Shown here: one piece after another, positions 1 through 64,000 of the stretch
Position numbering within the stretch: position 1 is the first letter of the stretch
Layout of the letters: each line of letters begins with the position of its first letter
Source of the DNA: Vicinamibacterales bacterium
GTDB taxonomy: Bacteria > Acidobacteriota > Vicinamibacteria > Vicinamibacterales > SCN-69-37
DNA length: 64,000 nucleotides
Direction: 5' to 3'
Assembly (NCBI GenBank): GCA_036675475.1
Contig: JAKFEY010000030.1
Location: forward strand, 23,893-87,892
Translations under genes and position numbers: made by a program
The notes under the pieces: model-generated
What the model was told of the DNA's origin: nothing
The model's input: only the letters and a program-made list of their open reading frames with translations
The model's database searches: none

Positions 1-351
1 CGCCGCGGTCTTGCTGCCCATCAGGCGAATCGACGCGGCCGACGGCCCGACAAAGGTGAGCCCCGCCGCCGCGCACGCGTCCGAGAACGCGGCGTTCTCG
101 GCGAGAAATCCATAGCCAGGATGTACGAGTGTCGCGCCCGACTTGCGCGCCACGCCAAGCAGCTTCCCGATGTCGAGATAGCTTTCGCGCGCGGGCGGCG
201 CGCCGATCGGCCACGCCTCGTCGGCCGCGCGCACGTGCAGCGACTCGCGATCGCAATCGGAATAGACCGCGACGCTCGTGAGGCCGAGCTCGCGGCACGC
301 GCGTGCCACACGGACCGCGATTTCGCCGCGGTTAGCGATGAGGACTTTCAC
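1..351 (-). CDS. Biotin carboxylase N-terminal domain of an acetyl/propionyl-CoA carboxylase alpha subunit (partial; 3' end runs off the left window edge)
   Basis: Manual reverse-strand translation from GTG at 349-351: [50 protein letters not shown]...[19 protein letters not shown]...FVGPS...MGSK. This is the canonical biotin-carboxylase N-domain signature. It is absent from the ORF track because there is no in-window stop. Confidence 0.85.
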
Positions 352-375
352 GGGAACTACTTATTTTAGCGGAAC

Positions 376-1311
376 TTAGCGCCGGTGCTGACTCAGCTGG
401 CCCAGAAACCGCAGCAGCACCAGCCCGGGCGCGCGATCGGTCCGGCTCACCACAATCACCATGGCGCTGTGGGTCAGGCCGGAAATGGGCGCCACCCAGT
501 TCCACACGCCATGTTTATCGAGCGCCGCGGCCAGCAATCCAGACTGCCGGCGCAGGGCCTCGGGATCGCCGGTCGAGAACATGACGAGGAAGGGCGGATC
601 GCCGGCGTCGATGAAGCGCACGGGCGACGCGCGCTCGGCCCACTCGGGCGACGTGTCGGTATGAAAGCGCCGCGCAAACCATCGCTGATCGCGGCCGAGC
701 AGGCGATAGGTCAGCTGATCGGCGATGTCGTAGCCGGCGCCGCTCACCGCCGCGACGCCCGCAATGGCCTCGCGCGGCACTTCCGCCTCGGCCAGCCACC
801 GCGGATCGGCCGCGACGAGCGCCGCCAGGTGCGCGCCGGCCGAATGGCCCATCAGCACGATCGATCCGGGATCGCCGCCGCGCGCCGCGATGTGCTCATG
901 CACCCACTTCACGGCGCGCGCGATGTCCGCCGGCTGCGCCTCCCACGTCACTTCCGGAATCAGCCGGTAGTTGACGATGGCCGCGCCGTACCCGTTGGCG
1001 GCGAGAAAGCGGCCGATGTTGCCGTAGAGATCCGCGCCCGACACATGAAGCGACTTGTCGCCCTCGATCCAGTTGCCGCCGTGGATGAACACGACGGTCG
1101 TGAAGCCGCGCGCGTCCGGCACGAACAAATCGAGACGGTGCTTGACGGGATGCGCGCCGGGCCCTTCGACATAGGCGATGCCGCGGGTGACGCGCGCCTC
1201 GGGCAGCGCCGCGTGCCGGTAGAACGGCGTGATCGCCACGCGCTTGGCCGCCTCGCAGCCTGACGCGGCCAGCGAAGCCACGATCAGCGCGAGCGCGGCG
1301 GCGAGTCTCAC
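376..1311 (-). CDS. Alpha/beta-hydrolase (esterase/lipase-type) lipoprotein
   Basis: ORF track 311 aa. It has an N-terminal signal with lipobox (LAASGC), an HGGNW oxyanion-hole motif and a GHSAG nucleophile elbow. The start is GTG at 1311. Confidence 0.85.
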   Translation of the reverse strand: MRLAAALALIVASLAASGCEAAKRVAITPFYRHAALPEARVTRGIAYVEGPGAHPVKHRLDLFVPDARGFTTVVFIHGGNWIEGDKSLHVSGADLYGNIGRFLAANGYGAAIVNYRLIPEVTWEAQPADIARAVKWVHEHIAARGGDPGSIVLMGHSAGAHLAALVAADPRWLAEAEVPREAIAGVAAVSGAGYDIADQLTYRLLGRDQRWFARRFHTDTSPEWAERASPVRFIDAGDPPFLVMFSTGDPEALRRQSGLLAAALDKHGVWNWVAPISGLTHSAMVIVVSRTDRAPGLVLLRFLGQLSQHRR

Positions 1312-1371
1312 AGCGGAATGTTGCCGTGCTTCTTGCGCGGATTGGTGTCGCGCTTCCCCGCCAGGCTGGCG
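1308..1371 (-). repeat. Direct repeat A: relic copy of the last 20 codons plus stop of pccB (att-like)
   Basis: Aligned by eye to 2778-2841: 64 nt with 6 differences, including a 30-nt perfect core (1342-1371 = 2812-2841). It translates to [20 protein letters not shown], identical to the PccB C-terminus. Its TGA overlaps the GTG start of the esterase gene (GTGA). Confidence 0.85.
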
Positions 1372-1410
1372 GGGGGCACACGGGGATGCTCACCGTCAGT
1401 GTACTCCAAT

Positions 1411-1818
1411 CTACCTTACGACCCTCTGGATCTCCGTGAGAAATGCCTCGAGCGTGAGAGGCTGACGAACCAGTAATCTCGCCAACGTTGATCGGGTGGC
1501 CCCGCTCGGTTTCACGTGTGAATTGGCGGCGTACGGGAGCGGGCGCGTGGTGTACACACCGAGCGGGCCATGCACCGGAATATATGCGCCGCCCTCCGCG
1601 ATATGAGCCTGCTGCCCGGCTATGTCCTGCGGAAGCGCACGGCGTAAGAACCATACATACTGAAGGTTTGGCTGAGGGCGAATGAAACCCTCGGCAAGAA
1701 GCTGGGCCGTGGAACCATTCGAAAACTTGACGAGGCCGCCCGGCAGGACGACTGTGACCGACCGACCGCGAAGATCGCCCTTAAGGGTTCGCTCCGGCTG
1801 AACTTCATACAGCATCAC
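1411..1818 (-). CDS. Hypothetical protein (135 aa from internal ATG; ORF extends to 1920)
   Basis: ORF track 1411..1920. The start MLYEVQPERTLKG at 1818 is preferred because the upstream part overlaps the small secreted ORF. I recognise no family motif. Confidence 0.4.
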   Translation of the reverse strand: MMLYEVQPERTLKGDLRGRSVTVVLPGGLVKFSNGSTAQLLAEGFIRPQPNLQYVWFLRRALPQDIAGQQAHIAEGGAYIPVHGPLGVYTTRPLPYAANSHVKPSGATRSTLARLLVRQPLTLEAFLTEIQRVVR

Positions 1819-2020
1819 TATCGATCGACGATCGATCGGCCATCCAGTCGACCTGCTGCTGCGTGAATGACTTGTTTGGCGCGTCTTCAAAACAAACATC
1901 GTAGGCGCCGCTAGGATCATTACCGGATCGAACGGGAGCGCAGGTGACGCAGTCCTGCACGGCGGCGTGCAACACGACCGCGGAGAACACGCTTGCCAGG
2001 AACGAAATCCGGAGCTTCAT
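1805..2020 (-). CDS. Small secreted protein (71 aa), 3 Cys in the mature part
   Basis: ORF track 1805..2044. The internal start MKLRISFLASVFSAVVLHAAVQ looks like a Sec signal peptide. It overlaps the next ORF start by 14 nt. Confidence 0.4.
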   Translation of the reverse strand: MKLRISFLASVFSAVVLHAAVQDCVTCAPVRSGNDPSGAYDVCFEDAPNKSFTQQQVDWMADRSSIDSDAV

Positions 2021-2052
2021 CGGCGCCTCCGTCGGGACGGCCACACATTATT

Positions 2053-2709
2053 TCAGCGCGGAACCCTCTCAACAGACCGCAACAGCGCGATGAGCTCCTG
2101 AGCTCGAACGCGGTGCGCTCCCTTGAACTCCGATAGTCTGCGGGCCGCTGGCGGAACCTCGACGTCAACGCCGTCGAACCGATATGCGCTAAAGGCGCCG
2201 TGCGTCACTGTGTATGCGGTGTCGTTCGTAAGCGGTTCAAGAAAGAGGAGGTATTCCCTGCCTGTCTCCAAGTCGGCGCTCAGAGAGTTCCTGACAATGA
2301 TCTCCACACCGTTGACCTCGAGCGCGCCTCCGGGTTGTGCTACCCAGATCGGGGAACCGTAGGCAAGTCGGGCACCGGCTGGCTGTTTGACCACATCCAT
2401 CACGGAGAGCGCGTGCTCTCGGAGCACCATGTACTCTCCGCTGCCACGTTCCTGCGCACGCAGGCGACTTTCACCAACCCTCGCCTTGACAATAAGTGTG
2501 GCCTTATTGGCGATCGCGCTCAGTGAGGCAGGTTCACGCTCGAGCGCATCGTACGTAATGTACCGCCGCCGAGAGGATTGTTTTTCCTGAGCGTCCAGAG
2601 AGGAAACGCGCGGTGCAAAGGTCAGCGCCACGATGGCAAAGAGCACAGCAAGAATGTTGGCCGAAGTTCGCAATTGCCGCTCCGTTCTCCACCGATCGGC
2701 GCACCCCAT
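2053..2709 (-). CDS. Hypothetical membrane-anchored or secreted protein (218 aa)
   Basis: ORF track 2053..3060, but its N-terminal 117 codons overlap pccB out of frame. The start MGCADRW at 2709 is followed by a hydrophobic segment (ILAVLFAIVALTFAP). Confidence 0.45.
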   Translation of the reverse strand: MGCADRWRTERQLRTSANILAVLFAIVALTFAPRVSSLDAQEKQSSRRRYITYDALEREPASLSAIANKATLIVKARVGESRLRAQERGSGEYMVLREHALSVMDVVKQPAGARLAYGSPIWVAQPGGALEVNGVEIIVRNSLSADLETGREYLLFLEPLTNDTAYTVTHGAFSAYRFDGVDVEVPPAARRLSEFKGAHRVRAQELIALLRSVERVPR

Positions 2710-2777
2710 CGTGCGCCTGTTGACCGTCGCAGTCAACGGGCTCGCCTGAGGGTCAGACAGACAGCTCAGCAGGGCGG

Positions 2778-2841
2778 TTAGAGCGGGATATTGCCGTGTT
2801 TCTTGCGCGGGTTGGTGTCGCGCTTCCCCGCCAGGCTGGCG
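2778..2841 (-). repeat. Direct repeat B: functional 3' end of pccB (att-like partner of 1308-1371)
   Basis: See repeat A. This variant uses more AT-rich synonymous codons (AAA, AAT, ATC, TAA) than copy A. Confidence 0.85.
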
Positions 2842-4325
2842 AGCGCGGCAATCAGCTTCGCGCGCGTGTCGCGCGGGCGGATGATCTCGTCCACATAGCC
2901 GCGGCCGGCGGCCACGAACGGATTCGCGAACGTGTCGCGCAGCTCCTGAATCTTCTCGGCGCGCGCGGCGGCTGGATCCGCGGCGCCCTCGATCTCGCGG
3001 CGGTACAGGATGTTCACGGCGCCCTCGGCGCCCATCACGGCGATTTCGGCCGTCGGCCACGCGTAGTTGAAGTCCGTGCGAATGTGCTTGCTCGACATCA
3101 CGCAGTACGCGCCGCCGTACGCCTTGCGCGTGATGATGGTGATCTTCGGCACCGTCGCTTCCGCGAACGCAAACAGCAGCTTCGCGCCGTGTTTGATGAT
3201 GCCGCCATGCTCCTGCCGCACGCCGGGCAGGAAGCCGGGCACGTCTTCGAACGTGATCAGCGGAATGTTGAACGCGTCGCAGAAGCGCACGAAGCGCGCC
3301 GCCTTCACCGACGCGTCGATGTCGAGCGTGCCCGCCAGCACCGCCGGCTGGTTGGCGACGATGCCGACCGACTGGCCGCCGAGACGCGCAAACCCCACGA
3401 TGATGTTCTTCGCGTAATGCTCGTGCACCTCGAGAAACCGCCCATCGTCAATCACGCGCGTGATGACGTCGTGCATGTCGTACGGCTGGTTCGGCTGCGC
3501 GGGAACCAGCGTGTCGAGCTCCGCGGCCTCGCGGTCGTTATCGGCGCGATCGCTCGCCGCCACGCGCGGCACGTCGTCCAGGTTGTTCGACGGCAGGTAC
3601 GACAGCAGCTCGCGAATCAGCCGGATGCACTCGGCATCGTCGGGCACGGCAAAGTGCGCGACGCCGCTGGTGGCGTTGTGCGTCATGGCGCCGCCGAGCG
3701 TTTCCTTGGTGACGTCCTCGTGCGTGACGGTCTTGATCACGTCGGGACCGGTCACGAACATGTAGCTCGAGCCCTCGACCATGATGTTGAAGTCGGTGAT
3801 CGCGGGCGAATACACGGCGCCGCCGGCGCACGGCCCCATGATGGCGGAGATCTGCGGGATGACGCCCGAGGCGAGGGTGTTGCGCAGGAAGATGTCGGCG
3901 TAGCCGCCGAGCGAGACCACGCCTTCCTGGATGCGCGCGCCGCCCGAGTCGTTGAGGCCGATCATGGGCGCGCCCATCTTCATCGCGAGGTCCATGACCT
4001 TCACGATTTTCGCGGCGTTGGTTTCCGACAGCGAGCCGCCGAACACCGTGAAGTCCTGCGCGAACGCGTACGCCGGCCGGCCGTCGATGCGCCCGTGGCC
4101 GCACACCACGCCGTCGCCCGGCACGATGAACTTCTCCATGCCGAAGTCGCGGCACCGGTGCGTCACCAGCTTGTCGATCTCCTCGAACGTGCCCGGATCG
4201 AACAGCAGCTCGATCCGCTCTCGCGCGGTGAGCTTGCCGCTCTCCTTCTGCTTGCGCAGACGGTCTTCGCCGCCGCCGGCTTCCGCCAGCTTCTCCAACC
4301 GCTCGAGCTTTTCGACGTTTTCCAT
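2778..4325 (-). CDS. pccB: Acyl-CoA carboxylase carboxyltransferase subunit (propionyl-CoA carboxylase beta / methylmalonyl-CoA carboxyltransferase 12S family)
   Basis: The real start is [17 protein letters not shown] at 4325, inside ORF 2778..4709. Motifs seen: [58 protein letters not shown] and [10 protein letters not shown]. Confidence 0.92.
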
Positions 4326-4339
4326 CAGGAAACCAATGA

Positions 4340-4987
4340 CTATTTCTGCTGCGCCTTGTTCCAGTCCTCGAGAAACTTCTTGAGCCCGATGTCCGTGAGC
4401 GGGTGCTTGAAGATCTGTTCGAGCACGGCTGACGGGCAGGTGCAGACGTCGGCGCCGAGGCGCGCGGCCTGCACGATGTGCATCGGCGACCGCACCGAGG
4501 CCACGAGAATTTCCGTGCCCCACTCGTAGTTGTCGTAAATCTCGACGATTTCCTCGATGAGCCGCATGCCGTCGGTGGCGATGTCGTCGAGGCGGCCGAC
4601 AAACGGGCTCACGTAGCTGGCGCCCGCCTTGGCCGCGAGAATGGCCTGCGTCGCCGAGAACACGAGCGTGACGTTCACGCGAATGCCGTCCGACGACAGC
4701 GCCCTGCACGCCTTCACGCCGTCTTTGCCGAACGGCACTTTGACGACGATGTGCTCGTCGATGGTGGCGAGGCTCTTGCCTTCGGTGATCATGGCGGCGG
4801 CGTCGGTGGCCACGACCTCGGCGCTGACCGGGCCCTTCACCGCGGTGCAGATGTCCTTGAGGATGGCGCGCGGGTCGCCGCCCTCCTTCGCCATCAGCGA
4901 CGGATTGGTGGTCACGCCGTCGATGATGCCGAGCTCGACGAGCGCCTTGATTTCCTTGATGTTGCCGGTGTCTGCGAAAAACTTCAT
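4340..4987 (-). CDS. tal: Short-type transaldolase / fructose-6-phosphate aldolase
   Basis: 215 aa: [14 protein letters not shown]...GVTTNPSL...VVKVP...NVTLVFS...SPFVGRLDD. This is typical of the 3B transaldolase/Fsa family. Confidence 0.92.
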
Positions 4988-4998
4988 TCTGTTACTCC

Positions 4999-5100
4999 AA
5001 GGCCAGAGGCCAGCGGCCAGAGGCGTGAGCCGAGCGCGACAACGCGCGCTCGCCTAAGTTTAGTCAGCCCTCTGGCCGCTGGCCTCTGGCCTCTGGCCTT
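4999..5100. repeat. Compound palindromic element: inverted arrays of GGCCAGA-type heptamers flanking an inner GC hairpin
   Basis: Left arm aaggccagaggccagcggccagagg (4999-5023). The right arm is its reverse complement plus one extra tctggcc unit (5068-5100). Inner hairpin: cgagcgcg-acaacg-cgcgctcg. The element sits between the FAH stop and the tal start. Confidence 0.85.
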
Positions 5101-5860
5101 CTACAACTCGGTTGGTCAGCTCCCCGATGCCTTCGATGCGCACCGTTACTGTATCGCCCGGCGCGAGCGGGCCGACGCCGGACGGGGTGCCGGTGAGGAT
5201 CACGTCGCCGGGCAGCAGCGTCATCACGCGGCTGATGTGCTCGACGAGTTTCGCGACCGGGAAGATCAGCTCGCGCGTGGACGAGGACTGCCGGACCGCG
5301 CCGTTGACGAGGCCCTCGATCTTCAGCGCGGACGGATCCAGGCCGAGCGCGACGCACGGCCCGATCGGCGCGAAGGTGTCGAAGCCCTTCGCGCGCGTGT
5401 ACTGCACGTCTTTCTTCTGCAGGTCGCGCGCCGTCACGTCGTTGCCGCACGTGAGACCCAGCACATGGGCCATCGCGTCGCGCTCGCTCACGTGGCTCGC
5501 GCGCGTGCCGATGACGATGGCGAGCTCGGCTTCGTGATGGATCTCGCCCGCCCACATCGGCAGCGTGATGGGGTCGTTCGGGCCAATCACGGCGGTGGAC
5601 GGCTTCATGAACATCAGCGGCTCTGGCGGCAGCGGCTTGTGCATTTCGGCCGCGTGGTCCTTGTAGTTGAGGCCGATGGCGACAATCTTCGAGGGCCGCA
5701 CGGGCGGCAGCAGCGCCGCGTGATCGAGCGTCACGGCCGCGCCCAGCTCGTACGTGCCGAAGGCGTCGCCCTCGACGAGCCGCGCGCTCGTGCCATCGCC
5801 CGATGCGATGACGTGCCGCGGCGATCCGTTGTGCGTGATGCAGTAAAGCAGGTCAGTCAT
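5060..5860 (-). CDS. Fumarylacetoacetate hydrolase (FAH) family protein
   Basis: Starts at [12 protein letters not shown] (5860) inside ORF 5060..6043. Motifs seen: KIVAIGLNYKDHAAE, GEIHHEAELAIVIG, CGNDVTARDLQ, TRAKGFDTF and LLPGDVILTGTPSGVG. Confidence 0.88.
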   Translation of the reverse strand: MTDLLYCITHNGSPRHVIASGDGTSARLVEGDAFGTYELGAAVTLDHAALLPPVRPSKIVAIGLNYKDHAAEMHKPLPPEPLMFMKPSTAVIGPNDPITLPMWAGEIHHEAELAIVIGTRASHVSERDAMAHVLGLTCGNDVTARDLQKKDVQYTRAKGFDTFAPIGPCVALGLDPSALKIEGLVNGAVRQSSSTRELIFPVAKLVEHISRVMTLLPGDVILTGTPSGVGPLAPGDTVTVRIEGIGELTNRVVEGQRPEASGQRAD

Positions 5861-7007
5861 TGCGGCCGGTTTCCTCGACGCGGTTGGATTCGGGACTGCG
5901 ATTGGGCGGCGTCGCCTTGTCGACGGCCACCACCGCATACACGTAGCGCGTGCCCGGCACGGTGGTCGCGTCCTTGTACGTGGTGTCGGTGATCGGAGCC
6001 GCGAACAGCGGTTCAAGCTTGTCGAGCGGAAGCAGTGTGTCACCCGGCGCTTCGGCGCGCAAGACCAGGTAGCCCGCGAAGTCGGCCGCGTCGACCGCGT
6101 CCCAGATCAGGCTGACGGCGCCGGTGCCGGCCACGGCCGTAAGATTCGCGGGCGTGGGGGGCGGGAACACGTCGCGCGGCGTGATGCAGACGGGACCGGC
6201 CGCCGCGCTCTCGATCGACGCGCCCGTCGACGCCACCGCGGAGCGCACCAGGTAGCAGCGCTCGACGCCAAACTCGAGACGCGTGTCTTCGAACGAGGTG
6301 CCGGCCTGCGGCTCCGCGTTGAGCGCGGCCACGGGCTGCCCGTCCTTCACTTCATAGATGCGATACCGCGTCGCCGCCTTCGCGCCGAGCCAGTCAAGTT
6401 TGATCGCCGTCTCGGTGAAGCTCGCGGTGAGATTCGACGGCGGATCGGGCACCGCGGTCAGCGGCACGGCGATCACCTCGGACACGGCGCCCACGCGATT
6501 GCGGCGCGAGACGCCCGCCACCGCGTAGTACCGCACCATCGGCGTCGGATACGCCGTCTGCGCCTCGGTCTCATCGGCCCACGTGATCTCGTCTCCGGGC
6601 AGCGGATCGGGCGGCGGCGAGGGCGTGGCCGTCTGCGCGGCGCCGCCAAGCGGCGGCGTGCGCAGGCTGATGGTGGCGACGCGCGTGGCGTCGCCGCCGC
6701 CGGACAGGTCGTCGGCGGTGGGCGGCGGATCGCCCGCGGGCTTGGTGACCGCGAACACGCGAATGGCCGTGATGTCGGCCGGCGCCGTGCCGTCCTGATT
6801 GGCCGCGGGCACCTTGAAGGTGAGCGTGATGGCGCCATCCTGCACGCGCGTGGCCGACAGCCCCTCGGCCTTCGCCGGCACGGGCCGGTACGGCGGCAGT
6901 GGATCGCCCTTCGACCCACAGGCGGCGGTCGCGAGCGCGGCGATCGCCGCGAGCGCCAGCCCTGAGCGAGGGCGCAGGCCGAGTCGACGTGGCAGTCGAA
7001 GCATCAC
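5853..7007 (-). CDS. Lipoprotein with probable fibronectin-type-III-like repeats
   Basis: 384 aa with a signal plus lipobox (ALATAACGS). It has repeated FN3-like segments ending in YRIYEV / YLVLRA / YVYAVVAVD patterns. Its end overlaps the hslU stop by 4 nt and the FAH start by 8 nt. Confidence 0.65.
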
Positions 7008-8371
7008 AGGATGTACCGCGACAAGTCTTCGTTGCCGACGACATCCGCAAGCATGCGGTCGACGTAGGCGGCGTCGACCGTGACCGTGACGCCGTCCATC
7101 TCCGACGCGTTGAACGACACATCGTCGAGCAGCTTTTCCATGACGGTGTGCAGGCGGCGCGCGCCGATGTTCTCGGTGCGCTCGTTGACGAGCGTGGCGA
7201 ACTCGGCCAGGCGGCGGATGGCGCTCTCGTCGAAGGCGAGCGTGACGCCTTCGGTTTCGAGCAGCGCGCCGTACTGGCGAATGAGCGCGTTTTTCGGCTC
7301 GGTGAGGATGCGCACGAAGTCCGCTTCACCCAGCGCCTCGAGCTCGACGCGAATCGGGAAGCGCCCCTGCAGCTCGGGGATCAGATCGGACGGCTTCGAC
7401 ACGTGGAAGGCGCCGGCCGCGACGAACAGGATGTGGTCGGTGCGCACCATCCCGTATTTCGTGTTCACGGTCGTGCCCTCGACGATCGGCAGGATGTCGC
7501 GCTGCACGCCTTCGCGGCTGACATCGGGCCCCTGCGAACCTTCACGGCCGGCAATCTTGTCGATCTCATCGAGAAAGATGATGCCCGACTGCTCGGCGCG
7601 GTGCACGGCGGCGCGCGCCACGCTTTCCATGTCGATCAGCTTGCCGGCCTCTTCCGCCGTGAGCTGCTCGAGCGCGTCGGGCACGCGCAGTTTGCGCTTC
7701 TTCGTGCGGCCCCCGAACATGCCGGGCAGCATGTCCTTCATGTTGATGTCGATCTCTTCGACCGAGCCGCCCTGGATGATCTCGAACGAGGGGAACGTGC
7801 GCTCGCGCACGTCGATCTCGACGGTCTTCTCGTCGAGCTTTCCCGCGCGCAGCTGCTCGCGCAGCTTCTCGCGCGTGCGCTGGCCCTGCTCGCGCGCCGA
7901 GATCTGATCGGGTGTTTCCTCGCCATAGGAGGGCGCCGCCGGCAGCGGCGGCAGCAGCAGATCGAGCACGCGCTCTTCCGCCGCGGCGCGCGCCTTGTCC
8001 TTCACGTCGCCTTCGCGCTCGTCGCGCACCATCTTCACAGCGATCTCGACGAGGTCGCGCACCATCGACTCGACGTCGCGCCCGACGTAGCCGACTTCGG
8101 TGAACTTCGAAGCCTCGATCTTGAGGAACGGCGAATGCGCGAGCTTCGCGAGGCGGCGCGCGATCTCGGTTTTGCCGACGCCGGTGGGACCGATCATCAG
8201 GATGTTCTTCGGCGCGACTTCCTCGGCAAGCTCGGGCGTCAGTTTCTGGCGGCGGATGCGGTTGCGCAGTGCGATGGCCACGGCGCGCTTGGCCGCGGCC
8301 TGGCCGACGACATATTTATCGAGCTCCGCGACAATCTGCCGCGGCGTCAAAGCGGACGTCATGTCACTCAC
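7004..8371 (-). CDS. hslU: ATP-dependent protease ATPase subunit HslU
   Basis: 455 aa: [30 protein letters not shown], Walker [27 protein letters not shown], and C-terminal DLSRYIL. Confidence 0.96.
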
Positions 8372-8907
8372 AGTTCTTCGATCGTAATGCGGTCGTTCGT
8401 GTAAATGCAGATGTCCGCGGTGATGGCCATGGCTTCCTGGGCGATCTCGCGCGGACCAAGCTGGGTGTGTTTGGCGAGCGCCTTCGCGGCGGCCATCGCA
8501 TAGGGCGCGCCCGAACCAATCGCTATCACGCCGTCATCGGGCTCGATCAGATCGCCGTTGCCCGAGAGCACGAACGTGTTGCCGGCGTCGGCGACGATCA
8601 TCATGGCCTCGAGGCGGCGCAGCAGGCGGTCGGTGCGCCAGTCGCGCGCCAGCTCCACCGCGGCCCGATCGAGGTTGCCGCGGTACTGTTCGAGCTTCGC
8701 CTCGAAGCGCGTCATCAGCGCCATGGCGTCGGCGGCCGATCCGGCAAAGCCCGCGAGGATCTTGTCGTTGTAGAGGCGCCTGACTTTCCGGCCGCCGTGC
8801 TTGACGACGGTCTTGTCGAAGGTGACCTGGCCGTCGGCGGCAATGACGACCTTGTCGGCGCGGCGGACGGACAGGACGGTGGTGGCGTGAAACTGCGGAA
8901 CTGGCAT
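8368..8907 (-). CDS. hslV: ATP-dependent protease subunit HslV
   Basis: 179 aa: [10 protein letters not shown]...VIAADGQVT...GFAGSAADA..., the HslV N-terminal Thr protease signature. It overlaps hslU by 4 nt. Confidence 0.96.
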
Positions 8908-9079
8908 CTGATCCCTATAAGTCTACTTGCTGGGCACTGCTCCCAATCGGGGACGCGGTTGTCATCGGGGCAGGACGCGCTCGGAACCGCCGGCCTTGAA
9001 ACCCTGAGGAAATGCGCGTAGTTTGGAGGGAGCCCTCTGGCAGCAGAGTTGCTCGGTTAACGGCTCGAGAGGTTCTGCC

Positions 9080-9907
9080 ATGCATGCATCCACGAGAATT
9101 TCAGTCACGGCGCTTCTAGCGCTTGCGCTTGCGGCGCCCGCGCTGGCGCAAGACAGCCGGCGCCCCACGGGCAGCGGCTCGTCCACCGGTGGCAGCGCCA
9201 CGGCGCGGGGCGGATCCAGCTCCGGCGGCAGCAGCGCCGGATCAGCCTCCTCGAGCGGCGGCTCGATGTCGAGCGGCACCAGCAGCCCGCGTATGGGCAC
9301 GGCGGTGGCGCGTCCGAGCCGCGAGCCGCGGTCGGCGGCCCGTCGTCCGTCGGGCGCCGAGGCGTCTGGCGGCGGCCCGGTGATTCCGGCCTACAGCCGT
9401 CCGCGCGGCGATCGCGCGGCGCGCGGCCAGGCCGTGGAGCGCGGCGACAATCCGCTGCCGCCCAACGGCGGCGACTATTACTACTATCCCGGGTACTACG
9501 GGTACAACGGCTACTACGGCTATTCGCCGTACCGCAGCTTCGGATACCCCATCTACACGGGCTTCGGCTACTTCTATTACGACCCGTACTGGGGCTCCTA
9601 CGATCCGTTCTACAGCCGCGGCTACTACGCGTATGGCCCGTCGGGCACGCGTTACAAGGACAAGGACGATCGCGACTACAACATCGGGTCGCTGCGGCTG
9701 AAGATCGAGCCGGCCGACGCCGAGGTCTACGTCGACGGCCTCTATCGCGGCGTGGTGGACGAGTTCGACGGCGTGTTCCAGCGCCTGAAGCTCGAGGCTG
9801 GCGCGCATCGCCTGGAAATCCGGGCGCCCGGCCGGCAGCCGCTGGTGTTCGACGTGCTCGTCACGCCCGGCGAAACCACGACGTATCGCGGCGATCTGCA
9901 GCGGTAA
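9080..9907 (+). CDS. Secreted protein with a Ser/Gly-rich linker, an extreme Tyr/Gly-rich segment and a C-terminal PEGA-like domain
   Basis: The ATG at 9080 (MHASTRISVTALLALALAAPALAQ) provides a signal peptide. The Tyr/Gly segment reads GDYYYYPGYYGYNGYYGYSPYRSFGYPIYTGFGYFYYDPYWGSYDPFYSRGYYAYGP. The C-terminus LRLKIEPADAEVYVDGLYRG...HRLEIRAPG matches the PEGA pattern. Confidence 0.7.
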   Translation: MHASTRISVTALLALALAAPALAQDSRRPTGSGSSTGGSATARGGSSSGGSSAGSASSSGGSMSSGTSSPRMGTAVARPSREPRSAARRPSGAEASGGGPVIPAYSRPRGDRAARGQAVERGDNPLPPNGGDYYYYPGYYGYNGYYGYSPYRSFGYPIYTGFGYFYYDPYWGSYDPFYSRGYYAYGPSGTRYKDKDDRDYNIGSLRLKIEPADAEVYVDGLYRGVVDEFDGVFQRLKLEAGAHRLEIRAPGRQPLVFDVLVTPGETTTYRGDLQR

Positions 9908-9910
9908 CGC

Positions 9911-10276
9911 TTGCTCAGAACCGTAGCGTTGGTGAGCGGCGTCTACGACCTGGTCGTAGGCGCCGTTTTACTTTTGGGCACGAACTGGATGGCGGCCACC
10001 TTCGGCGTCGCCGCGCCCGAGCCCATCATCCACGCGAAACTCAACGCCCTCTTCCTGATCTGCATCGGCCTCGGTTACGCGCTGCCCTATCGCGATCCCG
10101 CGCGCTATCGCGGCTATCTGTGGATCATGGGCCCGCTGCTGAAGGGCGCCGGCGCCGCGGCCTTTCTCATCGACTACTTCGTCAACGCCTCACCCGCATC
10201 CTTTCTCCTCTTCGCCGCATCCGACGGCGCGCTGGCGTTGTGGACGCTGGTGGCGCTGATGCGCAGCAAACGCTGA
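9911..10276 (+). CDS. Small integral membrane protein (about 4 TM)
   Basis: 121 aa with a TTG start 3 nt after the upstream stop. It contains four hydrophobic stretches. I recognise no family. Confidence 0.5.
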   Translation: MLRTVALVSGVYDLVVGAVLLLGTNWMAATFGVAAPEPIIHAKLNALFLICIGLGYALPYRDPARYRGYLWIMGPLLKGAGAAAFLIDYFVNASPASFLLFAASDGALALWTLVALMRSKR

Positions 10277-11965
10277 CGGCGGCTGGTGACTGACGGCGGA
10301 CGGCACGCGGCGGAAGACTCTAAAAAACGGATCGTCTTCGACGACGTCGATGAAGCCCGCTCGATAAAGCCGATCCCAGTTGTGCTGATTGCCTGTCCGG
10401 TCCGCCAGTAGAATCCAGCCGACGTCCCGCCGCGACAGAAACTCTGCGAGGTACTCGTCCTGGACGAGGCGTTCAGGCACAATCTCCACGACGGTGGGGA
10501 CATCCGGCAGGTACAACCTGCCTCCGACTCGCCACAGCTGTTCGATCGCAACACCGCCGGTCTCCCAATCCTCCCGATGTTCGCGCGCCAGATCGACTGA
10601 GGCCTCTGATCGCGGAAATCGATAGGTCGAGACATCCGACACGAAGCTAGCCGCCACGACTACCGCGAGGCCAAAGATCAGAGGTTCCCTGCCCTTCCAT
10701 TCGCGGATTCGCCGAAGCAACTCCCAGCCGACATGCGCAGCAGCGAGCGACAGAAACGGCAGTACCGGCACCATGTAGCGGGCCTCCTTGTGACTCATCG
10801 CGCTGAGCAGGAGAACGGGTATCCAGGTCCAGAGTGCCAGCCGCCACGGTCCCAGCCACACCGCCAGAATCGCCGCGCTCGCCACCGCCAGGTTGGCCCA
10901 TTCAGAAAGATGGGTCAGGTACCAATGAAAGGGTTCGTACCCTCGGGACGAGAGCCGCTGGACCACACCATAATCGACAGCGTTGAACAGGCTATGGAAC
11001 GGACGGCCCCAATAAAGAGCGTCCGCCAGACCGATGATTCCGAGCGATGCGGTGCCAAAACATATGGCGCAGACCAGCGCCTGCCATGGCCGGCGTTCCA
11101 GGGCCATCATCAAGACGCACGGCACGATGAAGGCGGCTTCCCCGAAGCGCATCGCACCAGCGATTCCTATGGAGATCCCCGCCGCGGCAGCCGCGAGCGC
11201 GCCGCCTCGTACGGCGAGGCTGAAGGCCAACACCAGGAACAATGCAGCTACAGGTCGCGGGAGCTCGGTACTTGCCAGCCGGGTGTGAAGAGCGCTTGTC
11301 GCCAGGAAGACGGCGGATAAAACGGCGACAGGCAGACCGTACGCGCGCCTCGCGTGAACAAACAGCAGGCCCACGGTGGCGGTCGCAGATGCCGCAACGA
11401 CCAATCGGCCCAGAAACACCAACGAGGCCGTCTCACTCACGCCAAGCTGCTGCCCCAGCCACTGCACGGGAAAAATAAATGTCATGGGGTAGAACGCATT
11501 CCGCAAACCCCACACCGGCCAATCCGCGCCGAAGAGATGACCCAACGTCATCTCATGAATCTCCACATCGTCGCCCGCGAAAAACCCGTAGTAGGCGTAC
11601 GCATTGAGGACACGCAGAAGGAACGCGACGGCCAGGAGGATGGCCACCCGTTTCGTCGCGCGCGTCGAAGACAACCGCGACAGTGCATCGGGGATCCTGC
11701 TGAGTGCCGCAAAGACCCTGGAATCCAGTGAGTGGAGAGGAAACCGTCTGATTCCCAGGAAGGAGATGTGCCGCCCCAGGAACCATCGAGGCAGCGCAAT
11801 GAGCAAGAACAACAACAGAGGATTGGCCGTCGACGTGAGGCTCACGCGCTCGCCGGCGACCTGATAGACACCGCCGCCTGACACGGCAACAAAGAGGATT
11901 GCCGCGAGCAAGACCACCGCGAGGACGTCCGCTATGAACGAGGCACCGCGAGCGATGAACGGCAT
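10190..11965 (-). CDS. GT-C fold glycosyltransferase, family 22-like (Alg9/PIG-B-type mannosyltransferase family)
   Basis: 591 aa and polytopic. It has an acidic first-loop motif (FFAGDDVEIHEMT) and an HKEARYMVPVLPF motif resembling the GT22 HKE-x-RF signature. The gene has lower GC than its neighbours. Its 3' 87 nt overlap the convergent gene 9911..10276. Confidence 0.7.
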   Translation of the reverse strand: MPFIARGASFIADVLAVVLLAAILFVAVSGGGVYQVAGERVSLTSTANPLLLFLLIALPRWFLGRHISFLGIRRFPLHSLDSRVFAALSRIPDALSRLSSTRATKRVAILLAVAFLLRVLNAYAYYGFFAGDDVEIHEMTLGHLFGADWPVWGLRNAFYPMTFIFPVQWLGQQLGVSETASLVFLGRLVVAASATATVGLLFVHARRAYGLPVAVLSAVFLATSALHTRLASTELPRPVAALFLVLAFSLAVRGGALAAAAAGISIGIAGAMRFGEAAFIVPCVLMMALERRPWQALVCAICFGTASLGIIGLADALYWGRPFHSLFNAVDYGVVQRLSSRGYEPFHWYLTHLSEWANLAVASAAILAVWLGPWRLALWTWIPVLLLSAMSHKEARYMVPVLPFLSLAAAHVGWELLRRIREWKGREPLIFGLAVVVAASFVSDVSTYRFPRSEASVDLAREHREDWETGGVAIEQLWRVGGRLYLPDVPTVVEIVPERLVQDEYLAEFLSRRDVGWILLADRTGNQHNWDRLYRAGFIDVVEDDPFFRVFRRVPSAVSHQPPSAFAAHQRHQRPQRQRAVGCGEEEKGCG

Positions 11966-11987
11966 GCAGATGGCCCAGGGTTGGGTA

Positions 11988-12194
11988 TCAACGTTCCTTC
12001 TGCGCCAGTCCCAGGCCTTTGCCGGCGGACGCCATCACCCATTCGAACAAGTCATCACCGGTTTCGATCCGCTTGGCGTTGAGACGTTCGCGTCCGAGAT
12101 TTTGATGGGCCTTGCCTCGACGGGGTCCGCGCGACCCGGCTGGCCGCGGCTTCGCGTGGCGCGTGGTGGCAGGCCTGCGGGAATTCGCCGACAT
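11988..12194 (-). CDS. Possible small basic protein (68 aa) upstream of the GT22 gene
   Basis: An internal ATG of ORF 11988..12509 is preceded by GGAG at -8 to -5 (cggagttttATG). The protein is MSANSRRPATTRHAKPRPAG...DDLFEWV. I recognise no family. Confidence 0.3.
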   Translation of the reverse strand: MSANSRRPATTRHAKPRPAGSRGPRRGKAHQNLGRERLNAKRIETGDDLFEWVMASAGKGLGLAQKER

Positions 12195-12292
12195 AAAACT
12201 CCGATGTATGCCTGTCAGAGCCGTCTTGCAGAAACTGCGACGTTGGCATCCCGTTCGCACGACTGGCCCCGGGGCGAGTTCAGCGAGAAGCG

Positions 12293-12370
12293 TGCCAAAC
12301 GCGCGTGATGCGCGCGGGCCGGACGAGCGCGCGCCGTGCCGGCTGCCAAACGCGCGCGATGCGCGCGGGC
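12293..12370 (-). terminator. Two tandem copies of a 28-nt GC-hairpin unit downstream of the permease gene (probable tandem intrinsic terminators)
   Basis: The unit tgccaaacgcgcg(t/c)gatgcgcgcgggcc occurs at 12293-12320 and 12343-12370 with 1 mismatch. On the minus strand each reads as a gcgcgc hairpin followed by GUUUGG. Confidence 0.5.
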
Positions 12371-12388
12371 CTTCGCGATGACGCGCGG

Positions 12389-13828
12389 CTATTTGCCGCG
12401 AAGTTTGAACGCGGCGTAGATCGGCAAGCCGAGCGCGATGACGAGCAGGCCGTACGCGGACGGGCCGAAGTCGCCGCCGTAGCGGATCGGCACATAGAGA
12501 TCGGTCCACAGCGCGCTGCAGACGATCGCAAGACTGGCGAGGACGAAGAGGCCGGGCACGACCGGATAGCCGATCGTCCTGAACGGGCGCGGCGCGTCGG
12601 GCTCGCGCACGCGCAGCACGAACAGCGCGGCCGCGCCGATGCCCGAGAAGAGCACCACCGAAAAGCCGGTGTACGTCAGCAGCGCGTTCGCGCTGCCCGA
12701 CAGCACGAGCAGCGTGGCCCAGATCGCCTGCGCGAGAATGGCGGCGGCCGGCGTCTTGTACTTCGGATGAATCGACGCCGCGCGGCGGAAGAACAGGCCG
12801 TCGCGCGCCATCGCGTAATACACGCGCGGGCCCGCAATCACCATCGCGCTGATGCTCGCCGCAAGACTGATGATCGAGACGACACCCATGATGTCGCCGG
12901 CGCGCGTGCCGAGCAGGCGATCCGCAATCACGTCGAGCACGCTGCCCTGCACCGTCGCCAGCTCGCCTACCGGCACCACATAGATGTAGAGCAGATTCAA
13001 CAGCAGATAAACGGCGATGACCGCGGCCGTGCCGATGGCCAGCGCGCGCGGCACGTTGCGACCCGGATCGCGAATCTCTTCAGCGAGATACGACGCCGCG
13101 TTCCATCCCGAATAGGTGAACATCACGGCAATCAGCGCGAACAGCCACGAGCCTGCCGTCACGGGGCCGGCCGGCTCGCCAAGGTTGCCCATCGATCCCG
13201 CGCCGAACGCAAAGCCGAGCGCGATGAACAGCAGCAGCGCGCTCACCTTCAACGCCGCCAGCACGTTGCCCACCAGGCGCCCCGGCCCGATGCCGCGCAG
13301 GTGAATCCACGACATCAGCCAGATCGCCGCCAGCGCAATCGTGGACTGCGGCGACAGCGCCAGCGTGATGTACGGCAGCGGCACCGAGAAGAACGGCGCG
13401 TCGTTGCCGGCCACCGGCACGAAGCGGCCCAGATAAATCGCGAGAAACACCGCGCTGGTCGCAATCGCGCCGGCAAAGCCCGCGACAAATGACGTCCACC
13501 CCGTGAGAAACGCCGCCAGCTTCCCGTACGCGGCATCCAGATATACGTACTCGCCGCCGGCCTTCGGCCGCAGCGCCGCGAGCTCCGCGTACGCCATCGC
13601 GCCCGCGAACGCCAGCGCGCCGCCCGCCACCCACGCGCCGAGAAACCACAGCGGATCGGGAATCGATTCGGCCACGCGCGGCGGCGTAAACAGAATGCCG
13701 CCGCCAATCACGTTCGCGACGACGATGGCGGCCGCGTCCCACGGGCCGAGACGGCGTTCGAGCGCGGGGCCGGAATGCGCGCCGGATTCGGCGCGGGGTT
13801 GTCCTGGGGTGGTTGTCGTGGTGGTCAC
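12389..13828 (-). CDS. APC-superfamily amino acid permease
   Basis: 479 aa with about 12 TM segments. The N-terminal motif IVVANVIGGGILFTP and GGEYVYL are typical of amino-acid/polyamine/organocation transporters. Confidence 0.88.
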   Translation of the reverse strand: MTTTTTTPGQPRAESGAHSGPALERRLGPWDAAAIVVANVIGGGILFTPPRVAESIPDPLWFLGAWVAGGALAFAGAMAYAELAALRPKAGGEYVYLDAAYGKLAAFLTGWTSFVAGFAGAIATSAVFLAIYLGRFVPVAGNDAPFFSVPLPYITLALSPQSTIALAAIWLMSWIHLRGIGPGRLVGNVLAALKVSALLLFIALGFAFGAGSMGNLGEPAGPVTAGSWLFALIAVMFTYSGWNAASYLAEEIRDPGRNVPRALAIGTAAVIAVYLLLNLLYIYVVPVGELATVQGSVLDVIADRLLGTRAGDIMGVVSIISLAASISAMVIAGPRVYYAMARDGLFFRRAASIHPKYKTPAAAILAQAIWATLLVLSGSANALLTYTGFSVVLFSGIGAAALFVLRVREPDAPRPFRTIGYPVVPGLFVLASLAIVCSALWTDLYVPIRYGGDFGPSAYGLLVIALGLPIYAAFKLRGK

Positions 13829-13837
13829 GCGATGGCG

Positions 13838-14326
13838 TTACTGCGTGAGGATTCGGCGGTCGACGACGAACTCGTGAATCAGCGTCCACTGTTCAGAGCC
13901 GGCCTTGCCGAAGACGCGCACGCGCACGTCGCGGAACAGGTTGTTGGTGAGCATGTCGGCGCGCGAGGCCAGGCTCGTGTACCCGACTTTCGCGCGCACC
14001 GTGATCGGCGGCGTCGACGCCCCCGGCTCAATCGCGTCAGCGCCCACCGCCCTCGTCAGCACCTCATCCATCGTCCCATCCGCGCCTTCGGCCTGGAAGT
14101 GCGTGTTGAGCTGAATGGTGCTGACCGGCGCGGTGCCCTTGTTGCGAAGGGTGAACGTGAACGAGGGGACGATCTTGTTTTCGCCGTTGACGACGCCGGC
14201 GTCGAAGTAGCCGGAGGTGACCGGCACGAACTCGAGGTCCGCAACGGTGCCGGAGGATCCGCAGCCGGCCGCCAGTGACGCGGCGGCCAGAAAAGCGGCG
14301 ATGACGAGCGTGCGCGGCTTCGACAT
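13838..14326 (-). CDS. Lipoprotein, unknown function
   Basis: 162 aa with a signal plus lipobox (SLAAGCGS). There is no SD sequence, and TAGAAT lies 6 nt upstream of the ATG, so the transcript may be leaderless. Confidence 0.6.
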   Translation of the reverse strand: MSKPRTLVIAAFLAAASLAAGCGSSGTVADLEFVPVTSGYFDAGVVNGENKIVPSFTFTLRNKGTAPVSTIQLNTHFQAEGADGTMDEVLTRAVGADAIEPGASTPPITVRAKVGYTSLASRADMLTNNLFRDVRVRVFGKAGSEQWTLIHEFVVDRRILTQ

Positions 14327-14342
14327 CGCGCGATTCTAACTC

Positions 14343-14432
14343 AAGGGGGAACGCCCTTGACTTCCTGTGGTATCCGGGCGCCTCTGCGCGGCGCGAGTCG
14401 GCCGCGTACCACGGCAAGTCAAGGGGTTCCCC
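14343..14432. repeat. Long-range inverted repeat (about 17 bp with one bulge, about 52-nt loop) between the ECF operon and the lipoprotein gene
   Basis: aagggggaacgcccttgactt (14343-14363) pairs with aagtcaaggggttcccc (14416-14432): 10 bp, a 1-nt bulge, then 7 bp. Confidence 0.7.
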
Positions 14433-14444
14433 GCCAAGGCCGCC

Positions 14445-15227
14445 CTAGAACTCGCGGACGACGACCCGCGCGCGCACTTCGTCGCGCGTGAGGCGGCCGG
14501 CGCGGTAGTCGGCGAGATCGCCGCCCTTCACGCGCAGCGTGATCGTGACCGTGTCCTGGAACACCATCGAGGGCACCAGCGGCCCCTGGCTGCCGCGCGC
14601 CGCAATCGTGAGCCACTCGTCGGCCGCGAGGCCGAGCTGATGGCTGTGATCGATCATGGCGTTGACGAGCTGATCGGTGACCAGCTTCTCGTACTCGAGA
14701 TCCGGATTGTCCATGGCGCGCGGCGCGGCGGCCGTGGGCGCGGGCGGCATGCCGCCGGGCTCGGTCGACGAGGCGCGCTGCGGCACCGCGAAGCGCTGCT
14801 CGAGGCGGCGCAACTCGGCTTCGAGCTCCTGCTTCGCCTGCACGTCGGACACCTGCACGAAGTTGCGAATGCGATTGATGGCGGCGACGGCCGCCTGATC
14901 GCGGCCGCGGTTGGTGACGGCCCAGGCCACCACCGGATCGACGTCCGGAATCTCGACGTGGAAGAACACGCCGTGCCCGTCGATCACGAAACCCTCGGCG
15001 CGCGGCGACGTGCCCGACAGCAGGATGATGCCTGGATCGATCTGCTGCACGCGAAGACCCATCAGCTCGGCGCCGTGGCGCGCGGCGTTGACCAGCACGC
15101 TGCTGAACAACCGCACGTTGTAGCGCCGCTCCACCTGCGGCTGCGTCATCGTCGTCTGCGCCATGGCAGGCGCGGCGCCGGCAAGCATGCACACGGCCGT
15201 GGCGGCCCCAATCAGTCGAGTTCTCAT
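14445..15227 (-). CDS. Secreted protein of unknown function, last gene of the ECF sigma / anti-sigma operon
   Basis: 260 aa with the signal peptide MRTRLIGAATAVCMLAGAAPAMAQ. It lies 15 nt downstream of the anti-sigma gene. Confidence 0.6.
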   Translation of the reverse strand: MRTRLIGAATAVCMLAGAAPAMAQTTMTQPQVERRYNVRLFSSVLVNAARHGAELMGLRVQQIDPGIILLSGTSPRAEGFVIDGHGVFFHVEIPDVDPVVAWAVTNRGRDQAAVAAINRIRNFVQVSDVQAKQELEAELRRLEQRFAVPQRASSTEPGGMPPAPTAAAPRAMDNPDLEYEKLVTDQLVNAMIDHSHQLGLAADEWLTIAARGSQGPLVPSMVFQDTVTITLRVKGGDLADYRAGRLTRDEVRARVVVREF

Positions 15228-15241
15228 ACGCTCAAGACCTT

Positions 15242-16039
15242 CTAACGTTGCGGCGTTTGCCCTTGGTTCTGCGAGACGAGCAGCAACCGGTTGACGGCGT
15301 CGCGCGTCTGCGCGAGCTCGGCGCCCGTGCGGCTCTGCACCTGGCCGAGTGCCTGCTGCACGCGCAGTAGATCGGCGCGGCGGTGCCCCTCGACGTCGCT
15401 GACGATGGCGAGGAAGCGGTCCGCCATTTCCTGGCGGGTGCGGCGCTCGCTCTCTTCAATCAGACGCCGCACTTCACGCGAAAGCTGGGGGTTGTCCGAC
15501 GTGAGCGCAACGGTCTGCATTCCCGAGCGCTCGGTGGCCGGCGCGAACGACGCCATGACGCGCTGCTCGAGCGCGGCGAGATCCGCCTGCGTCACGCCCT
15601 GGCCGATCGGCGCGAAGCCGGCGGAGGCCGGCGCGGCATTCGCAGTGACGGCGTCGGCGGATGTCACCGTGCGGCCCGTGCGCACGACGAGGCCCTCGGT
15701 GCCGTAGCGCACTTCGATGTTGGCAATGGCCGCGGAAGTGGCGAGCACGAGCATGGCGGCGGCGGCCAGGCCGAAGGCCGGCATCCACGCACGCAGGCGC
15801 GCCATCGGCGCGGGTTCGGCGAGTGGACTGACGGCCCACGACGAGGGCAGGTCGCGGCATTCGGGCGGCGCCCACGCGAGCAGGTCGTCGCGCACGCCGC
15901 GCAGCTCGGCAAGCTCCACGCGGCAGGGCTGGCACGTCTTGAGGTGCGCGTCGAACGTGCGCCGTTCATCGGGCGTGAGCTCGCCGTAGAGATAACCCAG
16001 CAGTGATTCCTTGAAGCTGTCAGTACACATGGTCAACAC
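15242..16039 (-). CDS. Anti-sigma factor with an N-terminal zf-HC2 zinc finger and one TM segment
   Basis: 265 aa containing YLYGELTPDERRTFDAHLKTCQPCRVEL (the H-x3-C-x2-C motif) and a central TM segment (FGLAAAAMLVLATSAAI). It sits directly downstream of the ECF sigma gene. Confidence 0.8.
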   Translation of the reverse strand: MLTMCTDSFKESLLGYLYGELTPDERRTFDAHLKTCQPCRVELAELRGVRDDLLAWAPPECRDLPSSWAVSPLAEPAPMARLRAWMPAFGLAAAAMLVLATSAAIANIEVRYGTEGLVVRTGRTVTSADAVTANAAPASAGFAPIGQGVTQADLAALEQRVMASFAPATERSGMQTVALTSDNPQLSREVRRLIEESERRTRQEMADRFLAIVSDVEGHRRADLLRVQQALGQVQSRTGAELAQTRDAVNRLLLVSQNQGQTPQR

Positions 16040-16053
16040 ACCGGTTTCGGGCC

Positions 16054-16668
16054 TTACGTTTCAAGCGCCGGGCGGGCCGCCGCGACGACATGCAGATTCT
16101 GACGTTGGAGGTTGCGTCGAAGGACGGTGAGCCCCTGATACAGCCGGGTCTTGACCGTGCTCAGCGGGCAGCCGAGCATGTCGGCAATCTCCTGAAACGT
16201 CAGGCCGTGGTACTCCTTCAGGATGATCGCGGTGCGCTGCTCTTCGGGCAGCATCGCCATGACCTTCGAGACCGCCGCGCTCATTTCGCGGCGCGCGACG
16301 AGATCCTCCACCGACACGGCGTCGGGCGCCTCGCCGGCCAGGTCCGACAGCTCCATGCCTTCGGGCACCTGGGAGACGGGCGTGCGGCGCTGGCGGCGCA
16401 TCCAGTCCCTGCAGAGATTGAGCGTGATGCGGTAGAGCCAGGAGGAGAACTTCGCCTGGCCTTTGAAGCCGCGAAGCGCGCGATAGGCGCGCAGGAACGT
16501 TTCCTGACTGACGTCGCGCGCGTCTTCCTCGCGCCCGAGCGTGCGATAGGCGAGCGCGTAGATGGGCCGCTCCCACCGGCGGACCAGCTCGTTGAAGCTG
16601 TCCTCGTCGCCGCGCTGGGCGCGGTCGACCAGCTCCTCGTCGGTTGTCTTCCCCAAATCCAAGGACAT
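16054..16668 (-). CDS. ECF-type RNA polymerase sigma factor (sigma-24/SigE-like)
   Basis: Starts at MSLDLGKTTDEELVDRAQRGDEDSFNELV (16668). Region 2 reads DARDVSQETFLRAYRAL...FSSWLYRITLN. Region 4 reads LTFQEIADMLGCPLSTVKTRLYQG. Confidence 0.9.
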   Translation of the reverse strand: MSLDLGKTTDEELVDRAQRGDEDSFNELVRRWERPIYALAYRTLGREEDARDVSQETFLRAYRALRGFKGQAKFSSWLYRITLNLCRDWMRRQRRTPVSQVPEGMELSDLAGEAPDAVSVEDLVARREMSAAVSKVMAMLPEEQRTAIILKEYHGLTFQEIADMLGCPLSTVKTRLYQGLTVLRRNLQRQNLHVVAAARPALET

Positions 16669-16898
16669 GAAGAGCCGCTTTCGGGCTCGGCGTTTAGACG
16701 GCGCTGGCGGCGCGTCGGCCGGGCCCCACAACCAGGCAGGCTGTCAGTGAGGTACCAGTATACGCGCAAATCCAACCCCATCAGTATGTTAGAACCGTTC
16801 GGCGGGACGTATGACCGGAGCGCCCCCGAACGTCATCCATGGGTCAGAGACGACGCGAAGTGATAGAGTGTCGGGGAGGAGCGCCGCCGCTCGCTGCC

Positions 16899-17477
16899 AT
16901 GAACGACGACCACTTCCTGACCACCGAAGAAGTCCTGGCCTACCTGCAGGTCAATCTGCGGACGGTATACCGCCTGATCAAAGCCGGGCGCATCCCTGCT
17001 GTGCGCGTGGGCCGGCAATGGCGCTTCCGCAAGCGCGACATCGACGTGTGGCTCGAACAGAACCGCACGGGAGTACCGGCCGGCATGAAGGCGGCCGAGC
17101 GGCCGCGCATCCTGATCGTCGACGACGAGCAGGGCGTGCGCGATCTGCTCGCGCGCGCGCTGTCGGGCGGCGAATACGACGTCGACGTGGCGCCCGACGG
17201 CCGCACCGCCGTCGAGCAGCTCCGTACGGTTGAATACGATCTGCTCATCACCGACCTGAAGATGCCGGGCATGGACGGCCTGTCGGTGATTCGCGAAGCG
17301 CGGCGCATCTTCCCCGAGCTGCCCGTCATCATCATCACCGGCTACTCCACCGAAGCCAGCGCCATCGAAGCCATCAATCTCGGCGTGTCGGGCTACATCA
17401 CCAAGCCGTTTCGTCTGCCCAGGATTCTCGCCGCCGCGCAGAAGGCGCTTGGAGAGCCGGTCGGGGTCGAAACGTAA
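16899..17477 (+). CDS. Response regulator with an N-terminal excisionase-type HTH and a C-terminal receiver domain
   Basis: Starts at MNDDHFLTTEEVLAYLQVNLRTVYRLIKAGRIPAVRVGRQWRFRKRDIDVWL (HTH_17-like). This is followed by RILIVDDEQGVR...LLITDLKMPGMDG...ITGY...YITKPF (REC). Confidence 0.85.
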   Translation: MNDDHFLTTEEVLAYLQVNLRTVYRLIKAGRIPAVRVGRQWRFRKRDIDVWLEQNRTGVPAGMKAAERPRILIVDDEQGVRDLLARALSGGEYDVDVAPDGRTAVEQLRTVEYDLLITDLKMPGMDGLSVIREARRIFPELPVIIITGYSTEASAIEAINLGVSGYITKPFRLPRILAAAQKALGEPVGVET

Positions 17478-17483
17478 GTTCTA

Positions 17484-19472
17484 TTGATCCAGCTTTCAAG
17501 ACTCAGTAAATCGTTCGCCGATCGCGTGCTGCTCGACCGCGTGAGCTGGCAAATCACGTCCGGCGAACGCGCGGGCTTGTGCGGCCCGAACGGCGCGGGC
17601 AAGACGACGCTGCTGAAGATGCTGGCGGGGATGGAGAGCCCGGACGAGGGCGAGATCATCCGCCCATCGGCACTCACCATCGGCTATCTGCCGCAGGACG
17701 GCCTCACCTATTCGGGACGATCGCTCTTCGAGGAAGCCAGCATGGCGTTCGAGCCCGTGCTGGCGATGCGCGCGGAGATCACCGCCATCGAACATGCGCT
17801 CGAGGATCCGTCGCTGCCCGATGGCGAGCACGAGCGGCTGCTCACGCGCTATGCGGAGCTGAGTGAAGCGTTCCGTCAGGAAGAAGGCTTCAGCATCGAC
17901 CTGCGCGTGGCCACCGTGCTCGGCGGCCTGGGCTTCACGAAGGACGACTTCGAGCGCAACTGCGCGACGTTCTCGGGCGGCTGGCAGATGCGCATCGCGC
18001 TGGCGAAGCTGCTGCTCGGCCGGCCCACGCTGCTGCTGCTCGACGAGCCGACCAACCATCTCGATCTCGAGGCGCGCAACTGGCTCGAGGAATATCTCGT
18101 CGCGTATCCGCACGCGGTGATCCTCGTGTCGCATGATCGCTACTTCCTCGACGCGGTGGTCACGCGCATCGCGGACCTGTCGCTGCGCACGATCACGGAC
18201 TATCCCGGCAACTACTCGACCTACATCACCGAGCGCGACGCGCGGCTCGAGCGGCTGCGCGAGTCGAAGCGGCGGCAGGACGAGGAAGTGGCGCGCGTGC
18301 AGGCGTTCATCAACCGCTTCCGCTATCAGGCCACGAAGGCCGCGCAGGTGCAGAGCCGCATCAAGATGCTCGAGAAGGTCGAGCCGATCGACGTGCCGCC
18401 CGAGCGCAAGCGCGTGCGGTTTGCGTTTCCGGCCTGCCCGAAAAGCGGGCGCACCGTGCTCGACCTGAAAAAGGCGCGCAAGGCGTACGGCGACAAAGTG
18501 GTGCTCGACGGCATCGATCTGCACATCGAGCGCGGCGACCGCGTCGCGCTGGTCGCGCCCAACGGCGCGGGCAAGTCCACGCTGATGCGGCTGCTGGCCG
18601 GCGTCGAGGCGCCCGACGCAGGCACGCGCGAGGAAGGGCATCAGGTCGTGATGCAGTATTTCGCGCAGGACGAGGCCGCGAAGCTCGAGCCGTCGCTGAC
18701 GGTGTACGACACGCTCGAGACCGGCTCGCCCGTGCACATGGTGCCCGCCATCCGCACGATTCTCGGCGGGTTTCTCTTTTCGGGCGATGACATCTACAAG
18801 AAGGCGGGCGTGCTCTCGGGCGGCGAGCGCACGCGTCTCGCGGTGGCGCGCATGCTGCTGCGCCCCGCGAATACGCTGCTGCTCGACGAGCCCACGAACC
18901 ATCTCGATCTCGACTCGAAAGACGTGCTGCTCGACGCGCTCGAGGACTTCGGCGGCACGCTGATCTTCGTGTCGCACGATCGCTACTTCGTCGAGCGCCT
19001 CGCCACGAAGATTGTGGAAGTCGGCCACGGCGGGATCGAAAGCTATCCGGGCACGTACAAAGAGTTCCTGTGGCACAAGGCGCACGGAACGGACGCGATG
19101 TCGACGGACCTCGGACATTTCAAGGACAGTCGCGCGAAGGTTCCCCCGGTTCCGAAGGTTCGACAGGGTCGACAGGTCCAGGTGCCTGCCGCGCCGAAGG
19201 GCGCCGAGGCGCATGCCGAGAAGAAGAAGCTCGACGCCGAAGAGCGGCGAAAGAAGCGCGAGGAAGACGCGCGGCAGAAGCGCATCACCGACCTCGAGGC
19301 GCGCATCGCCGATCGCGAGCGCGAGGTGAAGGCCCTCGAAGCGAAGATGGCCGCGCCTGGGTTCTATGACGATGCTGATGCCGCGAAGACGTCAATCACG
19401 CGGCACCAGCAGCTGATGTGGGAGGTCGGCGACCTGATGAATCAGTGGGAAGCGCTCAGCGGCGACGACTGA
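17484..19472 (+). CDS. ABC-F family ATPase (two ABC domains, C-terminal coiled coil)
   Basis: 662 aa with a TTG start. It has two Walker A motifs (GPNGAGKTT, APNGAGKST) and two signature motifs (FSGGWQMR, LSGGERTR), each followed by LLLDEPTNHLD. There are no TM segments. Confidence 0.92.
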   Translation: MIQLSRLSKSFADRVLLDRVSWQITSGERAGLCGPNGAGKTTLLKMLAGMESPDEGEIIRPSALTIGYLPQDGLTYSGRSLFEEASMAFEPVLAMRAEITAIEHALEDPSLPDGEHERLLTRYAELSEAFRQEEGFSIDLRVATVLGGLGFTKDDFERNCATFSGGWQMRIALAKLLLGRPTLLLLDEPTNHLDLEARNWLEEYLVAYPHAVILVSHDRYFLDAVVTRIADLSLRTITDYPGNYSTYITERDARLERLRESKRRQDEEVARVQAFINRFRYQATKAAQVQSRIKMLEKVEPIDVPPERKRVRFAFPACPKSGRTVLDLKKARKAYGDKVVLDGIDLHIERGDRVALVAPNGAGKSTLMRLLAGVEAPDAGTREEGHQVVMQYFAQDEAAKLEPSLTVYDTLETGSPVHMVPAIRTILGGFLFSGDDIYKKAGVLSGGERTRLAVARMLLRPANTLLLDEPTNHLDLDSKDVLLDALEDFGGTLIFVSHDRYFVERLATKIVEVGHGGIESYPGTYKEFLWHKAHGTDAMSTDLGHFKDSRAKVPPVPKVRQGRQVQVPAAPKGAEAHAEKKKLDAEERRKKREEDARQKRITDLEARIADREREVKALEAKMAAPGFYDDADAAKTSITRHQQLMWEVGDLMNQWEALSGDD

Positions 19473-19479
19473 GCCCCGA

Positions 19480-20565
19480 TCACTGCCGATAGGCCACGAA
19501 CGCCCCCGGTTGACCGGTCGCCTTGACCGTGAAGCGCCCGGTGATTCGCGTGGCCGAAAAGGTTCCGGTAAAACTGTAAACATCCGCGGCCGAGAACGAA
19601 ATGGCGCCGCCCGGTTCGACAGAGCCGACCGTGCCATACGTCGCCACGTGACCGGCCACGTCACCGCACGACGGGAACATCACCCTGGTATTGCGGGTCG
19701 TGACGGTCCCCGAAACCGTGCTTCCGGTGGCCAGCAGATCCAGGTCCATGTTCCACTCGACCGGGCATGCCTTCGGATCAGGTTGTGCCTCCATCCGCCC
19801 CGTCCACTGCCCCGTCACCGCCGACGGTGGAGCCGGAATGCGAACGGGCCTGTCGATGTCGGGCAGCGTCGTGTCGAATCGCGTCTTTCCGAACTCGCCG
19901 GTTGCCTGCACCGGCCGTTCGGGAAAGAACGCGTAGGTGTGGGTCAGATTCACGGGAAGGCTGGTCGTATAAGGCCCTTTGAAATACATCAGGCTTCCCT
20001 GCAGTTTGAAAACCTGGCGCTTCGCGGGTCCTGAGGGCGTCATCTCCATGGTCGACGTGACCTTCAGACCGCTCGTATCCAACGCCCAGGTCTGCGGGCC
20101 CAGATTGGCCGTGATTCCGAGCACGCAAGTATTGACCGTGCTCAACGTCAGTGACGCCGTGATCGCGCCGGACGCACCCGGTTCCCAATTGACGTCGATG
20201 AAGCCGTGCGACTTCATCGTTCCGAGGCTGTGTTGGAGTATGGGGTAAGGGAACCAGCACGCGTGCTCCGCCCGGATTTCATAGCGCTTGCGAAGCGCCA
20301 GCTGCGCGCCGGACGCGCCGCGTGCCGGTGCCGCACCGATCGCTGCGGCATCGGCAAATGCCTCCGGCAGCGCCTGCTGGATCGCATCTACGGCGATTGA
20401 ACCAAGCATCGACGCGATCGTCGCTCGCTCGGTTTCACTCAGATCTTCGGAAATATCCGGCGCCGGCGGCGTAGCCGTGGCGGCCGGCGCCGTCGGAGGG
20501 GCAGGGGCCCCTCCGCATGCGCCGCTGAGGAGGACAACAGAGGCGAAGATGGCGATCTTGCGCAT
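19480..20565 (-). CDS. Lipoprotein, unknown function
   Basis: Starts at MRKIAIFASVVLLSGACGG (20565) within ORF 19480..20601. I recognise no family. Confidence 0.55.
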   Translation of the reverse strand: MRKIAIFASVVLLSGACGGAPAPPTAPAATATPPAPDISEDLSETERATIASMLGSIAVDAIQQALPEAFADAAAIGAAPARGASGAQLALRKRYEIRAEHACWFPYPILQHSLGTMKSHGFIDVNWEPGASGAITASLTLSTVNTCVLGITANLGPQTWALDTSGLKVTSTMEMTPSGPAKRQVFKLQGSLMYFKGPYTTSLPVNLTHTYAFFPERPVQATGEFGKTRFDTTLPDIDRPVRIPAPPSAVTGQWTGRMEAQPDPKACPVEWNMDLDLLATGSTVSGTVTTRNTRVMFPSCGDVAGHVATYGTVGSVEPGGAISFSAADVYSFTGTFSATRITGRFTVKATGQPGAFVAYRQ

Positions 20566-20604
20566 GCTTCCGTCGCCGCCACCCGCACCTGTGCGAGCCA
20601 CCGC

Positions 20605-21105
20605 TTACCGGATCACGAGCCGATCCTGCAGCTCGCGGTGAATGCCCACCCACGGGGCGTTCGGAATGTTGCGCAGACCCGTGGCCCAGCGCTGGCTCGG
20701 CATCAGCCGGGCCTCGATGCCCATCCGGATCTTGCTTTCGGCCGGCCGGATGCGGAACGTGTAGCGCTGCTCGCTCGTCAGGCCCTCCACCAGATAGGCC
20801 GCGTCGAACAGCGTGACGCGCAGATCCGCCGGGCGCCACTCGGTGCGCACGTAGCCGCTCTCCTTGTCGAGCACGCCGATCGCCGCGCGCTCCGACACGA
20901 TGTCGACCACCGTTCTCCACGTGCGATCGAAATCCTTGGTCTCGATCGGAATATCCACCCAGAACGGCCATTCGTTGACCGTGATGCGCGGCGGCAGGCC
21001 GGCAAGGCCGACCGGTTCGGGCGGCGGGGGCGGCGCCGAGGCGCAGCCGATGACGATGACCGAGGCGATGGTTGCGGCCAGTGCCGCCAGTCGTGACGTG
21101 AACAT
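20605..21105 (-). CDS. Lipoprotein, unknown function
   Basis: Starts at MFTSRLAALAATIASVIVIGCAS (21105) within ORF 20605..21321. Confidence 0.55.
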   Translation of the reverse strand: MFTSRLAALAATIASVIVIGCASAPPPPPEPVGLAGLPPRITVNEWPFWVDIPIETKDFDRTWRTVVDIVSERAAIGVLDKESGYVRTEWRPADLRVTLFDAAYLVEGLTSEQRYTFRIRPAESKIRMGIEARLMPSQRWATGLRNIPNAPWVGIHRELQDRLVIR

Positions 21106-21124
21106 GACGTTTCCTTTGATGTGA

Positions 21125-21796
21125 TTACAGGCCCGCGCGGGATCGCGCGGCCGAAATGGCCTTCCGCAGAACGTCGGCCGACACCGCGCCCTCCAGACGG
21201 ACACCGTTGACGAACGACACGGGCGTGCCCGCGAGATGGCCTTCCTTGAACGCCTCCAGATCGGCAACGGCGCGCGCGCGCGGCCGCTCACTCTGCCGGC
21301 ACGCGGCGAACCGCGGCTCATCGAGCCGCACCGCGCGCGCCGCCGCCGTCAGATGCGTCTCGTCGAGCCGCTCCTGCTCCTGAAACAGCACGTCGGCGAA
21401 CTCCCAGAAGCGCCCCTGCTCCGACGCGCATTCCGCCGCCTCCGCCGCCGGCAGCGCCATCGGATGCACCGACGGCAGCGGCAGATGCCGATAGACCCAG
21501 CGCACGTCCGGTTCGGAAGCCACGACCGCCTTCAGCACGTCGTGAAACCTCGCGCAGAACGGACACTGAAAGTCCGAGTACTCGACGATGGTGATGCGCG
21601 CATCGGCGGCGCCGCGTACGTGATCCGCCGCCGTCACCTCGGGCACCGGTTGATCGCGATGCACCAGGCGATGCCAGTCGATGGGCAGCGCCCGGCCGAG
21701 GACCACGGCGTTGGTGAGGACGCTGACCGCGAGCAGCATCCAGAGGATGCGTGTCGAGAACAGCGGCGCGCGCGGTCCGGGCGCGGCGGGTGTCAT
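21125..21796 (-). CDS. Membrane-anchored DsbA-family thiol:disulfide oxidoreductase
   Basis: Starts at MTPAAPGP (21796) and has a TM anchor (ILWMLLAVSVLTNAVVLG). The thioredoxin-fold active site is YSDFQCPFCARF. The DsbA-like C-terminus reads GTPVSFVNG. Confidence 0.8.
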   Translation of the reverse strand: MTPAAPGPRAPLFSTRILWMLLAVSVLTNAVVLGRALPIDWHRLVHRDQPVPEVTAADHVRGAADARITIVEYSDFQCPFCARFHDVLKAVVASEPDVRWVYRHLPLPSVHPMALPAAEAAECASEQGRFWEFADVLFQEQERLDETHLTAAARAVRLDEPRFAACRQSERPRARAVADLEAFKEGHLAGTPVSFVNGVRLEGAVSADVLRKAISAARSRAGL

Positions 21797-22047
21797 GGAA
21801 TGCAGCTCGTCTCGTACCAGCACTTGCCGCCGCCCGCGTTCAGGCACGCGGTGCGCGTCGAGAAACAGCCGCTGCCGGCACCGGCATAATTCAGGTAGCC
21901 GTTCGGGCAGCAGACGCTGGCCGATCGGATCCAGCACGAGCCGGCCGAGCACTTCGCCGAATCGGTGACCGGTTCGAGCGGCAGGTAGCACGCCCCGACC
22001 GGCAGCATGACCAGGACGGCCAGCAGCAAGAGGCCGCGCGCGGCCAT
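21793..22047 (-). CDS. Small cysteine-rich secreted protein or lipoprotein (84 aa precursor, 8 Cys in a 64-aa mature part)
   Basis: Starts at MAARGLLLLAVLVMLPVGAC (22047). The mature part is YLPLEPVTDSAKCSAGSCWIRSASVCCPNGYLNYAGAGSGCFSTRTACLNAGGGKCWYETSCIP. Its stop overlaps the dsbA-like ATG (ATGA). Confidence 0.5.
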   Translation of the reverse strand: MAARGLLLLAVLVMLPVGACYLPLEPVTDSAKCSAGSCWIRSASVCCPNGYLNYAGAGSGCFSTRTACLNAGGGKCWYETSCIP

Positions 22048-22182
22048 CAGGCAGCCGCGGGAAATCCGTTCGTTCAGTCGCATATCACCTCCAGGAGAAT
22101 CAGCCGCATTACCGGTGCGGGAGGATGGCGCGAAGGGATAAACTCAGCAACAGACAACACACGGCATTAGCTGACATTTCCC

Positions 22183-23487
22183 ATGAACGAACAGCCCCGG
22201 CGCCTCGATTCGTGGAAAGAGATCGCGGATTATCTCGGCCGCGATGTCCGCACGGCGATGCGCTGGGCAAAATCGCAGCAGCTGCCGGTTCGAAGGGTGG
22301 GCGGCCGCGGGCGATCGGTGTTTGCTTTCACCAACGAAATCGATGCCTGGCTGGCGGGCAACCCGTCGGCGAGGGCCGCCGAGCCCGATCCCCTTCCCGA
22401 ACCTCCCGCCCCCGCTCGCCGGCGCGGCGCCGGGTTCGCCGCCATCGCCGTCGCGGCCGGTGCCGTGCTGGCGGCCGGCGTGCTCGGCCGGTCATGGCTG
22501 AACGGCCCTGACACCGATCTGGAACCGCAGATCGAGGCCAACGAGCGCGCCATCCTCATCAGGCCGCTGGAGGGCCGGCCGCGGGAGGTGTTTCGCTTCG
22601 ATCCCGATCAGGCGCCGATCATGACGTCCGCGCCTCCCCGTTTCCACGATGCCGACGGCGACGGCACGCGCGACATCCTGGTGGGAGTCGGGCACTACGT
22701 CGACCATCTGCAGCGCACGCCGCGGACCGGCGAATTGATCAACGTGTCGCGCGACGGCGCCGTGCGATGGCGCGTCACGTTCGGCGACGTGCTCGCCTTC
22801 AGGCAGGAGCGGTTCGACGGACCGTGGGGTCTCACGGACTGGAGCGTGGGACCGCCGGCGTCGCCGGCGAGAATCGCGGCGGTGGTGCACCATCACATGT
22901 GGTGGCCCTCAATGGCGGCCGTGCTCGACCACACCGGCCGCCGGCTGACGACATTCGTGCATCCGGGGTGGCTCGAATCGGTGATGTGGCTCGATCGCCG
23001 CCGGGTCGCTGTTGCCGGCTTCACCAACGCGCGCGACGCCGCGATGCTGGCGATCATCGACGCCGACGGGCCCGACGCGCACGCGCCGCCGGCAGCGGAC
23101 GCGAAATTTCTGTGTGAGGCCTGCACGCACGCGACGCCGATGTTCTATGCGGCGTTTGCGCGGTCCGAGGTGAACGTCGCGAGCGCAAGCCGATTCAATC
23201 GCGCGCGCGTGTCACGCCAGCACGAGCGCATCGTCGTGCGGACGGTCGAGGTCGAAGGCGCGGTGTCGGCGACGGCGATCTACGAGTTCGACAACGACCT
23301 CAGGCTCGTGCGGGCGCAATACGAGGACTCGTATTGGACCGAACACGCCCGGCTCGAGCGCGACGGCCGCATTACGCACACGCGTGACGCGTGTCCGGAG
23401 CGTGACGGCCCGCGCGGCATCGACGTGTGGCGCCCCGCCGAGGGATGGACGCGCGCGACTCACAATTCTGTTATTCGCTTACAATAA
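22183..23487 (+). CDS. Membrane-anchored protein with an N-terminal excisionase-type HTH, one TM segment and a large extracytoplasmic domain
   Basis: 434 aa. The HTH reads LDSWKEIADYLGRDVRTAMRWAKSQQLPVRRVGGRGRSVFAFTNEIDAWL. The TM segment is FAAIAVAAGAVLAAGVL. It also has an FG-GAP-like Ca-binding motif, DADGDGTRDILVG. Confidence 0.65.
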   Translation: MNEQPRRLDSWKEIADYLGRDVRTAMRWAKSQQLPVRRVGGRGRSVFAFTNEIDAWLAGNPSARAAEPDPLPEPPAPARRRGAGFAAIAVAAGAVLAAGVLGRSWLNGPDTDLEPQIEANERAILIRPLEGRPREVFRFDPDQAPIMTSAPPRFHDADGDGTRDILVGVGHYVDHLQRTPRTGELINVSRDGAVRWRVTFGDVLAFRQERFDGPWGLTDWSVGPPASPARIAAVVHHHMWWPSMAAVLDHTGRRLTTFVHPGWLESVMWLDRRRVAVAGFTNARDAAMLAIIDADGPDAHAPPAADAKFLCEACTHATPMFYAAFARSEVNVASASRFNRARVSRQHERIVVRTVEVEGAVSATAIYEFDNDLRLVRAQYEDSYWTEHARLERDGRITHTRDACPERDGPRGIDVWRPAEGWTRATHNSVIRLQ

Positions 23488-23590
23488 CGTCAGCGACGGC
23501 GCCGCTCCCCGCACGAAAACCCACGCTCTCAGGCGCATTTTGTGAAATCGCCTGAGGTACACCTCTTGCCGTTGGGCTGGGATTCCGCCG

Positions 23591-24736
23591 ATGACTGAAA
23601 CGCGCCCGCGCCGCTCCAGAAATGCGCCGTCCGCCCGCCGGACGCCGCCTGCACGTCCGCGCGCGCCGCGTGCCGTCGCCGGCGATCCATTCTTCCGCCA
23701 TCTCGTCACGAGCCTCCGCAACGGCGTGCTCGCGGTCACGCGCGACGGCCGCATCGCGGCGATCAACCTTCCCGCCTACCGCATCCTCGGTCTCGACCCG
23801 GCGCCCGACGATGCCGGCAAGCGCGTCGGCGATCTTTTGGCGTCGGAGCCCGAGCTCGCCCGCGTGCTCACGCGCGCGTCGGAAGGCGGCCACCTGCCGA
23901 ACCGCGTGGAGCTGCGCCTGAAGGGATCGGGCCGCGTCATCGGCTACACGCTGTCGGAAGTCCTCGACGAGCAGGGCGCGCGCGCCGGCACCGCCATGTT
24001 CTTCAAGGACCTCACGCGCGTCGAGCAACTCGAGGAGCGCGAGCGCCTGCGCGATCGGCTCGCCACGCTCGGCGAAATGGCCGCGGCCATCGCGCACGAA
24101 GTGAAGAATCCGCTCGCCGGCATCGAGGTGATGTCGGGCGTGCTCAAGCGCACGCTCGTGGGCAACGCCGAAGCGCAGGCCATGCTCAACGACATCATCA
24201 ACGAGTGCAAGCTCGCCAATTCGATCGTCGTCGAAGTGCTCGAGTTCGTGCGGCCGATCCGGCTCGAGGTCGAGACGCACGTCGCGCTCGCGCCCGTGCT
24301 GCGCGACTCGGTCACGATGGCCTCGAGCACCACGCCGCCGGGCGGCACCATCGTCGACGTCGACGTGCCCGCGGGCATTCCGGCCGTACCGGGCGACCCG
24401 AACCAGCTGCGACAGCTGTTCACCAACCTGCTCACCAACGCGTTCGAGGCGCTCGAAGGCCGCGGCCGCGTGGTCATCCGCGCGCGCCTCGTGAAGGCCC
24501 TCGAGGAGGGCGATCAGCCGCACGTCGTCATCGAGGTGCGCGACGATGGGCCGGGCATCAGCGCGGAGACGGCCGAGCGCGTGTTCAGCCCGTTTTTCAC
24601 GACCAAGCCGAAAGGCAGCGGCCTGGGTCTCGCCATCGTGCGCAAGGTCGTTGACGCGCACGACGGCCACATCGATCTCACCACGCCGCCCGAAGGCGGC
24701 ACGCGTTTCAGGGTGTCGCTCCCCGTTGCGAACTGA
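23591..24736 (+). CDS. Sensor histidine kinase (PAS + HisKA + HATPase_c), cytoplasmic NtrB/AtoS-like
   Basis: 381 aa. The H-box is LGEMAAAIAHEVKNPLAGI, the N-box is LFTNLLTNAFEA and the G-boxes are DDGPGI and GSGLGLAIV. Confidence 0.88.
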   Translation: MTETRPRRSRNAPSARRTPPARPRAPRAVAGDPFFRHLVTSLRNGVLAVTRDGRIAAINLPAYRILGLDPAPDDAGKRVGDLLASEPELARVLTRASEGGHLPNRVELRLKGSGRVIGYTLSEVLDEQGARAGTAMFFKDLTRVEQLEERERLRDRLATLGEMAAAIAHEVKNPLAGIEVMSGVLKRTLVGNAEAQAMLNDIINECKLANSIVVEVLEFVRPIRLEVETHVALAPVLRDSVTMASSTTPPGGTIVDVDVPAGIPAVPGDPNQLRQLFTNLLTNAFEALEGRGRVVIRARLVKALEEGDQPHVVIEVRDDGPGISAETAERVFSPFFTTKPKGSGLGLAIVRKVVDAHDGHIDLTTPPEGGTRFRVSLPVAN

Positions 24737-24741
24737 GGACC

Positions 24742-26139
24742 ATGGGAAGAATTCTTGTCGCCGACGATCACGATTCGCTCCGCCGCGGGCTCGCGCGCGC
24801 GCTGGCCGATGCCGGGCACGATGTCGATGAGGCGCCCAACGGGCTGGCGGCCATCGAGAAGCTGCACGAGGGGCAGTTCGACGTCGTGCTGAGCGACGTG
24901 CGCATGGGCGGCGCCGACGGCATGGACGTGCTGCGCACGACGCGGACGCTGCAGCCGAACGCAGCGGTGATCCTGATGACGGCGTTCGGCTCCATCAACA
25001 CGGCGGTCGAGGCCATGCGCATCGGCGCGTTCGACTTCGTGCAGAAGCCGTTCGAGATCGAAGAGATGGAGGTGAAGATCGAGAAGGCGATCGAGCACCG
25101 CCGCCTGCGCCACGAGATCGAATACCTGCGTCACACGCAGCAGGACATCTACGACTTCAACCGCATCGTCGGCGCCAGCGGCGCGCTGGGCGCCGTGCTC
25201 GATATCGTGAAGAAGGTCGCGCGCAGCAACACCACGGTGCTGATTCGCGGCGAAACGGGCACGGGCAAGGAGCTGATCGCAGGCGCGATTCATCACAACT
25301 CGCACCGGTCGGGCCGCAACTTCGTGAAGGTCAACTGCGCCGCGCTGCAGGAGAATCTACTCGAGTCGGAGCTGTTCGGCCACGAGAAGGGCGCGTTCAC
25401 CGGCGCCGACAAGCAGCGGGTGGGCCGCTTCGAGCAGGCGGACGGCGGCACGCTGTTCCTCGACGAAGTCGGCGACATGAGCCCGAACACGCAGGCCAAG
25501 ATCCTGCGCGTGCTGCAGGAGCATGAGTTCGAGCGGTTGGGCGGCACGCGCACGCTGCGGGTCGACGTGCGGGTGATCGCGGCCACGAACCGCAACCTGT
25601 CGGCGATGGTGCAGGCCGGCCAGTTCCGCGAAGACCTGTACTACCGCCTCAACGTGGTGTCGGTGGACATGCCGCCGCTCCGCGATCGCAAGGACGACAT
25701 TCCCGATCTCGCGAAGTTCTTTCAGCGGCGGTTCGCCGGCGAGCTGAAGAAGAAGATCGACGGCATCACGCCCGACGCGCTGAAGCTGCTGATGCGCTAC
25801 AACTGGCCGGGCAACATCCGCGAGCTCGAAAACGCGATCGAGCGCGCGATGCTGCTGACCGAGGGGCCGATGATTCAGGCGGGCGACCTGCGGCTGGGCG
25901 AGCTGGCGCCGTCGACGGCGTCGGGCGAGCCGCAGCCGGCCGTGCGCATTCCGCCGACAGGCATCGCGCTCGAAGAGGTGGAACGCCAGGCCGTGGTCGA
26001 GGCCCTCCGCATGTCCAACTGGGTGCAGAAGGACGCGGCGGAGCTGCTGGCGATCAGTCCGCGCGTCATGAACTATAAAATCAAGACGCTTGGCATCGAA
26101 ATTCCTCGCGGCCGCCGCATGCTTCCTGCTGATTACTGA
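24742..26139 (+). CDS. Sigma-54-dependent response regulator (NtrC family: REC + AAA+ + Fis-type HTH)
   Basis: 465 aa containing ILVADDHD...DVRMGG, Walker A GETGTGKE, the GAFTGA motif (EKGAFTGA), GGTLFLDEV, NWPGNIRELEN and a C-terminal HTH. Confidence 0.93.
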   Translation: MGRILVADDHDSLRRGLARALADAGHDVDEAPNGLAAIEKLHEGQFDVVLSDVRMGGADGMDVLRTTRTLQPNAAVILMTAFGSINTAVEAMRIGAFDFVQKPFEIEEMEVKIEKAIEHRRLRHEIEYLRHTQQDIYDFNRIVGASGALGAVLDIVKKVARSNTTVLIRGETGTGKELIAGAIHHNSHRSGRNFVKVNCAALQENLLESELFGHEKGAFTGADKQRVGRFEQADGGTLFLDEVGDMSPNTQAKILRVLQEHEFERLGGTRTLRVDVRVIAATNRNLSAMVQAGQFREDLYYRLNVVSVDMPPLRDRKDDIPDLAKFFQRRFAGELKKKIDGITPDALKLLMRYNWPGNIRELENAIERAMLLTEGPMIQAGDLRLGELAPSTASGEPQPAVRIPPTGIALEEVERQAVVEALRMSNWVQKDAAELLAISPRVMNYKIKTLGIEIPRGRRMLPADY

Positions 26140-26926
26140 GGCGGCGCTGTCGCAGCAGCCGGCCGGGAAGCTCGAGGACCGGCTGCGCGACTACATCGCG
26201 CGGTTCGAGCAGGAAGCGGCGGCCCTGGTGGCCGACGAGCACTACTATCAGCAGCTCGAATCGCGCGGGCGAGACCAGCAAGTCACGCACTGGTCGCGCG
26301 AGCTCCGATCCGATTACGTGCTCCTCAAACCCGCCGACACCGAACCCTGGTTCGGCTATCGCGACATCTACGAAGTCGATCGCAAGCCCGTGCGCGAGCG
26401 CGACGCGCGGCTCGTGCAGCTGCTCGGCAGCACGGCGCCCGACTCGCGCGATCGCGCCGCCGCCTTCGCGCGCGAAGGCTCGCGCTTCAATCTCGGGCCC
26501 GAGCGCACGGTCAATACGCCGACGATGCCGATGCAGCTGCTGGCGCGGCTCAACGCGCCGCGGTTCCGCGTGCGGGCGCCGCGCGGCTGGCAGCGGCAGG
26601 CCTTCGCGGATCTCACCGTCGAAGAAAGCGTCCGGCCCACCATCGTCCGCACGCCGGAAGGCCGGAGCGTGGAATCGCGCGGCCTGGTGACCGTGCGCGT
26701 GAGCGACGGCGCGATCTTCAGCGCGCGCCTGCGGTTCAGGTTTTCGGACCGCGATCGCCGCGAGCCCGAGGCTACGCTCAACGTCGAGTACGGCGACGTG
26801 CCCGGCGTCAGCGTGCCGGTGCCGCTGCGCATGTCCGAGGAGCTGCCCATGCCCGACGGCAAAGCCTCAGGCGTAGCGACGTACTCGAACTACCGCCGCT
26901 TCCAGACCACCGCCCGCATCCGCTAG
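26090..26926 (+). CDS. Secreted protein, unknown function
   Basis: 278 aa with a TTG start that overlaps the ntrC-like gene by 50 nt. The signal-like N-terminus is FLAAAACFLLITEAALSQQ. The start is uncertain. Confidence 0.5.
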   Translation: MASKFLAAAACFLLITEAALSQQPAGKLEDRLRDYIARFEQEAAALVADEHYYQQLESRGRDQQVTHWSRELRSDYVLLKPADTEPWFGYRDIYEVDRKPVRERDARLVQLLGSTAPDSRDRAAAFAREGSRFNLGPERTVNTPTMPMQLLARLNAPRFRVRAPRGWQRQAFADLTVEESVRPTIVRTPEGRSVESRGLVTVRVSDGAIFSARLRFRFSDRDRREPEATLNVEYGDVPGVSVPVPLRMSEELPMPDGKASGVATYSNYRRFQTTARIR

Positions 26927-26951
26927 CCTGAAACTTGCAGTCTTCCAGCTC

Positions 26952-27956
26952 GTGGAGCGAAGACCCATGAAGCTGCTGAGTTTGATGGTCGCGTGCGTGT
27001 GCATGGCGGGCGCCGCGGAGGCGCAGACGGCTGCCGGCGTCATCTGGCGCGATCCCGGCCCGATAGCCTCGAAGAACCTGCTGTGGGGCAGCGGATCCGA
27101 GGACCGCGCGCCGAAGCCGCCGTTCACGTTCGTCGAGGAGAACACGAAGGGGACGACGCCGAAGATTGTGGTGAAGGATGCGGCGGGGGTGGTGTGGGAC
27201 GTGAAGTTCGAGGCCGAGGCGCACTCGGAAGTCGCGGCCAACCGGCTGATGTGGGCGTTCGGCTATCCCGTCGAGGAAATGTACTACGTGCACAACGGCG
27301 TGGTGACCGGCGTGAAGGACCTGCAGCGCAGCGGCGATCACATCGACGCGGGCGGCCGCTTCGAGAACGGCGCGCGCTTCAAGCGGCGCGACGAGGCGAT
27401 GCAGAAGACGGGTGGATGGGCGCTCGCCGACAACCCGTTCAAGGATTCGCCCGAGTTTTCGGGGCTGCTGATCATGCTGGCGCTCACCAACAACTGGGAC
27501 ACCGATCTCACGAAGAACACCGAGCTGTTCACGGTGAAGCGGCCCGATGGATCGGTGGAGCAGGTCTACATGGTGGGCGATCTGGGCGCGTCGTTCGGCC
27601 GGTTCGACGACCCGCCCAAGAAGTGGATGCTCGATCAGTACAAACAGGACAAGCTGATTGAGAGCGTGGCGCCCGACGCGATCGTGCTCAACTACCGCGC
27701 GTATGGCACGCCGCCGAAGCGCATCCCGATGGAGCACGCGCGCTGGTTCGTGAAAATGTCGTCGCAGCTGACGCGCGACCAGGTGAAGGCGGCGTTCGAC
27801 GCCGCCGGCACCCCGCCGCAGGAGATCGACGGCTTCGTCGACATGTTCATGTCGAAGCTGGCCGAGCTGCACGCGGCGGTGAAAAGCAATTCTTACGCTT
27901 TTGGGTGCGCCTTCTTGTACTGCGCGAGGAGGGTGGTGGCGTCGAGGTGGGTGTAG
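26952..27956 (+). CDS. Secreted protein, unknown function (weak atypical-kinase-like motifs)
   Basis: 334 aa. The likely start is MKLLSLMVACVCMAGAAEAQ at 26967. It has LTNNWDTDLTKN followed 20 residues later by VGDLGASFG. Its 3' 64 nt overlap the convergent xerC. Confidence 0.6.
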   Translation: MERRPMKLLSLMVACVCMAGAAEAQTAAGVIWRDPGPIASKNLLWGSGSEDRAPKPPFTFVEENTKGTTPKIVVKDAAGVVWDVKFEAEAHSEVAANRLMWAFGYPVEEMYYVHNGVVTGVKDLQRSGDHIDAGGRFENGARFKRRDEAMQKTGGWALADNPFKDSPEFSGLLIMLALTNNWDTDLTKNTELFTVKRPDGSVEQVYMVGDLGASFGRFDDPPKKWMLDQYKQDKLIESVAPDAIVLNYRAYGTPPKRIPMEHARWFVKMSSQLTRDQVKAAFDAAGTPPQEIDGFVDMFMSKLAELHAAVKSNSYAFGCAFLYCARRVVASRWV

Positions 27957-28843
27957 CGCTGCGTGGTGCTGAGGCGCGAGTGGCCGAGCAGCTCCTGGAT
28001 GGCGCGCAGGTCGGCGCCGGCCTGCAGCAGGTGCGTCGCGAATGAATGCCGCAGCGCGTGCGGGCTCACGCCGAGGCGCGTGGCCGCCTCGCGCGCATAG
28101 CGGCGCACCACCCGATCGACACTGCGCGTCGACAGCCGGCCGCCGCGGTAGTTCAGGAACAACGGATCGGTTGTTGGTTGTTGGTTGCTGGTTGCTGGTC
28201 TGTTGCGCTGTTTCGCTGCGGGCGGCACGGGCACCGCGCCGCCCCTGTGCTTCAAGTACGCCTTGATCGCCTTCGCGGTGGAGTTGTTGAACGGGACGAT
28301 CCGTTCCTTCCCGCCTTTGCCGGCGACGCGGACGACGCGCGCCGACAGGTTCAGGTCTTCGAGATCGATCCCCACCAGCTCGCTGAGCCGCAGGCCCGAC
28401 GCATAGAACAGCTCGAGGATCGCGCGGTCGCGCCGGCCGAGCGGCGTGGACACGTCGGCCGCCTCGATCATGCCGACGACTTCCTTCGTGTCGAGATGCG
28501 TGGGCAGCTTCTGCTCCACCTTCGGCGCGCCCACCAGCAACGCGGGGTCGGCGTCGATGTGGCCTTCGCGCAGCAGCCAGCGGCCGAACGCGCGCAGCGC
28601 GCTGACGCGGCGCGCCACCGACGCGCGCGAGCTGCCGCGGCGGTGCAGCGAATCCAGAAACGCCCGCACCGCCTGCGCGTCAATCGCGCGGGGATCGATG
28701 GCCGACGCCGGCTTCGACAGATGGCCGGTCAGAAACTCGAGGTACTGCGAGAGATCGGAGTCGTAGGCGCGCAGCGTGTGCGGCGACAGATTGCGGTTGA
28801 GACGCAAGTGATCAAGGAACTGTTTCAGGTGTTCCTTGATCAC
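27893..28843 (-). CDS. xerC: Tyrosine site-specific recombinase XerC/XerD family
   Basis: GTG at 28843 ([31 protein letters not shown]) inside ORF 27893..29371. Catalytic motifs seen: [25 protein letters not shown] and [14 protein letters not shown]. Confidence 0.9.
28169..28203. repeat. Heptanucleotide microsatellite (GGTTGTT)2(GGTTGCT)2 plus a degenerate unit, inside xerC coding sequence
   Basis: Read directly: ggttgtt ggttgtt ggttgct ggttgct ggtctgt. It encodes the low-complexity insert ...[12 protein letters not shown]... in XerC. Confidence 0.85.
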
Positions 28844-28848
28844 TTGCG
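28803..28848. repeat. Perfect 18-bp inverted repeat with a 10-nt spacer, covering the xerC GTG start and the trmFO TGA stop
   Basis: cgcaagtgatcaaggaac (28803-28820), spacer tgtttcaggt, then gttccttgatcacttgcg (28831-48). The arms are exact reverse complements. Confidence 0.92.
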
Positions 28849-30276
28849 GACTCCAGGCTCCAGGCTCCAGGCCCCAGCAGACTCCGGGTCCCTGGAGTCC
28901 CCTGGAGTCTGGAGCCTGGGGTCTGGAGCCTGATGCGCCCACCGCGCCAGATCGGCAAGCGCTCTCTCCGCCATGAGCGCTTTCCGATTCGCGCGCTTCG
29001 GCGCCTCGATCGGCGCGATGATGCCGAAGGTGATGTTGGTCGGATCGTAGTGCGCCGGGTCGGCGTGCGACACGTAGTGGCCGAGCGCGCCGATGGCCGT
29101 CGTGCGCGGCGGCGCCGACGGCTCGCGGCCAAGCGCCAGCGCCGCGGCATTGCGGCCGGCAATCAGGCCCGATGCGGCCGACTCGACGTAGCCCTCGACA
29201 CCGCTCACCTGCCCCGCGATGAACAGGCCCGGCTCGCGCCGCACCTGCCACGTGTCGTCGAGCACCGTCGGCCCGTTGATGTAGGTGTTGCGATGGATCA
29301 TGCCGTAACGCACGAACTCCGCATGCTCGAGGCCGGGGATCATGCGCAGCACGCGCGCCTGCTCGCCCCACTTCATCTGCGTCTGGAATCCGACGAGGCT
29401 GTAGTGATCGCCCGCGATGGTGTCCTGCCGCAGCTGCACGACTGCGTGCGGCCAGCGGCCGGTGCGCGGGTCGTCGAGCCCCACCGGCTTCATGGGCCCG
29501 AAGCGCAGCGTGTCGCGGCCGCGCGCCGCCATCACCTCGATCGGCAGGCAGCCCTCGAAGAACTTCGGCTGATCGAACTCGTGCAGGGCCGTTTTCTCGG
29601 CCGCATTCACCGCCTCGATGAACGCGGTGTACTCCGCCTCCGTCATCGGGCAGTTCAGATAATCGCCCGGACTTTCCACCTCAGCCCCGCGGCGATCGGT
29701 CGCGGGCCCTGAAGGGCCGCGCCGCGCGTCCTTGTTCCAGCGTGACGCGCGATAGACCTTCGACATGTCGATGCTCTCGGCGAGCACGATCGGACTGATG
29801 GCGTCGTAGAAATAGAGGTGCGCTCCGCCGACCAGGGCGGCCAGCTCCTTCGAGAGCGCATCCGACGTCAGCGGCCCTGTGGCCACGATCAGCGGACGCG
29901 GCAAATCCGCAAGCCGCTCGATCTCACCACGCGCGATCGTGATGAGCGGATGCGACGCGAGCGCCGCGGTCACTTGCTCGGAGAACTTCACACGGTCGAC
30001 GGCCATGGCACCGCCTGCCGGCACGCGCGCGGCTTCGCCCGCGCGCATCACCAGCGATCCCAGCCGCCGCATTTCTTCCTTGAGCAGGCCGACGGCGTTC
30101 TCGAGGCTGTCGCCGCGGAAGGAGTTGCTGCACACCAGCTCGGCGAGCCCGTCCGTCTTGTGGACGTCGGTCTGCCGCACCGGCCGCATCTCATGGATCG
30201 TGACGGCCACGCCCATCGACGCCGCCTGCCACGCGGCCTCCGACCCGGCCAGGCCGCCGCCGATGATGTGGATCAC
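28840..30276 (-). CDS. trmFO: Methylenetetrahydrofolate--tRNA-(uracil-5-)-methyltransferase TrmFO (Gid)
   Basis: 478 aa containing [45 protein letters not shown] and GQ.SGVEGY.ES. The roughly 30-aa C-terminal tail is encoded by the heptamer repeat element. Confidence 0.93.
28848..28933. repeat. Inverted arrays of CTCCAGG-type heptamers (imperfect palindromic element) forming the 3' end of trmFO
   Basis: ggactccaggctccaggctccaggcccc...actccgggtccctggagtcccctggagtctggagcctggggtctggagcc. It is translated as ...[30 protein letters not shown]. Confidence 0.8.
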
Positions 30277-30292
30277 GTCTGGCTCCGCGCCG

Positions 30293-32734
30293 TCACGCCG
30301 TCACGGGCTCTTCGGCGAGTTCCTCGCTTCGCACGTAGTCGCAGTCTTCCGTGTTGCAAATCAGCTGGCGCCCGTGCTTCTTCGTGATCTTCTCCACGAG
30401 GAACGGCGCCTTGCACTTCGGGCACGGCTCGGGCAGCGGACGGTTCCACAGCGTGAACTCGCACTTCGGATAGTTCGCGCACCCGAAGAACACCTTGCCG
30501 CGCCGCGTCTTCTTCTCCACGACATCGCCGCCGTCGAGCGGACACGCCACACCGGTCGACTTCTGCTTCACGTACTTGCAGGCCGGATAGTTGCTGCACG
30601 CCGTGAACTCGCCGAAGCGTCCCTGCTTGATCACCAGATTGTTGCCGCACTGCGGGCACTTCTCGTCGAGCATCTGATCGGGCTTGGCCGCCGACACGCC
30701 GCCCTTCGACACGATGATCTTCCTCGTCGTCTTGCACTCCGGATAGCCGGTGCAGGCCAGGAACGGGCCGAAGCGCCCGCGCTTGACCGCCATCGGCTTG
30801 CCGCAGTTCTCGCAGACCTCCTCGAGGTTTTCGGCGTCGGGCGCGTCGCCCGTCTCGAGCTCCTTCGTGCTTTCGCACTCGGGATACGCGCTGCACGCGA
30901 GGAACAACCCGAACTTGCCCGCCTTCACCACCATCGGCGAGCCGCACTTCTCGCAGAACTCCTCGCTCGGCTGCCCTTCCTTGTAGTTGGGCATCAGCTT
31001 CGAGGCCTTCTTCAGATCCTTCTCGAACTTGCTGTAGAAGTCGGCCAGCACCGTGGCGTACTTCGCCTTGCCCTGCTCGATGCCGTCGAGCTCCTCTTCC
31101 ATCTTCGCCGTGTACTCCACGTCGAGAATGTCGTCGAACGCGGGACTCAGCAGCTTCGTCACGAGCGTGCGCCCGAGCACCGTCGGCTTGAAGCGCCCTT
31201 CGAGCTTCATGACGTAGTCGCGCGCCTGGAGCTTGCCGATGATGTCGGCATACGTGCTCGGACGGCCGATGCCGTTTTCTTCGAGCGCCTTCACCAGCGT
31301 GCCTTCGTTGTAGCGCGCCGGCGGCTGCGTGAACTTCTGCTCGGGCTTCAGCTCGTGCAGCTTCAGGCGATCGCCCTCGCTCATCGCCGGCAGCAGCGCC
31401 TTGCCCTCATCGTCGCCCGCCTCGGCGGCGTCGGGCCCCGCGCCCTCGCCGGGCTCGGCCTGCACCGCGGGCCCGCCATAGACGGCCAGCCAGCCCGCGA
31501 ACTTCGGCACGGATCCCTTCGCCTGGAACACGTAGTCGTTGGCCGTGATGTCGACCGTGGTTTCGTCGAACGTCGCGGCCGGCATCTGCGACGCGACGAA
31601 GCGGTTCCAGATCAGGCGATACAGGTAGTGCTGATCGGGCGTGAGGAACGCGCGCACCGATTCCGGGTCGTAGCGCAGCGACGTCGGCCGGATGGCTTCG
31701 TGCGCGTCCTGCACCGACGACTTCTGCTTGAAGCGGTTCGCCTTCTCGGGCAGGTAGTCGTTGCCGTACGTCGCCACGATGTGCTCGCGCACGTCGACCA
31801 GCGCGTCTTCCGAGACGCGCGTCGAGTCGGTTCGCATGTAGGTGATGAGACCAACCGCCGCCTCTTCGCCCGGCAGCTCGATGCCCTCATACAGCTGCTG
31901 CGCCAGCATCATCGTCTTCTTCACGGGGAAGCGCGACGCCTGCTGCAGTTTGCTGGTGATGAACGGCGGAACCGCGTTCTTCTTGCGTTCCCTGGTGACG
32001 ACCGAGGTGACGGTCCAGTCGGCGGCGTCGAGCGCCGCGAGCACGGCGTTGGATTCCGCCTCGTTGCCGATGCGGAAGTCCTTCGCCGCTTCGCCGGCGC
32101 GTTTGATCAGCTTCGCGTCGAACTCGATGCCGTTCGCCGACAGCCGCGCGATCAGGTTCCAGTATTCCTCGGGCGTGAACGCGTCGATCTCGGCTTCCCG
32201 ATCGCAGATCAGCTTGAGCGCCACCGACTGCACGCGGCCGGCGCTGAGGCCGCGGCGCACCTTGTCCCACAGCAGCGGGCTGATCTTGTAGCCCACGAGC
32301 CGATCGATCACGCGCCGCGCCTGCTGCGCGTCGACCATGTTCTGATCGATCTCCATCGGATGCTTGACGGCCTCGAGAATCGCCTTCTTGGTGATCTCGT
32401 TGAACATCAGGCGGCGAATCTTCTTCTTGTTCGCCTTGCCGAGCTCCTCGGCCAGGTGCCAGCCGATGGCCTCGCCTTCGCGGTCGGGGTCGGTCGCGAC
32501 GAAAATTTCGTCGGCCTTCTTGCCCTCGTCCTTGATCTGCTTGATCACCTTGGCGCGAGACGCGATCACCTCGTATTCAGGCGTGAAGTCATCGTCCACG
32601 TCGACGCCGATGCGGCTTTTCGGCAGGTCGCGCACGTGGCCCATCGAGGCCACGACCTTGTAGTTCCTGCCGAGATATTTGTTGATCGTCTTCGCCTTGG
32701 CGGGCGATTCGACGATCACGAGTCCTTTTGCCAT
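30293..32734 (-). CDS. topA: DNA topoisomerase I with C-terminal zinc-ribbon repeats
   Basis: 813 aa: [22 protein letters not shown] (Toprim), the active-site region YMRTDSTR, and several C-x2-C...C-x2-C zinc fingers ([32 protein letters not shown]). Confidence 0.97.
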
Positions 32735-32741
32735 GTGTTGG

Positions 32742-33791
32742 TTACTTTCTCTCTAACCTTTTACCACCGACCCACACGTAACGCCCGCCGGCCAGCCGCT
32801 GGGCCTTGCCGTCGAGCTCGAGCCTGGTCAGGGCGCCGAGCAGCGTGTCTGCCGCGCCCGGCGCCTGCCGTGTCAGCTCATCGATATCGATGCCGGTCAC
32901 GCCGGCTTCATACAGCGCCGATTCGAGCGGCCCCTCGGGACTGCCCGGATCTGCACATCCCGTCGCGGGCCTGCCTGCCAGCCCAAGGGCATCGAGGATA
33001 TCGGCCGCACTCTCGACCGGCATTGCCCCATCCTTAATTAGGGCGTGCGCGCCGCTGTTCCGGCCGTGCAGCACGCTGCCCGGCACCGCCATCACCTCGC
33101 GCCCCTGCTCCAGCGCCATCCGGGCCGTAATCAGCGACCCGCTCTTCTGTGACGCCTCGACCACGACAACCGCCCGCGACAGCCCGCTGATGATGCGGTT
33201 GCGCCTCGGAAAATGGCCCGGATACGGCGGCGACCCCGGCGGCAGCTCGCTTACCAGCAGCCCGTGCGCCGCAATCCGCGCCGCAAGCTCCCCATGCTCG
33301 TGCGGATAGACGACATCGACGCCCGTGCCGAGCACGGCAATCGTCCGCCCGCCGGCGGCCAGGCAGGCCTCGTGCGCCGCCCCATCCACGCCCCTCGCCA
33401 TCCCGCTGGTGACGATCAGGCCGGCATCGGCCAGCCCGGCAGCCAGGGCCCGCGCCACCTGCCTCGCATACTGAGACGCCGATCGGGATCCCACGATGGC
33501 GACAGACGTCTGTTCGAGAACGGTCAGGTCGCCCCGGACCCACAGCACCGGCGGCGGGTCGGGCACCATCCGAAGCCAGGCAGGATAACGCGAATGGCTC
33601 CAGTCGAGGGTCACGATGAGGTCGTCAGGGTCCACAACTGCTCCCCTGAGGACAGGATTTCGAAAGCCCTCGTCGAAAACCGAAAGGGCCGGTACACCCT
33701 GTCCCCGGTCAAAGGAACTGGTGTCCGACCCTGTCTGCCAGTATAGGCACCGGCTTTCGAAAGACGCAAGCCGTCCTATGATCGGAGGCAT
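32742..33791 (-). CDS. dprA: DNA processing protein DprA (Smf)
   Basis: Motifs seen: VAIVGSRSAS.YA, SGMARGVDGAAH, IAVLGTGVD..YP, HFPRRNRIISGLS and VVVEA..KSGSLITA. The exact start is uncertain. Confidence 0.85.
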   Translation of the reverse strand: MPPIIGRLASFESRCLYWQTGSDTSSFDRGQGVPALSVFDEGFRNPVLRGAVVDPDDLIVTLDWSHSRYPAWLRMVPDPPPVLWVRGDLTVLEQTSVAIVGSRSASQYARQVARALAAGLADAGLIVTSGMARGVDGAAHEACLAAGGRTIAVLGTGVDVVYPHEHGELAARIAAHGLLVSELPPGSPPYPGHFPRRNRIISGLSRAVVVVEASQKSGSLITARMALEQGREVMAVPGSVLHGRNSGAHALIKDGAMPVESAADILDALGLAGRPATGCADPGSPEGPLESALYEAGVTGIDIDELTRQAPGAADTLLGALTRLELDGKAQRLAGGRYVWVGGKRLERK

Positions 33792-33841
33792 TCGACTTGC
33801 AGCGTGCGCGGAGTATAGTGGGCGATGTTCCCGAGGTGCCT

Positions 33842-34219
33842 ATGAAATTGCGCGTGATCTCCGCGTGGCTGGCCGTCATCGTCACGCTTGGAGTTGCGGC
33901 TCCCCTGTCGGCTCCGCTGTATGGGTATGACCAGCGATCCGACGCCGAAGCGCAGGTCGACTTCGGCATCAAAGTCGCGCAGAAGAAACTCTGGCGCGAA
34001 GCGACCTACCGCTTCGAGAAGGCAGTCGAGATCGACCCCACCTATCCCGCGGCGTGGAACAACCTGGCCATCGCGTACGAAGAGCAGGGCAAGTTTCCCG
34101 AAGCGAACAAGGCGTACGAGAAGGCCGTCGAGCTCGATCCCGACAACGTCCTGATTCGGCAGAACTTCGATCTGTTCAAGGAAATTTATGATCGCATCGC
34201 GCGCCGCAACCGCCGTTAG
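33842..34219 (+). CDS. Secreted TPR-repeat protein
   Basis: Starts at MKLRVISAWLAVIVTLGVAAP (33842). The TPR-like region is REATYRFEKAVEIDPTYPAAWNNLAIAYEEQGKFPEANKAYEKAVELDPDN. Confidence 0.7.
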   Translation: MKLRVISAWLAVIVTLGVAAPLSAPLYGYDQRSDAEAQVDFGIKVAQKKLWREATYRFEKAVEIDPTYPAAWNNLAIAYEEQGKFPEANKAYEKAVELDPDNVLIRQNFDLFKEIYDRIARRNRR

Positions 34220-34997
34220 CCTGGTGCTCGCCGGCGCCCTCACGGCCGGCTGCTCGAGCTTCTATGAGATCGGCATCGAGACGCCGATTCAGCCGAAGCT
34301 GGATACGTCCGCGTTTCAGCGCGTGCTCGTCGTCGGCTTCGTCGGCGGCGGCAGCAACGACGTGGACGCGAACATGGAAACCGTGCGGCTGCTGCGCAGC
34401 CAGTTGCGCACGCGCTCGCAGCTGAAAGTGATCGAGGCCGAAGTCGTGCCGCTGGCCGACGTGGTCGAGCGCACGCGCGGCGAGGCCGCGCCGGCGGTTG
34501 ATCCGGCCGCGGCTCCGGCCACGCCGCCCGTCAATGCCGCGGGACAAACCGCCACCGAGGCCGGCATCGGCAGCGAGAAGGAGCTCGAAAGCTACGAGCA
34601 GATCTTCGCCGACGTGGCGTACTGGAAGAAGCTGGGCGAGGAATATCAGGCGCCGCTCATCATCACCGGCACCGTCTTTTTCGCGCCCATCAACAAGAGC
34701 GGCATCGTCGAGCGCAGCCAGGAAACGTCCGACGCGTTCGGCCGCCGGCAGATCGGCACCGTGCGGCAGTGGATGGAGCGCAAAGGCTACACGCTGGTGC
34801 CCAAGCTCGTCTTCATCGACGGCCGCACCGGCACCACGCTCTATTCCGAGAGCGTGCGCGAAGAAATCCTCTACGAGGCGTCGCAGAACACCCCGGCCCT
34901 GTCGGCCTATTTCGAGCTGATGGACCGCTACCTGCCGAGCTTCCTGAGCGCCCTGAGCTCCCAGAAGATTCGGGGCACGAGGGTGCTGCTCAAGTAG
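34188..34997 (+). CDS. Lipoprotein, unknown function
   Basis: 269 aa with a signal plus lipobox (LTAGCSS). It overlaps the TPR gene by 32 nt. Confidence 0.6.
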   Translation: MIASRAATAVSLVLAGALTAGCSSFYEIGIETPIQPKLDTSAFQRVLVVGFVGGGSNDVDANMETVRLLRSQLRTRSQLKVIEAEVVPLADVVERTRGEAAPAVDPAAAPATPPVNAAGQTATEAGIGSEKELESYEQIFADVAYWKKLGEEYQAPLIITGTVFFAPINKSGIVERSQETSDAFGRRQIGTVRQWMERKGYTLVPKLVFIDGRTGTTLYSESVREEILYEASQNTPALSAYFELMDRYLPSFLSALSSQKIRGTRVLLK

Positions 34998-35046
34998 GCC
35001 AGAGACCAGAGGCCCCTGGCCCCTGGCCCCTTGACCTCTGGCCTGT
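34998..35046. repeat. Heptamer-array element (GRCCAGA)2(GGCCCCT)3...tctggcc immediately after a stop codon
   Basis: Read directly: gccagagaccagaggcccctggcccctggccccttgacctctggcctg. The terminal ggccaga/tctggcc can pair. Confidence 0.75.
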
Positions 35047-35105
35047 CTGTCCCCCCTGTGCTATCCTTAACCCTTTCTACTGAGCGACTTTAAGGACACA
35101 AAGAC

Positions 35106-35420
35106 ATGTTCGCGATCATTGAGAGCGGCGGCCGTCAGGTGAAGGTCGGCAAGGGCGACGTCGTCACGGTTGACCGGGTTGACGCCAAGCCGGGCGAGGA
35201 AGTCACGCTCGAGCAGGTGCTGTTCCTGGAGAACGGCCAGGGCGATTTCGTGGCCGGCACGCCGTTCGTGCCCAACGCGAAGATTCTGGCGGTGGTCGAC
35301 GGCGAAGAGCGCGGCCCCAAGATTCGCATCTTCAAGAAGAAGCGCCGCAAGGGCATGCGCCGGACCAAGGGCTTCCGGTCCACGCTCACGAAGCTTCGCA
35401 TCACGGATATCAAGGTCTAA
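35106..35420 (+). CDS. rplU: 50S ribosomal protein L21
   Basis: 104 aa: [14 protein letters not shown]...V.VDR......G..V.L..VL... Confidence 0.95.
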
Positions 35421-35433
35421 AGGTCTCGAAGAC

Positions 35434-35691
35434 ATGGCTACCAAGAAGGGTCAGGGAAGTTCACGCAACGGGCGCGACTCGAACGCGCAGCGGCTCGGCG
35501 TCAAGCGGCATGACGGCAACATCGTCACGGGCGGCTCGATTCTGGTGCGGCAGCGCGGACGCAAGTTCCAGCCTGGGCTCAACGTCGGCCTCGGCAAGGA
35601 CGACACGCTTTTCGCGAAAATCGACGGACGGGTGAAGTTCGAGGATCACGGCGCGCGCGGCCGCCGCATCAGCATTCATCCCGTCGAGTAA
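35434..35691 (+). CDS. rpmA: 50S ribosomal protein L27
   Basis: ATG at 35434 inside ORF 35170..35691: [61 protein letters not shown]. Confidence 0.95.
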
Positions 35692-35697
35692 CCGGCG

Positions 35698-36879
35698 GTG
35701 TTCGTCGACGAAGTCGACATTCACGTCAAGGCCGGCGACGGCGGCAGCGGCTGCATGGCGTTCCGGCGCGAGAAGTTCGTGCCGCGCGGCGGCCCGAGCG
35801 GCGGCAACGGCGGGCACGGCGGCTCGATTTATCTGGTCGCCAGCCCGCATCACAACACCCTCGTCACCTACCGATTCCATCCCGAGTTCAAGGCCGAGCG
35901 CGGCCGCCACGGCGAAGGCTCGAACCGCACCGGCGCGGGCGGCAACGACATGGAGCTCGCGGTGCCGCCCGGCACCGTCGTGTACGAAGAAACCCCTGAC
36001 GGCCCGATCTTTCTCGCGGACCTGACCGAGGTCGGCCAGCGCGTGCTCGTCGCGCGCGGCGGCAACGGCGGGCGCGGCAACGCGGAGTTCGCGACGGCAA
36101 CCAATCGCGCGCCGCGGCGCTGCGAGCCGGGATGGCCGGGCGAAGAGCGCCGCCTCAAGCTGCGCCTGAAGCTGCTCGCCGACGTCGGCCTTGTGGGCTA
36201 TCCGAACGCCGGCAAGTCCACCCTGATCTCGCGCATCTCCGCGGCGCGGCCGAAGATCGCCGACTATCCCTTCACCACGCTCACGCCGAATCTTGGTGTC
36301 GTCGCCCTGTCGGGCGATCGCGGCTTCGTCGTGGCCGACGTGCCCGGATTGATCGAAGGCGCGCACGAGGGATCGGGTCTCGGCCATCAGTTTCTCAGCC
36401 ACCTCGAACGCACGAAGGTGCTCGTGCACGTGATCGACATGTCGGAGACCGGGCGCGATCCGGTGCAGGACTTCGAGATCATCAATCGCGAGCTCTCGCT
36501 GTGGGCCGGACGCGGCGACGAAACCGCGGTGGCACTCGCCGACAAGCCGCGGCTCGCGGCGGCGAACAAGATCGACGCGATGCCCGACAAGAAGGCGCTC
36601 GAGAAACTGAAGAAGCACCTGAAGAAGCAGGGCGTGCCGCTGTTCGCGATTTCGGCCGCCACCGGCGACGGCCTGCAGCCGCTGCTCGAGGCGATGTGGA
36701 AGGAAGTCGGTCCCCTGCTGCCCCCACCGTCGGAGCAGGAAACGGTGCGCCTCAAGCCGTCCGCGATAGCGGAAGCGAGCGAAACGGAGGGAGGCGGTGC
36801 CGCCGAGCGAGTGGAGCGAGCCGGGGTCCGGGGCAGAGCCCCGGGAAATCAAGACAACCCGGGAGACGACGGGGCGTGA
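35698..36879 (+). CDS. obg: GTPase Obg/CgtA
   Basis: 393 aa with a GTG start: [46 protein letters not shown]1 GYPNAGKST and G3 [10 protein letters not shown]. Confidence 0.95.
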
Positions 36880-37550
36880 CACGGCTGGGGATTATGGGCG
36901 GGACGTTCGATCCCATCCATGTCGGCCATCTCGACGTGGCCCGCGCCTCTGCCGACGCCCTGCATCTCGACACCGTCGTCCTGCTGCCGTCGCACGTGCC
37001 GCCGCACCGCGGCGCTCCCCGTACCTCACCGCTCCATCGCTTCGCCATGACGGCGCTGGCCGCGCAAACGGACCCGCGGTTTGTTGCCGGCGAAGAGGAG
37101 CTCGAGCGCGAAGGGCCGTCGTTTGCGGCCGACACGCTGCGGGCGTTTGGACGGCAGGGCTGGAAGCCTGAGCAGTTGTTCTTCCTGACGGGCGCCGATG
37201 CGTTTGCCGAAATTGCCACGTGGAGGGAGTATCCGGCGTTGCTGGATCTCGCACATTTCGTTGTTTGCACGCGTCCTGGCCAGCCGGCCGATATGGTCCG
37301 GGGATTGCTCCCTGCCCTTCGGGACCGGATGGTGGACGCAAGCGCGTTTTCAGACGATGGGGGCACGCGGGTGATGCTGCTCGACGCGCGCACCGCGGAC
37401 GTGTCGTCGACCGGGGTGCGTGAAGCCATCGCGAGCGGCGACACGGACATCGCGCTTCGCGGGCTGCTGCCTCCCGCGGTCTTCGATCACATTCGCAGGC
37501 ACCACTTGTACAATGATCCGCCGGCCGTGAAGGGCCGCGCCACCCACTGA
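36876..37550 (+). CDS. nadD: Nicotinate-nucleotide adenylyltransferase
   Basis: GTG at 36876 overlaps the obg stop (GTGA): [19 protein letters not shown]..., plus a later SSTGVR motif. It is in frame inside ORF 36132..37550. An alternative ATG lies at 36894. Confidence 0.88.
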
Positions 37551-37981
37551 TGGCCAAAACACTCGTTCGCAAAAAGACCGCGTCGAAGCCCCGCGCGCGC
37601 CAGGGCGCCGCGAAAACCGCGAAGCCGAAGTCCCCGCCGCGGATGCCGAAGGCCATCAACGCCGGCATCGCCGCCGCGCTCGACAAGAAGGCCGGCGACG
37701 TCGTGATCATGGACCTGCGCAAGGCGTCGTCGTTCACCGACTTCTTCGTGCTGTGCACGGGGCAGAACATGCGGCAGGTGAAAGCCATTGCCGAAGCCAT
37801 CGAGACGGAGTTGAAGAAGGACGGCCTCAAGCCGAGCCTGGTCGAGGGCTACAACAGGGCGGAGTGGGTGCTGCTCGACTACTTCGACTTCATCTTCCAC
37901 GTCTTCACGCCGTCCACGCGCGAGTTCTATGGTCTCGAGCGCTTATGGGGATCGGCGGAGCGCATCCCGGTCGAGGGGTAG
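37550..37981 (+). CDS. rsfS: Ribosomal silencing factor RsfS (iojap family) with a basic N-terminal extension
   Basis: 143 aa: KKAGDVVIMDLRK.SSFTDFFVLCTGQN.RQVKAIA..I...LK......EGY....WVLLDY.D...H.F....R.FY.LE.LW. Confidence 0.9.
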   Translation: MAKTLVRKKTASKPRARQGAAKTAKPKSPPRMPKAINAGIAAALDKKAGDVVIMDLRKASSFTDFFVLCTGQNMRQVKAIAEAIETELKKDGLKPSLVEGYNRAEWVLLDYFDFIFHVFTPSTREFYGLERLWGSAERIPVEG

Positions 37982-38646
37982 CGCAGGCCTTCAGGCCTGC
38001 GGTCGACGCCCTCCTCGCGCTCGCCCTCGCTCCGGCGTGCGCCTCGTGCGCCTCGATCCTCGAGGCGCCGCTTTCAGGCCCCATCTGCCCAGCCTGCTGG
38101 GCGTCGGTGCCGCCGCTGCCGCTCGCGTGGCACGCGGGCAGCACGCCCGTCGCGTCCGCCGGCGCCTACGACGGCACCCTTCGCAACATCATTCACGCGT
38201 GGAAGTTCGAGCGGCGTCAGGGCCTCGCGCGGCCGCTCGCGCGTCTCGTGCGCGACAGGTGCCCTGAGGCCTTCGAAGGCATTGCGCTGGCCGTGCCGGT
38301 GCCAATCACGCCGTGGCGGCGTTGGCATCGCGGCTTCAATCAGGCGGACGATCTCGCCGCGCACCTCGCGGCACATCTCGGCGTGCCCATCTCGCGCGCA
38401 CTCGCGCGCTGGCGTCCGCGCCCTGCGCAGTCCACGCTCCCCTCTTCCCGCCGCCGCATCAACCTCGAAGCCTCGGTGTTCGTCCCCGCCTGGCGCCGCG
38501 CGTCGCTCCGCGATCGCGTCGTGCTGCTCGTCGACGATGTGGTCACGACCGGCGCGACGATCGACACCTGCGCGCAGGCGCTGCGCGAAGCAGGAGCCGC
38601 GGACGTACGCGCGGTAACGGTGGCCAGGACGCTGCTGAAGCGGTAG
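37945..38646 (+). CDS. comF: ComF-family phosphoribosyltransferase-domain protein
   Basis: It has Zn-finger-like C..C...C..C (CASCASIL...CPACW), then RGFNQADDLA, and a PRT motif VVLLVDDVVTTGATI. The start is uncertain (ATG 37945 overlaps rsfS by 37 nt). Confidence 0.75.
   Translation: MGIGGAHPGRGVAQAFRPAVDALLALALAPACASCASILEAPLSGPICPACWASVPPLPLAWHAGSTPVASAGAYDGTLRNIIHAWKFERRQGLARPLARLVRDRCPEAFEGIALAVPVPITPWRRWHRGFNQADDLAAHLAAHLGVPISRALARWRPRPAQSTLPSSRRRINLEASVFVPAWRRASLRDRVVLLVDDVVTTGATIDTCAQALREAGAADVRAVTVARTLLKR
37983..38000. repeat. REP-like palindrome GCAGGCCTTCAGGCCTGC (copy 1)
   Basis: The 26-nt string gggtagcgcaggccttcaggcctgcg occurs identically at 37976-38001 and 55464-55489. Confidence 0.85.
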
Positions 38647-38652
38647 TGGTGG

Positions 38653-38669
38653 GCAGGCCTTCGGCCTGC
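38653..38669. repeat. REP-like palindrome variant GCAGGCCTTCGGCCTGC (copy 2)
   Basis: Read directly, 6 nt after the comF stop. The 7-bp arms are gcaggcc/ggcctgc. Confidence 0.75.
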
Positions 38670-38710
38670 GAGCTGCCAGTTTTTTTGTATATACGATAGA
38701 CGCGGAGAGC

Positions 38711-38899
38711 ATGCTGACGGTCCCGGACCTCCGGCGAGACTACGGCGAAACGAGGCTCCGCGTCTTTGGGATGATCGACAGCCGGCTCCACGTGGGCGCC
38801 ATCACTCGCCGAGGCGATGTGACGCGGGTGATAAGTCTGCGGCGCGCGAATCGACGCGAACAGAGGACCTATGCGACGAAGACCCAGTCAGCCGGATGA
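38711..38899 (+). pseudogene. brnT: BrnT-family (DUF497) toxin, N-terminally truncated (62 aa versus about 90 aa typical)
   Basis: DLRRDYGETRLRVFGMIDSRLHVGAITRRGDVTRVISLRRANRREQRTY matches the C-terminal two-thirds of BrnT (..E.R....G......L.VV.T.RG...RIISAR.A...E...Y). The N-terminal FEWD..K...N..KHG part is absent. Upstream in-frame sequence is REP-derived. Confidence 0.55.
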
Positions 38900-39206
38900 C
38901 GAAAACCCGGAGTGGACGGCCGAGGACTTTCGTAACGCCCGTCCCCTCAAGGAAGTGCTTCCTGACCTGTATGAGGAACTGCGGCGCTACCAAGGCCAGC
39001 GCGGAGCCCAGAAGACGCCGACCAAGCAGTTAATCAGTCTGCGGATCGATCGGGATGTCGCGGACGGGTTGCGCGCCAGCGGTTCAGGCTGGCAGACGCG
39101 CGCGAACGACGCGTTGCGGGCGTACGCCACGAAGGCAGGGCTGGTGCGCGAGCAGCGGCCCGCGTTCGCGCGCAGGAAGCGCGCTAAAGTCTTGCGCGCG
39201 AAGTAA
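38871..39206 (+). CDS. brnA: BrnA-family antitoxin
   Basis: 111 aa. The DDENPEWTAEDFRNARP motif and ISLRIDRDV...GSGWQTRANDALRAY are characteristic of BrnA. It overlaps brnT by 29 nt. Confidence 0.75.
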   Translation: MRRRPSQPDDENPEWTAEDFRNARPLKEVLPDLYEELRRYQGQRGAQKTPTKQLISLRIDRDVADGLRASGSGWQTRANDALRAYATKAGLVREQRPAFARRKRAKVLRAK

Positions 39207-39236
39207 CTCCGCTCCCCGCCCCTGACCGCTTGCCCG

Positions 39237-39302
39237 CGCTCACCCCGCTCACCCCGCTCACCCCGCTTACCCGTGCCTTACCCGCACTTACCTGCGCTTA
39301 CC
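39237..39302. repeat. Degenerate tandem 9-11-mer array (CGCTCACCC x3, then CGCTTACCC-like x4); the complementary strand is G-quadruplex-capable
   Basis: Read directly: cgctcaccc cgctcaccc cgctcaccc cgcttaccc gtgccttaccc gcacttacc tgcgcttacc. It abuts and overlaps the tmk stop codon (39298-39300). Confidence 0.88.
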
Positions 39303-39900
39303 TGTCTATCCATCCGCGCGAAGTGACGCGGGCGACGATGTCCGCGGTGATCTCGTCCTTTCCGCGCATGCCGTCGACGACTTCCCAGCCCTCCGCCGCC
39401 GCCTGGCGCCGGTAGCTGTCGCGCACGCGCGAGAGCAGCGGCAGGTCGCGCTCGAACTTGTCGCGGCCGTGCGCCTTCCGCCGCACGGCTTCCTCCGGCG
39501 CGATATCCAGCAGAAAGATGGCGGATGGCTCGGGCAGATGGCGCTGCACGTCGCGGAGCCACGCCGCGTCGAGCCCCTGCGCGTCGCCATACGCGATGCT
39601 CGAGGCGCGGTAGCGATCGCACACGACGATGTCGCCGGCGGCAAGCCACTGCTCCATCTGCACGCGATACTCGTGGCGGTTGGCGATGTAGAGCAGCTGC
39701 AGCGTGTCGGGCGCGAAGTCGCGCTGCCCGTCGAGCGCGGCGCGAATCTCGCGGCCGATCGGCGTGTCGTAGTCGGGAAACGACAGCGCGCGCACAGTGC
39801 GGCCCGCGGCGGCAAAGCGCTCGCGCAGCCTCGCGGCCTGGGTTTCCTTGCCGCTCTGATCCAGCCCTTCGAAGGCGATGAGCAGGCCCTGCGGTGTCAC
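39298..39900 (-). CDS. tmk: Thymidylate kinase
   Basis: 200 aa with a P-loop-region variant LIAFEGLDQSGKETQ, then VVCDRY..SS.AY and FLLD. Confidence 0.92.
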   Translation of the reverse strand: MTPQGLLIAFEGLDQSGKETQAARLRERFAAAGRTVRALSFPDYDTPIGREIRAALDGQRDFAPDTLQLLYIANRHEYRVQMEQWLAAGDIVVCDRYRASSIAYGDAQGLDAAWLRDVQRHLPEPSAIFLLDIAPEEAVRRKAHGRDKFERDLPLLSRVRDSYRRQAAAEGWEVVDGMRGKDEITADIVARVTSRGWIDR

Positions 39901-41150
39901 GCCAGCTCCGTCTGCAGCAGGTCGTCGATCGTCTGCCGGCGCCTGATGATGCGCCAGCCATCCTTCTCGACGAGCACTTCCGGCGGAAACGGCCGGCGAT
40001 TGTAGTTCGAGCCCATCACCGATCCATACGCGCCCGCGTCGCGCACGGCGAGCAGGTCGCCGACTTCCACGGGCGTGAGCGCGCGATCCGCGCCAAGCGT
40101 GTCGGTGGTTTCACACACCGGGCCCACGACATCAACGGTGGACGTGGCGCCGGCGCGCGGCGTGACGGCCTGAATCGCGTGATACGCGCCATAGAGCGCC
40201 GGCCGCATCAGCTCCGTCATGCCGGCATCCGCAATCACGAACGCCTTCCCGCCGGGCTGCGGCTTCATGTCGACCACGCGCGTGAGCAGCACGCCTGCCG
40301 GCCCGACGATGACGCGTCCCGGCTCCAGCACCAGACTGCGCCCCGAGGCCTTGATGGCGGGCAGCACGGCGGCCGCATACTCGGCGGCGGTCGGCACGTC
40401 GCCGCCGTCGTACGAAATGCCGAGCCCGCCGCCGACGTCGAGGTGCTCGATCGACACGCCGTCGCCCTCCAGCTCCGCGGCCAGCTGCACCAGCGCTTCC
40501 GCTGCGCGGCGCAGCGGCTCGAGCTTCGTGATCTGCGAGCCGACGTGCACGTGCAGGCCGACGACGTGCAGGCCGTCGCGGCGCGCCATTTCGCGGCACA
40601 TCGCGCGGGCGTCCTCGATGGCGACGCCGAACTTGTTCGTCTTGCGCCCGGTGGAGATGCCGGGATGACTCAGGGCGTCGATGTCGGGATTGATGCGCAC
40701 CGCCACGCGCGCCTTCGTGCCGAGCCGGCGCGCGATCTGATCGATGCGGTCCATCTCGCCGAACGACTCGGCATTGATGGCCTTCAAGCCGACATCGCCC
40801 ATGCCGACGGCGCGCTCGATTTCCGCGGCCGTCTTGCCGACGCCGGTGAACACGATTTCGCCCGGGGCGAACCCGGCCCTGAGCGCGACGTCGATCTCGC
40901 CGCCGGAATTGGCGTCGGCATGCGCCCCGAGCTCGCGCAGCAGGCGCACGACGGCCAGCGTCGAGTTGGCCTTCAGCGCATAGTGGATGGCGTGCGGATG
41001 GCCCGCAAAGGCGGCGTCGAGCTCCTGATAGCGGGCGCGGATGGCCGGCGCGCTGTAGACGTAACAGGGCGTGCCCACCTCACGGGCAATGGCCTCCAGG
41101 GACTGGCCGTCGCAGACGAGCGTGTGTTTGTCGAGGAAAAAACCGTACAA
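39897..41150 (-). CDS. lysA: Diaminopimelate decarboxylase
   Basis: Motifs seen: GTPCYVYS, the PLP-Lys motif YALKANS, GGGLGISY, EPGR.IVG, CETTD and GAYG..M.SNYN. The proposed TTG start at 41150 (MYGFFLDKHTLVCDG) is used because upstream ORF sequence to 41462 overlaps the divergent sigma gene. Confidence 0.88.
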   Translation of the reverse strand: MYGFFLDKHTLVCDGQSLEAIAREVGTPCYVYSAPAIRARYQELDAAFAGHPHAIHYALKANSTLAVVRLLRELGAHADANSGGEIDVALRAGFAPGEIVFTGVGKTAAEIERAVGMGDVGLKAINAESFGEMDRIDQIARRLGTKARVAVRINPDIDALSHPGISTGRKTNKFGVAIEDARAMCREMARRDGLHVVGLHVHVGSQITKLEPLRRAAEALVQLAAELEGDGVSIEHLDVGGGLGISYDGGDVPTAAEYAAAVLPAIKASGRSLVLEPGRVIVGPAGVLLTRVVDMKPQPGGKAFVIADAGMTELMRPALYGAYHAIQAVTPRAGATSTVDVVGPVCETTDTLGADRALTPVEVGDLLAVRDAGAYGSVMGSNYNRRPFPPEVLVEKDGWRIIRRRQTIDDLLQTELA

Positions 41151-41189
41151 GGCCCGAAGATCATACCTTGATATGATTTCCCCTTCGAG

Positions 41190-41786
41190 ATGTCGATTCC
41201 TCCGGTCGTGCGCGATACGGCGACGGACCTGCTCATCGAGCGCTGCCTCACGGGCGATCAGCAGGCCTGGGAGCAGATCGTGCGCCAGCACTGGCGCAAG
41301 GTCTACAACCTCGCCTACAAGTTCGTCGGCAAGCACGACGAGGCCGAGGACCTCGCGCAGGACATCTTCGTCAAGATCTTCAAGGCGCTGAAAACCTTCG
41401 ACCGGCGCGCCAACTTCCAGACGTGGCTGATCAGCATCAGCCGCAACCTGTGCATCGATCACTACCGCAGCGTCCGCAAGGAGCGCGAGACGATGGCGCG
41501 CGACGTCGACGCGTCGGAGCTCTCACCGGTGTCGAAGGAGCGGAGCCCGCTGGCGCTGGCCGAGCACTCCGACCTGCGCGAGCTGCTGCGCAAGGCGCTC
41601 GCCGAGCTGCCCGAGACGCTGCGCACGGCGGTGGTGCTGCGCGATCTGCAGGAGTTCTCGTACCAGGAAATCGCGGACCAGCTGCACCTGCCCGAGGGCA
41701 CGGTGAAGTCGCGCATCAATCGCGGGCGCCTCGAGCTGGCGAGGCAGATCAGGAAACTGCAGGCGGCGATGCCCGGGAATGGATGA
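41190..41786 (+). CDS. ECF-type RNA polymerase sigma factor
   Basis: 198 aa. Region 2 reads AEDLAQDIFVKIFKAL..F......FQTWLISISRNLCIDHYR. Region 4 reads FSYQEIADQLHLPEGTVKSRINRGR. Confidence 0.88.
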   Translation: MSIPPVVRDTATDLLIERCLTGDQQAWEQIVRQHWRKVYNLAYKFVGKHDEAEDLAQDIFVKIFKALKTFDRRANFQTWLISISRNLCIDHYRSVRKERETMARDVDASELSPVSKERSPLALAEHSDLRELLRKALAELPETLRTAVVLRDLQEFSYQEIADQLHLPEGTVKSRINRGRLELARQIRKLQAAMPGNG

Positions 41787-42141
41787 GGACCGAATGAATC
41801 TGAGCACTGAATACGTCGACGGAATTGCGGTGGTGCGGGTGAAGGAGGCGCGGTTGATGTACCCGATCCTCCACGACTTCGCCACGAAGGTCACCGAGCT
41901 GATCGCCGCCGGCGAGAAGAAGATCATGGTCGACCTCGCGCCGGTCGGTTATGTCGACTCCGCCACCATCGGCTGCCTGATGGATCTGTTCCGCCAGGCG
42001 ACCGCCGCGGGCGGCGCGCTGAAACTTGCCGGCGTGCAGAAGCGGGTGGAGACGATGCTCACCATGACCGGCGCGCATCGCTTCATCGAAGTACACGGCG
42101 ACGAGGCGTCTGCCGTCAAAAGCTTCGGGAGCGCCTCATGA
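41779..42141 (+). CDS. STAS-domain protein (anti-sigma-factor antagonist, SpoIIAA-like)
   Basis: 120 aa: GIAVVRVKE.RL........F..KV.ELIAAGEKKIMVDLAPVGYVDSATIGCLMDL......GG.LKLAGVQKRV...L.MTG. An alternative start lies at 41794. Confidence 0.8.
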   Translation: MDEDRMNLSTEYVDGIAVVRVKEARLMYPILHDFATKVTELIAAGEKKIMVDLAPVGYVDSATIGCLMDLFRQATAAGGALKLAGVQKRVETMLTMTGAHRFIEVHGDEASAVKSFGSAS

Positions 42142-42407
42142 GCAGCACGCGCACGATCAAGACCTCGTCCGGCGAAGCCATCGCCCTCGACGGCGATCTG
42201 CTGGCCGTGCTCGAAGCGCTGTACCGCGAAGTGGCCGTGCGCCGCGAGCTCGATCACACCTTCGAGGACGTCTCGAAGGAGATCACGCACATCGTCGATC
42301 AGCTGTCGCCCGAGGAGCTGAAGCAGTATCTGACCGAGAGCCTGTTTCTCAACAGCGTGAGCTACGAGAACCAGAAGCTCGAAGCGTGGGTGAAGAAGCT
42401 GGGCTAG
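42138..42407 (+). CDS. Small acidic helical protein, unknown function
   Basis: 89 aa. An ATGA overlap couples it to the STAS gene. I recognise no family. Confidence 0.5.
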   Translation: MSSTRTIKTSSGEAIALDGDLLAVLEALYREVAVRRELDHTFEDVSKEITHIVDQLSPEELKQYLTESLFLNSVSYENQKLEAWVKKLG

Positions 42408-42416
42408 GATACCGGA

Positions 42417-42629
42417 ATGGCCTCTCCGCCCCGGCACAGGACCATCGACGGCCCCGTCGTCGTATCCCGCCTGACAGATGTTTCGGACGACCGGGAATAT
42501 TGGTGGCGTCAGTCCCCGGACGATCGGCTCGCAGCCATCGAGACCATGCGTCAAACTCTGTACGGTTATGACCCGTCTCCAGGCCGACTTCAGAGAATTC
42601 TTGAACTCGCTCAACGCCCACGGCGTTGA
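42417..42629 (+). CDS. Small conserved-looking hypothetical protein (DREYW / RLQRILE motifs)
   Basis: 70 aa: SDDREYWWRQSPDDRLAAIETMRQTLYGYDPSPGRLQRILELAQRP. From memory, similar small proteins precede minimal nucleotidyltransferase-fold genes. It overlaps the next ORF by 62 nt. Confidence 0.4.
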   Translation: MASPPRHRTIDGPVVVSRLTDVSDDREYWWRQSPDDRLAAIETMRQTLYGYDPSPGRLQRILELAQRPRR

Positions 42630-43029
42630 GTACCTGCTCATTGGCGCGTACGCCGTCGGATACCACGGGTATCCGCGAGCGACCGTGGATCTCGACGTCT
42701 GGGTCGCGAGAAGTCCAGAGAATGCCGCCCGCGTCCTGTCGGCCCTGCAGGCGTTCGGGTTCTCTGATCCCGTCCTGTCCATCGATCTGTTCTTGAAGGC
42801 AGATCAGATCATCCGCATGGGCACGCCTCCCTTCCGCATCGAGATCTCAACGACCATCTCAGGTGTCGACTTCGACACGTGTTATCCGCGCCGCGTTGAC
42901 GCCCGGATCGATGGCGTGCTGGTGCCCGTCATCGACCTGGCGAGCCTTCGCCGCAATAAGAAGGCATCGGGCCGATTCAAGGATCTGAACGATCTGGAGC
43001 ATCTGCCCGAAACAGCCGGTGAGGGTTGA
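42568..43029 (+). CDS. Minimal nucleotidyltransferase-fold protein (MNT/DUF6036-like)
   Basis: ATG at 42568 within ORF 42478..43029: GVEYLLIGAYAVGYHGYPRATVDLDVWV (G-x-n-D-x-D NTase motif). Confidence 0.6.
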   Translation: MTRLQADFREFLNSLNAHGVEYLLIGAYAVGYHGYPRATVDLDVWVARSPENAARVLSALQAFGFSDPVLSIDLFLKADQIIRMGTPPFRIEISTTISGVDFDTCYPRRVDARIDGVLVPVIDLASLRRNKKASGRFKDLNDLEHLPETAGEG

Positions 43030-43150
43030 GGGCTGACTGATCGACGTGGGCGAGTAAATGGCACTGCCTTCAGAAAGGGATCAGAGGCAAGTAGGAGGAG
43101 TCGGCCATCGTGCGTCGCGCGCAGGCACGCGCGCCGATGCTGAAGACATG

Positions 43151-43182
43151 AAAAAGCCCGGCACGCCAGAGGCGCACCGGGC
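43151..43182 (-). terminator. Rho-independent terminator of lpxC
   Basis: The minus strand reads GCCCGGUGCGCC-UCU-GGCGUGCCGGGC (12-bp stem with two G-U pairs) followed by UUUUU, 29 nt after the lpxC stop. Confidence 0.75.
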
Positions 43183-43210
43183 TGGACCGGGGAAAATCAA
43201 CCGGGAAGAA

Positions 43211-44113
43211 TTACGACCGGACGGGCACCGTCGCGCCGACTGGCGCATCCTGCGGCACCAGCGCGTCCGATTCCACCAGACGCCACGCGTCCTGCTCCTC
43301 CAGAATCTTCGACGCAAACGCCGTGTGCAGCGCGTGGCCCGCGCGGTGCGCGACCAGATGGCCGACTACCGGGAAGCCCACGAGCGCCAGGTCGCCGATG
43401 GCGTCGAGAATCTTGTGGCGCACGAACTCGTCCTCGAAGCGCAGCGCGTTGTTGAGCACGCCCGTCTCGCCGAGCACGATGGCGTTGTCGAGCGACCCGC
43501 CGAGCGCGAGCCCCTTCTGCCGCAGCATTTCAACTTCCTTGAGGAAGCCGAACGTGCGCGCCGGCGCGATCTCCTCGACGAACGTCTTCTCGGTGATCGT
43601 CATCGAGCGGCTCTGATGCCGCAGCAGCGGATGATCGAAGCTGATGCTGTAGGTGACCTTGAACTGGTCCGACGGATAGAGCGCGATGCGCTTGTCGCCA
43701 TGCGACAGCGCGATCGGCCGCACCACCTTGAGGTATTTGCGGGGCGTCGTCAGCTCGCGGATGCCGGCGTCCTGCACCAGATACACGAACGGCGCCGCGC
43801 TGCCGTCCATGATCGGCACCTCGGGCGAGTTCAGCTCGATGCAGACGTTGTCGACCTGCAGCGCCGCAAGCGCCGCCAGCAGGTGCTCCACCGTCTCGAC
43901 CGAGCCGGTGCCGCCATTGAGCGCCGTGGCCAGCTCGATGCCGCCAAGATGCGTGATGGTTGCCGGAATCTCCAGCCCCCCCAGGTCGGCCCGCTGAAAG
44001 CGGATGCCGTAATCAGCCGGGGCCGGCTTGAGCGACAGCGTCACTTTGTGGCCGGAATGCAGTCCGATGCCGGCGCACGTGACGGTTCGACGAAGTGTAC
44101 GTTGGGCTGTCAT
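43211..44113 (-). CDS. lpxC: UDP-3-O-acyl-N-acetylglucosamine deacetylase
   Basis: 300 aa containing GIGLHSG, TVEHLLAAL, VPIMDGSA.PF, ARTFGF, GGSLDNAIV and FVRHKILDAIGDL. Confidence 0.95.
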   Translation of the reverse strand: MTAQRTLRRTVTCAGIGLHSGHKVTLSLKPAPADYGIRFQRADLGGLEIPATITHLGGIELATALNGGTGSVETVEHLLAALAALQVDNVCIELNSPEVPIMDGSAAPFVYLVQDAGIRELTTPRKYLKVVRPIALSHGDKRIALYPSDQFKVTYSISFDHPLLRHQSRSMTITEKTFVEEIAPARTFGFLKEVEMLRQKGLALGGSLDNAIVLGETGVLNNALRFEDEFVRHKILDAIGDLALVGFPVVGHLVAHRAGHALHTAFASKILEEQDAWRLVESDALVPQDAPVGATVPVRS

Positions 44114-44278
44114 GCCCTCTCGATTACCACCGGATGATGGCGGTCCCAGGTGGAACCTCCATCCCGTTCTCCGCGGCCGCGCGTGGCCGCCAGAATGCCA
44201 ATCGAATTTTCGGGTCGCTGGGACCGTCTGCGCGAGACGGAACCCGAGGCCTGATTGGCTTGAGCGATTCTAGACGGT

Positions 44279-44294
44279 AGCAAGCGGACTGCCA
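44279..44294 (-). promoter_or_regulatory. Sigma-54-like -24/-12 element (TGGCAG-N5-TTGCT) in the lpxC upstream region
   Basis: The minus strand reads TGGCAGTCCGCTTGCT, with GG and GC separated by exactly 10 nt as in the TGGCAC-N5-TTGCW consensus. It lies about 165 nt upstream of the lpxC ATG. A chance occurrence is plausible. Confidence 0.3.
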
Positions 44295-44468
44295 CGGAAC
44301 AGGTTTCCGAAGGCTTACCGCAAGCCGTGTATCTATAACACGTTACGGGGACCCGTACCACCACATTCTTCAGGGCCGCCCCATCGCTGTGGCCAACTGA
44401 CCACGGACATTCCTGACTGAAGTGTGTCAATTTTACCACGCCCGGCGGCGTGCCCAGGGCCAATTGCA

Positions 44469-47339
<2,871 letters not shown>

Positions 47340-47388
47340 ACCTACTGCAGGGCCTTTTGGTGAAATTCCAAAAGGGTAATTTTACCAC

Positions 47389-48429
47389 TTAGAAGGGCGG
47401 GCGGATGGCTCCCGACTCGGCAATAAGAGCATTTGCCGCGGCCAGCGCCTCGGCCGGGTCGCGCACCGGCGAGAGGCAGATTTCATCGCCGGCGAACTCC
47501 GCGATCCACGCGTCGCGAGGCTGCGTTTTCATGAGCGTGCGGACGGCGGCGATGATCCGCGGCTGCTCGGCCGCCACGTACTGCAGCGGCCCCCATTCGG
47601 GCTGGCCGATGCGCTCGCAGAAGCGCGTCCAGAAGTGCGCTTCGAGCGCGCCGAGCGCGATCCACTTACCGTCGGCGCACTCATACACGTTGTAGGACGC
47701 GAAGCTGCCGTCGGTGGGCAGATCGGGCGCATCGGCGGCGACGTCTTTCACGAGCAGGCGCGCGGCCGGCAGCATCAGCCAGTAGAGCGAGGCGTGATGC
47801 ATGGAGATATCGATGAACCGGCCGCCCTGATCGCCGGGACTGAAGTCCCGGCCTACCGCGCGGCCTACCAGCGCCGCCAGAATCCCGATCACCGCGCTCA
47901 TCGCGCCACCGCCGACGTCGGCGATGAACATGCGCGGCAGCGTGGGTTCCTGTCGTCCCGTGACGTCGAACGACAGCAGCCCCGCCTCCGCGACGAAGTT
48001 GAGATCGTGCCCCGCGCGATCGGCGTGCGGGCTGTCCTGGCCGTAGCCGGTAATCGAGCAGTGAATCAGCCGCGGGTAGGCCGCGCGGATCGCGTCGCGA
48101 TCCAGCCCCAGCCGCTTCGCCGTCGCCGCGCGGAAGTTGTCGACGAGCACGTCGGCGTCAGCCAGCAGCGCATCGAGCCGCGCCCGTCCCTCGGGCGCGC
48201 GCAGATCGATCTCCTGGCTGTCCTTGCCCTGATTGAGCAGGTGATGAAAGACGCTGTTGCCGTCGGCCGCAATCGGCGCGAGCCGGCGCAGCGGATCGCC
48301 GCCGGGCGGCTCGACCTTGGTCACCGCCGCGCCGAGCTCACGCAGGATGTGGGTGCAGAACGCGCCGGGCAAGAGCCTCGATAAATCGAGCACGCGCACG
48401 CCGGAAAGCGGCAAAGAAGACGGGGACAC
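47389..48429 (-). CDS. Family III CoA-transferase (CaiB/BaiF; alpha-methylacyl-CoA racemase-like)
   Basis: 346 aa: PLSGVRVLDLSRLLPGAFCTHILRELGAAVTKVEPPGGDP...VLVDNFR. Confidence 0.88.
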   Translation of the reverse strand: MSPSSLPLSGVRVLDLSRLLPGAFCTHILRELGAAVTKVEPPGGDPLRRLAPIAADGNSVFHHLLNQGKDSQEIDLRAPEGRARLDALLADADVLVDNFRAATAKRLGLDRDAIRAAYPRLIHCSITGYGQDSPHADRAGHDLNFVAEAGLLSFDVTGRQEPTLPRMFIADVGGGAMSAVIGILAALVGRAVGRDFSPGDQGGRFIDISMHHASLYWLMLPAARLLVKDVAADAPDLPTDGSFASYNVYECADGKWIALGALEAHFWTRFCERIGQPEWGPLQYVAAEQPRIIAAVRTLMKTQPRDAWIAEFAGDEICLSPVRDPAEALAAANALIAESGAIRPPF

Positions 48430-48451
48430 TGCGTGCTATTATCCCCGCTTC

Positions 48452-49957
48452 ATGACAGCCGCACCCGGCCGGACTCCGTCCCTCGCTGTTTCGCTGATCC
48501 CCATCATCGTCCTGATGCTGCTGCTTGCCGCGTCAGTCGCGCTCTTCGGTGACGGCTCGGCCAGCGGCCCCAGTCAAATCGCGCTGATGGTCGCCGCGGC
48601 GGTGGGCGTGGTCGTGGGCGTGCGGCATGGCCATTCGTGGCACGCGCTCGAAAAGGGCATCGTGCACGGCATCTCGCTGTCGATGGCCGCCGTGCTCATC
48701 CTGCTCGTCGTCGGCGCGCTGATCGGCTCGTGGATTCTCGCCGGCATCGTGCCGACGATGATCTATTACGGACTGCAGCTGCTGACGCCGGCCATCTTCT
48801 TTCCGAGCGCGTGCGCGCTGTGCTGCCTCGTGTCGCTCGCGACCGGCAGCTCGTGGACGACGGCCGGCACGGTCGGCGTCGCGCTGATTGGCATCGCGGC
48901 CGCGCAAAACCTGTCGCTGGGCCTCGCCGCGGGCGCCGTCATCTCGGGCGCGTATTTCGGCGACAAGATGTCGCCGCTGTCCGACACGACGAATCTCGCG
49001 CCTGCCATGGCCGGCACGGATCTCTTCACGCACATCCGGCACATGACGTGGACGACGACGCCGAGCATCATCATCGCGCTCATCCTGTTTGCGGTGATTG
49101 GCTTCTGGAACGCGGCGCCGCAGGACACGACGGCGGTGGCCACGATTCTCGAGTCGCTCAGAGGGACGTTTGCGATTGGCCTGCACCTGCTGCTGCCGGT
49201 CGTGCTGGTGCTCGTGCTCGTCGTCCGCAAGGTGCCGGCGCTGCCGGCACTGACGATTGGCGCGCTGACCGGCTGTGTCTTTGCGGTGATCTTTCAGCAG
49301 CAGGTGGTCGTGGCGTACGCGGCGACGCCGAGCCTCCCTGCATGGGCGGCTCTCGGCAAAGGCGCGTGGATGTCGCTCTTCGCAGGCTACACGCTGACGT
49401 CAGGCAACGCGACGCTCGACGAGCTGCTGTCGGGCGGCGGCATGGCGAGCATGCTGCCGACCGTGTGGCTCATCCTCGCGGCGATGATGTTCGGCGCCGT
49501 CATGGAAGCCACCGGCATGCTGGCGCGAATCGCGGCGAGCATCCTGACCATGGTGCACGGCACCGGCAGTCTCATCGCGGCCACGCTGACGACGTCGATC
49601 GGCATGAACGTCATCGCGTCGGATCAGTACATCGCAATCGTCCTGCCGGGCCGGATGTTCCGCGCGGAATACGCGCGGCGGCACCTGCATCCGAAAAACC
49701 TCTCACGCGCGCTGGAAGACGCCGGCACGCTGACGTCGCCGCTCGTGCCGTGGAACACGTGCGGCGCGTTCATGGCGACGACGCTCGGCGTGGCCACGCT
49801 GACCTATCTGCCGTTCGCGTTCTTCAACCTGATCAACCCCGTCGTGTCGGCCATCTACGGCTTTACGGGTTTCACGATCGAGAAGCTCGCGCCGGGAGAA
49901 GAAACGCCGATCGTTGCGCCAGTCGTCGATGAGGGAGCGCCGGGGATCGAGCACTGA
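48452..49957 (+). CDS. nhaC: Na+/H+ antiporter NhaC family
   Basis: ATG at 48452 inside ORF 48257..49957. It is polytopic and contains GSSWTTAGT.GVA, YFGDKMSPLSDTTNLA and PWNTCG. Confidence 0.88.
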   Translation: MTAAPGRTPSLAVSLIPIIVLMLLLAASVALFGDGSASGPSQIALMVAAAVGVVVGVRHGHSWHALEKGIVHGISLSMAAVLILLVVGALIGSWILAGIVPTMIYYGLQLLTPAIFFPSACALCCLVSLATGSSWTTAGTVGVALIGIAAAQNLSLGLAAGAVISGAYFGDKMSPLSDTTNLAPAMAGTDLFTHIRHMTWTTTPSIIIALILFAVIGFWNAAPQDTTAVATILESLRGTFAIGLHLLLPVVLVLVLVVRKVPALPALTIGALTGCVFAVIFQQQVVVAYAATPSLPAWAALGKGAWMSLFAGYTLTSGNATLDELLSGGGMASMLPTVWLILAAMMFGAVMEATGMLARIAASILTMVHGTGSLIAATLTTSIGMNVIASDQYIAIVLPGRMFRAEYARRHLHPKNLSRALEDAGTLTSPLVPWNTCGAFMATTLGVATLTYLPFAFFNLINPVVSAIYGFTGFTIEKLAPGEETPIVAPVVDEGAPGIEH

Positions 49958-49982
49958 GACGCGGGCCGAAGGCCTGTGGGCC

Positions 49983-50000
49983 GCAGGCCTAAAGGCCTGC
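49983..50000. repeat. REP-like palindrome variant GCAGGCCTAAAGGCCTGC (copy 3), preceded by a GGCCGAAGGCC mini-hairpin
   Basis: Read directly. The loop contains the TAG stop (49989-49991, minus strand) of the NHL-repeat gene. Confidence 0.75.
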
Positions 50001-50999
50001 ACTACCACCCTCGAACCTCCACAGCGTGTCCGAGGCGGCGACCACCATGCCGCCGTCCGGATCGAACGCCAGGCCCACCAGCGAGCCCGCCGCCAGCACC
50101 CGCTCCCCCACCAGCGTCGTCTTCGACAGGTCGTAGCGCCAGATGCCGGCGTCGCCGGCCAGGGCTTCCACCACGTGCAGGCGGCCGTAGATGTCGAACG
50201 CGAGTCCCTGCGGCCGGCCGAGGCCTTCGAGCAGCACCTCGACGTTGCCGTTGTCGGGATCGATGCGATACACGCGGTCGCTCGGCGACAGCGTGGGCGC
50301 GCTCACGTACACCGCATGGTCGGGCCCGATGGCCACGTGAAACGCGGCCATGCTGGCCGGCAGCTCCGCGATCGCTTCGACCTCGCCGTCCACATCCACG
50401 CGGAAGATCGTGCCTGCGCGATCGCCCACCCACAAATCGCCGTCGGGATCGAACGCCAGGCCGAACGGCGACCCAAGATTGGTCGCGAATACGCGGAAGT
50501 TCTGCGTCGCAGGATCGACGCGATAGATCGATCCCTCGAAGCGGCTCGACACATACAGCGCGCCGTCGCGGCCGACGGCCACCGACGTGGGATTGGGAAT
50601 GTCGACGCGAATGGGCTCGCGCACGCCGTCGCGCCGCACGCGGAAGAGCGTCACCGGCACGCGGTTCTCGCGGCTGCCGCTGAAGGTCGCATACACGTTG
50701 CCGTCGCGATCGAACGCGGGATTGTCCACCTGGTGCACGCCGGTGGCCAGCGTGGCGCCGACATCCACCAGCGCCGTGCCTCCCTGCACGGCGTCGATGC
50801 GCAGCGGCATCTGCCCGCCTTCGAGCTCCGCGGGCACGACGATGCGGAGGTGACGCGAGGAGGCGGAACAGACATGCGCCGGCGTGTCGCCGATCGTGAC
50901 GCGCGGCGGAGGATCGCAGGGAAGATGTTCGCCTTCGACGAGGAGGATGCCGCCGTCGACGGCCTTGAGGGGCGCGACGCGCGTGATGCGCGAATGCAC
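49989..50999 (-). CDS. IPT/TIG domain plus NHL/SMP-30-like beta-propeller repeat protein
   Basis: 336 aa. It has repeated G.P.GLAFD..G.L.V / DR.G.IFRV-type blades and an N-terminal Ig-like segment. Confidence 0.7.
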   Translation of the reverse strand: MHSRITRVAPLKAVDGGILLVEGEHLPCDPPPRVTIGDTPAHVCSASSRHLRIVVPAELEGGQMPLRIDAVQGGTALVDVGATLATGVHQVDNPAFDRDGNVYATFSGSRENRVPVTLFRVRRDGVREPIRVDIPNPTSVAVGRDGALYVSSRFEGSIYRVDPATQNFRVFATNLGSPFGLAFDPDGDLWVGDRAGTIFRVDVDGEVEAIAELPASMAAFHVAIGPDHAVYVSAPTLSPSDRVYRIDPDNGNVEVLLEGLGRPQGLAFDIYGRLHVVEALAGDAGIWRYDLSKTTLVGERVLAAGSLVGLAFDPDGGMVVAASDTLWRFEGGSAGL

Positions 51000-51536
51000 T
51001 TAAGCGTCGTCCAGCTCGACGTTCCAGTACACGTAGTCGCGCCAGCTTTCGGGCGCGTTGCGCAGCCCGAACGTGATGCGGATGGCCGGCGCCTTCTCGG
51101 GCCGCTTCGGCGCGCGGATGAGCGTCATGCCCGCCTGCGCGGGTGTGCGTCCGCCCTTGCGCCGGTTGCACGAGATGCAGCAGCTGACGATGTTCTCCCA
51201 GTCCTTGCGGCCGCCCTGGGCGACCGGCACCACATGATCGAAGGTCAGCTCCGAGCTGGCGAACGGCTTCCCGCAGTACTGGCAGCTGTGATTGTCGCGG
51301 GCGTAAATGTTGGCGCGGGAAAACGGGACGTAGTCGAGGCGGCGCTTGATGCGGATGCGGCGGAGCAGACGGATAACCGAAGGTAGCTTGAAGGTGAAGC
51401 TCACGCTCCGGATCTCCCGGTCTTCATAGACCGAGATCACCTCCACCTTCCCCTGGCACCACAGCGTCACCGCCTTGCGCCAGTGAACAACCTTGAGGGG
51501 TTCGTACGTCGCGTTCAACAGGAGCGTTTGCTCCAT
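51000..51536 (-). CDS. HNH endonuclease family protein
   Basis: 178 aa. CQYCG......LT.DHV.P...GG...W.N.V..C..CN..K is the HNH zinc-finger core. The N-terminus LLLNATYEPLKVV is typical of this conserved family. Confidence 0.85.
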   Translation of the reverse strand: MEQTLLLNATYEPLKVVHWRKAVTLWCQGKVEVISVYEDREIRSVSFTFKLPSVIRLLRRIRIKRRLDYVPFSRANIYARDNHSCQYCGKPFASSELTFDHVVPVAQGGRKDWENIVSCCISCNRRKGGRTPAQAGMTLIRAPKRPEKAPAIRITFGLRNAPESWRDYVYWNVELDDA

Positions 51537-51601
51537 CTTGCTGCCTGATTTTGCAGGAGATGACGGAAAACGTCAATTAATCCGATAATCCCGGTGTCCT
51601 C

Positions 51602-52159
51602 ATGCGACTGATCCTGGCGTTCGTGGCCCTGGCGGCCAGCACGGCATGCGCCACTGGAGGCGCCTACGCGCCGCGCCCGTTCCCGACGGCCCACATGCCG
51701 GCGATGACCGCTGCCGAGCCGGCGACGGCTGAGCCGGGCGTGCCGGTACCAGGCGGCGGGCCGTCGCCTGGAGCGGCTGCGTCACCGGGCCGCGAGGCCG
51801 CATCGGCCGCGGTGCTGGCCACGGCGCTCGACCTGCGCGGCGTGCCTTATCGGCTCGGCGGATCCGATCTGAACGGCTTCGACTGCAGCGGCTTCGTGCA
51901 GTACGTGCTGGCGCAGCACGCCATCGACATGCCGCGCACGGTCATCGAACAGTACGGCGTCGGCGCGCGCACGCGCGCGATCGAGCCGGGTGATCTGGTG
52001 TTTTTTCAGACGGTGGGATCGAAGGCCTCGCACGTGGGCATCGCGCTCGGCGGCGGCGAGTTCGTGCACGCCCCCAACAGCCGCGGCGTCGTGCGCGTCG
52101 AGCGCATGGACACACCCTACTGGTCGTCGCGCTTCCTCGGCGCGCGGCGCGTGTTCTAA
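51602..52159 (+). CDS. NlpC/P60 (C40) cell-wall peptidase lipoprotein
   Basis: 185 aa with a lipobox (LAASTAC), the catalytic Cys motif GFDCSGFVQYV, and His in SHVGIALG. Confidence 0.88.
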   Translation: MRLILAFVALAASTACATGGAYAPRPFPTAHMPAMTAAEPATAEPGVPVPGGGPSPGAAASPGREAASAAVLATALDLRGVPYRLGGSDLNGFDCSGFVQYVLAQHAIDMPRTVIEQYGVGARTRAIEPGDLVFFQTVGSKASHVGIALGGGEFVHAPNSRGVVRVERMDTPYWSSRFLGARRVF

Positions 52160-52956
52160 ACCGCCAGCCGGGAAGTCTGCGGCATGAACAGCCGCTTGGC
52201 CAGGTCGCGCTCGGTGTACTGCGCGGGCTGCGAGGCGCGCTTCAACGGCTCAATCTTCACGTCAGGCACCGGCAGCGGCGCGTCGGCCGCGAGCCGCACC
52301 GTCTCGTTGTAGCGCTGCGGAAACGACGGATAGTTGCGGAACGTCGTGCACACCACGCCGCCGTAGCGCTCGGTCAGCCCGGCGAAGTCGTACCGCAGAA
52401 ACTCGTACAGCTCGGGATTCGGCTTGCTCGCGAGGTACTGGCGCACCATGCGCGCGACGTCTTCGTAGTAGGTCGGGCCGTGCAGCTTGTTCGACATGTT
52501 GCCGTCAGGCAGCACCGCGCGGCGCAGGCCCTGCCCCTGCGGATCGATGTGATACAGCTCGTGCACCACAGTGTCGAGCTTCGCAATCCACGCCGGCTCG
52601 TCGTCATAGAACTCGCGCTTGCGCGAGCGCTCGAGCGACTGGTCCGAGAACCGCGGCAGGACGAACGAGATCAGATAGTGGATGTGGCGCCCCGCGATCT
52701 CCACGCGCGGCGACTTGGTGACGAACCATTCCGAGCGGCGCGTGAGCTGCCCGGTCTGCCGATCTTTCCAGAAGAAATAGCCCGGTTCGGACTCGGGCAG
52801 CGTCAGGCAGTGGCAGCTGGCGTAGGCGCCGTCGGCGTCGGAACGCCCGAGCCGCGCGAACACCAGCACGCGCTCGAGATCGATGCAGCTGAGCGACGGC
52901 ACGCGCGACACGATGTCGCGCATCAGATCGGTCAACCGTTCCGTGTAATTGATCAT
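52156..52956 (-). CDS. HExxH-motif protein (putative metallopeptidase), unknown family
   Basis: Starts at MINYTERL (52956) inside ORF 52156..53112. It contains a single HELYH motif. I cannot name the family with confidence. Confidence 0.55.
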   Translation of the reverse strand: MINYTERLTDLMRDIVSRVPSLSCIDLERVLVFARLGRSDADGAYASCHCLTLPESEPGYFFWKDRQTGQLTRRSEWFVTKSPRVEIAGRHIHYLISFVLPRFSDQSLERSRKREFYDDEPAWIAKLDTVVHELYHIDPQGQGLRRAVLPDGNMSNKLHGPTYYEDVARMVRQYLASKPNPELYEFLRYDFAGLTERYGGVVCTTFRNYPSFPQRYNETVRLAADAPLPVPDVKIEPLKRASQPAQYTERDLAKRLFMPQTSRLAV

Positions 52957-53119
52957 GCGAGACGAGGAACACGCGCACGCGTGCGCACTCCTCTGGCCCT
53001 CAAAACTATTTAGAAAATGGAGACGGGCGATTATCGGGCTCGGTGCGGAAGGTGTCAAGGTGAACAGGCGGCACCTCGACCGTTCGCGGCGGCGGAACGC
53101 GCCGCATGACATCGACGGG

Positions 53120-53977
53120 CTACTGTCCGCCGCCGCCAGGTTTCTTCGGCGGCGGAGGCGGCGCCAGCGTCACGGGCGCGCCGGGAAGCGCGGCCGGCAG
53201 CGACGGCGCGGCGGTCGGCAGCGGCTTCGGCGTGCCGCCCTCATCCTCGTCTGGCGCGCTGGCCGCCGCAGGCACGGCGGCCGGCGGCTCGTAAAACCCC
53301 ATGCGGCCGCGAATAATGCGCTGCCGCGCGCGCAGCCGCGCGTTGGGCCGCGCCGGCGAGTACACGCGCGGATTGATGATCGCGCCGGCCAGCAGCGCGG
53401 CCTCGTCGGGGCCGAGCGACGACGCCGGCTTGCCGAAATACGAGCGCGCCGCGGCTTCCGCGCCGTAAATGCCGTCGCCCCACTCGATGCTGTTCAGATA
53501 CAGCTCGAGGATGCGCGCCTTCGGCAGCTCGATCTCGAGCCGCCGCGCAATCCACAGCTCGCGCAGCTTGCGCACGGGATTCTTCGACGGCGACAGATAC
53601 AGGTTCTTCGCGAGCTGCTGCGTGATGGTGCTCGCGCCCAGCGCGAACTCGCGCTTCTCGAGGTTCACCTCGACCGCGCGCTGCACCGCTTCCATGTCCA
53701 CGCCCTCGTGCTCCCAGAACGCCGCGTCTTCGGCCACGAGCACCGCGCGCTTGAGCGTTTGCGAGATGCGCGAGTACGGCACCCAGCGCTTCACGCGGCG
53801 CGGCTCCTCGCCGCGCGCGCGCGCCTGCCGCTCGCGCAGCCGCATGAAGGCGGTGGTTTCGGGATTTTCGGTCTGCAGGCGGCGCACGTCGGGCAGCGTG
53901 ACCCACTCGAAGGCCAGCACGGCAAACCCGACGGCAAGAGCCGCGGCCACGGCTCTCGCGATCCTGCGCATGTTCAA
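53120..53977 (-). CDS. mtgA: Monofunctional peptidoglycan glycosyltransferase (GT51) with a Pro/Ala-rich tail
   Basis: 285 aa with an N-terminal TM segment. Motifs seen: VAEDAAFWEHEGVD, GASTITQQLAKNL, RK..E......LE and ILE.YLN..EWG. Confidence 0.88.
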   Translation of the reverse strand: MNMRRIARAVAAALAVGFAVLAFEWVTLPDVRRLQTENPETTAFMRLRERQARARGEEPRRVKRWVPYSRISQTLKRAVLVAEDAAFWEHEGVDMEAVQRAVEVNLEKREFALGASTITQQLAKNLYLSPSKNPVRKLRELWIARRLEIELPKARILELYLNSIEWGDGIYGAEAAARSYFGKPASSLGPDEAALLAGAIINPRVYSPARPNARLRARQRIIRGRMGFYEPPAAVPAAASAPDEDEGGTPKPLPTAAPSLPAALPGAPVTLAPPPPPKKPGGGGQ

Positions 53978-53986
53978 TACTACCCG

Positions 53987-55432
53987 TTAGCCGGCGACGA
54001 CGATCTTCAGGCGGTCGCCTGCGCGCGGCGGCTGGGCAGGCTCGTAGTCGTTCATGATCGCCAGCGTCGACGCGCGCATGTTGCCCTCGCTGGCGCGCGA
54101 CGCAATCGACTGCCACGAATCGCCCGATCGCGCGGTGTAGAGGTCGACGCGGTTCGGGCGAATCGCCTCGGCCTGCGCCGCGGTCAGCGGCCTGAACGAC
54201 TGGATGGTTTGATCGAACGCCGGTGCCGCGGCGTTGAACTGCCCGGCTGGCGCGATGCCCACCAGCAGATACACGCGATCGCCGTGCAGGATGTGCGCGG
54301 CGCGCGCGCCCGCCTGCCCCATCCCCTGCAGCGTGCCGCGATAGGTGCCCACCACCGCGTCGAGCCCGTTGATACGGGTACGGTTGCCATCCACCAGCTG
54401 GAACCCGGCCTTCGCCATCTGCTGCTGCGCAATCTGCTCGAGCGATCCGCCCTGCGCCTGCACCAGCTCCAGAATCACGTAGTGCTCCGCATTGGGCCGC
54501 TTCGCCGCCACCTGCGCGTCGGTGTTGGAAATCGGCCAGCCCTCGGGGAACGTCATCGCGAAGCGCAGATCGCGATGCTGGAAGCTCGCGCCGCGCACCA
54601 CGCCTTTTTCCGGACTGTCGCCGAAGATGATGCCGTCGATCTGCGCGAGAAACGCCGCCTCATTGGTGGCCGACGCGTCGCTCGTCTTGCGCGCCTCCGC
54701 CACGATCGTCTGAATCTCCTCGACGCGATCGGCCGGCGCCGGGTGCGTCGACAGCCAGTTGGGCACGCCCCGCCGCTCGCCCGACGCCTCCTCGAGCCGC
54801 GCCAGCGTCGTCAGCATCCCCGCAACGCCCGCCGGATCCCATCCGTTGCGCGCGTTGTACGCGACGCCCAACCGATCCGCCTCGCGCTCATCGTCGCGTC
54901 CGTACTTAAGGAAGAGCGCGCCGAGGCCGGCTTCGGCAATCGGCGCCGCCTGCCCGACGGCTGGAATGAAGATGCCGAGCACGCCGAGGCCGACACCGGC
55001 CGCGGTCTGCCGCGAATATTGCGCCACGGTGTGGCGCGCCGTGACGTGGCCGATCTCGTGCCCGATGACGCCGGCGAGCTCCGCCTCGTCATCGAGAAAC
55101 GGCAGGATGCCGCGCGTGAGATAGATGAAGCCGCCCGGCACCGCAAACGCGTTGATCGCCGGTGAATCGACGACGGCAAACGTCCAGGGCAGGTGCGGGC
55201 GCTCCGACGACTTGGCCAGCCGCAGCCCGATCTGCTGCACATAGCGCTGCAGCTCGGGATCGTTGTAGATCCCCATGGTCTTGCGGATTTCGGCGTCGGT
55301 CTGGCGCCCGAGCTCAATCTCCTGCGCCTCGCTCATCAGCGCAAGTTCGCGCCGGCCGGTGACGGGGTTGGTGGCGCAGGCCGCGACGACGGCGGCCAGT
55401 GTAGCGGCGAGGACGATGTGGCGCAGGCGCAT
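53987..55432 (-). CDS. M48-family zinc metalloprotease lipoprotein with a C-terminal LysM-like domain
   Basis: Starts at MRLRHIVLAATLAAVVAAC (55432). It has NAFAVPGGFIY, HEIGHVTARH and ERE.EADRLG. The LysM-like C-terminus is YTARSGDSWQSIA...GDRLKIV. Confidence 0.88.
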   Translation of the reverse strand: MRLRHIVLAATLAAVVAACATNPVTGRRELALMSEAQEIELGRQTDAEIRKTMGIYNDPELQRYVQQIGLRLAKSSERPHLPWTFAVVDSPAINAFAVPGGFIYLTRGILPFLDDEAELAGVIGHEIGHVTARHTVAQYSRQTAAGVGLGVLGIFIPAVGQAAPIAEAGLGALFLKYGRDDEREADRLGVAYNARNGWDPAGVAGMLTTLARLEEASGERRGVPNWLSTHPAPADRVEEIQTIVAEARKTSDASATNEAAFLAQIDGIIFGDSPEKGVVRGASFQHRDLRFAMTFPEGWPISNTDAQVAAKRPNAEHYVILELVQAQGGSLEQIAQQQMAKAGFQLVDGNRTRINGLDAVVGTYRGTLQGMGQAGARAAHILHGDRVYLLVGIAPAGQFNAAAPAFDQTIQSFRPLTAAQAEAIRPNRVDLYTARSGDSWQSIASRASEGNMRASTLAIMNDYEPAQPPRAGDRLKIVVAG

Positions 55433-55470
55433 GGCAGTCCAGCTGGACTGCAACACGCGTACCGGGTAGC

Positions 55471-55488
55471 GCAGGCCTTCAGGCCTGC
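55471..55488. repeat. REP-like palindrome GCAGGCCTTCAGGCCTGC (copy 4)
   Basis: Identical 26-nt context to copy 1. The loop holds the TGA stop (55479-81, minus strand) of the aminotransferase gene. Confidence 0.85.
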
Positions 55489-56582
55489 GAACGCCCCAAC
55501 ACCTCTTTAAACGCGCTGAGGAAACGCTCAACGTTTTCGAGTGTGGCGCCCGATCCCATCAGGCCCAGCCGCCAGATGCGGCCGGCCAGCGGCCCGAGCG
55601 CGCCGCCGACTTCGATGTTGTGGCGCGTGAGCAGCGCGCGGCGCACGGCCGCCTCGTCGACCCCCTCGGGCACCACCACCGCGTTGAGGCTGGGAATGCG
55701 CTCCGCCGGCGGCGGCAGCAGCGTGATGCCGATGGCCTCGAGCCCGCGCACCAGCGCGTCGTGGACCTCGCGGTGCCGCGCCCACCGCGCCGGCAGCGTC
55801 TCGTCTTCGACCTCGACCAGCGCTTCGCGCAGCGCGTAAATCAGCGGCGCCGAAATCGTGTGGTGATATTTGCGCTCCACCCAGAACGCCTCGAGCAGCG
55901 CGCGATCGAACGCAAAACTGCGAATATTCTTCCCGGTTGAATTACCCCGGTTGAACGCAATCGGCGCGAGGCCCGACGGCGCGCCGAGCCCTTTCTGCGA
56001 GCAGCTGTAACACACCGCGGCGCCCCACCCGGCCGCATCCACCGGCAGCGCGCCAAGCGACGTCACGCAGTCGACGATGAACGGGATGTCGCGCGCGCGA
56101 AGCAGCGGCGCGATGTCCCCGACCGGATTGAGCACGCCGGTGGTGGTTTCGGCATGCACGATGCCGAACACGTCGACGGCCCGATCGGCCATCGCGCGGC
56201 GGACGGCGTCGGGATCGATCGCTCTGCCCCACTCGCCTTCGATGCGATGCACGTCGGCGCCGGCGCGCGCGATCATCTGCGCAAGCCGATCGCCGAAATA
56301 GCCGTTGACGATGACGGCTGCCTGCATGCCCGGCGCGACGGTGTTGGCAATCGCCGCCTCCATGGCGCTGGTGCCGGTGCCGGAGATCGCCGGCGTGAAC
56401 CAGGCGTCGCCGTTTCCGGCGGCGCCGAACACGCGTCCGAGCCGCGCGCGCACATCGTCGAGAATCAGCACGAAGTCGGGATCGAGGTGCGACAGCGGCG
56501 GCGCGGTCATGGCGCGCATCACGCGCGGCGACACGGGACTCGGGCCGGGGCCCAACAGCAGGCGCGGTGTGGTGGGCAGCAC
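55479..56582 (-). CDS. Class-V aminotransferase (serine-pyruvate / alanine-glyoxylate aminotransferase type)
   Basis: 367 aa with a GTG start: LLLGPGPSPVSPRV, GTGTSAMEAA, HAETTTGV, and the PLP-Lys region SCSQKGLGAPSG. Confidence 0.87.
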   Translation of the reverse strand: MLPTTPRLLLGPGPSPVSPRVMRAMTAPPLSHLDPDFVLILDDVRARLGRVFGAAGNGDAWFTPAISGTGTSAMEAAIANTVAPGMQAAVIVNGYFGDRLAQMIARAGADVHRIEGEWGRAIDPDAVRRAMADRAVDVFGIVHAETTTGVLNPVGDIAPLLRARDIPFIVDCVTSLGALPVDAAGWGAAVCYSCSQKGLGAPSGLAPIAFNRGNSTGKNIRSFAFDRALLEAFWVERKYHHTISAPLIYALREALVEVEDETLPARWARHREVHDALVRGLEAIGITLLPPPAERIPSLNAVVVPEGVDEAAVRRALLTRHNIEVGGALGPLAGRIWRLGLMGSGATLENVERFLSAFKEVLGRSQA

Positions 56583-57473
56583 TCAGTTCTCCAGCGCGGC
56601 GAGGGCCGCGGCGATGTCGTCGCGCGCATGCGCCGGCGCCGGCAGCAGCGGCAGGCGCGGAAGGCCGCCGCGCTGCCCCGACAGGTCCTGCGCGATCTTC
56701 AGGCCGGCCACGCCATACGTGGCCGTCACATATTTGTTGACGGCGACAATCCGCTGCTGAAGCGCGCGGGCCTCGTCGACGCGGCCGTCGCGCAGCAGCT
56801 CGAACAATTCGATGGACCGCTCGGGAAGCACCACGGCCGACGCCAGAATGGCGCCGGTCGCGCCGGCGGCCACCGACGCGTGCAGCGCGGTGACCGTGCC
56901 GGCGAGCAGCGCGAATGACGAGGACGCGTGCGCGCCGTACGCCGCAATCAGCGCCTCGTCGGTGCCCGATTCCTTCATGCCGATGATGTTGGGATGCTGC
57001 GCCAGCGCTCCCACGGCCTCGGCGTGCAGCGTGACGCCGGTCAGCGCCGTGTAGTTGTACAGCAGCACCGGCACGGGCGACGCATCGGCAAGCTCCGTGT
57101 AGTGGCGCGTGAAGGCCGCGGCCGTGAGCTGTCCCTTGAAGAAGGATGGCGTGCGCACGAGCACGGCGTCGGCGCCCGCGTCGGCCGCGCGCCGCGTGAA
57201 GCGGATCGTTTCGCGCGTCGACTCGCGCCCCGTGCCGGCGATGAGCACGCGGTCGCGCGGCGTCACCTCGCGCGCCGCCTCGATCAGCGCCGCCGAGTCA
57301 TCGTCATTAATCAACGGCGCTTCGCCGTTGGAGCCGAGCACGACGATGCCGCGCACGCGCGTGGGGAGCAGGTGCTGGATGTTGTGTTGCAGCGCCGCGG
57401 GATCGATCGACTCGCCGGCGGCAAACGGTGTCGGTACCGGCGGAAACACGCCGGCAAGATTCAGGGAAGGCAC
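56583..57473 (-). CDS. DapA/DHDPS-family class I aldolase (4-hydroxy-2-oxoglutarate aldolase-like or dihydrodipicolinate synthase-like)
   Basis: 296 aa containing GVFPPVPTPF, GSNGE, LYNY and GMKES (Schiff-base Lys). Confidence 0.83.
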   Translation of the reverse strand: MPSLNLAGVFPPVPTPFAAGESIDPAALQHNIQHLLPTRVRGIVVLGSNGEAPLINDDDSAALIEAAREVTPRDRVLIAGTGRESTRETIRFTRRAADAGADAVLVRTPSFFKGQLTAAAFTRHYTELADASPVPVLLYNYTALTGVTLHAEAVGALAQHPNIIGMKESGTDEALIAAYGAHASSSFALLAGTVTALHASVAAGATGAILASAVVLPERSIELFELLRDGRVDEARALQQRIVAVNKYVTATYGVAGLKIAQDLSGQRGGLPRLPLLPAPAHARDDIAAALAALEN

Positions 57474-57483
57474 GCCGCCGAGC

Positions 57484-58461
57484 CTATCGGGCGCGGCTGA
57501 ACACTGTCAATGGATCCTGCCGCGCGCCCGCGGCCAGGTGCAGCGCGATCGACGTCAGCGCGATGGCCGCCGCCGGCGCCAGCATCCACGGCGCGTCCGC
57601 AATCACGCGCACGTTGCTCGCGTCCTGCAGCATCGTGCCCCAGCTTGGCGTGGGCTCGGGAAAGCCGAGGCCGAGAAACGACAGCGTGACTTCGGAAATC
57701 AGGAAGCCGGGCACGAGGATCAGGAACTGCGTGACGAGAAAGCCTGATGTGGCCGGCAGCAGGTGCACGAACATCAGGCGCAGGCGCGAGGCGCCGGCCG
57801 CGCGCGCGGCGTCGGCGTAGTCGAGCGCGCGCTCGCGCTGCAGGATGCCGCGCACCCCCCACGCCGTCATCGGCCATCCGACGAGGCCGAACAACAGCAC
57901 CAGTGCGAGGAACACCTGGCCCGGCGTCATCACGAGCGGCATGGCCGCGCGAAGCGCAAGGACGATGTAGACCACCGGCAGCGTGGCGAGTCCGGTGGAC
58001 GTGGCGACGACGAGGCGATCGGCGGCGCGTCCGCCGCCCGCGGCAAGCGCGCCGAGCAGCGCGCCCACCGCGATGGCCAGCAGCGAGCCCGCGATGGCCA
58101 CGCCAAGCGACCAGCGCGCGGCGCCGGCGACACGCGCGAGGATGTCGCGCCCGAGCGCGTCGGCGCCCAGCAGAAACAGGGGCGCGCTCGCATCCTCGGG
58201 CGTCGAGACGAGGCGGCCGTCGCTGAAGAGATCGACGTCGATGCGGCGCGAGGTGTCCTCGCCGAACGTGCGCGAGAGGCGATCGGTGAGCGCGAGCGGG
58301 TGCGCGAAGAGGCCGCCGCCCGACGCGTGCAGCGGCATCGGCGGCGCCCACGCGCTGTCATGAAACTGTTCCGACGCCGCGTTGGGCGCAAGCCGGTCGC
58401 CGGTCGCGACGAGCAGCAGTAGAATCGCCGACAGCGCCACGCCGATGCGCCTCGCGATCAC
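57484..58461 (-). CDS. ABC transporter permease (OppC/DppC type)
   Basis: GTG at 58461 (GTGA overlap with the upstream permease). It has the EAA-loop region YADAARAAGASRLRLMFVHLLP and about 6 TM segments. Confidence 0.85.
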   Translation of the reverse strand: MIARRIGVALSAILLLLVATGDRLAPNAASEQFHDSAWAPPMPLHASGGGLFAHPLALTDRLSRTFGEDTSRRIDVDLFSDGRLVSTPEDASAPLFLLGADALGRDILARVAGAARWSLGVAIAGSLLAIAVGALLGALAAGGGRAADRLVVATSTGLATLPVVYIVLALRAAMPLVMTPGQVFLALVLLFGLVGWPMTAWGVRGILQRERALDYADAARAAGASRLRLMFVHLLPATSGFLVTQFLILVPGFLISEVTLSFLGLGFPEPTPSWGTMLQDASNVRVIADAPWMLAPAAAIALTSIALHLAAGARQDPLTVFSRAR

Positions 58462-59384
58462 TTCGCGGCCTCGTGCGCGGCGATGCGCGGATCGAGCAGG
58501 TTGACAAGCACGTCGGACACGAGCCCGAGCGCCGCGACGGCGCCGGCGATGGCCGCGGTGCATCCCGCTACGAGAAAGATGTCGCGCGCGACGAGCGCGT
58601 CGAGCATCAGGCGCCCGAGCCCCGCCCAGCCGGTCACGACCTCCACCAGCAGCGACGCGCCAAAAATGTTGGCGGCGACCAGCGGCATCACCGACGTGAC
58701 GCGCGTGGCGGCCACGCGCATGCCGAGCTTCCACACGAGCACGCGCCGCGCGACGCCGCGCGCCGACGAGGCGGTGGCCCAGGGCGCGCCAACGGCCTCG
58801 GCAAGCGCTTCGGCGTGCAGGCGCGCAAGCGCGCCCGCGGCCGGCAGCAGCAGCGCCGTGACGCCGAGCAGCGGCGTCACCACGCCGTGCGCACCCTGCG
58901 CGAGCCATCCCGATCGCACCGCCAGCAGCATGAGCGCGAACAGGATGACGATCGACGGCACCGAGAGCACGAGCGTGGCGGCGCCCGACAGCAGCATCCG
59001 CACGAGCGGCCGGCCCTGCACGAGCCACGTGCCCCACAGAATGCCGATGACAAACGCCAGCGCGATGGCCGACGCCACGAGGCCGACCGTGCGGGGCGCG
59101 CGCTCGGCGAGCAGCGACGTGACGGGACGCGCGAAGCGATACGACGTGCCGAGATCGAGCTGGACGAGCCCGGTCAGCCAGATGCGCGAAAGGTCGGGAA
59201 GGGATCGATCGAGATAGAGCCGCCGGCGCTCGCGCTCGATGGCATCGGCCGGCACGCGCGCGGCGCGCAGCGTGTCCGTGTAGTCGCCGGGCGCGCGGCG
59301 CGCGAGAATCAGCGCGCTCGTCGAGACGAGCGCGACAAACAGCAGCGCGGCGGCGACGCGGCGAAAGACGAGCAGCGCGGTCAC
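58458..59384 (-). CDS. ABC transporter permease (OppB/DppB type)
   Basis: GVG-type check not needed: GTG at 59384 (overlaps the SBP stop), 308 aa. It has an N-terminal TM segment, then PGDY, and polytopic topology. Confidence 0.83.
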   Translation of the reverse strand: MTALLVFRRVAAALLFVALVSTSALILARRAPGDYTDTLRAARVPADAIERERRRLYLDRSLPDLSRIWLTGLVQLDLGTSYRFARPVTSLLAERAPRTVGLVASAIALAFVIGILWGTWLVQGRPLVRMLLSGAATLVLSVPSIVILFALMLLAVRSGWLAQGAHGVVTPLLGVTALLLPAAGALARLHAEALAEAVGAPWATASSARGVARRVLVWKLGMRVAATRVTSVMPLVAANIFGASLLVEVVTGWAGLGRLMLDALVARDIFLVAGCTAAIAGAVAALGLVSDVLVNLLDPRIAAHEAAK

Positions 59385-61078
59385 TTCGTGCCGAGCGCCT
59401 CCGGCATCCACAACACGTGCGGCATCAGCACCACGGGCTTTACGCCGGTGAGCCTCGCGCTGGTGGGCACGACCACCTTGGGTACGGCGAAGTAGATGGC
59501 GGGCAGCTCCGCGGCGAACAGGCGCTGCACGTCGTGAAACGCGCGCCGGCGCTCCTGCTGATCCGGCGAGTGCGCCACCGTATCCATCAACGCGGCGAGG
59601 CGCGCTTCCCAGTCGGTCGCCGGCGCCGGCTGCGCGGGATTCCACAGATGGAACGGGCCGCTCGGCAGCCAGAAATCCAGGTTGACGGCCGGATCGGCGG
59701 AGCTCGCCTGCAGCCCGAACAGCACCGCGTCGTAGTCGCCGCTGCCGATGCGCGCGATGAGCGCGCCCGTTTCGAGCGGCACCACGTCGACGGCCAGGCC
59801 GGCGCGCCGCAGATCCTCCTGCACGATCGACGCGGTGCGCTCGCGCGTCGTGTGGCCGCGCTGCGTCAGCAGCGCGATGCGCGCCTCGCGGCCGTTCGCG
59901 TCCTCGCGCACGCCGTCGCCGTTGCGATCCTCGAGCCCGATCGACGCGAGCAGCCGCGCCGCCTCGTCCACATCGTGCGGCGGCGGCACCACGTCCGTCG
60001 CATGCCAGATCCCATGCCCCGTCGTCACCGGCGTGATCACCGGCTCGCCCGCGCCGAGGAACACGGTGTCGACGATGCGCTGGCGGCTGACGGCGCGCGA
60101 GATGGCCTGGCGCAGCTCGGTGCGCTGCAGCCAGGGGCGGTCGATCGAGGCGGGCGCGCCCGGCTTGAGGTTGAACCAGAGCGCGTTGGCGTCGAGCGCG
60201 GCGCCGACGTCGTGCAGCCGCACGCGCCCCTGCTGCTCGAGCGCGCGGAAGGCGGCGATGTCTTCGGCGCGCAGGCCGCTGGTGACGAGATCGGCGGCGC
60301 CGGATTCGAGTTGCACCATCTCGGCGCTCTGATCCGGCACGACGCGCACGATGATGGCTTCGGCGAGACCTTCGCGCGGCAGCTGATCGCGGCGGAAGTA
60401 GTGCGGGTTGCGCGCGAAGGTGATCGACTCGCCCGCGCGCGCCTCGCGCACGATGAACGGGCCGAGACCGACGATGGTGTCGGGCGGCGCGGACGCGGCC
60501 CACGCTTCGGCGAAGCGGCCCGAGGCGAGCGCGTCTTCGAGGCGATGGCGCGGCAGCATCGGCAGGAAGTCGAGGATGGCGAGGCCGGGGCCGTACGGCG
60601 CGGGGAAATCGATGCGCACGGTGTGCGCGTCTTCCTCGGTGATCGCGAGCGGCTGACCGTTGACGCGCAGGCCGCTGGCGGCGGCGCTGTTAACGCGCGC
60701 GTCGTACACCGCGCGGAACGTGAACGCGACGTCGGCGGCCGTGAACGGCGCGCCGTCGGAGAAGCGCACGTCGCGCGCGAGGTGCAGACGGAAACTCGTG
60801 TTGCTGAGCGCGTCCCATCGCTCCGCAAGCCACGGCATGACGAGTCCCGTCTGCCGATCCACTTTGATCAGCGGCGCGTGAATCAGGTTGGTGATGACGT
60901 CGACGGCGGCCGTCGCGCTCACGAGCCGGTTGAAGCTTTCGGGCTCGGTGCGCAGCGTGGCGACGATGGGAGCCGCTTCGCGGGGCTGCACATTCCTGCG
61001 CGCCTGCAGCTGCCAGACGGCAAGACCGGCGACGACAACAAGTGCTACGGCTGCAAGCAGTTTCAGAGATTTAGCCAA
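59381..61078 (-). CDS. ABC transporter substrate-binding protein, family 5 (peptide/nickel type)
   Basis: 565 aa with a TTG start and the signal peptide MAKSLKLLAAVALVVVAGLAVW. Its length and motifs (RFSDG.PFTA.DV.F) are typical of OppA/DppA-like SBPs. Confidence 0.87.
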   Translation of the reverse strand: MAKSLKLLAAVALVVVAGLAVWQLQARRNVQPREAAPIVATLRTEPESFNRLVSATAAVDVITNLIHAPLIKVDRQTGLVMPWLAERWDALSNTSFRLHLARDVRFSDGAPFTAADVAFTFRAVYDARVNSAAASGLRVNGQPLAITEEDAHTVRIDFPAPYGPGLAILDFLPMLPRHRLEDALASGRFAEAWAASAPPDTIVGLGPFIVREARAGESITFARNPHYFRRDQLPREGLAEAIIVRVVPDQSAEMVQLESGAADLVTSGLRAEDIAAFRALEQQGRVRLHDVGAALDANALWFNLKPGAPASIDRPWLQRTELRQAISRAVSRQRIVDTVFLGAGEPVITPVTTGHGIWHATDVVPPPHDVDEAARLLASIGLEDRNGDGVREDANGREARIALLTQRGHTTRERTASIVQEDLRRAGLAVDVVPLETGALIARIGSGDYDAVLFGLQASSADPAVNLDFWLPSGPFHLWNPAQPAPATDWEARLAALMDTVAHSPDQQERRRAFHDVQRLFAAELPAIYFAVPKVVVPTSARLTGVKPVVLMPHVLWMPEALGTK

Positions 61079-61137
61079 AAATTGACCGCCCGGCCAATTC
61101 CTTGGCCTGTATACAGACTCTGCAGTTTCCGCCGGAA

Positions 61138-61160
61138 TTTTGGGTAGTTGTTACCCAAAA
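61138..61160. promoter_or_regulatory. 9-bp perfect inverted repeat (ttttgggta-N5-tacccaaaa) in the divergent SBP/protease intergenic region; candidate operator
   Basis: Read directly. It is AT-rich relative to the surroundings and is flanked by two copies of tgcagtttc(c/t)gcc (61121-61133, 61257-61269). Confidence 0.5.
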
Positions 61161-61374
61161 CGGCTGCGATCCGGCAAAGGACAACAGGTTGGCCGATGCC
61201 GCGTGACGTTTAAGTTTCTGCAAACACGCCACTTCCGGCTCCTGACCCCTCCAGATTGCAGTTTCTGCCACCGATAGTCCTTTTGTGTCACATCGACGCA
61301 AGAAATGCTCAGCCATGGCACTGCGCATGCCTTACGTCGTCCCCGAAGCTGCTTCCCCACTTCAGACCGGACGT

Positions 61375-63093
61375 ATGCGAATGCTCACGATGACCCCAGC
61401 ACCGGAGAAGGCCGCGATCCGCGGCCGGCGACGCTGGTTCCTGATTGCGGCCGCCGCAATTGCCCTTCTAGGTATCGTCCCTCAGCCTGCCGAAGCGCAG
61501 AGGCGCGCGAAACTCTCGCGCGATCTCGAGGCGCGGCTGGCCGGGGCGGGCGCGGGCCGCGCCGAAGTCATTCTCGATCGCCTGACGGCCGGCGAGATCG
61601 AGCGCCTGGCGGCGAAGCATGGCGCGACGGTGAAGCGCCACTTCTCGCGCGGCGCGGTGCTCGACGTCGACGCCGACGCGCTCCGCGCCCTCGCGGCCGA
61701 TCCTGACGTTCCCCACATCTCCGGCAATCACACCGTGCTCAGCACGATGGCCGTGGCCCTCGCGGCCACGGGCGCCGACCAGTTGCATGGCGACGACAGC
61801 GATCGCGGCGAGGCGCGCTACACCGGCAGTGGCATTGGCATCGCCGTGATCGACTCGGGCATCGCGCGGCACTCGTCGCTCGCGGGCAAGGTGGTTGCGA
61901 ACGTCGACTTCATCGACGGCGGCCGCGGCCGGCGAGGGGCTGACGATGAGTATGGGCATGGGACGCATGTGGCGAGCATCATCGCGGGTGATGAGCGCGG
62001 CAAGGGCGGCCTGCGCGGCATGGCGCCCGGCGCGCATCTGGTGAACCTGCGAGTGCTCGACGAGAACGGCCAGGGCACGGTGGCGGATGTCATCGACGCC
62101 ATCGACTGGGCGATCGACAACCGCGCGCGCTACAACCTGCGCATCGTCAATCTCTCGCTCGGTGCGGCGCCGCAGGAAAGCGCGGCGGACGATCCGCTGG
62201 TGCAGGCGGTGGACCGCGCGGTGCAGGCGGGGCTGCTCGTCGTGGCGTCGGCCGGCAACATGGGCAAGACCGAGGACGGCAAGATGATTCTTGGCGCCGT
62301 CCTCTCGCCCGGCTTGGCGGCCTCGTCGCTGACGGTGGGCGGCGCGAACACGCGCGGCACGGCGTATCTCGGTGACGACACGGTGGCGACGTGGAGCTCG
62401 CGCGGCCCCACGTATCCGGACGGCCTGATCAAGCCGGACGTGATCGCGCCGGGCAATCGCATCATCGCGGCGGGCGTCGAGGGATCGACGCTGTGGACCA
62501 GCTATGCGGAGCGGCGCGCCGGCGGCCGTGGCGCGAACGGCCGCATCGAGCTCAGTGGCACCAGCATGTCGGCGGCGGTGGTGTCGGGCGCCGCGGCGCT
62601 GCTGCTGGAAGCCGCGCCTGGCCTGTCGCCGGCGCAGGTGAAGACCGCGCTGCAGCTGACGGCGGCGCCCATCGAAGGCGCCGGCCTGATCGAAATGGGC
62701 GCCGGCGAAATCAATCTTCCTCTCGCCCTCTTCGTCGCCCAGAACGGCCCCAACGTGCCGCTGCCCGCCGCGCAAATTGCCGGCGCGAGCGTGGTGCCGA
62801 GCGGGATCGCGTTTGGGAGCGACGAGAGCCAAATCGAAGGCAACAACGTTGTCTGGGGCAACAACGTTGTCTGGGGCAACAACGTTGTCTGGGGCAACAA
62901 CGTTGTCTGGGGCAACAACGTCGTCTGGGGCAACAACGTCGTCTGGGGCAACAACGTTGTCTGGGGTAACAACGTTGTCTGGGGCAACAACGTTGTCTGG
63001 GGCAACAACGTCGTCTGGGGCAACAACGTTGTCTGGGGCAACAACGTCGTCTGGGGTAACAACGTCGTCTGGGGTAACTCCGACGTTCAATGA
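61375..63093 (+). CDS. Subtilisin-like (S8) serine protease with a Tat-type signal and a C-terminal 13x NNVVWG hexapeptide array
   Basis: The start MRMLTMTPAPEKAAIRGRRRWFLIAAAAIALLG is twin-arginine-like. The catalytic residues are D (AVIDSGI), H (HGTHVASII) and S (SGTSMSAAVVSG). The start is uncertain (alternatives at 61285 and 61315). Confidence 0.88.
   Translation: MRMLTMTPAPEKAAIRGRRRWFLIAAAAIALLGIVPQPAEAQRRAKLSRDLEARLAGAGAGRAEVILDRLTAGEIERLAAKHGATVKRHFSRGAVLDVDADALRALAADPDVPHISGNHTVLSTMAVALAATGADQLHGDDSDRGEARYTGSGIGIAVIDSGIARHSSLAGKVVANVDFIDGGRGRRGADDEYGHGTHVASIIAGDERGKGGLRGMAPGAHLVNLRVLDENGQGTVADVIDAIDWAIDNRARYNLRIVNLSLGAAPQESAADDPLVQAVDRAVQAGLLVVASAGNMGKTEDGKMILGAVLSPGLAASSLTVGGANTRGTAYLGDDTVATWSSRGPTYPDGLIKPDVIAPGNRIIAAGVEGSTLWTSYAERRAGGRGANGRIELSGTSMSAAVVSGAAALLLEAAPGLSPAQVKTALQLTAAPIEGAGLIEMGAGEINLPLALFVAQNGPNVPLPAAQIAGASVVPSGIAFGSDESQIEGNNVVWGNNVVWGNNVVWGNNVVWGNNVVWGNNVVWGNNVVWGNNVVWGNNVVWGNNVVWGNNVVWGNNVVWGNNVVWGNSDVQ
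62842..63075 (+). repeat. 13 tandem 18-nt repeats AACAACGT(T/C)GTCTGGGG(C/T) encoding (NNVVWG)13
   Basis: Counted unit by unit. The only variation is at two synonymous wobble positions. The array is in frame with the S8 protease ORF. Confidence 0.97.
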
Positions 63094-63134
63094 GTCGGAC
63101 TCAATCGGGAAATCTGCACGGAAAGGATAGGATT

Positions 63135-63164
63135 ATGAGCAAAGTTATCGTCTGGGGCAGCTAA
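63135..63164 (+). CDS. Candidate 9-codon micro-ORF MSKVIVWGS (orphan repeat unit, leader peptide or non-coding relic)
   Basis: An AGGA-containing purine tract (gaaaggatagg) ends 4 nt before the ATG. The string gtctggggca is shared with the upstream repeat unit. A small hairpin (gaagg-tcg-ccttc) and then the next gene's ATG follow. Confidence 0.25.
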   Translation: MSKVIVWGS

Positions 63165-63192
63165 ATAAGAACGAAGGTCGCCTTCTTCCGCG

Positions 63193-64000
63193 ATGAAATC
63201 GACTGGATCTCTTTCTGTTCGGGCCCGCAGTTATGTCGTCGCCGTCGCTGCTATTGGCGGCGGCGTGCTCATAGCCGCCGTTGCGGATCTATTACGGGAT
63301 CGAGTCGACCCTTGGTGGTTCCTCCTGGTCGGGCTCACGGTCTTTACAAGCTCGGTCACCGTCAAAGTACCATCCGTCGCGGCGACGTTGTCGGTTTCTG
63401 AAGCGTTCGTGTTTTCGTCCGTGATCCTGTACGGCTGGTCTGCAGGGACAATCGTCGCCTCCATCGATGGGCTAGTCATTTCATACTGGTTGCAACGACG
63501 ACGGCCGCAGCCAACCTATCGCGTCGTTTTCAACACCACGGCTCCGGCTTTGGCGACATGCTTTGCGGCTTGGGTTTACTTTGCCGCGGGGGCACCCAAC
63601 GTATCGGACCCGGCGTTCCAGATCACCCAGATCTTGCTCCCGTTGTGTGCCTTCGCCGCGACGTACTTCCTTGCGAACACTTCTCTACTCGCTGTAGCGA
63701 TCTCTCTTGAGCAAGGTGTCTCGGCCGTCACGCTCTGGAAGAACAATTTCTTATCCCTTTGGCTCAATTTTTTCAGCGGCGCCTCGATGGCCGCACTGCT
63801 GGTTAGCTTTGGTGCCCAAGGTGGGGCCAATGCTCTGGGCGCTATATGGGTAGTTCTCCCGCTTTTGGGTATCTCGTACTTCACGTATAAGACATCGATG
63901 GCGCGAATCGAAGACGCCAACAAGCATCTGGAACAGCTGAATACGCTCTACCTTTCCACGGTAGAAACGTTGGCAATGGCCATCGATGCCAAAGATCAGA
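63193..64000 (+). CDS. Polytopic membrane protein, probable N-terminal sensor or membrane domain of an HD/HD-GYP-type phosphohydrolase (partial; runs off the right edge)
   Basis: Manual translation is open from ATG 63193 to the window end and shows about 6 hydrophobic helices. The final residues read HLEQLNTLYLSTVETLAMAIDAKDQ. From memory, that resembles the segment preceding the Y-T-x-G-H-S-x-R-V motif of HD-GYP domains, but the HD domain itself is outside the window. GC and codon usage are visibly lower (TTA, CTA, ATA). Confidence 0.65.
   Translation, partial: MKSTGSLSVRARSYVVAVAAIGGGVLIAAVADLLRDRVDPWWFLLVGLTVFTSSVTVKVPSVAATLSVSEAFVFSSVILYGWSAGTIVASIDGLVISYWLQRRRPQPTYRVVFNTTAPALATCFAAWVYFAAGAPNVSDPAFQITQILLPLCAFAATYFLANTSLLAVAISLEQGVSAVTLWKNNFLSLWLNFFSGASMAALLVSFGAQGGANALGAIWVVLPLLGISYFTYKTSMARIEDANKHLEQLNTLYLSTVETLAMAIDAKDQ

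Follow-up and report, generated by a model that had tools for sequence, protein, structure and literature searches.

A foreign insert between two copies of the pccB 3′ end in an Acidobacteriota genome, probably a decayed site-specific integrative element

In a 64,000-nucleotide stretch of DNA from an uncultured Vicinamibacteria-like Acidobacteriota lineage, here called the window, a 1406-bp insert of foreign origin (1372-2777) occupies the 3′ end of pccB, where it separates the gene from its ancestral downstream neighbour and is bounded by two chimeric copies of the end of pccB itself. We consider it probable (at roughly 0.62) that a site-specific integrative element once inserted into the 3′ end of pccB and that this insert is what decay has left of it, comparable to the CIMEs described in streptococci.

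Results

The end of pccB is present twice, on either side of a foreign insert

The pccB gene (2778-4325, minus strand) encodes an intact pccB-type acyl-CoA carboxyltransferase beta subunit of 515 aa, which matches the full Pfam Carboxyl_trans profile (E = 4e-203) and is 79-82% identical to PccB from Vicinamibacteria/Acidobacteriota; an exact-sequence look-up of the protein returned no record. On the far side of the insert, also on the minus strand, lie a BD-FAE/Abhydrolase_3 esterase of 311 aa (376-1311; Pfam) and the N-terminus of a biotin carboxylase (1-351; Pfam Biotin_carb_N, E = 6e-43), whose gene comes next in the carboxylase operon. The insert shares the orientation of this pccB-esterase-accC operon, inside which it sits, and all of its ORFs (minus strand) run in the direction of pccB and the esterase. 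A scan of positions 300-4500 for promoters and terminators found nothing, a hairpin after the new pccB stop was no better than in shuffled sequence, and, judging from the sequence, transcription probably reads through the insert. Neither Rfam nor a tRNA scan returned a match in the window, which leaves no RNA gene nearby that could serve as an att site.

The original prediction made for this DNA had described a 64-nt repeat with 6 differences and a 30-nt core, which a repeat scan and an alignment both reproduced. The scan returned a single family (1312-1371 and 2782-2841, 93% identity, spacing 1470) that alignment extends to 64 nt, yielding copy A (1308-1371, minus strand), an attR-like orphan pccB end of 20 codons, and copy B (2778-2841, minus strand), the attL-like end that pccB now uses as its last 64 nt. 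The two copies, which form a direct repeat, differ at 6/64 positions, all of them confined to the stop-proximal 34 nt, and share a perfect 30-nt core (1342-1371 = 2812-2841), of which the 64-kb window contains exactly two occurrences, also with up to 3 mismatches allowed, against 0 expected from shuffles. Minus-strand translation confirmed the claim that both copies encode the same 20 residues of the PccB C-terminus followed by a stop (TGA in copy A, TAA in copy B), and that the 5 internal differences are all synonymous. The idea that the codons of copy B are more AT-rich did not survive counting, as the net difference is a single G+C (41 in copy B against 42 in copy A), with 3 changes towards AT, 2 towards GC and 1 neutral.

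That copy A has no gene body attached also proved correct. The frame upstream of it is interrupted by a stop and shows no resemblance to PccB, a tblastn search of the entire window with PccB matched the pccB gene and the 20-codon remnant only, and the similarity between the copies breaks off abruptly at 1371/1372. Carboxyltransferase sequence upstream of 1371, as a tandem paralogue would have it, was looked for and is absent.

The low GC that had been noted for the insert was borne out by a windowed computation (0.604 against 0.673 ± 0.023 in all other 1406-bp windows; z = -3.0, with 0.17% of windows as low), and GC3 departs from the flanks as well, at 0.65-0.67 in the insert and 0.87-0.92 in host genes.

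Relatives carry the empty site

In three relatives, whose esterases are 93%, 78% and 68% identical to that of the window, the pccB TGA overlaps the esterase GTG with nothing between them. The contigs concerned are L090 and L091 (esterase 93% identical in amino acids, 90% in nucleotides), L092 (78%) and L093 (68%), in which pccB ends ...AAGAAGCACGGCAACAT(T/C)CCG(C/T)TGTGA directly on the esterase start. This GTGA junction is the one found at copy A, whose TGA (1310-1308) overlaps the esterase GTG (1311-1309), and the insert is absent from all of these contigs. The search for empty sites in relatives was therefore successful, and the reading of GTGA as the ancestral pccB-esterase junction stands: the esterase was the immediate downstream neighbour of pccB and was formerly translationally coupled to it. 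In L093, the gene order is pccB, esterase, biotin carboxylase, BCCP.

The occupied arrangement recurs across samples: 17 independent metagenome contigs match the element or its junctions with 99.8-100% identity, and four of them, from different samples (L001, L098, L099 and L100), span the whole element and both repeats at 99.95-100%. Excision was not seen, the element being in place in every contig with an identical esterase or ORF3, the intact cargo gene described below; contig L105 spans exactly from core to core, an ambiguous sign, since a k=31 assembly would likewise break at a 30-nt repeat. Among 80 GTDB pccB loci (PccB 64-82% identical to that of the window), none shows a further pccB end in the 6 kb downstream and none has the esterase or the cargo downstream of pccB; loci without the downstream esterase are uninformative on the empty site. 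A search of JGI metagenomes with the esterase returned one relative, only 35% identical, and the 30-nt core and a degenerate pccB-tail pattern had no match in 2.9 million viral contigs.

Each repeat joins host and element sequence

The close relative L091 allows the origin of the two tails to be compared over the stop-proximal 33 nt. Across this stretch copy A differs from L091 at 2/33 nt; copy B differs at 6/33 nt, which exceeds the background of 11/270 (~4%) in the adjacent upstream part of pccB (P = 0.002). By this comparison, the stop-proximal part of copy A is the native pccB end, and the stop-proximal 34 nt of copy B (2778-2811) would be of element origin. When the copies are set against each other, 5/11 synonymous (third-codon) sites differ in the tail and 0/10 in the core (P = 0.002-0.02, a statistic based on only ~20 synonymous sites), a switch that fits a crossover somewhere within or at the edge of the 30-nt core. 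Empty sites, foreign composition and chimeric repeats together support the original proposal of an insertion into the 3′ end of the gene that brought a replacement gene end, with the repeats as attL and attR.

The cargo is a partly deleted three-gene module

The three cargo genes of the original prediction turned out to be one intact gene, ORF3, and two fragments, ORF2 and ORF1, left by an internal deletion of ~0.95 kb. Gene calling in 8 independent contigs gave a 218-aa gene for ORF3 (2053-2709, minus strand; 218 aa), whose N-terminal signal or anchor helix leads into a beta-rich domain. The AlphaFold model of ORF3 (pLDDT 87.4) retrieved TIMP-2, the PCOLCE NTR domain and the C3 C345C domain in Foldseek, with E = 1e-4 to 1e-3 and low TM values of 0.35-0.54, and on this structural model ORF3 is predicted to be a secreted protein with a TIMP/NTR-like fold, for which a role as a putative protease inhibitor is one possibility. 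ORF3 has no match in Pfam, NCBIfam or PHROGs and the cargo none among PDB sequences; for the cargo as a whole, Pfam, NCBIfam and PHROGs gave at most single sub-threshold or isolated chance-level matches. Word-based protein searches with ORF3 and ORF1 found only the proteins themselves, and the notion of orphan genes to which this gave rise was overturned by HMMER, which in an exhaustive search recovered 116 distant full-length homologues of ORF3, and then by tblastn.

An intact three-gene module, syntenic with and homologous to the cargo, is present in a contig unrelated to the window (L094; GCA_030154745.1, JALYEH010000213.1), where a TIMP/NTR-like secreted protein (g1) is followed by an HExxH protein (g2) and a paralogous TIMP/NTR-like protein (g3). 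By tblastn, residues 12-60 of g2 match window positions 1999-1850 (35% identity, E = 7e-4), which identifies ORF2 (1805-2020, minus strand; 71 aa) as the 5′ fragment of a gene that encodes 262 aa in the intact module; only the first ~60 residues are kept, and the part bearing the HExxH motif, which reads HEFLHVLGFDD in g2, is missing. Similarly, residues 107-239 of g3 match 1833-1429 (43% identity, E = 3e-30), so that ORF1 (1411-1833, minus strand; 134 aa from an ATG at 1815) is the 3′ fragment of a 245-aa gene. BLASTP detected no similarity between ORF1 and ORF3 or between g1 and g3, and the ORF3-family profile aligned to g3 with an hhalign probability of 95% (E = 2.6e-8); g3 is thus, at the level of sequence profiles, a distant paralogue of ORF3, their paralogy being visible only by profile comparison. 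The homology to g2 ends at 1850 and that to g3 starts at 1833, placing the junction at which the two fragments were fused at 1823-1850, on ATCGATCG short repeats and a palindrome (I20, 1823-1844).

The L094 module has a GC below that of its surroundings, and the transposase genes that flank it are of the IS110 and IS3 types. As it stands among IS elements and has no pccB-like att sequence, the module must travel by other vehicles too. More generally, this uncharacterised bacterial family with a TIMP/NTR-like fold, found beside an HExxH protein, repeatedly adjoins transposase genes.

The insert has no recombinase, and a palindrome straddles one junction

The statement that no integrase, transposase or excisionase lies between the repeats was confirmed by Pfam, NCBIfam and PHROGs, none of which reported a recombinase for the three ORFs, and the module to which these ORFs are homologous does not encode one; the sole match of any kind was a sub-threshold PHROG of function unknown, for ORF2. 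The insert retains no trace of ICE or IME genes and has none for recombination, conjugation or mobilization, the repeat scan found no inverted repeats pairing its two ends, and a Pfam scan of 30 ORFs of the 64-kb window detected neither a recombinase nor a cognate ICE/IME.

The inner boundary of copy A is straddled by a 19-nt perfect palindrome (1356-1374), which reads CCCCGCCAG-G-CTGGCGGGG on the plus strand. A palindrome with 6-bp arms is common to both repeat copies, and at copy A element DNA extends these arms to 9 bp. Inverted repeats with arms of at least 9 bp are listed 25 times in the 64 kb, some in duplicate, leaving ~20 distinct ones, from which a rough post-hoc P of ~0.02 follows for one such palindrome falling on a junction. 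Folded as a DNA hairpin, the palindrome has z = -2.3. We regard it as a candidate recombinase core site.

Discussion

How the element may have arrived

In the scenario that we favour, the attP of a circular element would have been a ~64-nt mimic of the pccB 3′ end, and a single reciprocal exchange between it and the end of pccB on the chromosome (attB), located within the 30 identical nucleotides of the core, would have generated the two chimeric repeats. Copy B would then combine the host pccB with the last ~11 codons and the TAA of the element, leaving PccB full-length and unchanged in sequence, and copy A would combine the edge of the element with the original final codons, whose TGA has kept its overlap with the esterase GTG. 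The predicted junctions are ...CTGATTGCCGCGCTCGCCAGCCTGGCGGGGAAGCGCGACACCAATCCGCGCAAGAAGCACGGCAACATTCCGCTGTGAGACTCGCC... for attB and ...CATCCCCGTGTGCCCCCCGCCAGCCTGGCGGGGAAGCGCGACACCAACCCGCGCAAGAAACACGGCAATATCCCGCTCTAACCGCCCTGCTG... for attP. Since neither the insert nor the 30 scanned ORFs yielded a recombinase, the enzyme is something that we infer; it would most likely be a tyrosine recombinase, whose gene may have been lost by deletion or may be encoded elsewhere. The cargo would derive from the three-gene module, of which only the first gene, encoding the TIMP/NTR-like protein, is intact here. The original prediction had left the choice between a decayed island and a cis-mobilizable cassette; as ORF2 and ORF1 are fragments produced by an internal deletion, a decayed remnant is favoured over an active mini-cassette.

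Alternative explanations

A possible though unlikely alternative is that the host recombined the DNA without any dedicated enzyme, so that the repeat would be a by-product and not an att site. This might have come about by a RecA-mediated, Campbell-type single crossover with a circularised fragment from a closely related donor that had the module after its pccB, or by homology-facilitated illegitimate recombination with a linear donor fragment anchored in pccB. Such a route would account for the lack of an integrase in the insert and in the scanned ORFs, for the association of the module with IS elements rather than an integrase elsewhere, and for a site that is in use in no other genome (80 GTDB loci and the viral contigs); moreover, the core encodes 10 lineage-specific residues, which under this explanation would make the donor copy that of a close relative's pccB. 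However, a linear fragment anchored on the upstream side of the repeat predicts donor-type differences across all of copy B, whereas the core has 0/10 and the tail 5/11, and pccB just upstream of the repeat is not extra-diverged from L091 (11/270). No relative in which pccB is followed by the module was present among the 80 genomes or the contigs with the esterase or ORF3, an identity of 30 nt lies at the lower limit for a RecA-dependent crossover, and the extension of the palindrome on the element side of the junction is left unexplained.

Direct repeats flanking an insert, with all differences silent in the translated copy, could also be read as a 64-bp target duplication made by a transposon-like or repair-mediated insertion, the copies having been identical at first and having drifted since. 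We rejected this reading, which is very improbable: copy A matches the relatives, but copy B has 5 synonymous changes and a stop change within 34 nt, too many for drift since the insertion when the adjacent 270 nt of pccB show 4%. The repeat is imperfect and has a foreign-looking tail, there is neither a transposase nor terminal inverted repeats, and a target duplication of 64 bp would be far longer than those of any transposon known to us. The existence of a second pccB end is all that speaks for a degraded tandem pccB paralogue or an assembly artefact, and both are refuted, to the point of being scarcely conceivable, by the restriction of carboxyltransferase similarity to 20 codons, the empty sites in three relatives and the four independent contigs that span the entire structure at 99.95-100% identity.

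A remnant of site-specific integration remains our preferred account. One may go further and suppose that the pccB 3′ end is the dedicated attachment site of an undescribed Acidobacteriota element family, whose recombinase would recognise the palindrome CCCCGC-CAGCCTG-GCGGGG. Small cassettes that lack a recombinase, like the one described here, and carry modules of TIMP/NTR-like and protease genes would then depend on movement in trans or on accretion. We think this wider proposal improbable; if true, it would carry the CIME concept over to a soil phylum without cultured members and provide a handle on gene flow there. The exact attB and attP sequences derived here are a testable prediction. 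Little is known about the mobile elements of the host lineage, which is Vicinamibacteria-like Acidobacteriota.

Comparison with known integrative elements

According to the original prediction, no protein-coding carboxyltransferase 3′ end is known to have been described as an integration target. For pccB this appears to be right, as the target is apparently unreported and a literature search combining pccB with attB and integrase returned nothing relevant; the broader impression of novelty does not hold, since the 3′ ends of protein-coding genes are long-established targets, as with e14 in icd and ICESt1 in fda, and the mechanism is not new. In E. coli K-12, e14 supplies the end of icd and leaves a 163-bp icd' pseudogene (PMC6379469, PMC13626634). 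As with cryptic prophage e14 and phage 21 in the essential icd, the insertion described here lies within the 3′ end of a metabolic gene and the substitute end is mostly silent; again as with e14, an orphan 3′ fragment (icdC/icd', 163 bp, in that case) is left at the far end, and the ends constitute attL and attR (PMC6379469, PMC13626634). Unlike e14, which is 15 kb long, has its own integrase and is excised upon SOS induction, the pccB element measures 1.4 kb, has no recombinase and was not seen to excise; its repeat is 64 nt and its substitute end is identical at the protein level.

SXT/R391 elements in prfC and dusA-specific islands likewise have a conserved protein-coding target whose frame is restored (PMC5812530, PMC4482086), but they use the 5′ end and always carry a dedicated integrase beside att. 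The streptococcal CIMEs, for instance those at fda, rpsI, rpmG and rplL, share with the present case att-type repeats, a position in the 3′ end of a housekeeping gene and a content of cargo only. ICESt1/3 integrate in the fda 3′ end (PMC5812530), and classical CIMEs, of 1.2-13 kb, keep att sites without recombination genes (PMC7563491); lacking integrase, relaxase and transfer genes, they are regarded as decayed ICE/IME derivatives (PMC7563491, PMC5812530). CIMEs are, however, defined by a cognate ICE/IME on the same att site, often in tandem, and no cognate is known here; the host, an uncultured Vicinamibacteria-like Acidobacteriota lineage, and the target, pccB, differ from the streptococcal cases as well. 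Set beside these systems, the pccB locus offers a clean worked example in which the occupied site, empty sites, chimeric repeats and decay of the cargo can all be seen together.

A duplicated pccB end brackets foreign DNA

Every gene in the first 5 kb of the window lies on the minus strand, the order being a transaldolase-like gene (4340-4987), a pccB-type carboxyltransferase gene (2778-4325; Pfam Carboxyl_trans, E = 4e-203), ORF3 (2053-2709), "ORF2" (1805-2020), "ORF1" (1411-1815), a BD-FAE/Abhydrolase_3 esterase gene (376-1311) and the start of a biotin carboxylase gene (1-351). Since the top PccB matches among GTDB species representatives, all Vicinamibacteria/Acidobacteriota MAGs, reach only 79-82% identity, the source is an acidobacterium without a close representative in that set. 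An intergenic inverted repeat at 4999-5100 (31-nt arms, 87% complementary, with reiterated GGCCAGAG/GGCCAGCG units), the sole occurrence in the window, separates the transaldolase-like gene from the upstream gene at 5060-6043.

Alignment bore out the 64-nt direct repeat, whose copies lie 1470 nt apart: copy B (2778-2841) is the pccB end now in use and copy A (1308-1371) an orphan end before the esterase gene. Their perfect 30-nt core (1342-1371 = 2812-2841) occurs exactly twice in the window with up to three mismatches allowed (0 expected from shuffles). Translation and comparison likewise confirmed that both copies encode an identical 20-residue PccB C-terminus plus stop; all six differences fall within the stop-proximal 34 nt, five being synonymous and one changing TGA to TAA. 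Copy A, whose TGA overlaps the esterase GTG, has no gene body, as originally described: a stop and no PccB similarity lie upstream, tblastn found no further carboxyltransferase fragment in the window, and A/B similarity ends sharply at 1371/1372. Both copies carry GCC-AGC (Ala-Ser; 1369-1371, 2839-2841) vs GCG-AGC in all three empty-site relatives, a base that creates the 6-bp-arm palindrome CGCCAG-C-CTGGCG and could be a lineage substitution or an import from the element. An assembly artefact was rejected, as 17 independent contigs reproduce the structure at 99.8-100% identity, 4 of them spanning both repeats.

The intervening 1406 bp (1372-2777) are foreign DNA, with the lower GC and different codon composition that had been anticipated: GC is 0.604 vs 0.673 ± 0.023 in other windows of equal size (z = -3.0), and GC3 in the insert ORFs is 0.65-0.67 vs 0.87-0.92 in neighbouring host genes, with a coding-like pattern (GC1 > GC2 < GC3) retained. 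A second low-GC stretch, at about 62500-64000 (GC 0.587, the window minimum), holds an ORF (63193-64000; GC3 0.65) with only a weak MASE9 match, and may likewise be foreign DNA, cut off by the window edge.

Relatives retain the uninterrupted junction

Esterase homologues were located by protein search and their contigs fetched. In contigs L090 and L091 (both 93% esterase identity to the window), L092 (78%) and L093 (68%), pccB runs straight into the esterase gene, the two overlapping at GTGA as in the window and leaving no sequence between them, which is the empty ancestral site predicted. L093 carries pccB, esterase, biotin carboxylase and BCCP, the wider ancestral order. The element is thus an insertion into the pccB-esterase junction, and the empty sites in L090/L091 place its entry after the split from their lineage, whose nucleotide divergence from the window is about 4% for the 3' region of pccB and 10% for the esterase gene.

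Chimeric repeats and the mode of exchange

Over the stop-proximal 33 nt, copy A differs from L091 at 2 positions and copy B at 6, compared with 11 differences across the adjoining 270 nt of upstream pccB sequence (binomial P = 0.002 for the copy B excess). With the copy B tail diverged and that of copy A native-like, the last ~11 codons of pccB appear to have been imported, the native end being the orphan copy. Synonymous sites differing between the copies number 5/11 in the tail and 0/10 in the core (P = 0.002 to 0.02), an abrupt switch consistent with the suggested crossover in the core or at its edge. Both repeats are thus chimeric, as a reciprocal crossover predicts. The same switch disfavours both a target duplication with later drift and a linear donor fragment whose anchor lay farther up within pccB.

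A perfect 19-nt palindrome (1356-1374) straddles the 1371/1372 boundary, where element bases lengthen the 6-bp-arm palindrome common to both copies to 9-bp arms. The scan of 64 kb lists 25 palindromes of such size, some 20 of which are separate sites, so that one falling on this boundary would be no more than a mildly unlikely coincidence (post-hoc P of about 0.02). The layout CCCCGC-CAGCCTG-GCGGGG can be read as a candidate tyrosine-recombinase core site.

We give a probability of roughly 60% to the reading that a site-specific integrative element once took the 3' end of pccB as its attB, supplied a replacement for that end, and persists here as a remnant; the element would since have been stripped of its recombinase, or never have had one. 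The main rival, recombinase-independent exchange with DNA of a close relative, seems unlikely, its linear-donor form fitting the tail/core switch poorly. Bearing on it are the absence of recombinase genes from the insert, as originally noted for integrase, transposase and excisionase, and from 30 further window ORFs scanned, and the presence of a gene for DprA (DNA-processing protein A), a sign of part of the natural-transformation machinery. The window also encodes an antitoxin of BrnA type (E = 1e-21), probably half of a BrnT/BrnA toxin-antitoxin pair; the BrnA-type and DprA genes lie at 38871-39206 and 32742-33791.

No use of the pccB site in other genomes was found in 80 GTDB loci or two viral-contig scans, and the window has no tRNA genes or Rfam matches. 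Excision left no sign, the element being in place in every contig with identical esterase or ORF3. One 1500-nt metagenome contig (Logan SRR22388130) equals window 2841-1342 and begins and ends exactly with the core; because a k=31 assembly would break at the repeat anyway, it is no evidence for a circle and would be compatible with either origin.

A decayed three-gene cargo

Word-based searches with ORF3 and ORF1 returned self-hits only, and an exhaustive HMMER search gave 116 distant full-length ORF3 homologues. The ORF3 AlphaFold model (pLDDT 87.4; N-terminal helix plus beta-rich domain) best matched TIMP-2, the PCOLCE NTR domain and the complement C3 C345C domain (E 1e-4 to 1e-3) at low TM scores of 0.35-0.54, hinting at TIMP/NTR-type folds. 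The closest homologue (44% identity) lies on contig JALYEH010000213.1 of GCA_030154745.1, where tblastn found the whole module in synteny. Of the three cargo genes originally proposed, ORF3 stood, matching g1 (203 aa); the others proved to be parts of larger genes, with only residues 12-60 of g2 (262 aa) matching the 71-aa "ORF2" and only residues 107-239 of g3 (245 aa) matching "ORF1". A deletion of about 0.95 kb, starting within g2 and ending within g3, has therefore shortened the window copy, its junction falling roughly at 1833-1850 on ATCGATCG repeats; the cargo is a decayed form of the module.

A HEFLHVLGFDD motif was read directly from g2, which has no Pfam match, and g3 is distantly paralogous to the ORF3 family (hhalign 95%, E = 2.6e-8). 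On JALYEH010000213.1, where IS110-type and IS3-type transposase genes border it, the module has GC below that of its flanks and no pccB-like sequence; a further ORF3-family member adjoins an IS1595 transposase fragment. Across window 2053-2709 and JALYEH010000213.1 6001-8211, two paralogous secreted proteins of ~200-245 aa, with a predicted TIMP/NTR-like fold, flank the 262-aa HExxH protein; none of the three has a Pfam family, and module members repeatedly adjoin transposase and PadR/MacB-type genes. Such a set could be a bacterial protease with its inhibitors.

Consequences for the host operon

The insertion would leave the PccB sequence unchanged, and the esterase gene would keep 64 nt of native upstream sequence while losing direct translational coupling to pccB. 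With every ORF pointing the same way and no terminator-like site found in the insert, transcription probably still passes through the whole operon. At 1407-1413, a TTG one base past the ORF1 TAG opens a 33-codon frame that spans copy A and closes at its TGA, the one shared with the esterase GTG; speculatively, this frame might preserve coupling.

Relation to known systems

The insertion interpretation was correct, and the analysis narrows it to an element that has decayed. This element shows the same pattern as e14, the E. coli prophage in the 3' end of icd (PMC6379469, PMC13626634), and its gene content and size range fit the streptococcal CIMEs, cis-mobilizable elements that keep att sites and lack recombination genes (PMC7563491), and the ICESt1/fda system (PMC5812530); it differs from integrase-bearing island families in carrying no integrase. 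In structure it qualifies as a CIME, a CIME-type origin and a cognate element being hypothetical. Mechanistically the insertion follows a well-known type; what is new is the gene targeted and the phylum of its host.

Follow-up and report, generated by a model that had tools for sequence, protein, structure and literature searches.

Acidobacteria rank among the most abundant bacteria in soil; the enzymes they secrete and the signalling between their cells have hardly been characterised. The described proteins closest in layout to the one analysed here are secreted subtilases, namely Tk-SP from Thermococcus kodakarensis, AprV2, AprV5 and BprV from Dichelobacter nodosus, and halolysin SptA, with which it shares the order of signal peptide, I9 propeptide, S8 domain and C-terminal extension. 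Autocatalytic removal of the propeptide is standard S8 behaviour. Subtilisin, Epr and Vpr mature the Phr peptides of Bacillus, which Opp then takes back into the cell, and the cyanobactin precursor PatE is processed with the S8 proteases PatA and PatG; fungal dikaritin precursors are also multi-copy. Two studies report that C-terminal extensions of these subtilases make the enzyme more stable, serve in binding or are removed by processing (PMC3480457, PMC3158780). The extensions of Tk-SP, AprV2, AprV5, BprV and SptA are globular (beta-jelly roll, PPC or Cys-containing CTE) and have no Trp-Gly repeat, whereas the tail described below consists of tandem 6-residue units. To our knowledge, no gene of the Tk-SP, AprV, BprV or SptA type precedes a mini-gene that carries its own motif.

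The protease gene and its surroundings lie towards the end of a 64,000-nucleotide window (the whole stretch of DNA that was analysed) from a soil bacterium of the Vicinamibacterales (Acidobacteriota), with the following features.

57484-61078, minus strand: peptide/nickel-type ABC importer genes, comprising SBP_bac_5 (59381-61078) and two permeases (Pfam), divergent from the protease gene
61316-61330, plus strand: predicted sigma-54 type -24/-12 promoter, TGGCACTGCGCATGC, with one mismatch to TGGCAC-N5-TTGC
61375-63093, plus strand: gene for an S8 (subtilisin-family) pre-pro-protease of 572 aa, repeat tail included (PF00082, E 6e-52)
61375-61497, plus strand: predicted signal peptide, residues 1-41, ending in RGRRRWFLIAAAAIALLGIVPQPAEA before Q; its RRxFL motif is twin-arginine-like (by inspection of the sequence)
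61498-61746, plus strand: I9-type N-terminal propeptide, residues about 42-124 (AlphaFold, Foldseek, conserved RA[KR]LSxDL start)
61825-62664, plus strand: S8 catalytic domain, residues 151-430, with Asp160, His198 and Ser397 (Pfam match)
62839-63072, plus strand: tandem array of 13 units of 18 nt, each coding for GNNVVW, or for NNVVWG when read from 62842 to 63075 (Tandem Repeats Finder and unit translation; pS 0.245 and pN 0 between units)
63073-63093, plus strand: degenerate 14th unit GNSDVQ (63073-63090) and TGA stop codon (63091-63093)
63123-63127, plus strand: Shine-Dalgarno-like AAGGA, 7 nt upstream of the mini-ORF start (sequence and relatives)
63135-63164, plus strand: mini-ORF of 9 codons, MSKVIVWGS, with one copy of the tail motif (VIVWG), conserved in relatives
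63193-64000, plus strand: 5' part of a gene for a membrane c-di-GMP phosphodiesterase, MASE9-HD-GYP(-GAF), that continues past the end of the window (MASE9 E 6e-5)

The protease scores 177 bits against PF00082, above the family cutoff of 21.8, and its catalytic triad is invariant, together with the oxyanion residue Asn295, in a 70-sequence alignment. Its best NCBIfam match is the T7SS mycosin family TIGR03921 (157 bits versus a cutoff of 278.75), which reflects general S8 similarity only; the PatA/PatG model gives 51 bits against a cutoff of 421, and an exact-protein lookup found no record of the sequence. The AlphaFold model of the full protein has a mean pLDDT of 82.8 and values above 84 over the propeptide and catalytic regions. 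In it the propeptide is modelled as beta-alpha-beta-beta-alpha-beta (pLDDT 84-97), with a disordered junction at residues 125-131. Foldseek returned only subtilases, with ProN-Tk-SP (3afg, 33% identity) as the best match to the full model, and aligned the propeptide to unprocessed pro-subtilases (pro-Tk-SP, E 2e-29; pro-subtilisin, E 4e-24). We place the start codon at ATG 61375 rather than at GTG 61285; the conserved sigma-54 promoter sits at 61316-61330. The predicted signal peptide has the order G-R-R-R-W-F-L-I, AAAAIALLGIV and AEA before Q, which fits a Tat-type pattern. The enzyme had been called Tat-exported, and RRRWFL does fit RRxFL, with the RR retained in the signal peptides of the closest relatives, but a Tat-like RRx-phi-phi motif occurs in only 20 of 113 relatives and the family appears mostly Sec-type. 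Judged from these motifs, Tat export of this protease is plausible.

Approximately 45 nt separate the predicted sigma-54 box from the protease start codon downstream of it. The alignment with the related loci L001 and L002 shows the box to be conserved, and 17 of 24 related loci have such a box upstream of the protease gene (at most one mismatch), against a background for the pattern of approximately 0.05 per kb and only 4 occurrences in the whole window on both strands. The divergent importer genes have NCBIfam matches of the Opp/NikA type below cutoff, and no adjoining ATPase genes were found in the window annotation; the binding-protein gene is divergently adjacent upstream of the protease gene in approximately 45 related loci. 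Downstream, the full-length L001 ortholog of the truncated phosphodiesterase combines MASE9, HD_5 (E 1e-39) and GAF. In 56 of 138 loci, which cover two gene arrangements and two acidobacterial classes, the repeat-tailed S8 gene has a MASE9-HD-GYP homolog as its neighbour, and over half of the 138 loci have no HD-GYP gene within reach. We know of no ligand for MASE9. In relatives (L001), the HD-GYP gene is followed by a sigma-54 activator whose N-terminal domain, approximately 600 aa long, evolves fast and matches no family in Pfam, NCBIfam or the PDB; beyond the activator lies a 178-aa ORF that matches no family. Other neighbours in the window are a DHDPS-family protein, an aminotransferase and an M48 peptidase.

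Unit-by-unit translation bears out the perfect (NNVVWG)x13 that the initial annotation had read at 62842-63075. The units read GGC/T AAC AAC GTT/C GTC TGG, and, as had been noted, they differ by GTT/GTC and GGC/GGT wobble changes only, all of them synonymous. GTC stands at codon 4 of units 5, 6, 10, 12 and 13 and GGT at codon 1 of units 8 and 13, which gives just two polymorphic sites in the array and a 72-nt perfect run over the identical units 1-4. Tandem Repeats Finder, run on the whole window, reports this array (62839-63078; period 18, 13.3 copies, 96% matches, score 424) as by far the strongest repeat. The degenerate GNSDVQ end has GNTTVN as its counterpart in L001. The pS of 0.245 and the long perfect run mark the DNA of the array in the window as young. 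Its flanks were found in at least 20 metagenomes as k-mer unitigs, and a search restricted to Nanopore libraries found no long-read run for the locus. The existence of the array is secure, and the count of 13 is as assembled, since public unitigs end inside the array.

A protein search returned more than 2000 homologs of the protease, named 'S8 family' or 'AprX' from Vicinamibacterales or Acidobacteriota, and nearly all complete tails among the homologs inspected have phi-phi-W-G repeats. Searching with the tail alone (410 candidates, 4 short fragments) was uninformative on domain partners, as queries of this kind are suppressed by composition filters. Instead, species-representative genomes were scanned with a degenerate DNA pattern, which gave at least 120 loci. 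Approximately 90 of 125 array-holding ORFs contain an S8 domain among the matches listed; the others are cut short, lie frameshifted directly behind an S8 gene, or match by chance in another frame. Real arrays are almost confined to one S8 protease clade, again among the matches listed. In relatives, the arrays extend to the extreme C-terminus. Hundreds of Acidobacteriota S8 proteases end in xx-phi-phi-W-G arrays, many of them perfect, so that perfect arrays of this kind are common and a perfect 13-mer is not exceptional, contrary to what had been believed. Across the family the invariant core of the unit is aliphatic-aliphatic-Trp-Gly; the unit sequence differs between lineages and is often exactly identical within a protein, and periods of 7-16 residues also occur. 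An earlier test had asked whether the tail is a well-populated known domain family: it is well populated, but neither curated nor described, being absent from Pfam, NCBIfam and the searched literature. No paper in that literature contains the strings NNVVWG, NIVWGN, DRIVWG, LIIWGE, IIVWGD or VIVWGS, and nothing relevant was found on subtilase hexapeptide tails or on small ORFs and HD-GYP proteins of Acidobacteria. The tail is one member of a large undescribed S8 repeat-tail family, a newly defined repeat on hundreds to thousands of acidobacterial subtilases.

The initial annotation had left the choice between selection on the peptide and very recent expansion. For the family, selection holds; the window array itself is young at the DNA level. 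Most related arrays have a between-unit pS of 0.3-0.8, reaching 0.80 with pN 0 in both DTIVWS x6 (L013) and NSVVWG x8 (L161), 0.78 with pN 0 in DRIIWS x8 (L019), and 0.63 with pN 0.011 in DRIVWG x19 (L004). Such nearly saturated synonymous sites (pS 0.6-0.8) with a pN of about 0 mean that the peptide is selected and that recent expansion alone is insufficient: in the family, the core motif is under purifying selection at the peptide level. In the longer-period arrays, the four-residue core has pN 0 and the spacers are variable, a sequence pattern that resembles a conserved strand with variable loops. Within many hexapeptide arrays the two polar positions are invariant as well, and they are free to differ between lineages.

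Between the protease and HD-GYP genes lies the mini-ORF, a clean and testable candidate for a functional micro-gene. We found 29 such ORFs in 27 loci, always in this position, with 8-10 codons and the consensus M-x-x-phi-I-phi-W-[GD]-[DES]-stop; nearly all have GGAG, GAGG or AGGA 5-10 nt upstream. None was found in loci with a divergent HD-GYP gene. The L001 peptide is identical to that in the window, with synonymous DNA changes only, including Ser AGC to TCC, and nucleotide identity is 0.62 within the mini-ORFs versus 0.29 in the flanks. A metatranscriptome unitig covers 63060-63210, including the mini-ORF. The peptide has no export signal. Read-through or frameshifting from the protease gene into the mini-ORF was rejected: in the window the mini-ORF uses another frame than the protease gene, and in L001, where they share a frame, two stop codons lie between them. 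A known RNA element or attenuator was likewise rejected: the region between the two genes has no Rfam match at E <=1, and the folding energies of six orthologous intergenic regions are no different from those of shuffles (z -0.6 to +1.4), with short hairpins present but not conserved. Together with the predicted sigma-54 promoter, the protease, the MASE9-HD-GYP phosphodiesterase and the sigma-54 activator, the 9-codon ORF makes up a conserved module.

What the tail does is best explained, in our tentative view, by a folded, repetitive beta-structure resembling the left-handed beta-helix (LbH) that remains attached to the protease and acts by docking or self-association. In the PDB and NCBIfam, the tail resembles LbH proteins only. 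It matches NCBIfam LpxD with E 1.6e-5 (24 bits versus a cutoff of 242) and, among PDB entries, polysialic acid O-acetyltransferase, LpxA, LpxD, eIF2B-epsilon and gamma-carbonic anhydrase (best E 5e-4); LbH_EIF2B gives E 0.38 and 11 bits against a cutoff of 54, and there is no Pfam Hexapep match at E <=1. In the PDB alignments the W-G of the tail falls on the [LIV]-G of the hexapeptide motif, with a period of exactly 6 and Trp at the aliphatic position. The AlphaFold model of the full protein, built on the 70-sequence alignment, has a 3-4-residue strand on every (N)VVW(G), i.e., each six residues (pLDDT 53-73); the tail alone, with a 5-sequence alignment, gave a pLDDT of 38. In an unbiased set of 79 relatives, the dominant W-to-W period is even in 64 and odd in 15, a count that we down-weight because grouping similar unit types left 29 to 13, a modest bias. 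Units of 12 residues retain the hexad skeleton, e.g., GRGVSG-DTIVWG and NQTVDG-NILVWS. The beta-solenoid with a Trp ladder put forward in the initial annotation agrees with the LbH-only matches, the recurring strands and the mostly even periods, and draws weak support from them.

According to this structural model, each VVW would be a short strand and each G-N-N a turn, and the units would stack into a left-handed-beta-helix-like solenoid with Trp and Val ladders. The enzyme would be exported, the I9 propeptide would then be removed autocatalytically, and the mature enzyme would retain its tail, which may position it via self-association or by docking to a periodic partner in the envelope or matrix. 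The number of units would set the length of the rod. LbH domains typically trimerise. A Trp-ladder solenoid, if true, would be a new protein-anchoring or oligomerisation module. Several points count against it: Trp would be sterically odd at the inward-pointing position of a canonical LbH; binding and anchoring modules usually span many enzyme types, and this tail is confined to one protease clade among the matches listed; a solenoid does not require the two polar positions to be invariant within a protein; and the conserved 9-codon mini-ORF with the tail motif is left unexplained.

Possible, if on the unlikely side, is the main rival, in which the tail is cleaved behind every Trp, by the S8 domain fused to it or by a sibling, and 13 identical GNNVVW peptides are set free as signals, a logic like that of Phr/RNPP or SHP/Rgg signalling. 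Cleavage after export is proposed between the W and G of phi-phi-W-G, with an aromatic P1 and a small P1' residue; subtilisins prefer large hydrophobic or aromatic P1 residues, which we count in favour of such cutting. The peptides would be re-imported by the Dpp/Opp-type importer or sensed within the membrane by the MASE9-HD-GYP protein, with feedback on the sigma-54 activator, and the predicted sigma-54 promoter on the protease gene would allow such feedback; the mini-ORF would supply the tail motif from inside the cell. Circumstantial evidence speaks for the poly-cargo idea already raised in the initial annotation. Among the matches listed, real arrays sit almost only on S8 proteases and reach the extreme C-terminus; the units are identical despite saturated synonymous divergence, and lineage-specific, as in multi-copy peptide precursors; the motif recurs in a free-standing, translated-looking gene of 8-10 codons; and the neighbours are a peptide-type importer, a membrane-sensor c-di-GMP phosphodiesterase and a sigma-54 activator. 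Secreted subtilases are also reported to process off their C-terminal extensions (PMC3480457). However, the variable spacers of long-period arrays would yield heterogeneous products, and the even-period bias and conserved hexad skeleton favour a folded structure. Neither an RNPP (TPR) or Rgg-type receptor nor a modifying enzyme (radical SAM, P450, YcaO, prenyltransferase and others) was found among the annotated neighbours in the window and L001, the importer lacks adjacent ATPase genes, and the HD-GYP neighbour is absent from many family members. A nitrogen-scavenging regulon of sigma-54, protease and peptide importer would be a simpler account of the synteny. A peptide polyprotein, if true, would be a new kind of bacterial signal precursor.

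In a rather improbable extension, a single peptide signal would come from both the tail and the mini-gene, with self-cut, lineage-specific phi-phi-W autoinducers. These would be sensed via MASE9-HD-GYP-GAF, or re-imported to act on the sigma-54 activator driving the protease promoter, and the 9-codon gene would be an intracellular mimic or a regulatory leader. If this were true, Acidobacteria would have a self-contained peptide and c-di-GMP circuit built on a protease-fused precursor.

It is a long shot that phi-phi-W-G is instead a ligand of the MASE9 membrane domain, so that the tail would tether the periplasmic protease to the sensor or report it there, following LapD-LapG logic, with the mini-ORF peptide as a monovalent competitor or mimic. 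MASE9 has been proposed to bind a ligand within the membrane (bioRxiv 10.1101/2021.11.05.467447), and the hydrophobic, Trp-rich tail motif fits this proposal. The protease and MASE9-HD-GYP genes are neighbours in the 56 loci in either gene order, and the mini-ORF is present only where the HD-GYP gene comes after the protease gene. The basis for such docking is purely contextual, however; more than half of the loci lack an HD-GYP gene within reach, and the mini-ORF peptide is without export signal.

Very improbable is a contingency tract, also among the initial proposals, in which a slippage-prone in-frame 18-nt repeat varies in copy number and tunes the tail length, the exact peptide being unimportant. 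The window array, with its 72-nt run, 96% matches and two polymorphic sites, fits this, and the stretch at 62966-63002, which unitigs from several metagenomes do not cover (some unit junctions are covered), may reflect strain differences. But it fits the DNA of the window only: in most relatives the DNA of the units has diverged and the peptides are identical, a strong divergence that makes slippage unlikely, and the family is left unexplained. Scarcely credible is that an assembler made or collapsed the array or its 13-unit length: short-read assemblies do stop at arrays of this kind (as in L002 and several NCBI 'partial' proteins), Logan unitigs end inside it and the Nanopore MAGs L022, L039, L041, L069 and L096 have frameshifts inside theirs, but both flanks run in frame into the array in unitigs from four independent metagenomes, three of its variant junctions are exactly matched there and many long-read MAGs have complete arrays of similar length.

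Set against known systems, the tail shares with LbH proteins (LpxA, LpxD, GlmU, gamma-carbonic anhydrase; Hexapep) a six-residue period, with [bulky hydrophobic]-G-x-x-V-x in place of I-G-x-x-V-x. It differs in having Trp instead of Ile, Leu or Val at the core position of every unit, in having identical rather than degenerate repeats, in scoring far below the family cutoffs, and in belonging to an exported protease rather than a cytoplasmic acyltransferase. Phr, SHP-Rgg, PatE and dikaritin systems resemble the locus in their identical tandem short units, S8 protease, adjacent oligopeptide-type importer and lineage-specific units, and streptococcal SHPs are likewise hydrophobic peptides ending in Gly (...IIIVGG versus ...IIVWGD). 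As in the Phr/RNPP and SHP/Rgg systems, a secreted S8 protease, here carrying the tail, has an SBP_bac_5 importer gene adjacent (approximately 45 loci). Here, in contrast, the precursor is fused to the protease itself and the organism is Gram-negative. The 13 identical units look like the tandem identical cores of multi-core RiPP precursors, but they abut without spacers and follow a folded enzyme instead of a leader. The ice-nucleation and antifreeze beta-solenoids and the choline- or cell-wall-binding repeats have no sequence similarity to the tail and are not known to be tied to a single enzyme family, but they share its long near-identical runs and its conserved aromatic and Gly residues. 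By analogy with such high-fidelity structural repeats, the uniform tail units could reflect selection for a regular surface.

The strongest repeat of the window found by Tandem Repeats Finder (62839-63078, period 18, 13.3 copies, 96% matches, score 424) forms the 3' end of an S8 protease gene (61375-63093, forward strand; 572 residues).

62842-63075, forward strand: 13 units GG(C/T) AAC AAC GT(T/C) GTC TGG, translated unit by unit as GNNVVW (coordinates for the NNVVWG register)

Units 1-4 are identical, GTC replaces GTT in units 5, 6, 10, 12, and 13, and GGT replaces GGC in units 8 and 13. There are no differences beyond these, bearing out, for the sequence as assembled, the initial annotation of thirteen tandem NNVVWG units with wobble changes only. 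After unit 13, the six last codons (GNSDVQ) represent a 14th unit in decayed form, and the stop codon occupies 63091-63093. Elsewhere in the window, two intergenic elements carry 7-nt tandem repeats as inverted arms (4998-5100, AGGCCAG repeats paired with CCTCTGG/CTGGCCT repeats; 28850-28935, CTCCAGG repeats paired with CCTGGAG repeats), and both would form long imperfect hairpins resembling REP elements or terminators.

The repeat-tailed protein is a genuine S8 subtilase and has an I9 propeptide. Its ORF matches PF00082 (E 6e-52), Asp160, His198, Ser397, and Asn295 are invariant in an alignment of 70 sequences, and AlphaFold models both the I9-type propeptide and the catalytic domain with confidence; the nearest solved structure is pro-Tk-SP. 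We place the start at ATG 61375 because the conserved promoter sits at 61316-61330. The scores fall short for a mycosin (157 bits; cutoff 279) and for a PatA/PatG protease (51 bits; cutoff 421), and both assignments were rejected. The protease had also been described as Tat-exported: its RRRWFL fits RRxFL, but such a motif occurs in only 20 of 113 relatives, and Tat export is only plausible from the sequence.

More than 2000 related proteins came up in a homology search, most of them labelled Vicinamibacterales or Acidobacteriota "S8 family" or "AprX". Among the best 120 of these, almost all C-termini carry aliphatic-aliphatic-Trp-Gly (phi-phi-W-G) repeats with units of 6 to 16 residues, e.g., ADNILWGN, DSKRIIWG, and GRGVSGDTIVWG. 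Many perfect hexapeptide arrays are present among 44 related genomic loci, with 13 copies of DTLIWG in L010, dozens of copies of DRIVWG in L003-L005, and NNVVWG itself in L034, L038, and L043, so that a perfect 13-mer array is not the exception it had been taken for. We also ran the proposed tandem-array search for domain partners, scanning species-representative genomes with a degenerate DNA pattern that encodes four phi-phi-W-G hexads in a row. It gave at least 120 loci, nearly all from Acidobacteriota among the matches listed, and the partner is the S8 domain in about 90 of the 125 array-holding ORFs among those matches. The other ORFs listed are cut by contig ends, frameshifted just 3' of the S8 gene (Nanopore MAGs), or chance matches to low-complexity sequence of other phyla. 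Neither Pfam nor NCBIfam holds a model for the tail, and its motif strings appear in no paper of the literature searched. The tail is therefore a member of a large family, as had been considered, but not of a known one: no library or searched paper describes it.

The repeat-tailed S8 family has expanded by paralogy. Several such genes with differing units stand in tandem in some loci (three in L093; two each in L023, L031, L126, and L118). Variant tails, with DGLIYG hexapeptides (Tyr for Trp) or runs of the pentapeptide STASW, occur in related S8 proteases of Pyrinomonadaceae (L027, L028) and Chloroflexia (L035, L036). Both of the closest relatives (80% and 71% identity) are "partial" proteins on contigs that end at the array, indicating that short-read assemblers break there. 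In Nanopore MAGs, frameshifts within arrays split the protease ORF (L022, L039, L041, L069, L096), giving frames such as "RHDRLE", which makes the public MAG annotation of these genes unreliable. The called ORF of one relative's protein, P0028, starts MAHTHNRIIVWSGRIIVWGTK... ahead of the signal peptide, suggesting that motif copies may also sit 5' of some protease genes. The source organism or very close strains are widely distributed; 66-94% of the 31-mers sampled from 62300-63400 are present in each of twenty public metagenome runs from groundwater, soil, and rhizosphere (at least 13 studies).

Units were compared within each array by the Nei-Gojobori method. In many arrays the peptide units are identical and synonymous divergence is nearly saturated.

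Synonymous (pS) and nonsynonymous (pN) differences between units of one array
L013, DTIVWS, 6 units: pS 0.80, pN 0
L161, NSVVWG, 8 units: pS 0.80, pN 0
L019, DRIIWS, 8 units: pS 0.78, pN 0
L004, DRIVWG, 19 units: pS 0.63, pN 0.011
L001 (71% relative), NALVWG, 6 units: pS 0.71, pN 0.01
Window, NNVVWG, 13 units: pS 0.245, pN 0

Selection on the peptide had been weighed against recent expansion. For the family, nearly saturated pS with pN near zero argues for the former, and its perfection reflects purifying selection, not recent expansion alone, whereas the window's own array is young at the DNA level. The two polar unit positions vary between lineages; in longer-period arrays, the four-residue core is constant and spacers may vary.

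The same motif recurs in a separate small gene 3' of the protease.

63135-63164, forward strand: mini-ORF ATG AGC AAA GTT ATC GTC TGG GGC AGC TAA (MSKVIVWGS), 41 nt past the protease stop
63193: start of a gene with a MASE9 membrane domain, the next gene after the mini-ORF

An AAGGA lies 7 nt 5' of this mini-ORF. Its counterpart in L001 (7723-7752) encodes the same peptide with synonymous DNA changes only, including Ser AGC to TCC, and another stop codon, while the flanks cannot be aligned. In total, 29 mini-ORFs of 8-10 codons were found in 27 loci, all in the intergenic stretch that follows the protease gene and nearly all with a strong, GGAG-type ribosome-binding site. Their consensus is M-x-x-phi-I-phi-W-[GD]-[DES]-stop (e.g., MKPIIVWG, MQRLIIWGD, MARIIVWGD, MKLIIWGE, MKPLIIWGE, MRPLIIWDE, and MNNSIIVWD). 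Nucleotide identity is 0.62 for the mini-ORFs versus 0.29 for the flanks, and the motif, which is that of the tail repeat, is kept through synonymous changes. Since the frame relative to the protease gene is not conserved, the mini-ORF is not a read-through extension of the protease. The intergenic region gave no match to Rfam families and no significant RNA structure. A metatranscriptome unitig spans 63060-63210 without mismatch, which weakly suggests that a single RNA carries the end of the tail, the mini-ORF, and the beginning of the HD-GYP gene.

The full-length L001 ortholog of the gene at 63193 consists of MASE9, HD-GYP, and GAF domains, and is followed by a gene for a sigma-54 enhancer-binding protein whose N-terminal domain of about 600 residues has no match in Pfam, NCBIfam, or the PDB and changes at about twice the rate of the ATPase domain. 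In 56 of 138 loci, counted from loci of 8-13 kb, so that absences are soft, the repeat-tailed protease gene has a MASE9-HD-GYP homologue as its neighbour. The homologue is either 3' of the protease gene on the same strand, with a mini-ORF, or divergent and head-to-head, without one. The other side of the protease gene is conserved as well.

Upstream of the protease gene, divergent: peptide/nickel-type ABC binding protein and two permeases
61107-61116, forward strand: palindrome CTGTATACAG
61142-61156, forward strand: palindrome GGGTAGTTGTTACCC
61254-61277, forward strand: block ATTGCAGTTTCTGCCACCGATAG
61316-61330, forward strand: sigma-54 type box TGGCACTGCGCATGC, pattern match to TGGCAC-N5-xTGC (-24/-12)

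The binding-protein gene holds the same upstream position in about 45 loci, again among loci of 8-13 kb. The palindromes and the block, in the intergenic region between binding-protein and protease genes, are conserved with L001 and L002 and are likely binding sites for regulators. In 17 of 24 loci, a sigma-54 box with at most one mismatch stands upstream of the protease gene, against a background of about 0.05 hits per kb and four hits in the whole window on both strands; this predicted promoter points to control by the sigma-54 activator whose gene ends the cluster in relatives. The string (G)CCGATA(G) occurs at 61271-61277, just 5' of the box, and within a few bases 3' of the mini-ORF stop in about ten loci (L008, L009, L014, L015, L017, L020, L069, L073, L087, L141).

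Left-handed beta-helix (LbH) proteins provide the only sequence similarities of the tail. It matches the NCBIfam LpxD model (E 1.6e-5), and every PDB hit (E 5e-4 to about 1) is an LbH protein, with W-G opposite the [LIV]-G of its hexapeptide motif in the alignments. When the full protein was modelled with 70 homologs, AlphaFold put a strand of 3-4 residues on each (N)VVW(G) (pLDDT 53-73). Of 79 relatives chosen regardless of period, 64 have an even and 15 an odd dominant Trp-to-Trp spacing (29 versus 13 after grouping similar unit types, a rough correction for relatedness), a bias of the kind that beta-strand geometry would favour. Twelve-residue units retain the hexad skeleton, e.g., GRGVSG|DTIVWG. 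These data lend some weight to the beta-solenoid with a Trp ladder proposed initially, but the tail modelled alone has no fold (pLDDT 38), the Pfam Hexapep model does not match it, and a canonical LbH would not easily take Trp at its inward position. Of the physical models, a regular repetitive beta-structure that is probably solenoid-like has the best support, although it is not established.

As to function, we tentatively favour a rod-like tail, with ladders of Trp and Val, that the mature enzyme retains. LbH domains typically trimerise; the rod would self-associate, or dock to a periodic partner in the envelope or matrix, and would thereby keep the protease, whose expression would start from the predicted sigma-54 promoter, close to the cell. 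The c-di-GMP enzyme encoded by the adjacent gene is consistent with a role in matrix or biofilm. The rod leaves unexplained the mini-ORF and the confinement of the module to one protease clade.

In a second, rather doubtful explanation, the attached protease would cut after Trp, in line with subtilisin P1 preference, and the units would act as free peptides, by analogy with the Phr and SHP systems. In its favour, the arrays are restricted to S8 proteases, and their units are exact copies of one another in a given protein but change from lineage to lineage. The motif also exists as a free-standing micro-gene, and the importer, sensor, and activator around a protease gene with a predicted sigma-54 promoter could be parts of an autoinduction loop. 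However, spacers are heterogeneous in some arrays, the period bias favours a fold, the locus contains no known peptide receptor family, and a simple nitrogen-scavenging regulon would account for much of the synteny. That phi-phi-W-G is a docking ligand for MASE9, by analogy with LapD-LapG, is unlikely. For MASE9, the defining authors propose ligand binding within the membrane (bioRxiv 10.1101/2021.11.05.467447). A contingency tract is more improbable again, and an assembly artefact, which would touch the unit count of 13 only, is the least likely.

The family, the selection on the peptide and, above all, a conserved micro-ORF with the tail motif in a sigma-54/c-di-GMP module were unexpected, and all three are directly testable. 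Compared with known systems, the tail is similar to the hexapeptide repeats of LbH proteins, yet falls below the family threshold. With multi-core peptide precursors it shares identical tandem units, but it has no spacers, leader, or modifying enzymes. The tail is a C-terminal extension of a subtilase of an undescribed repeat type.
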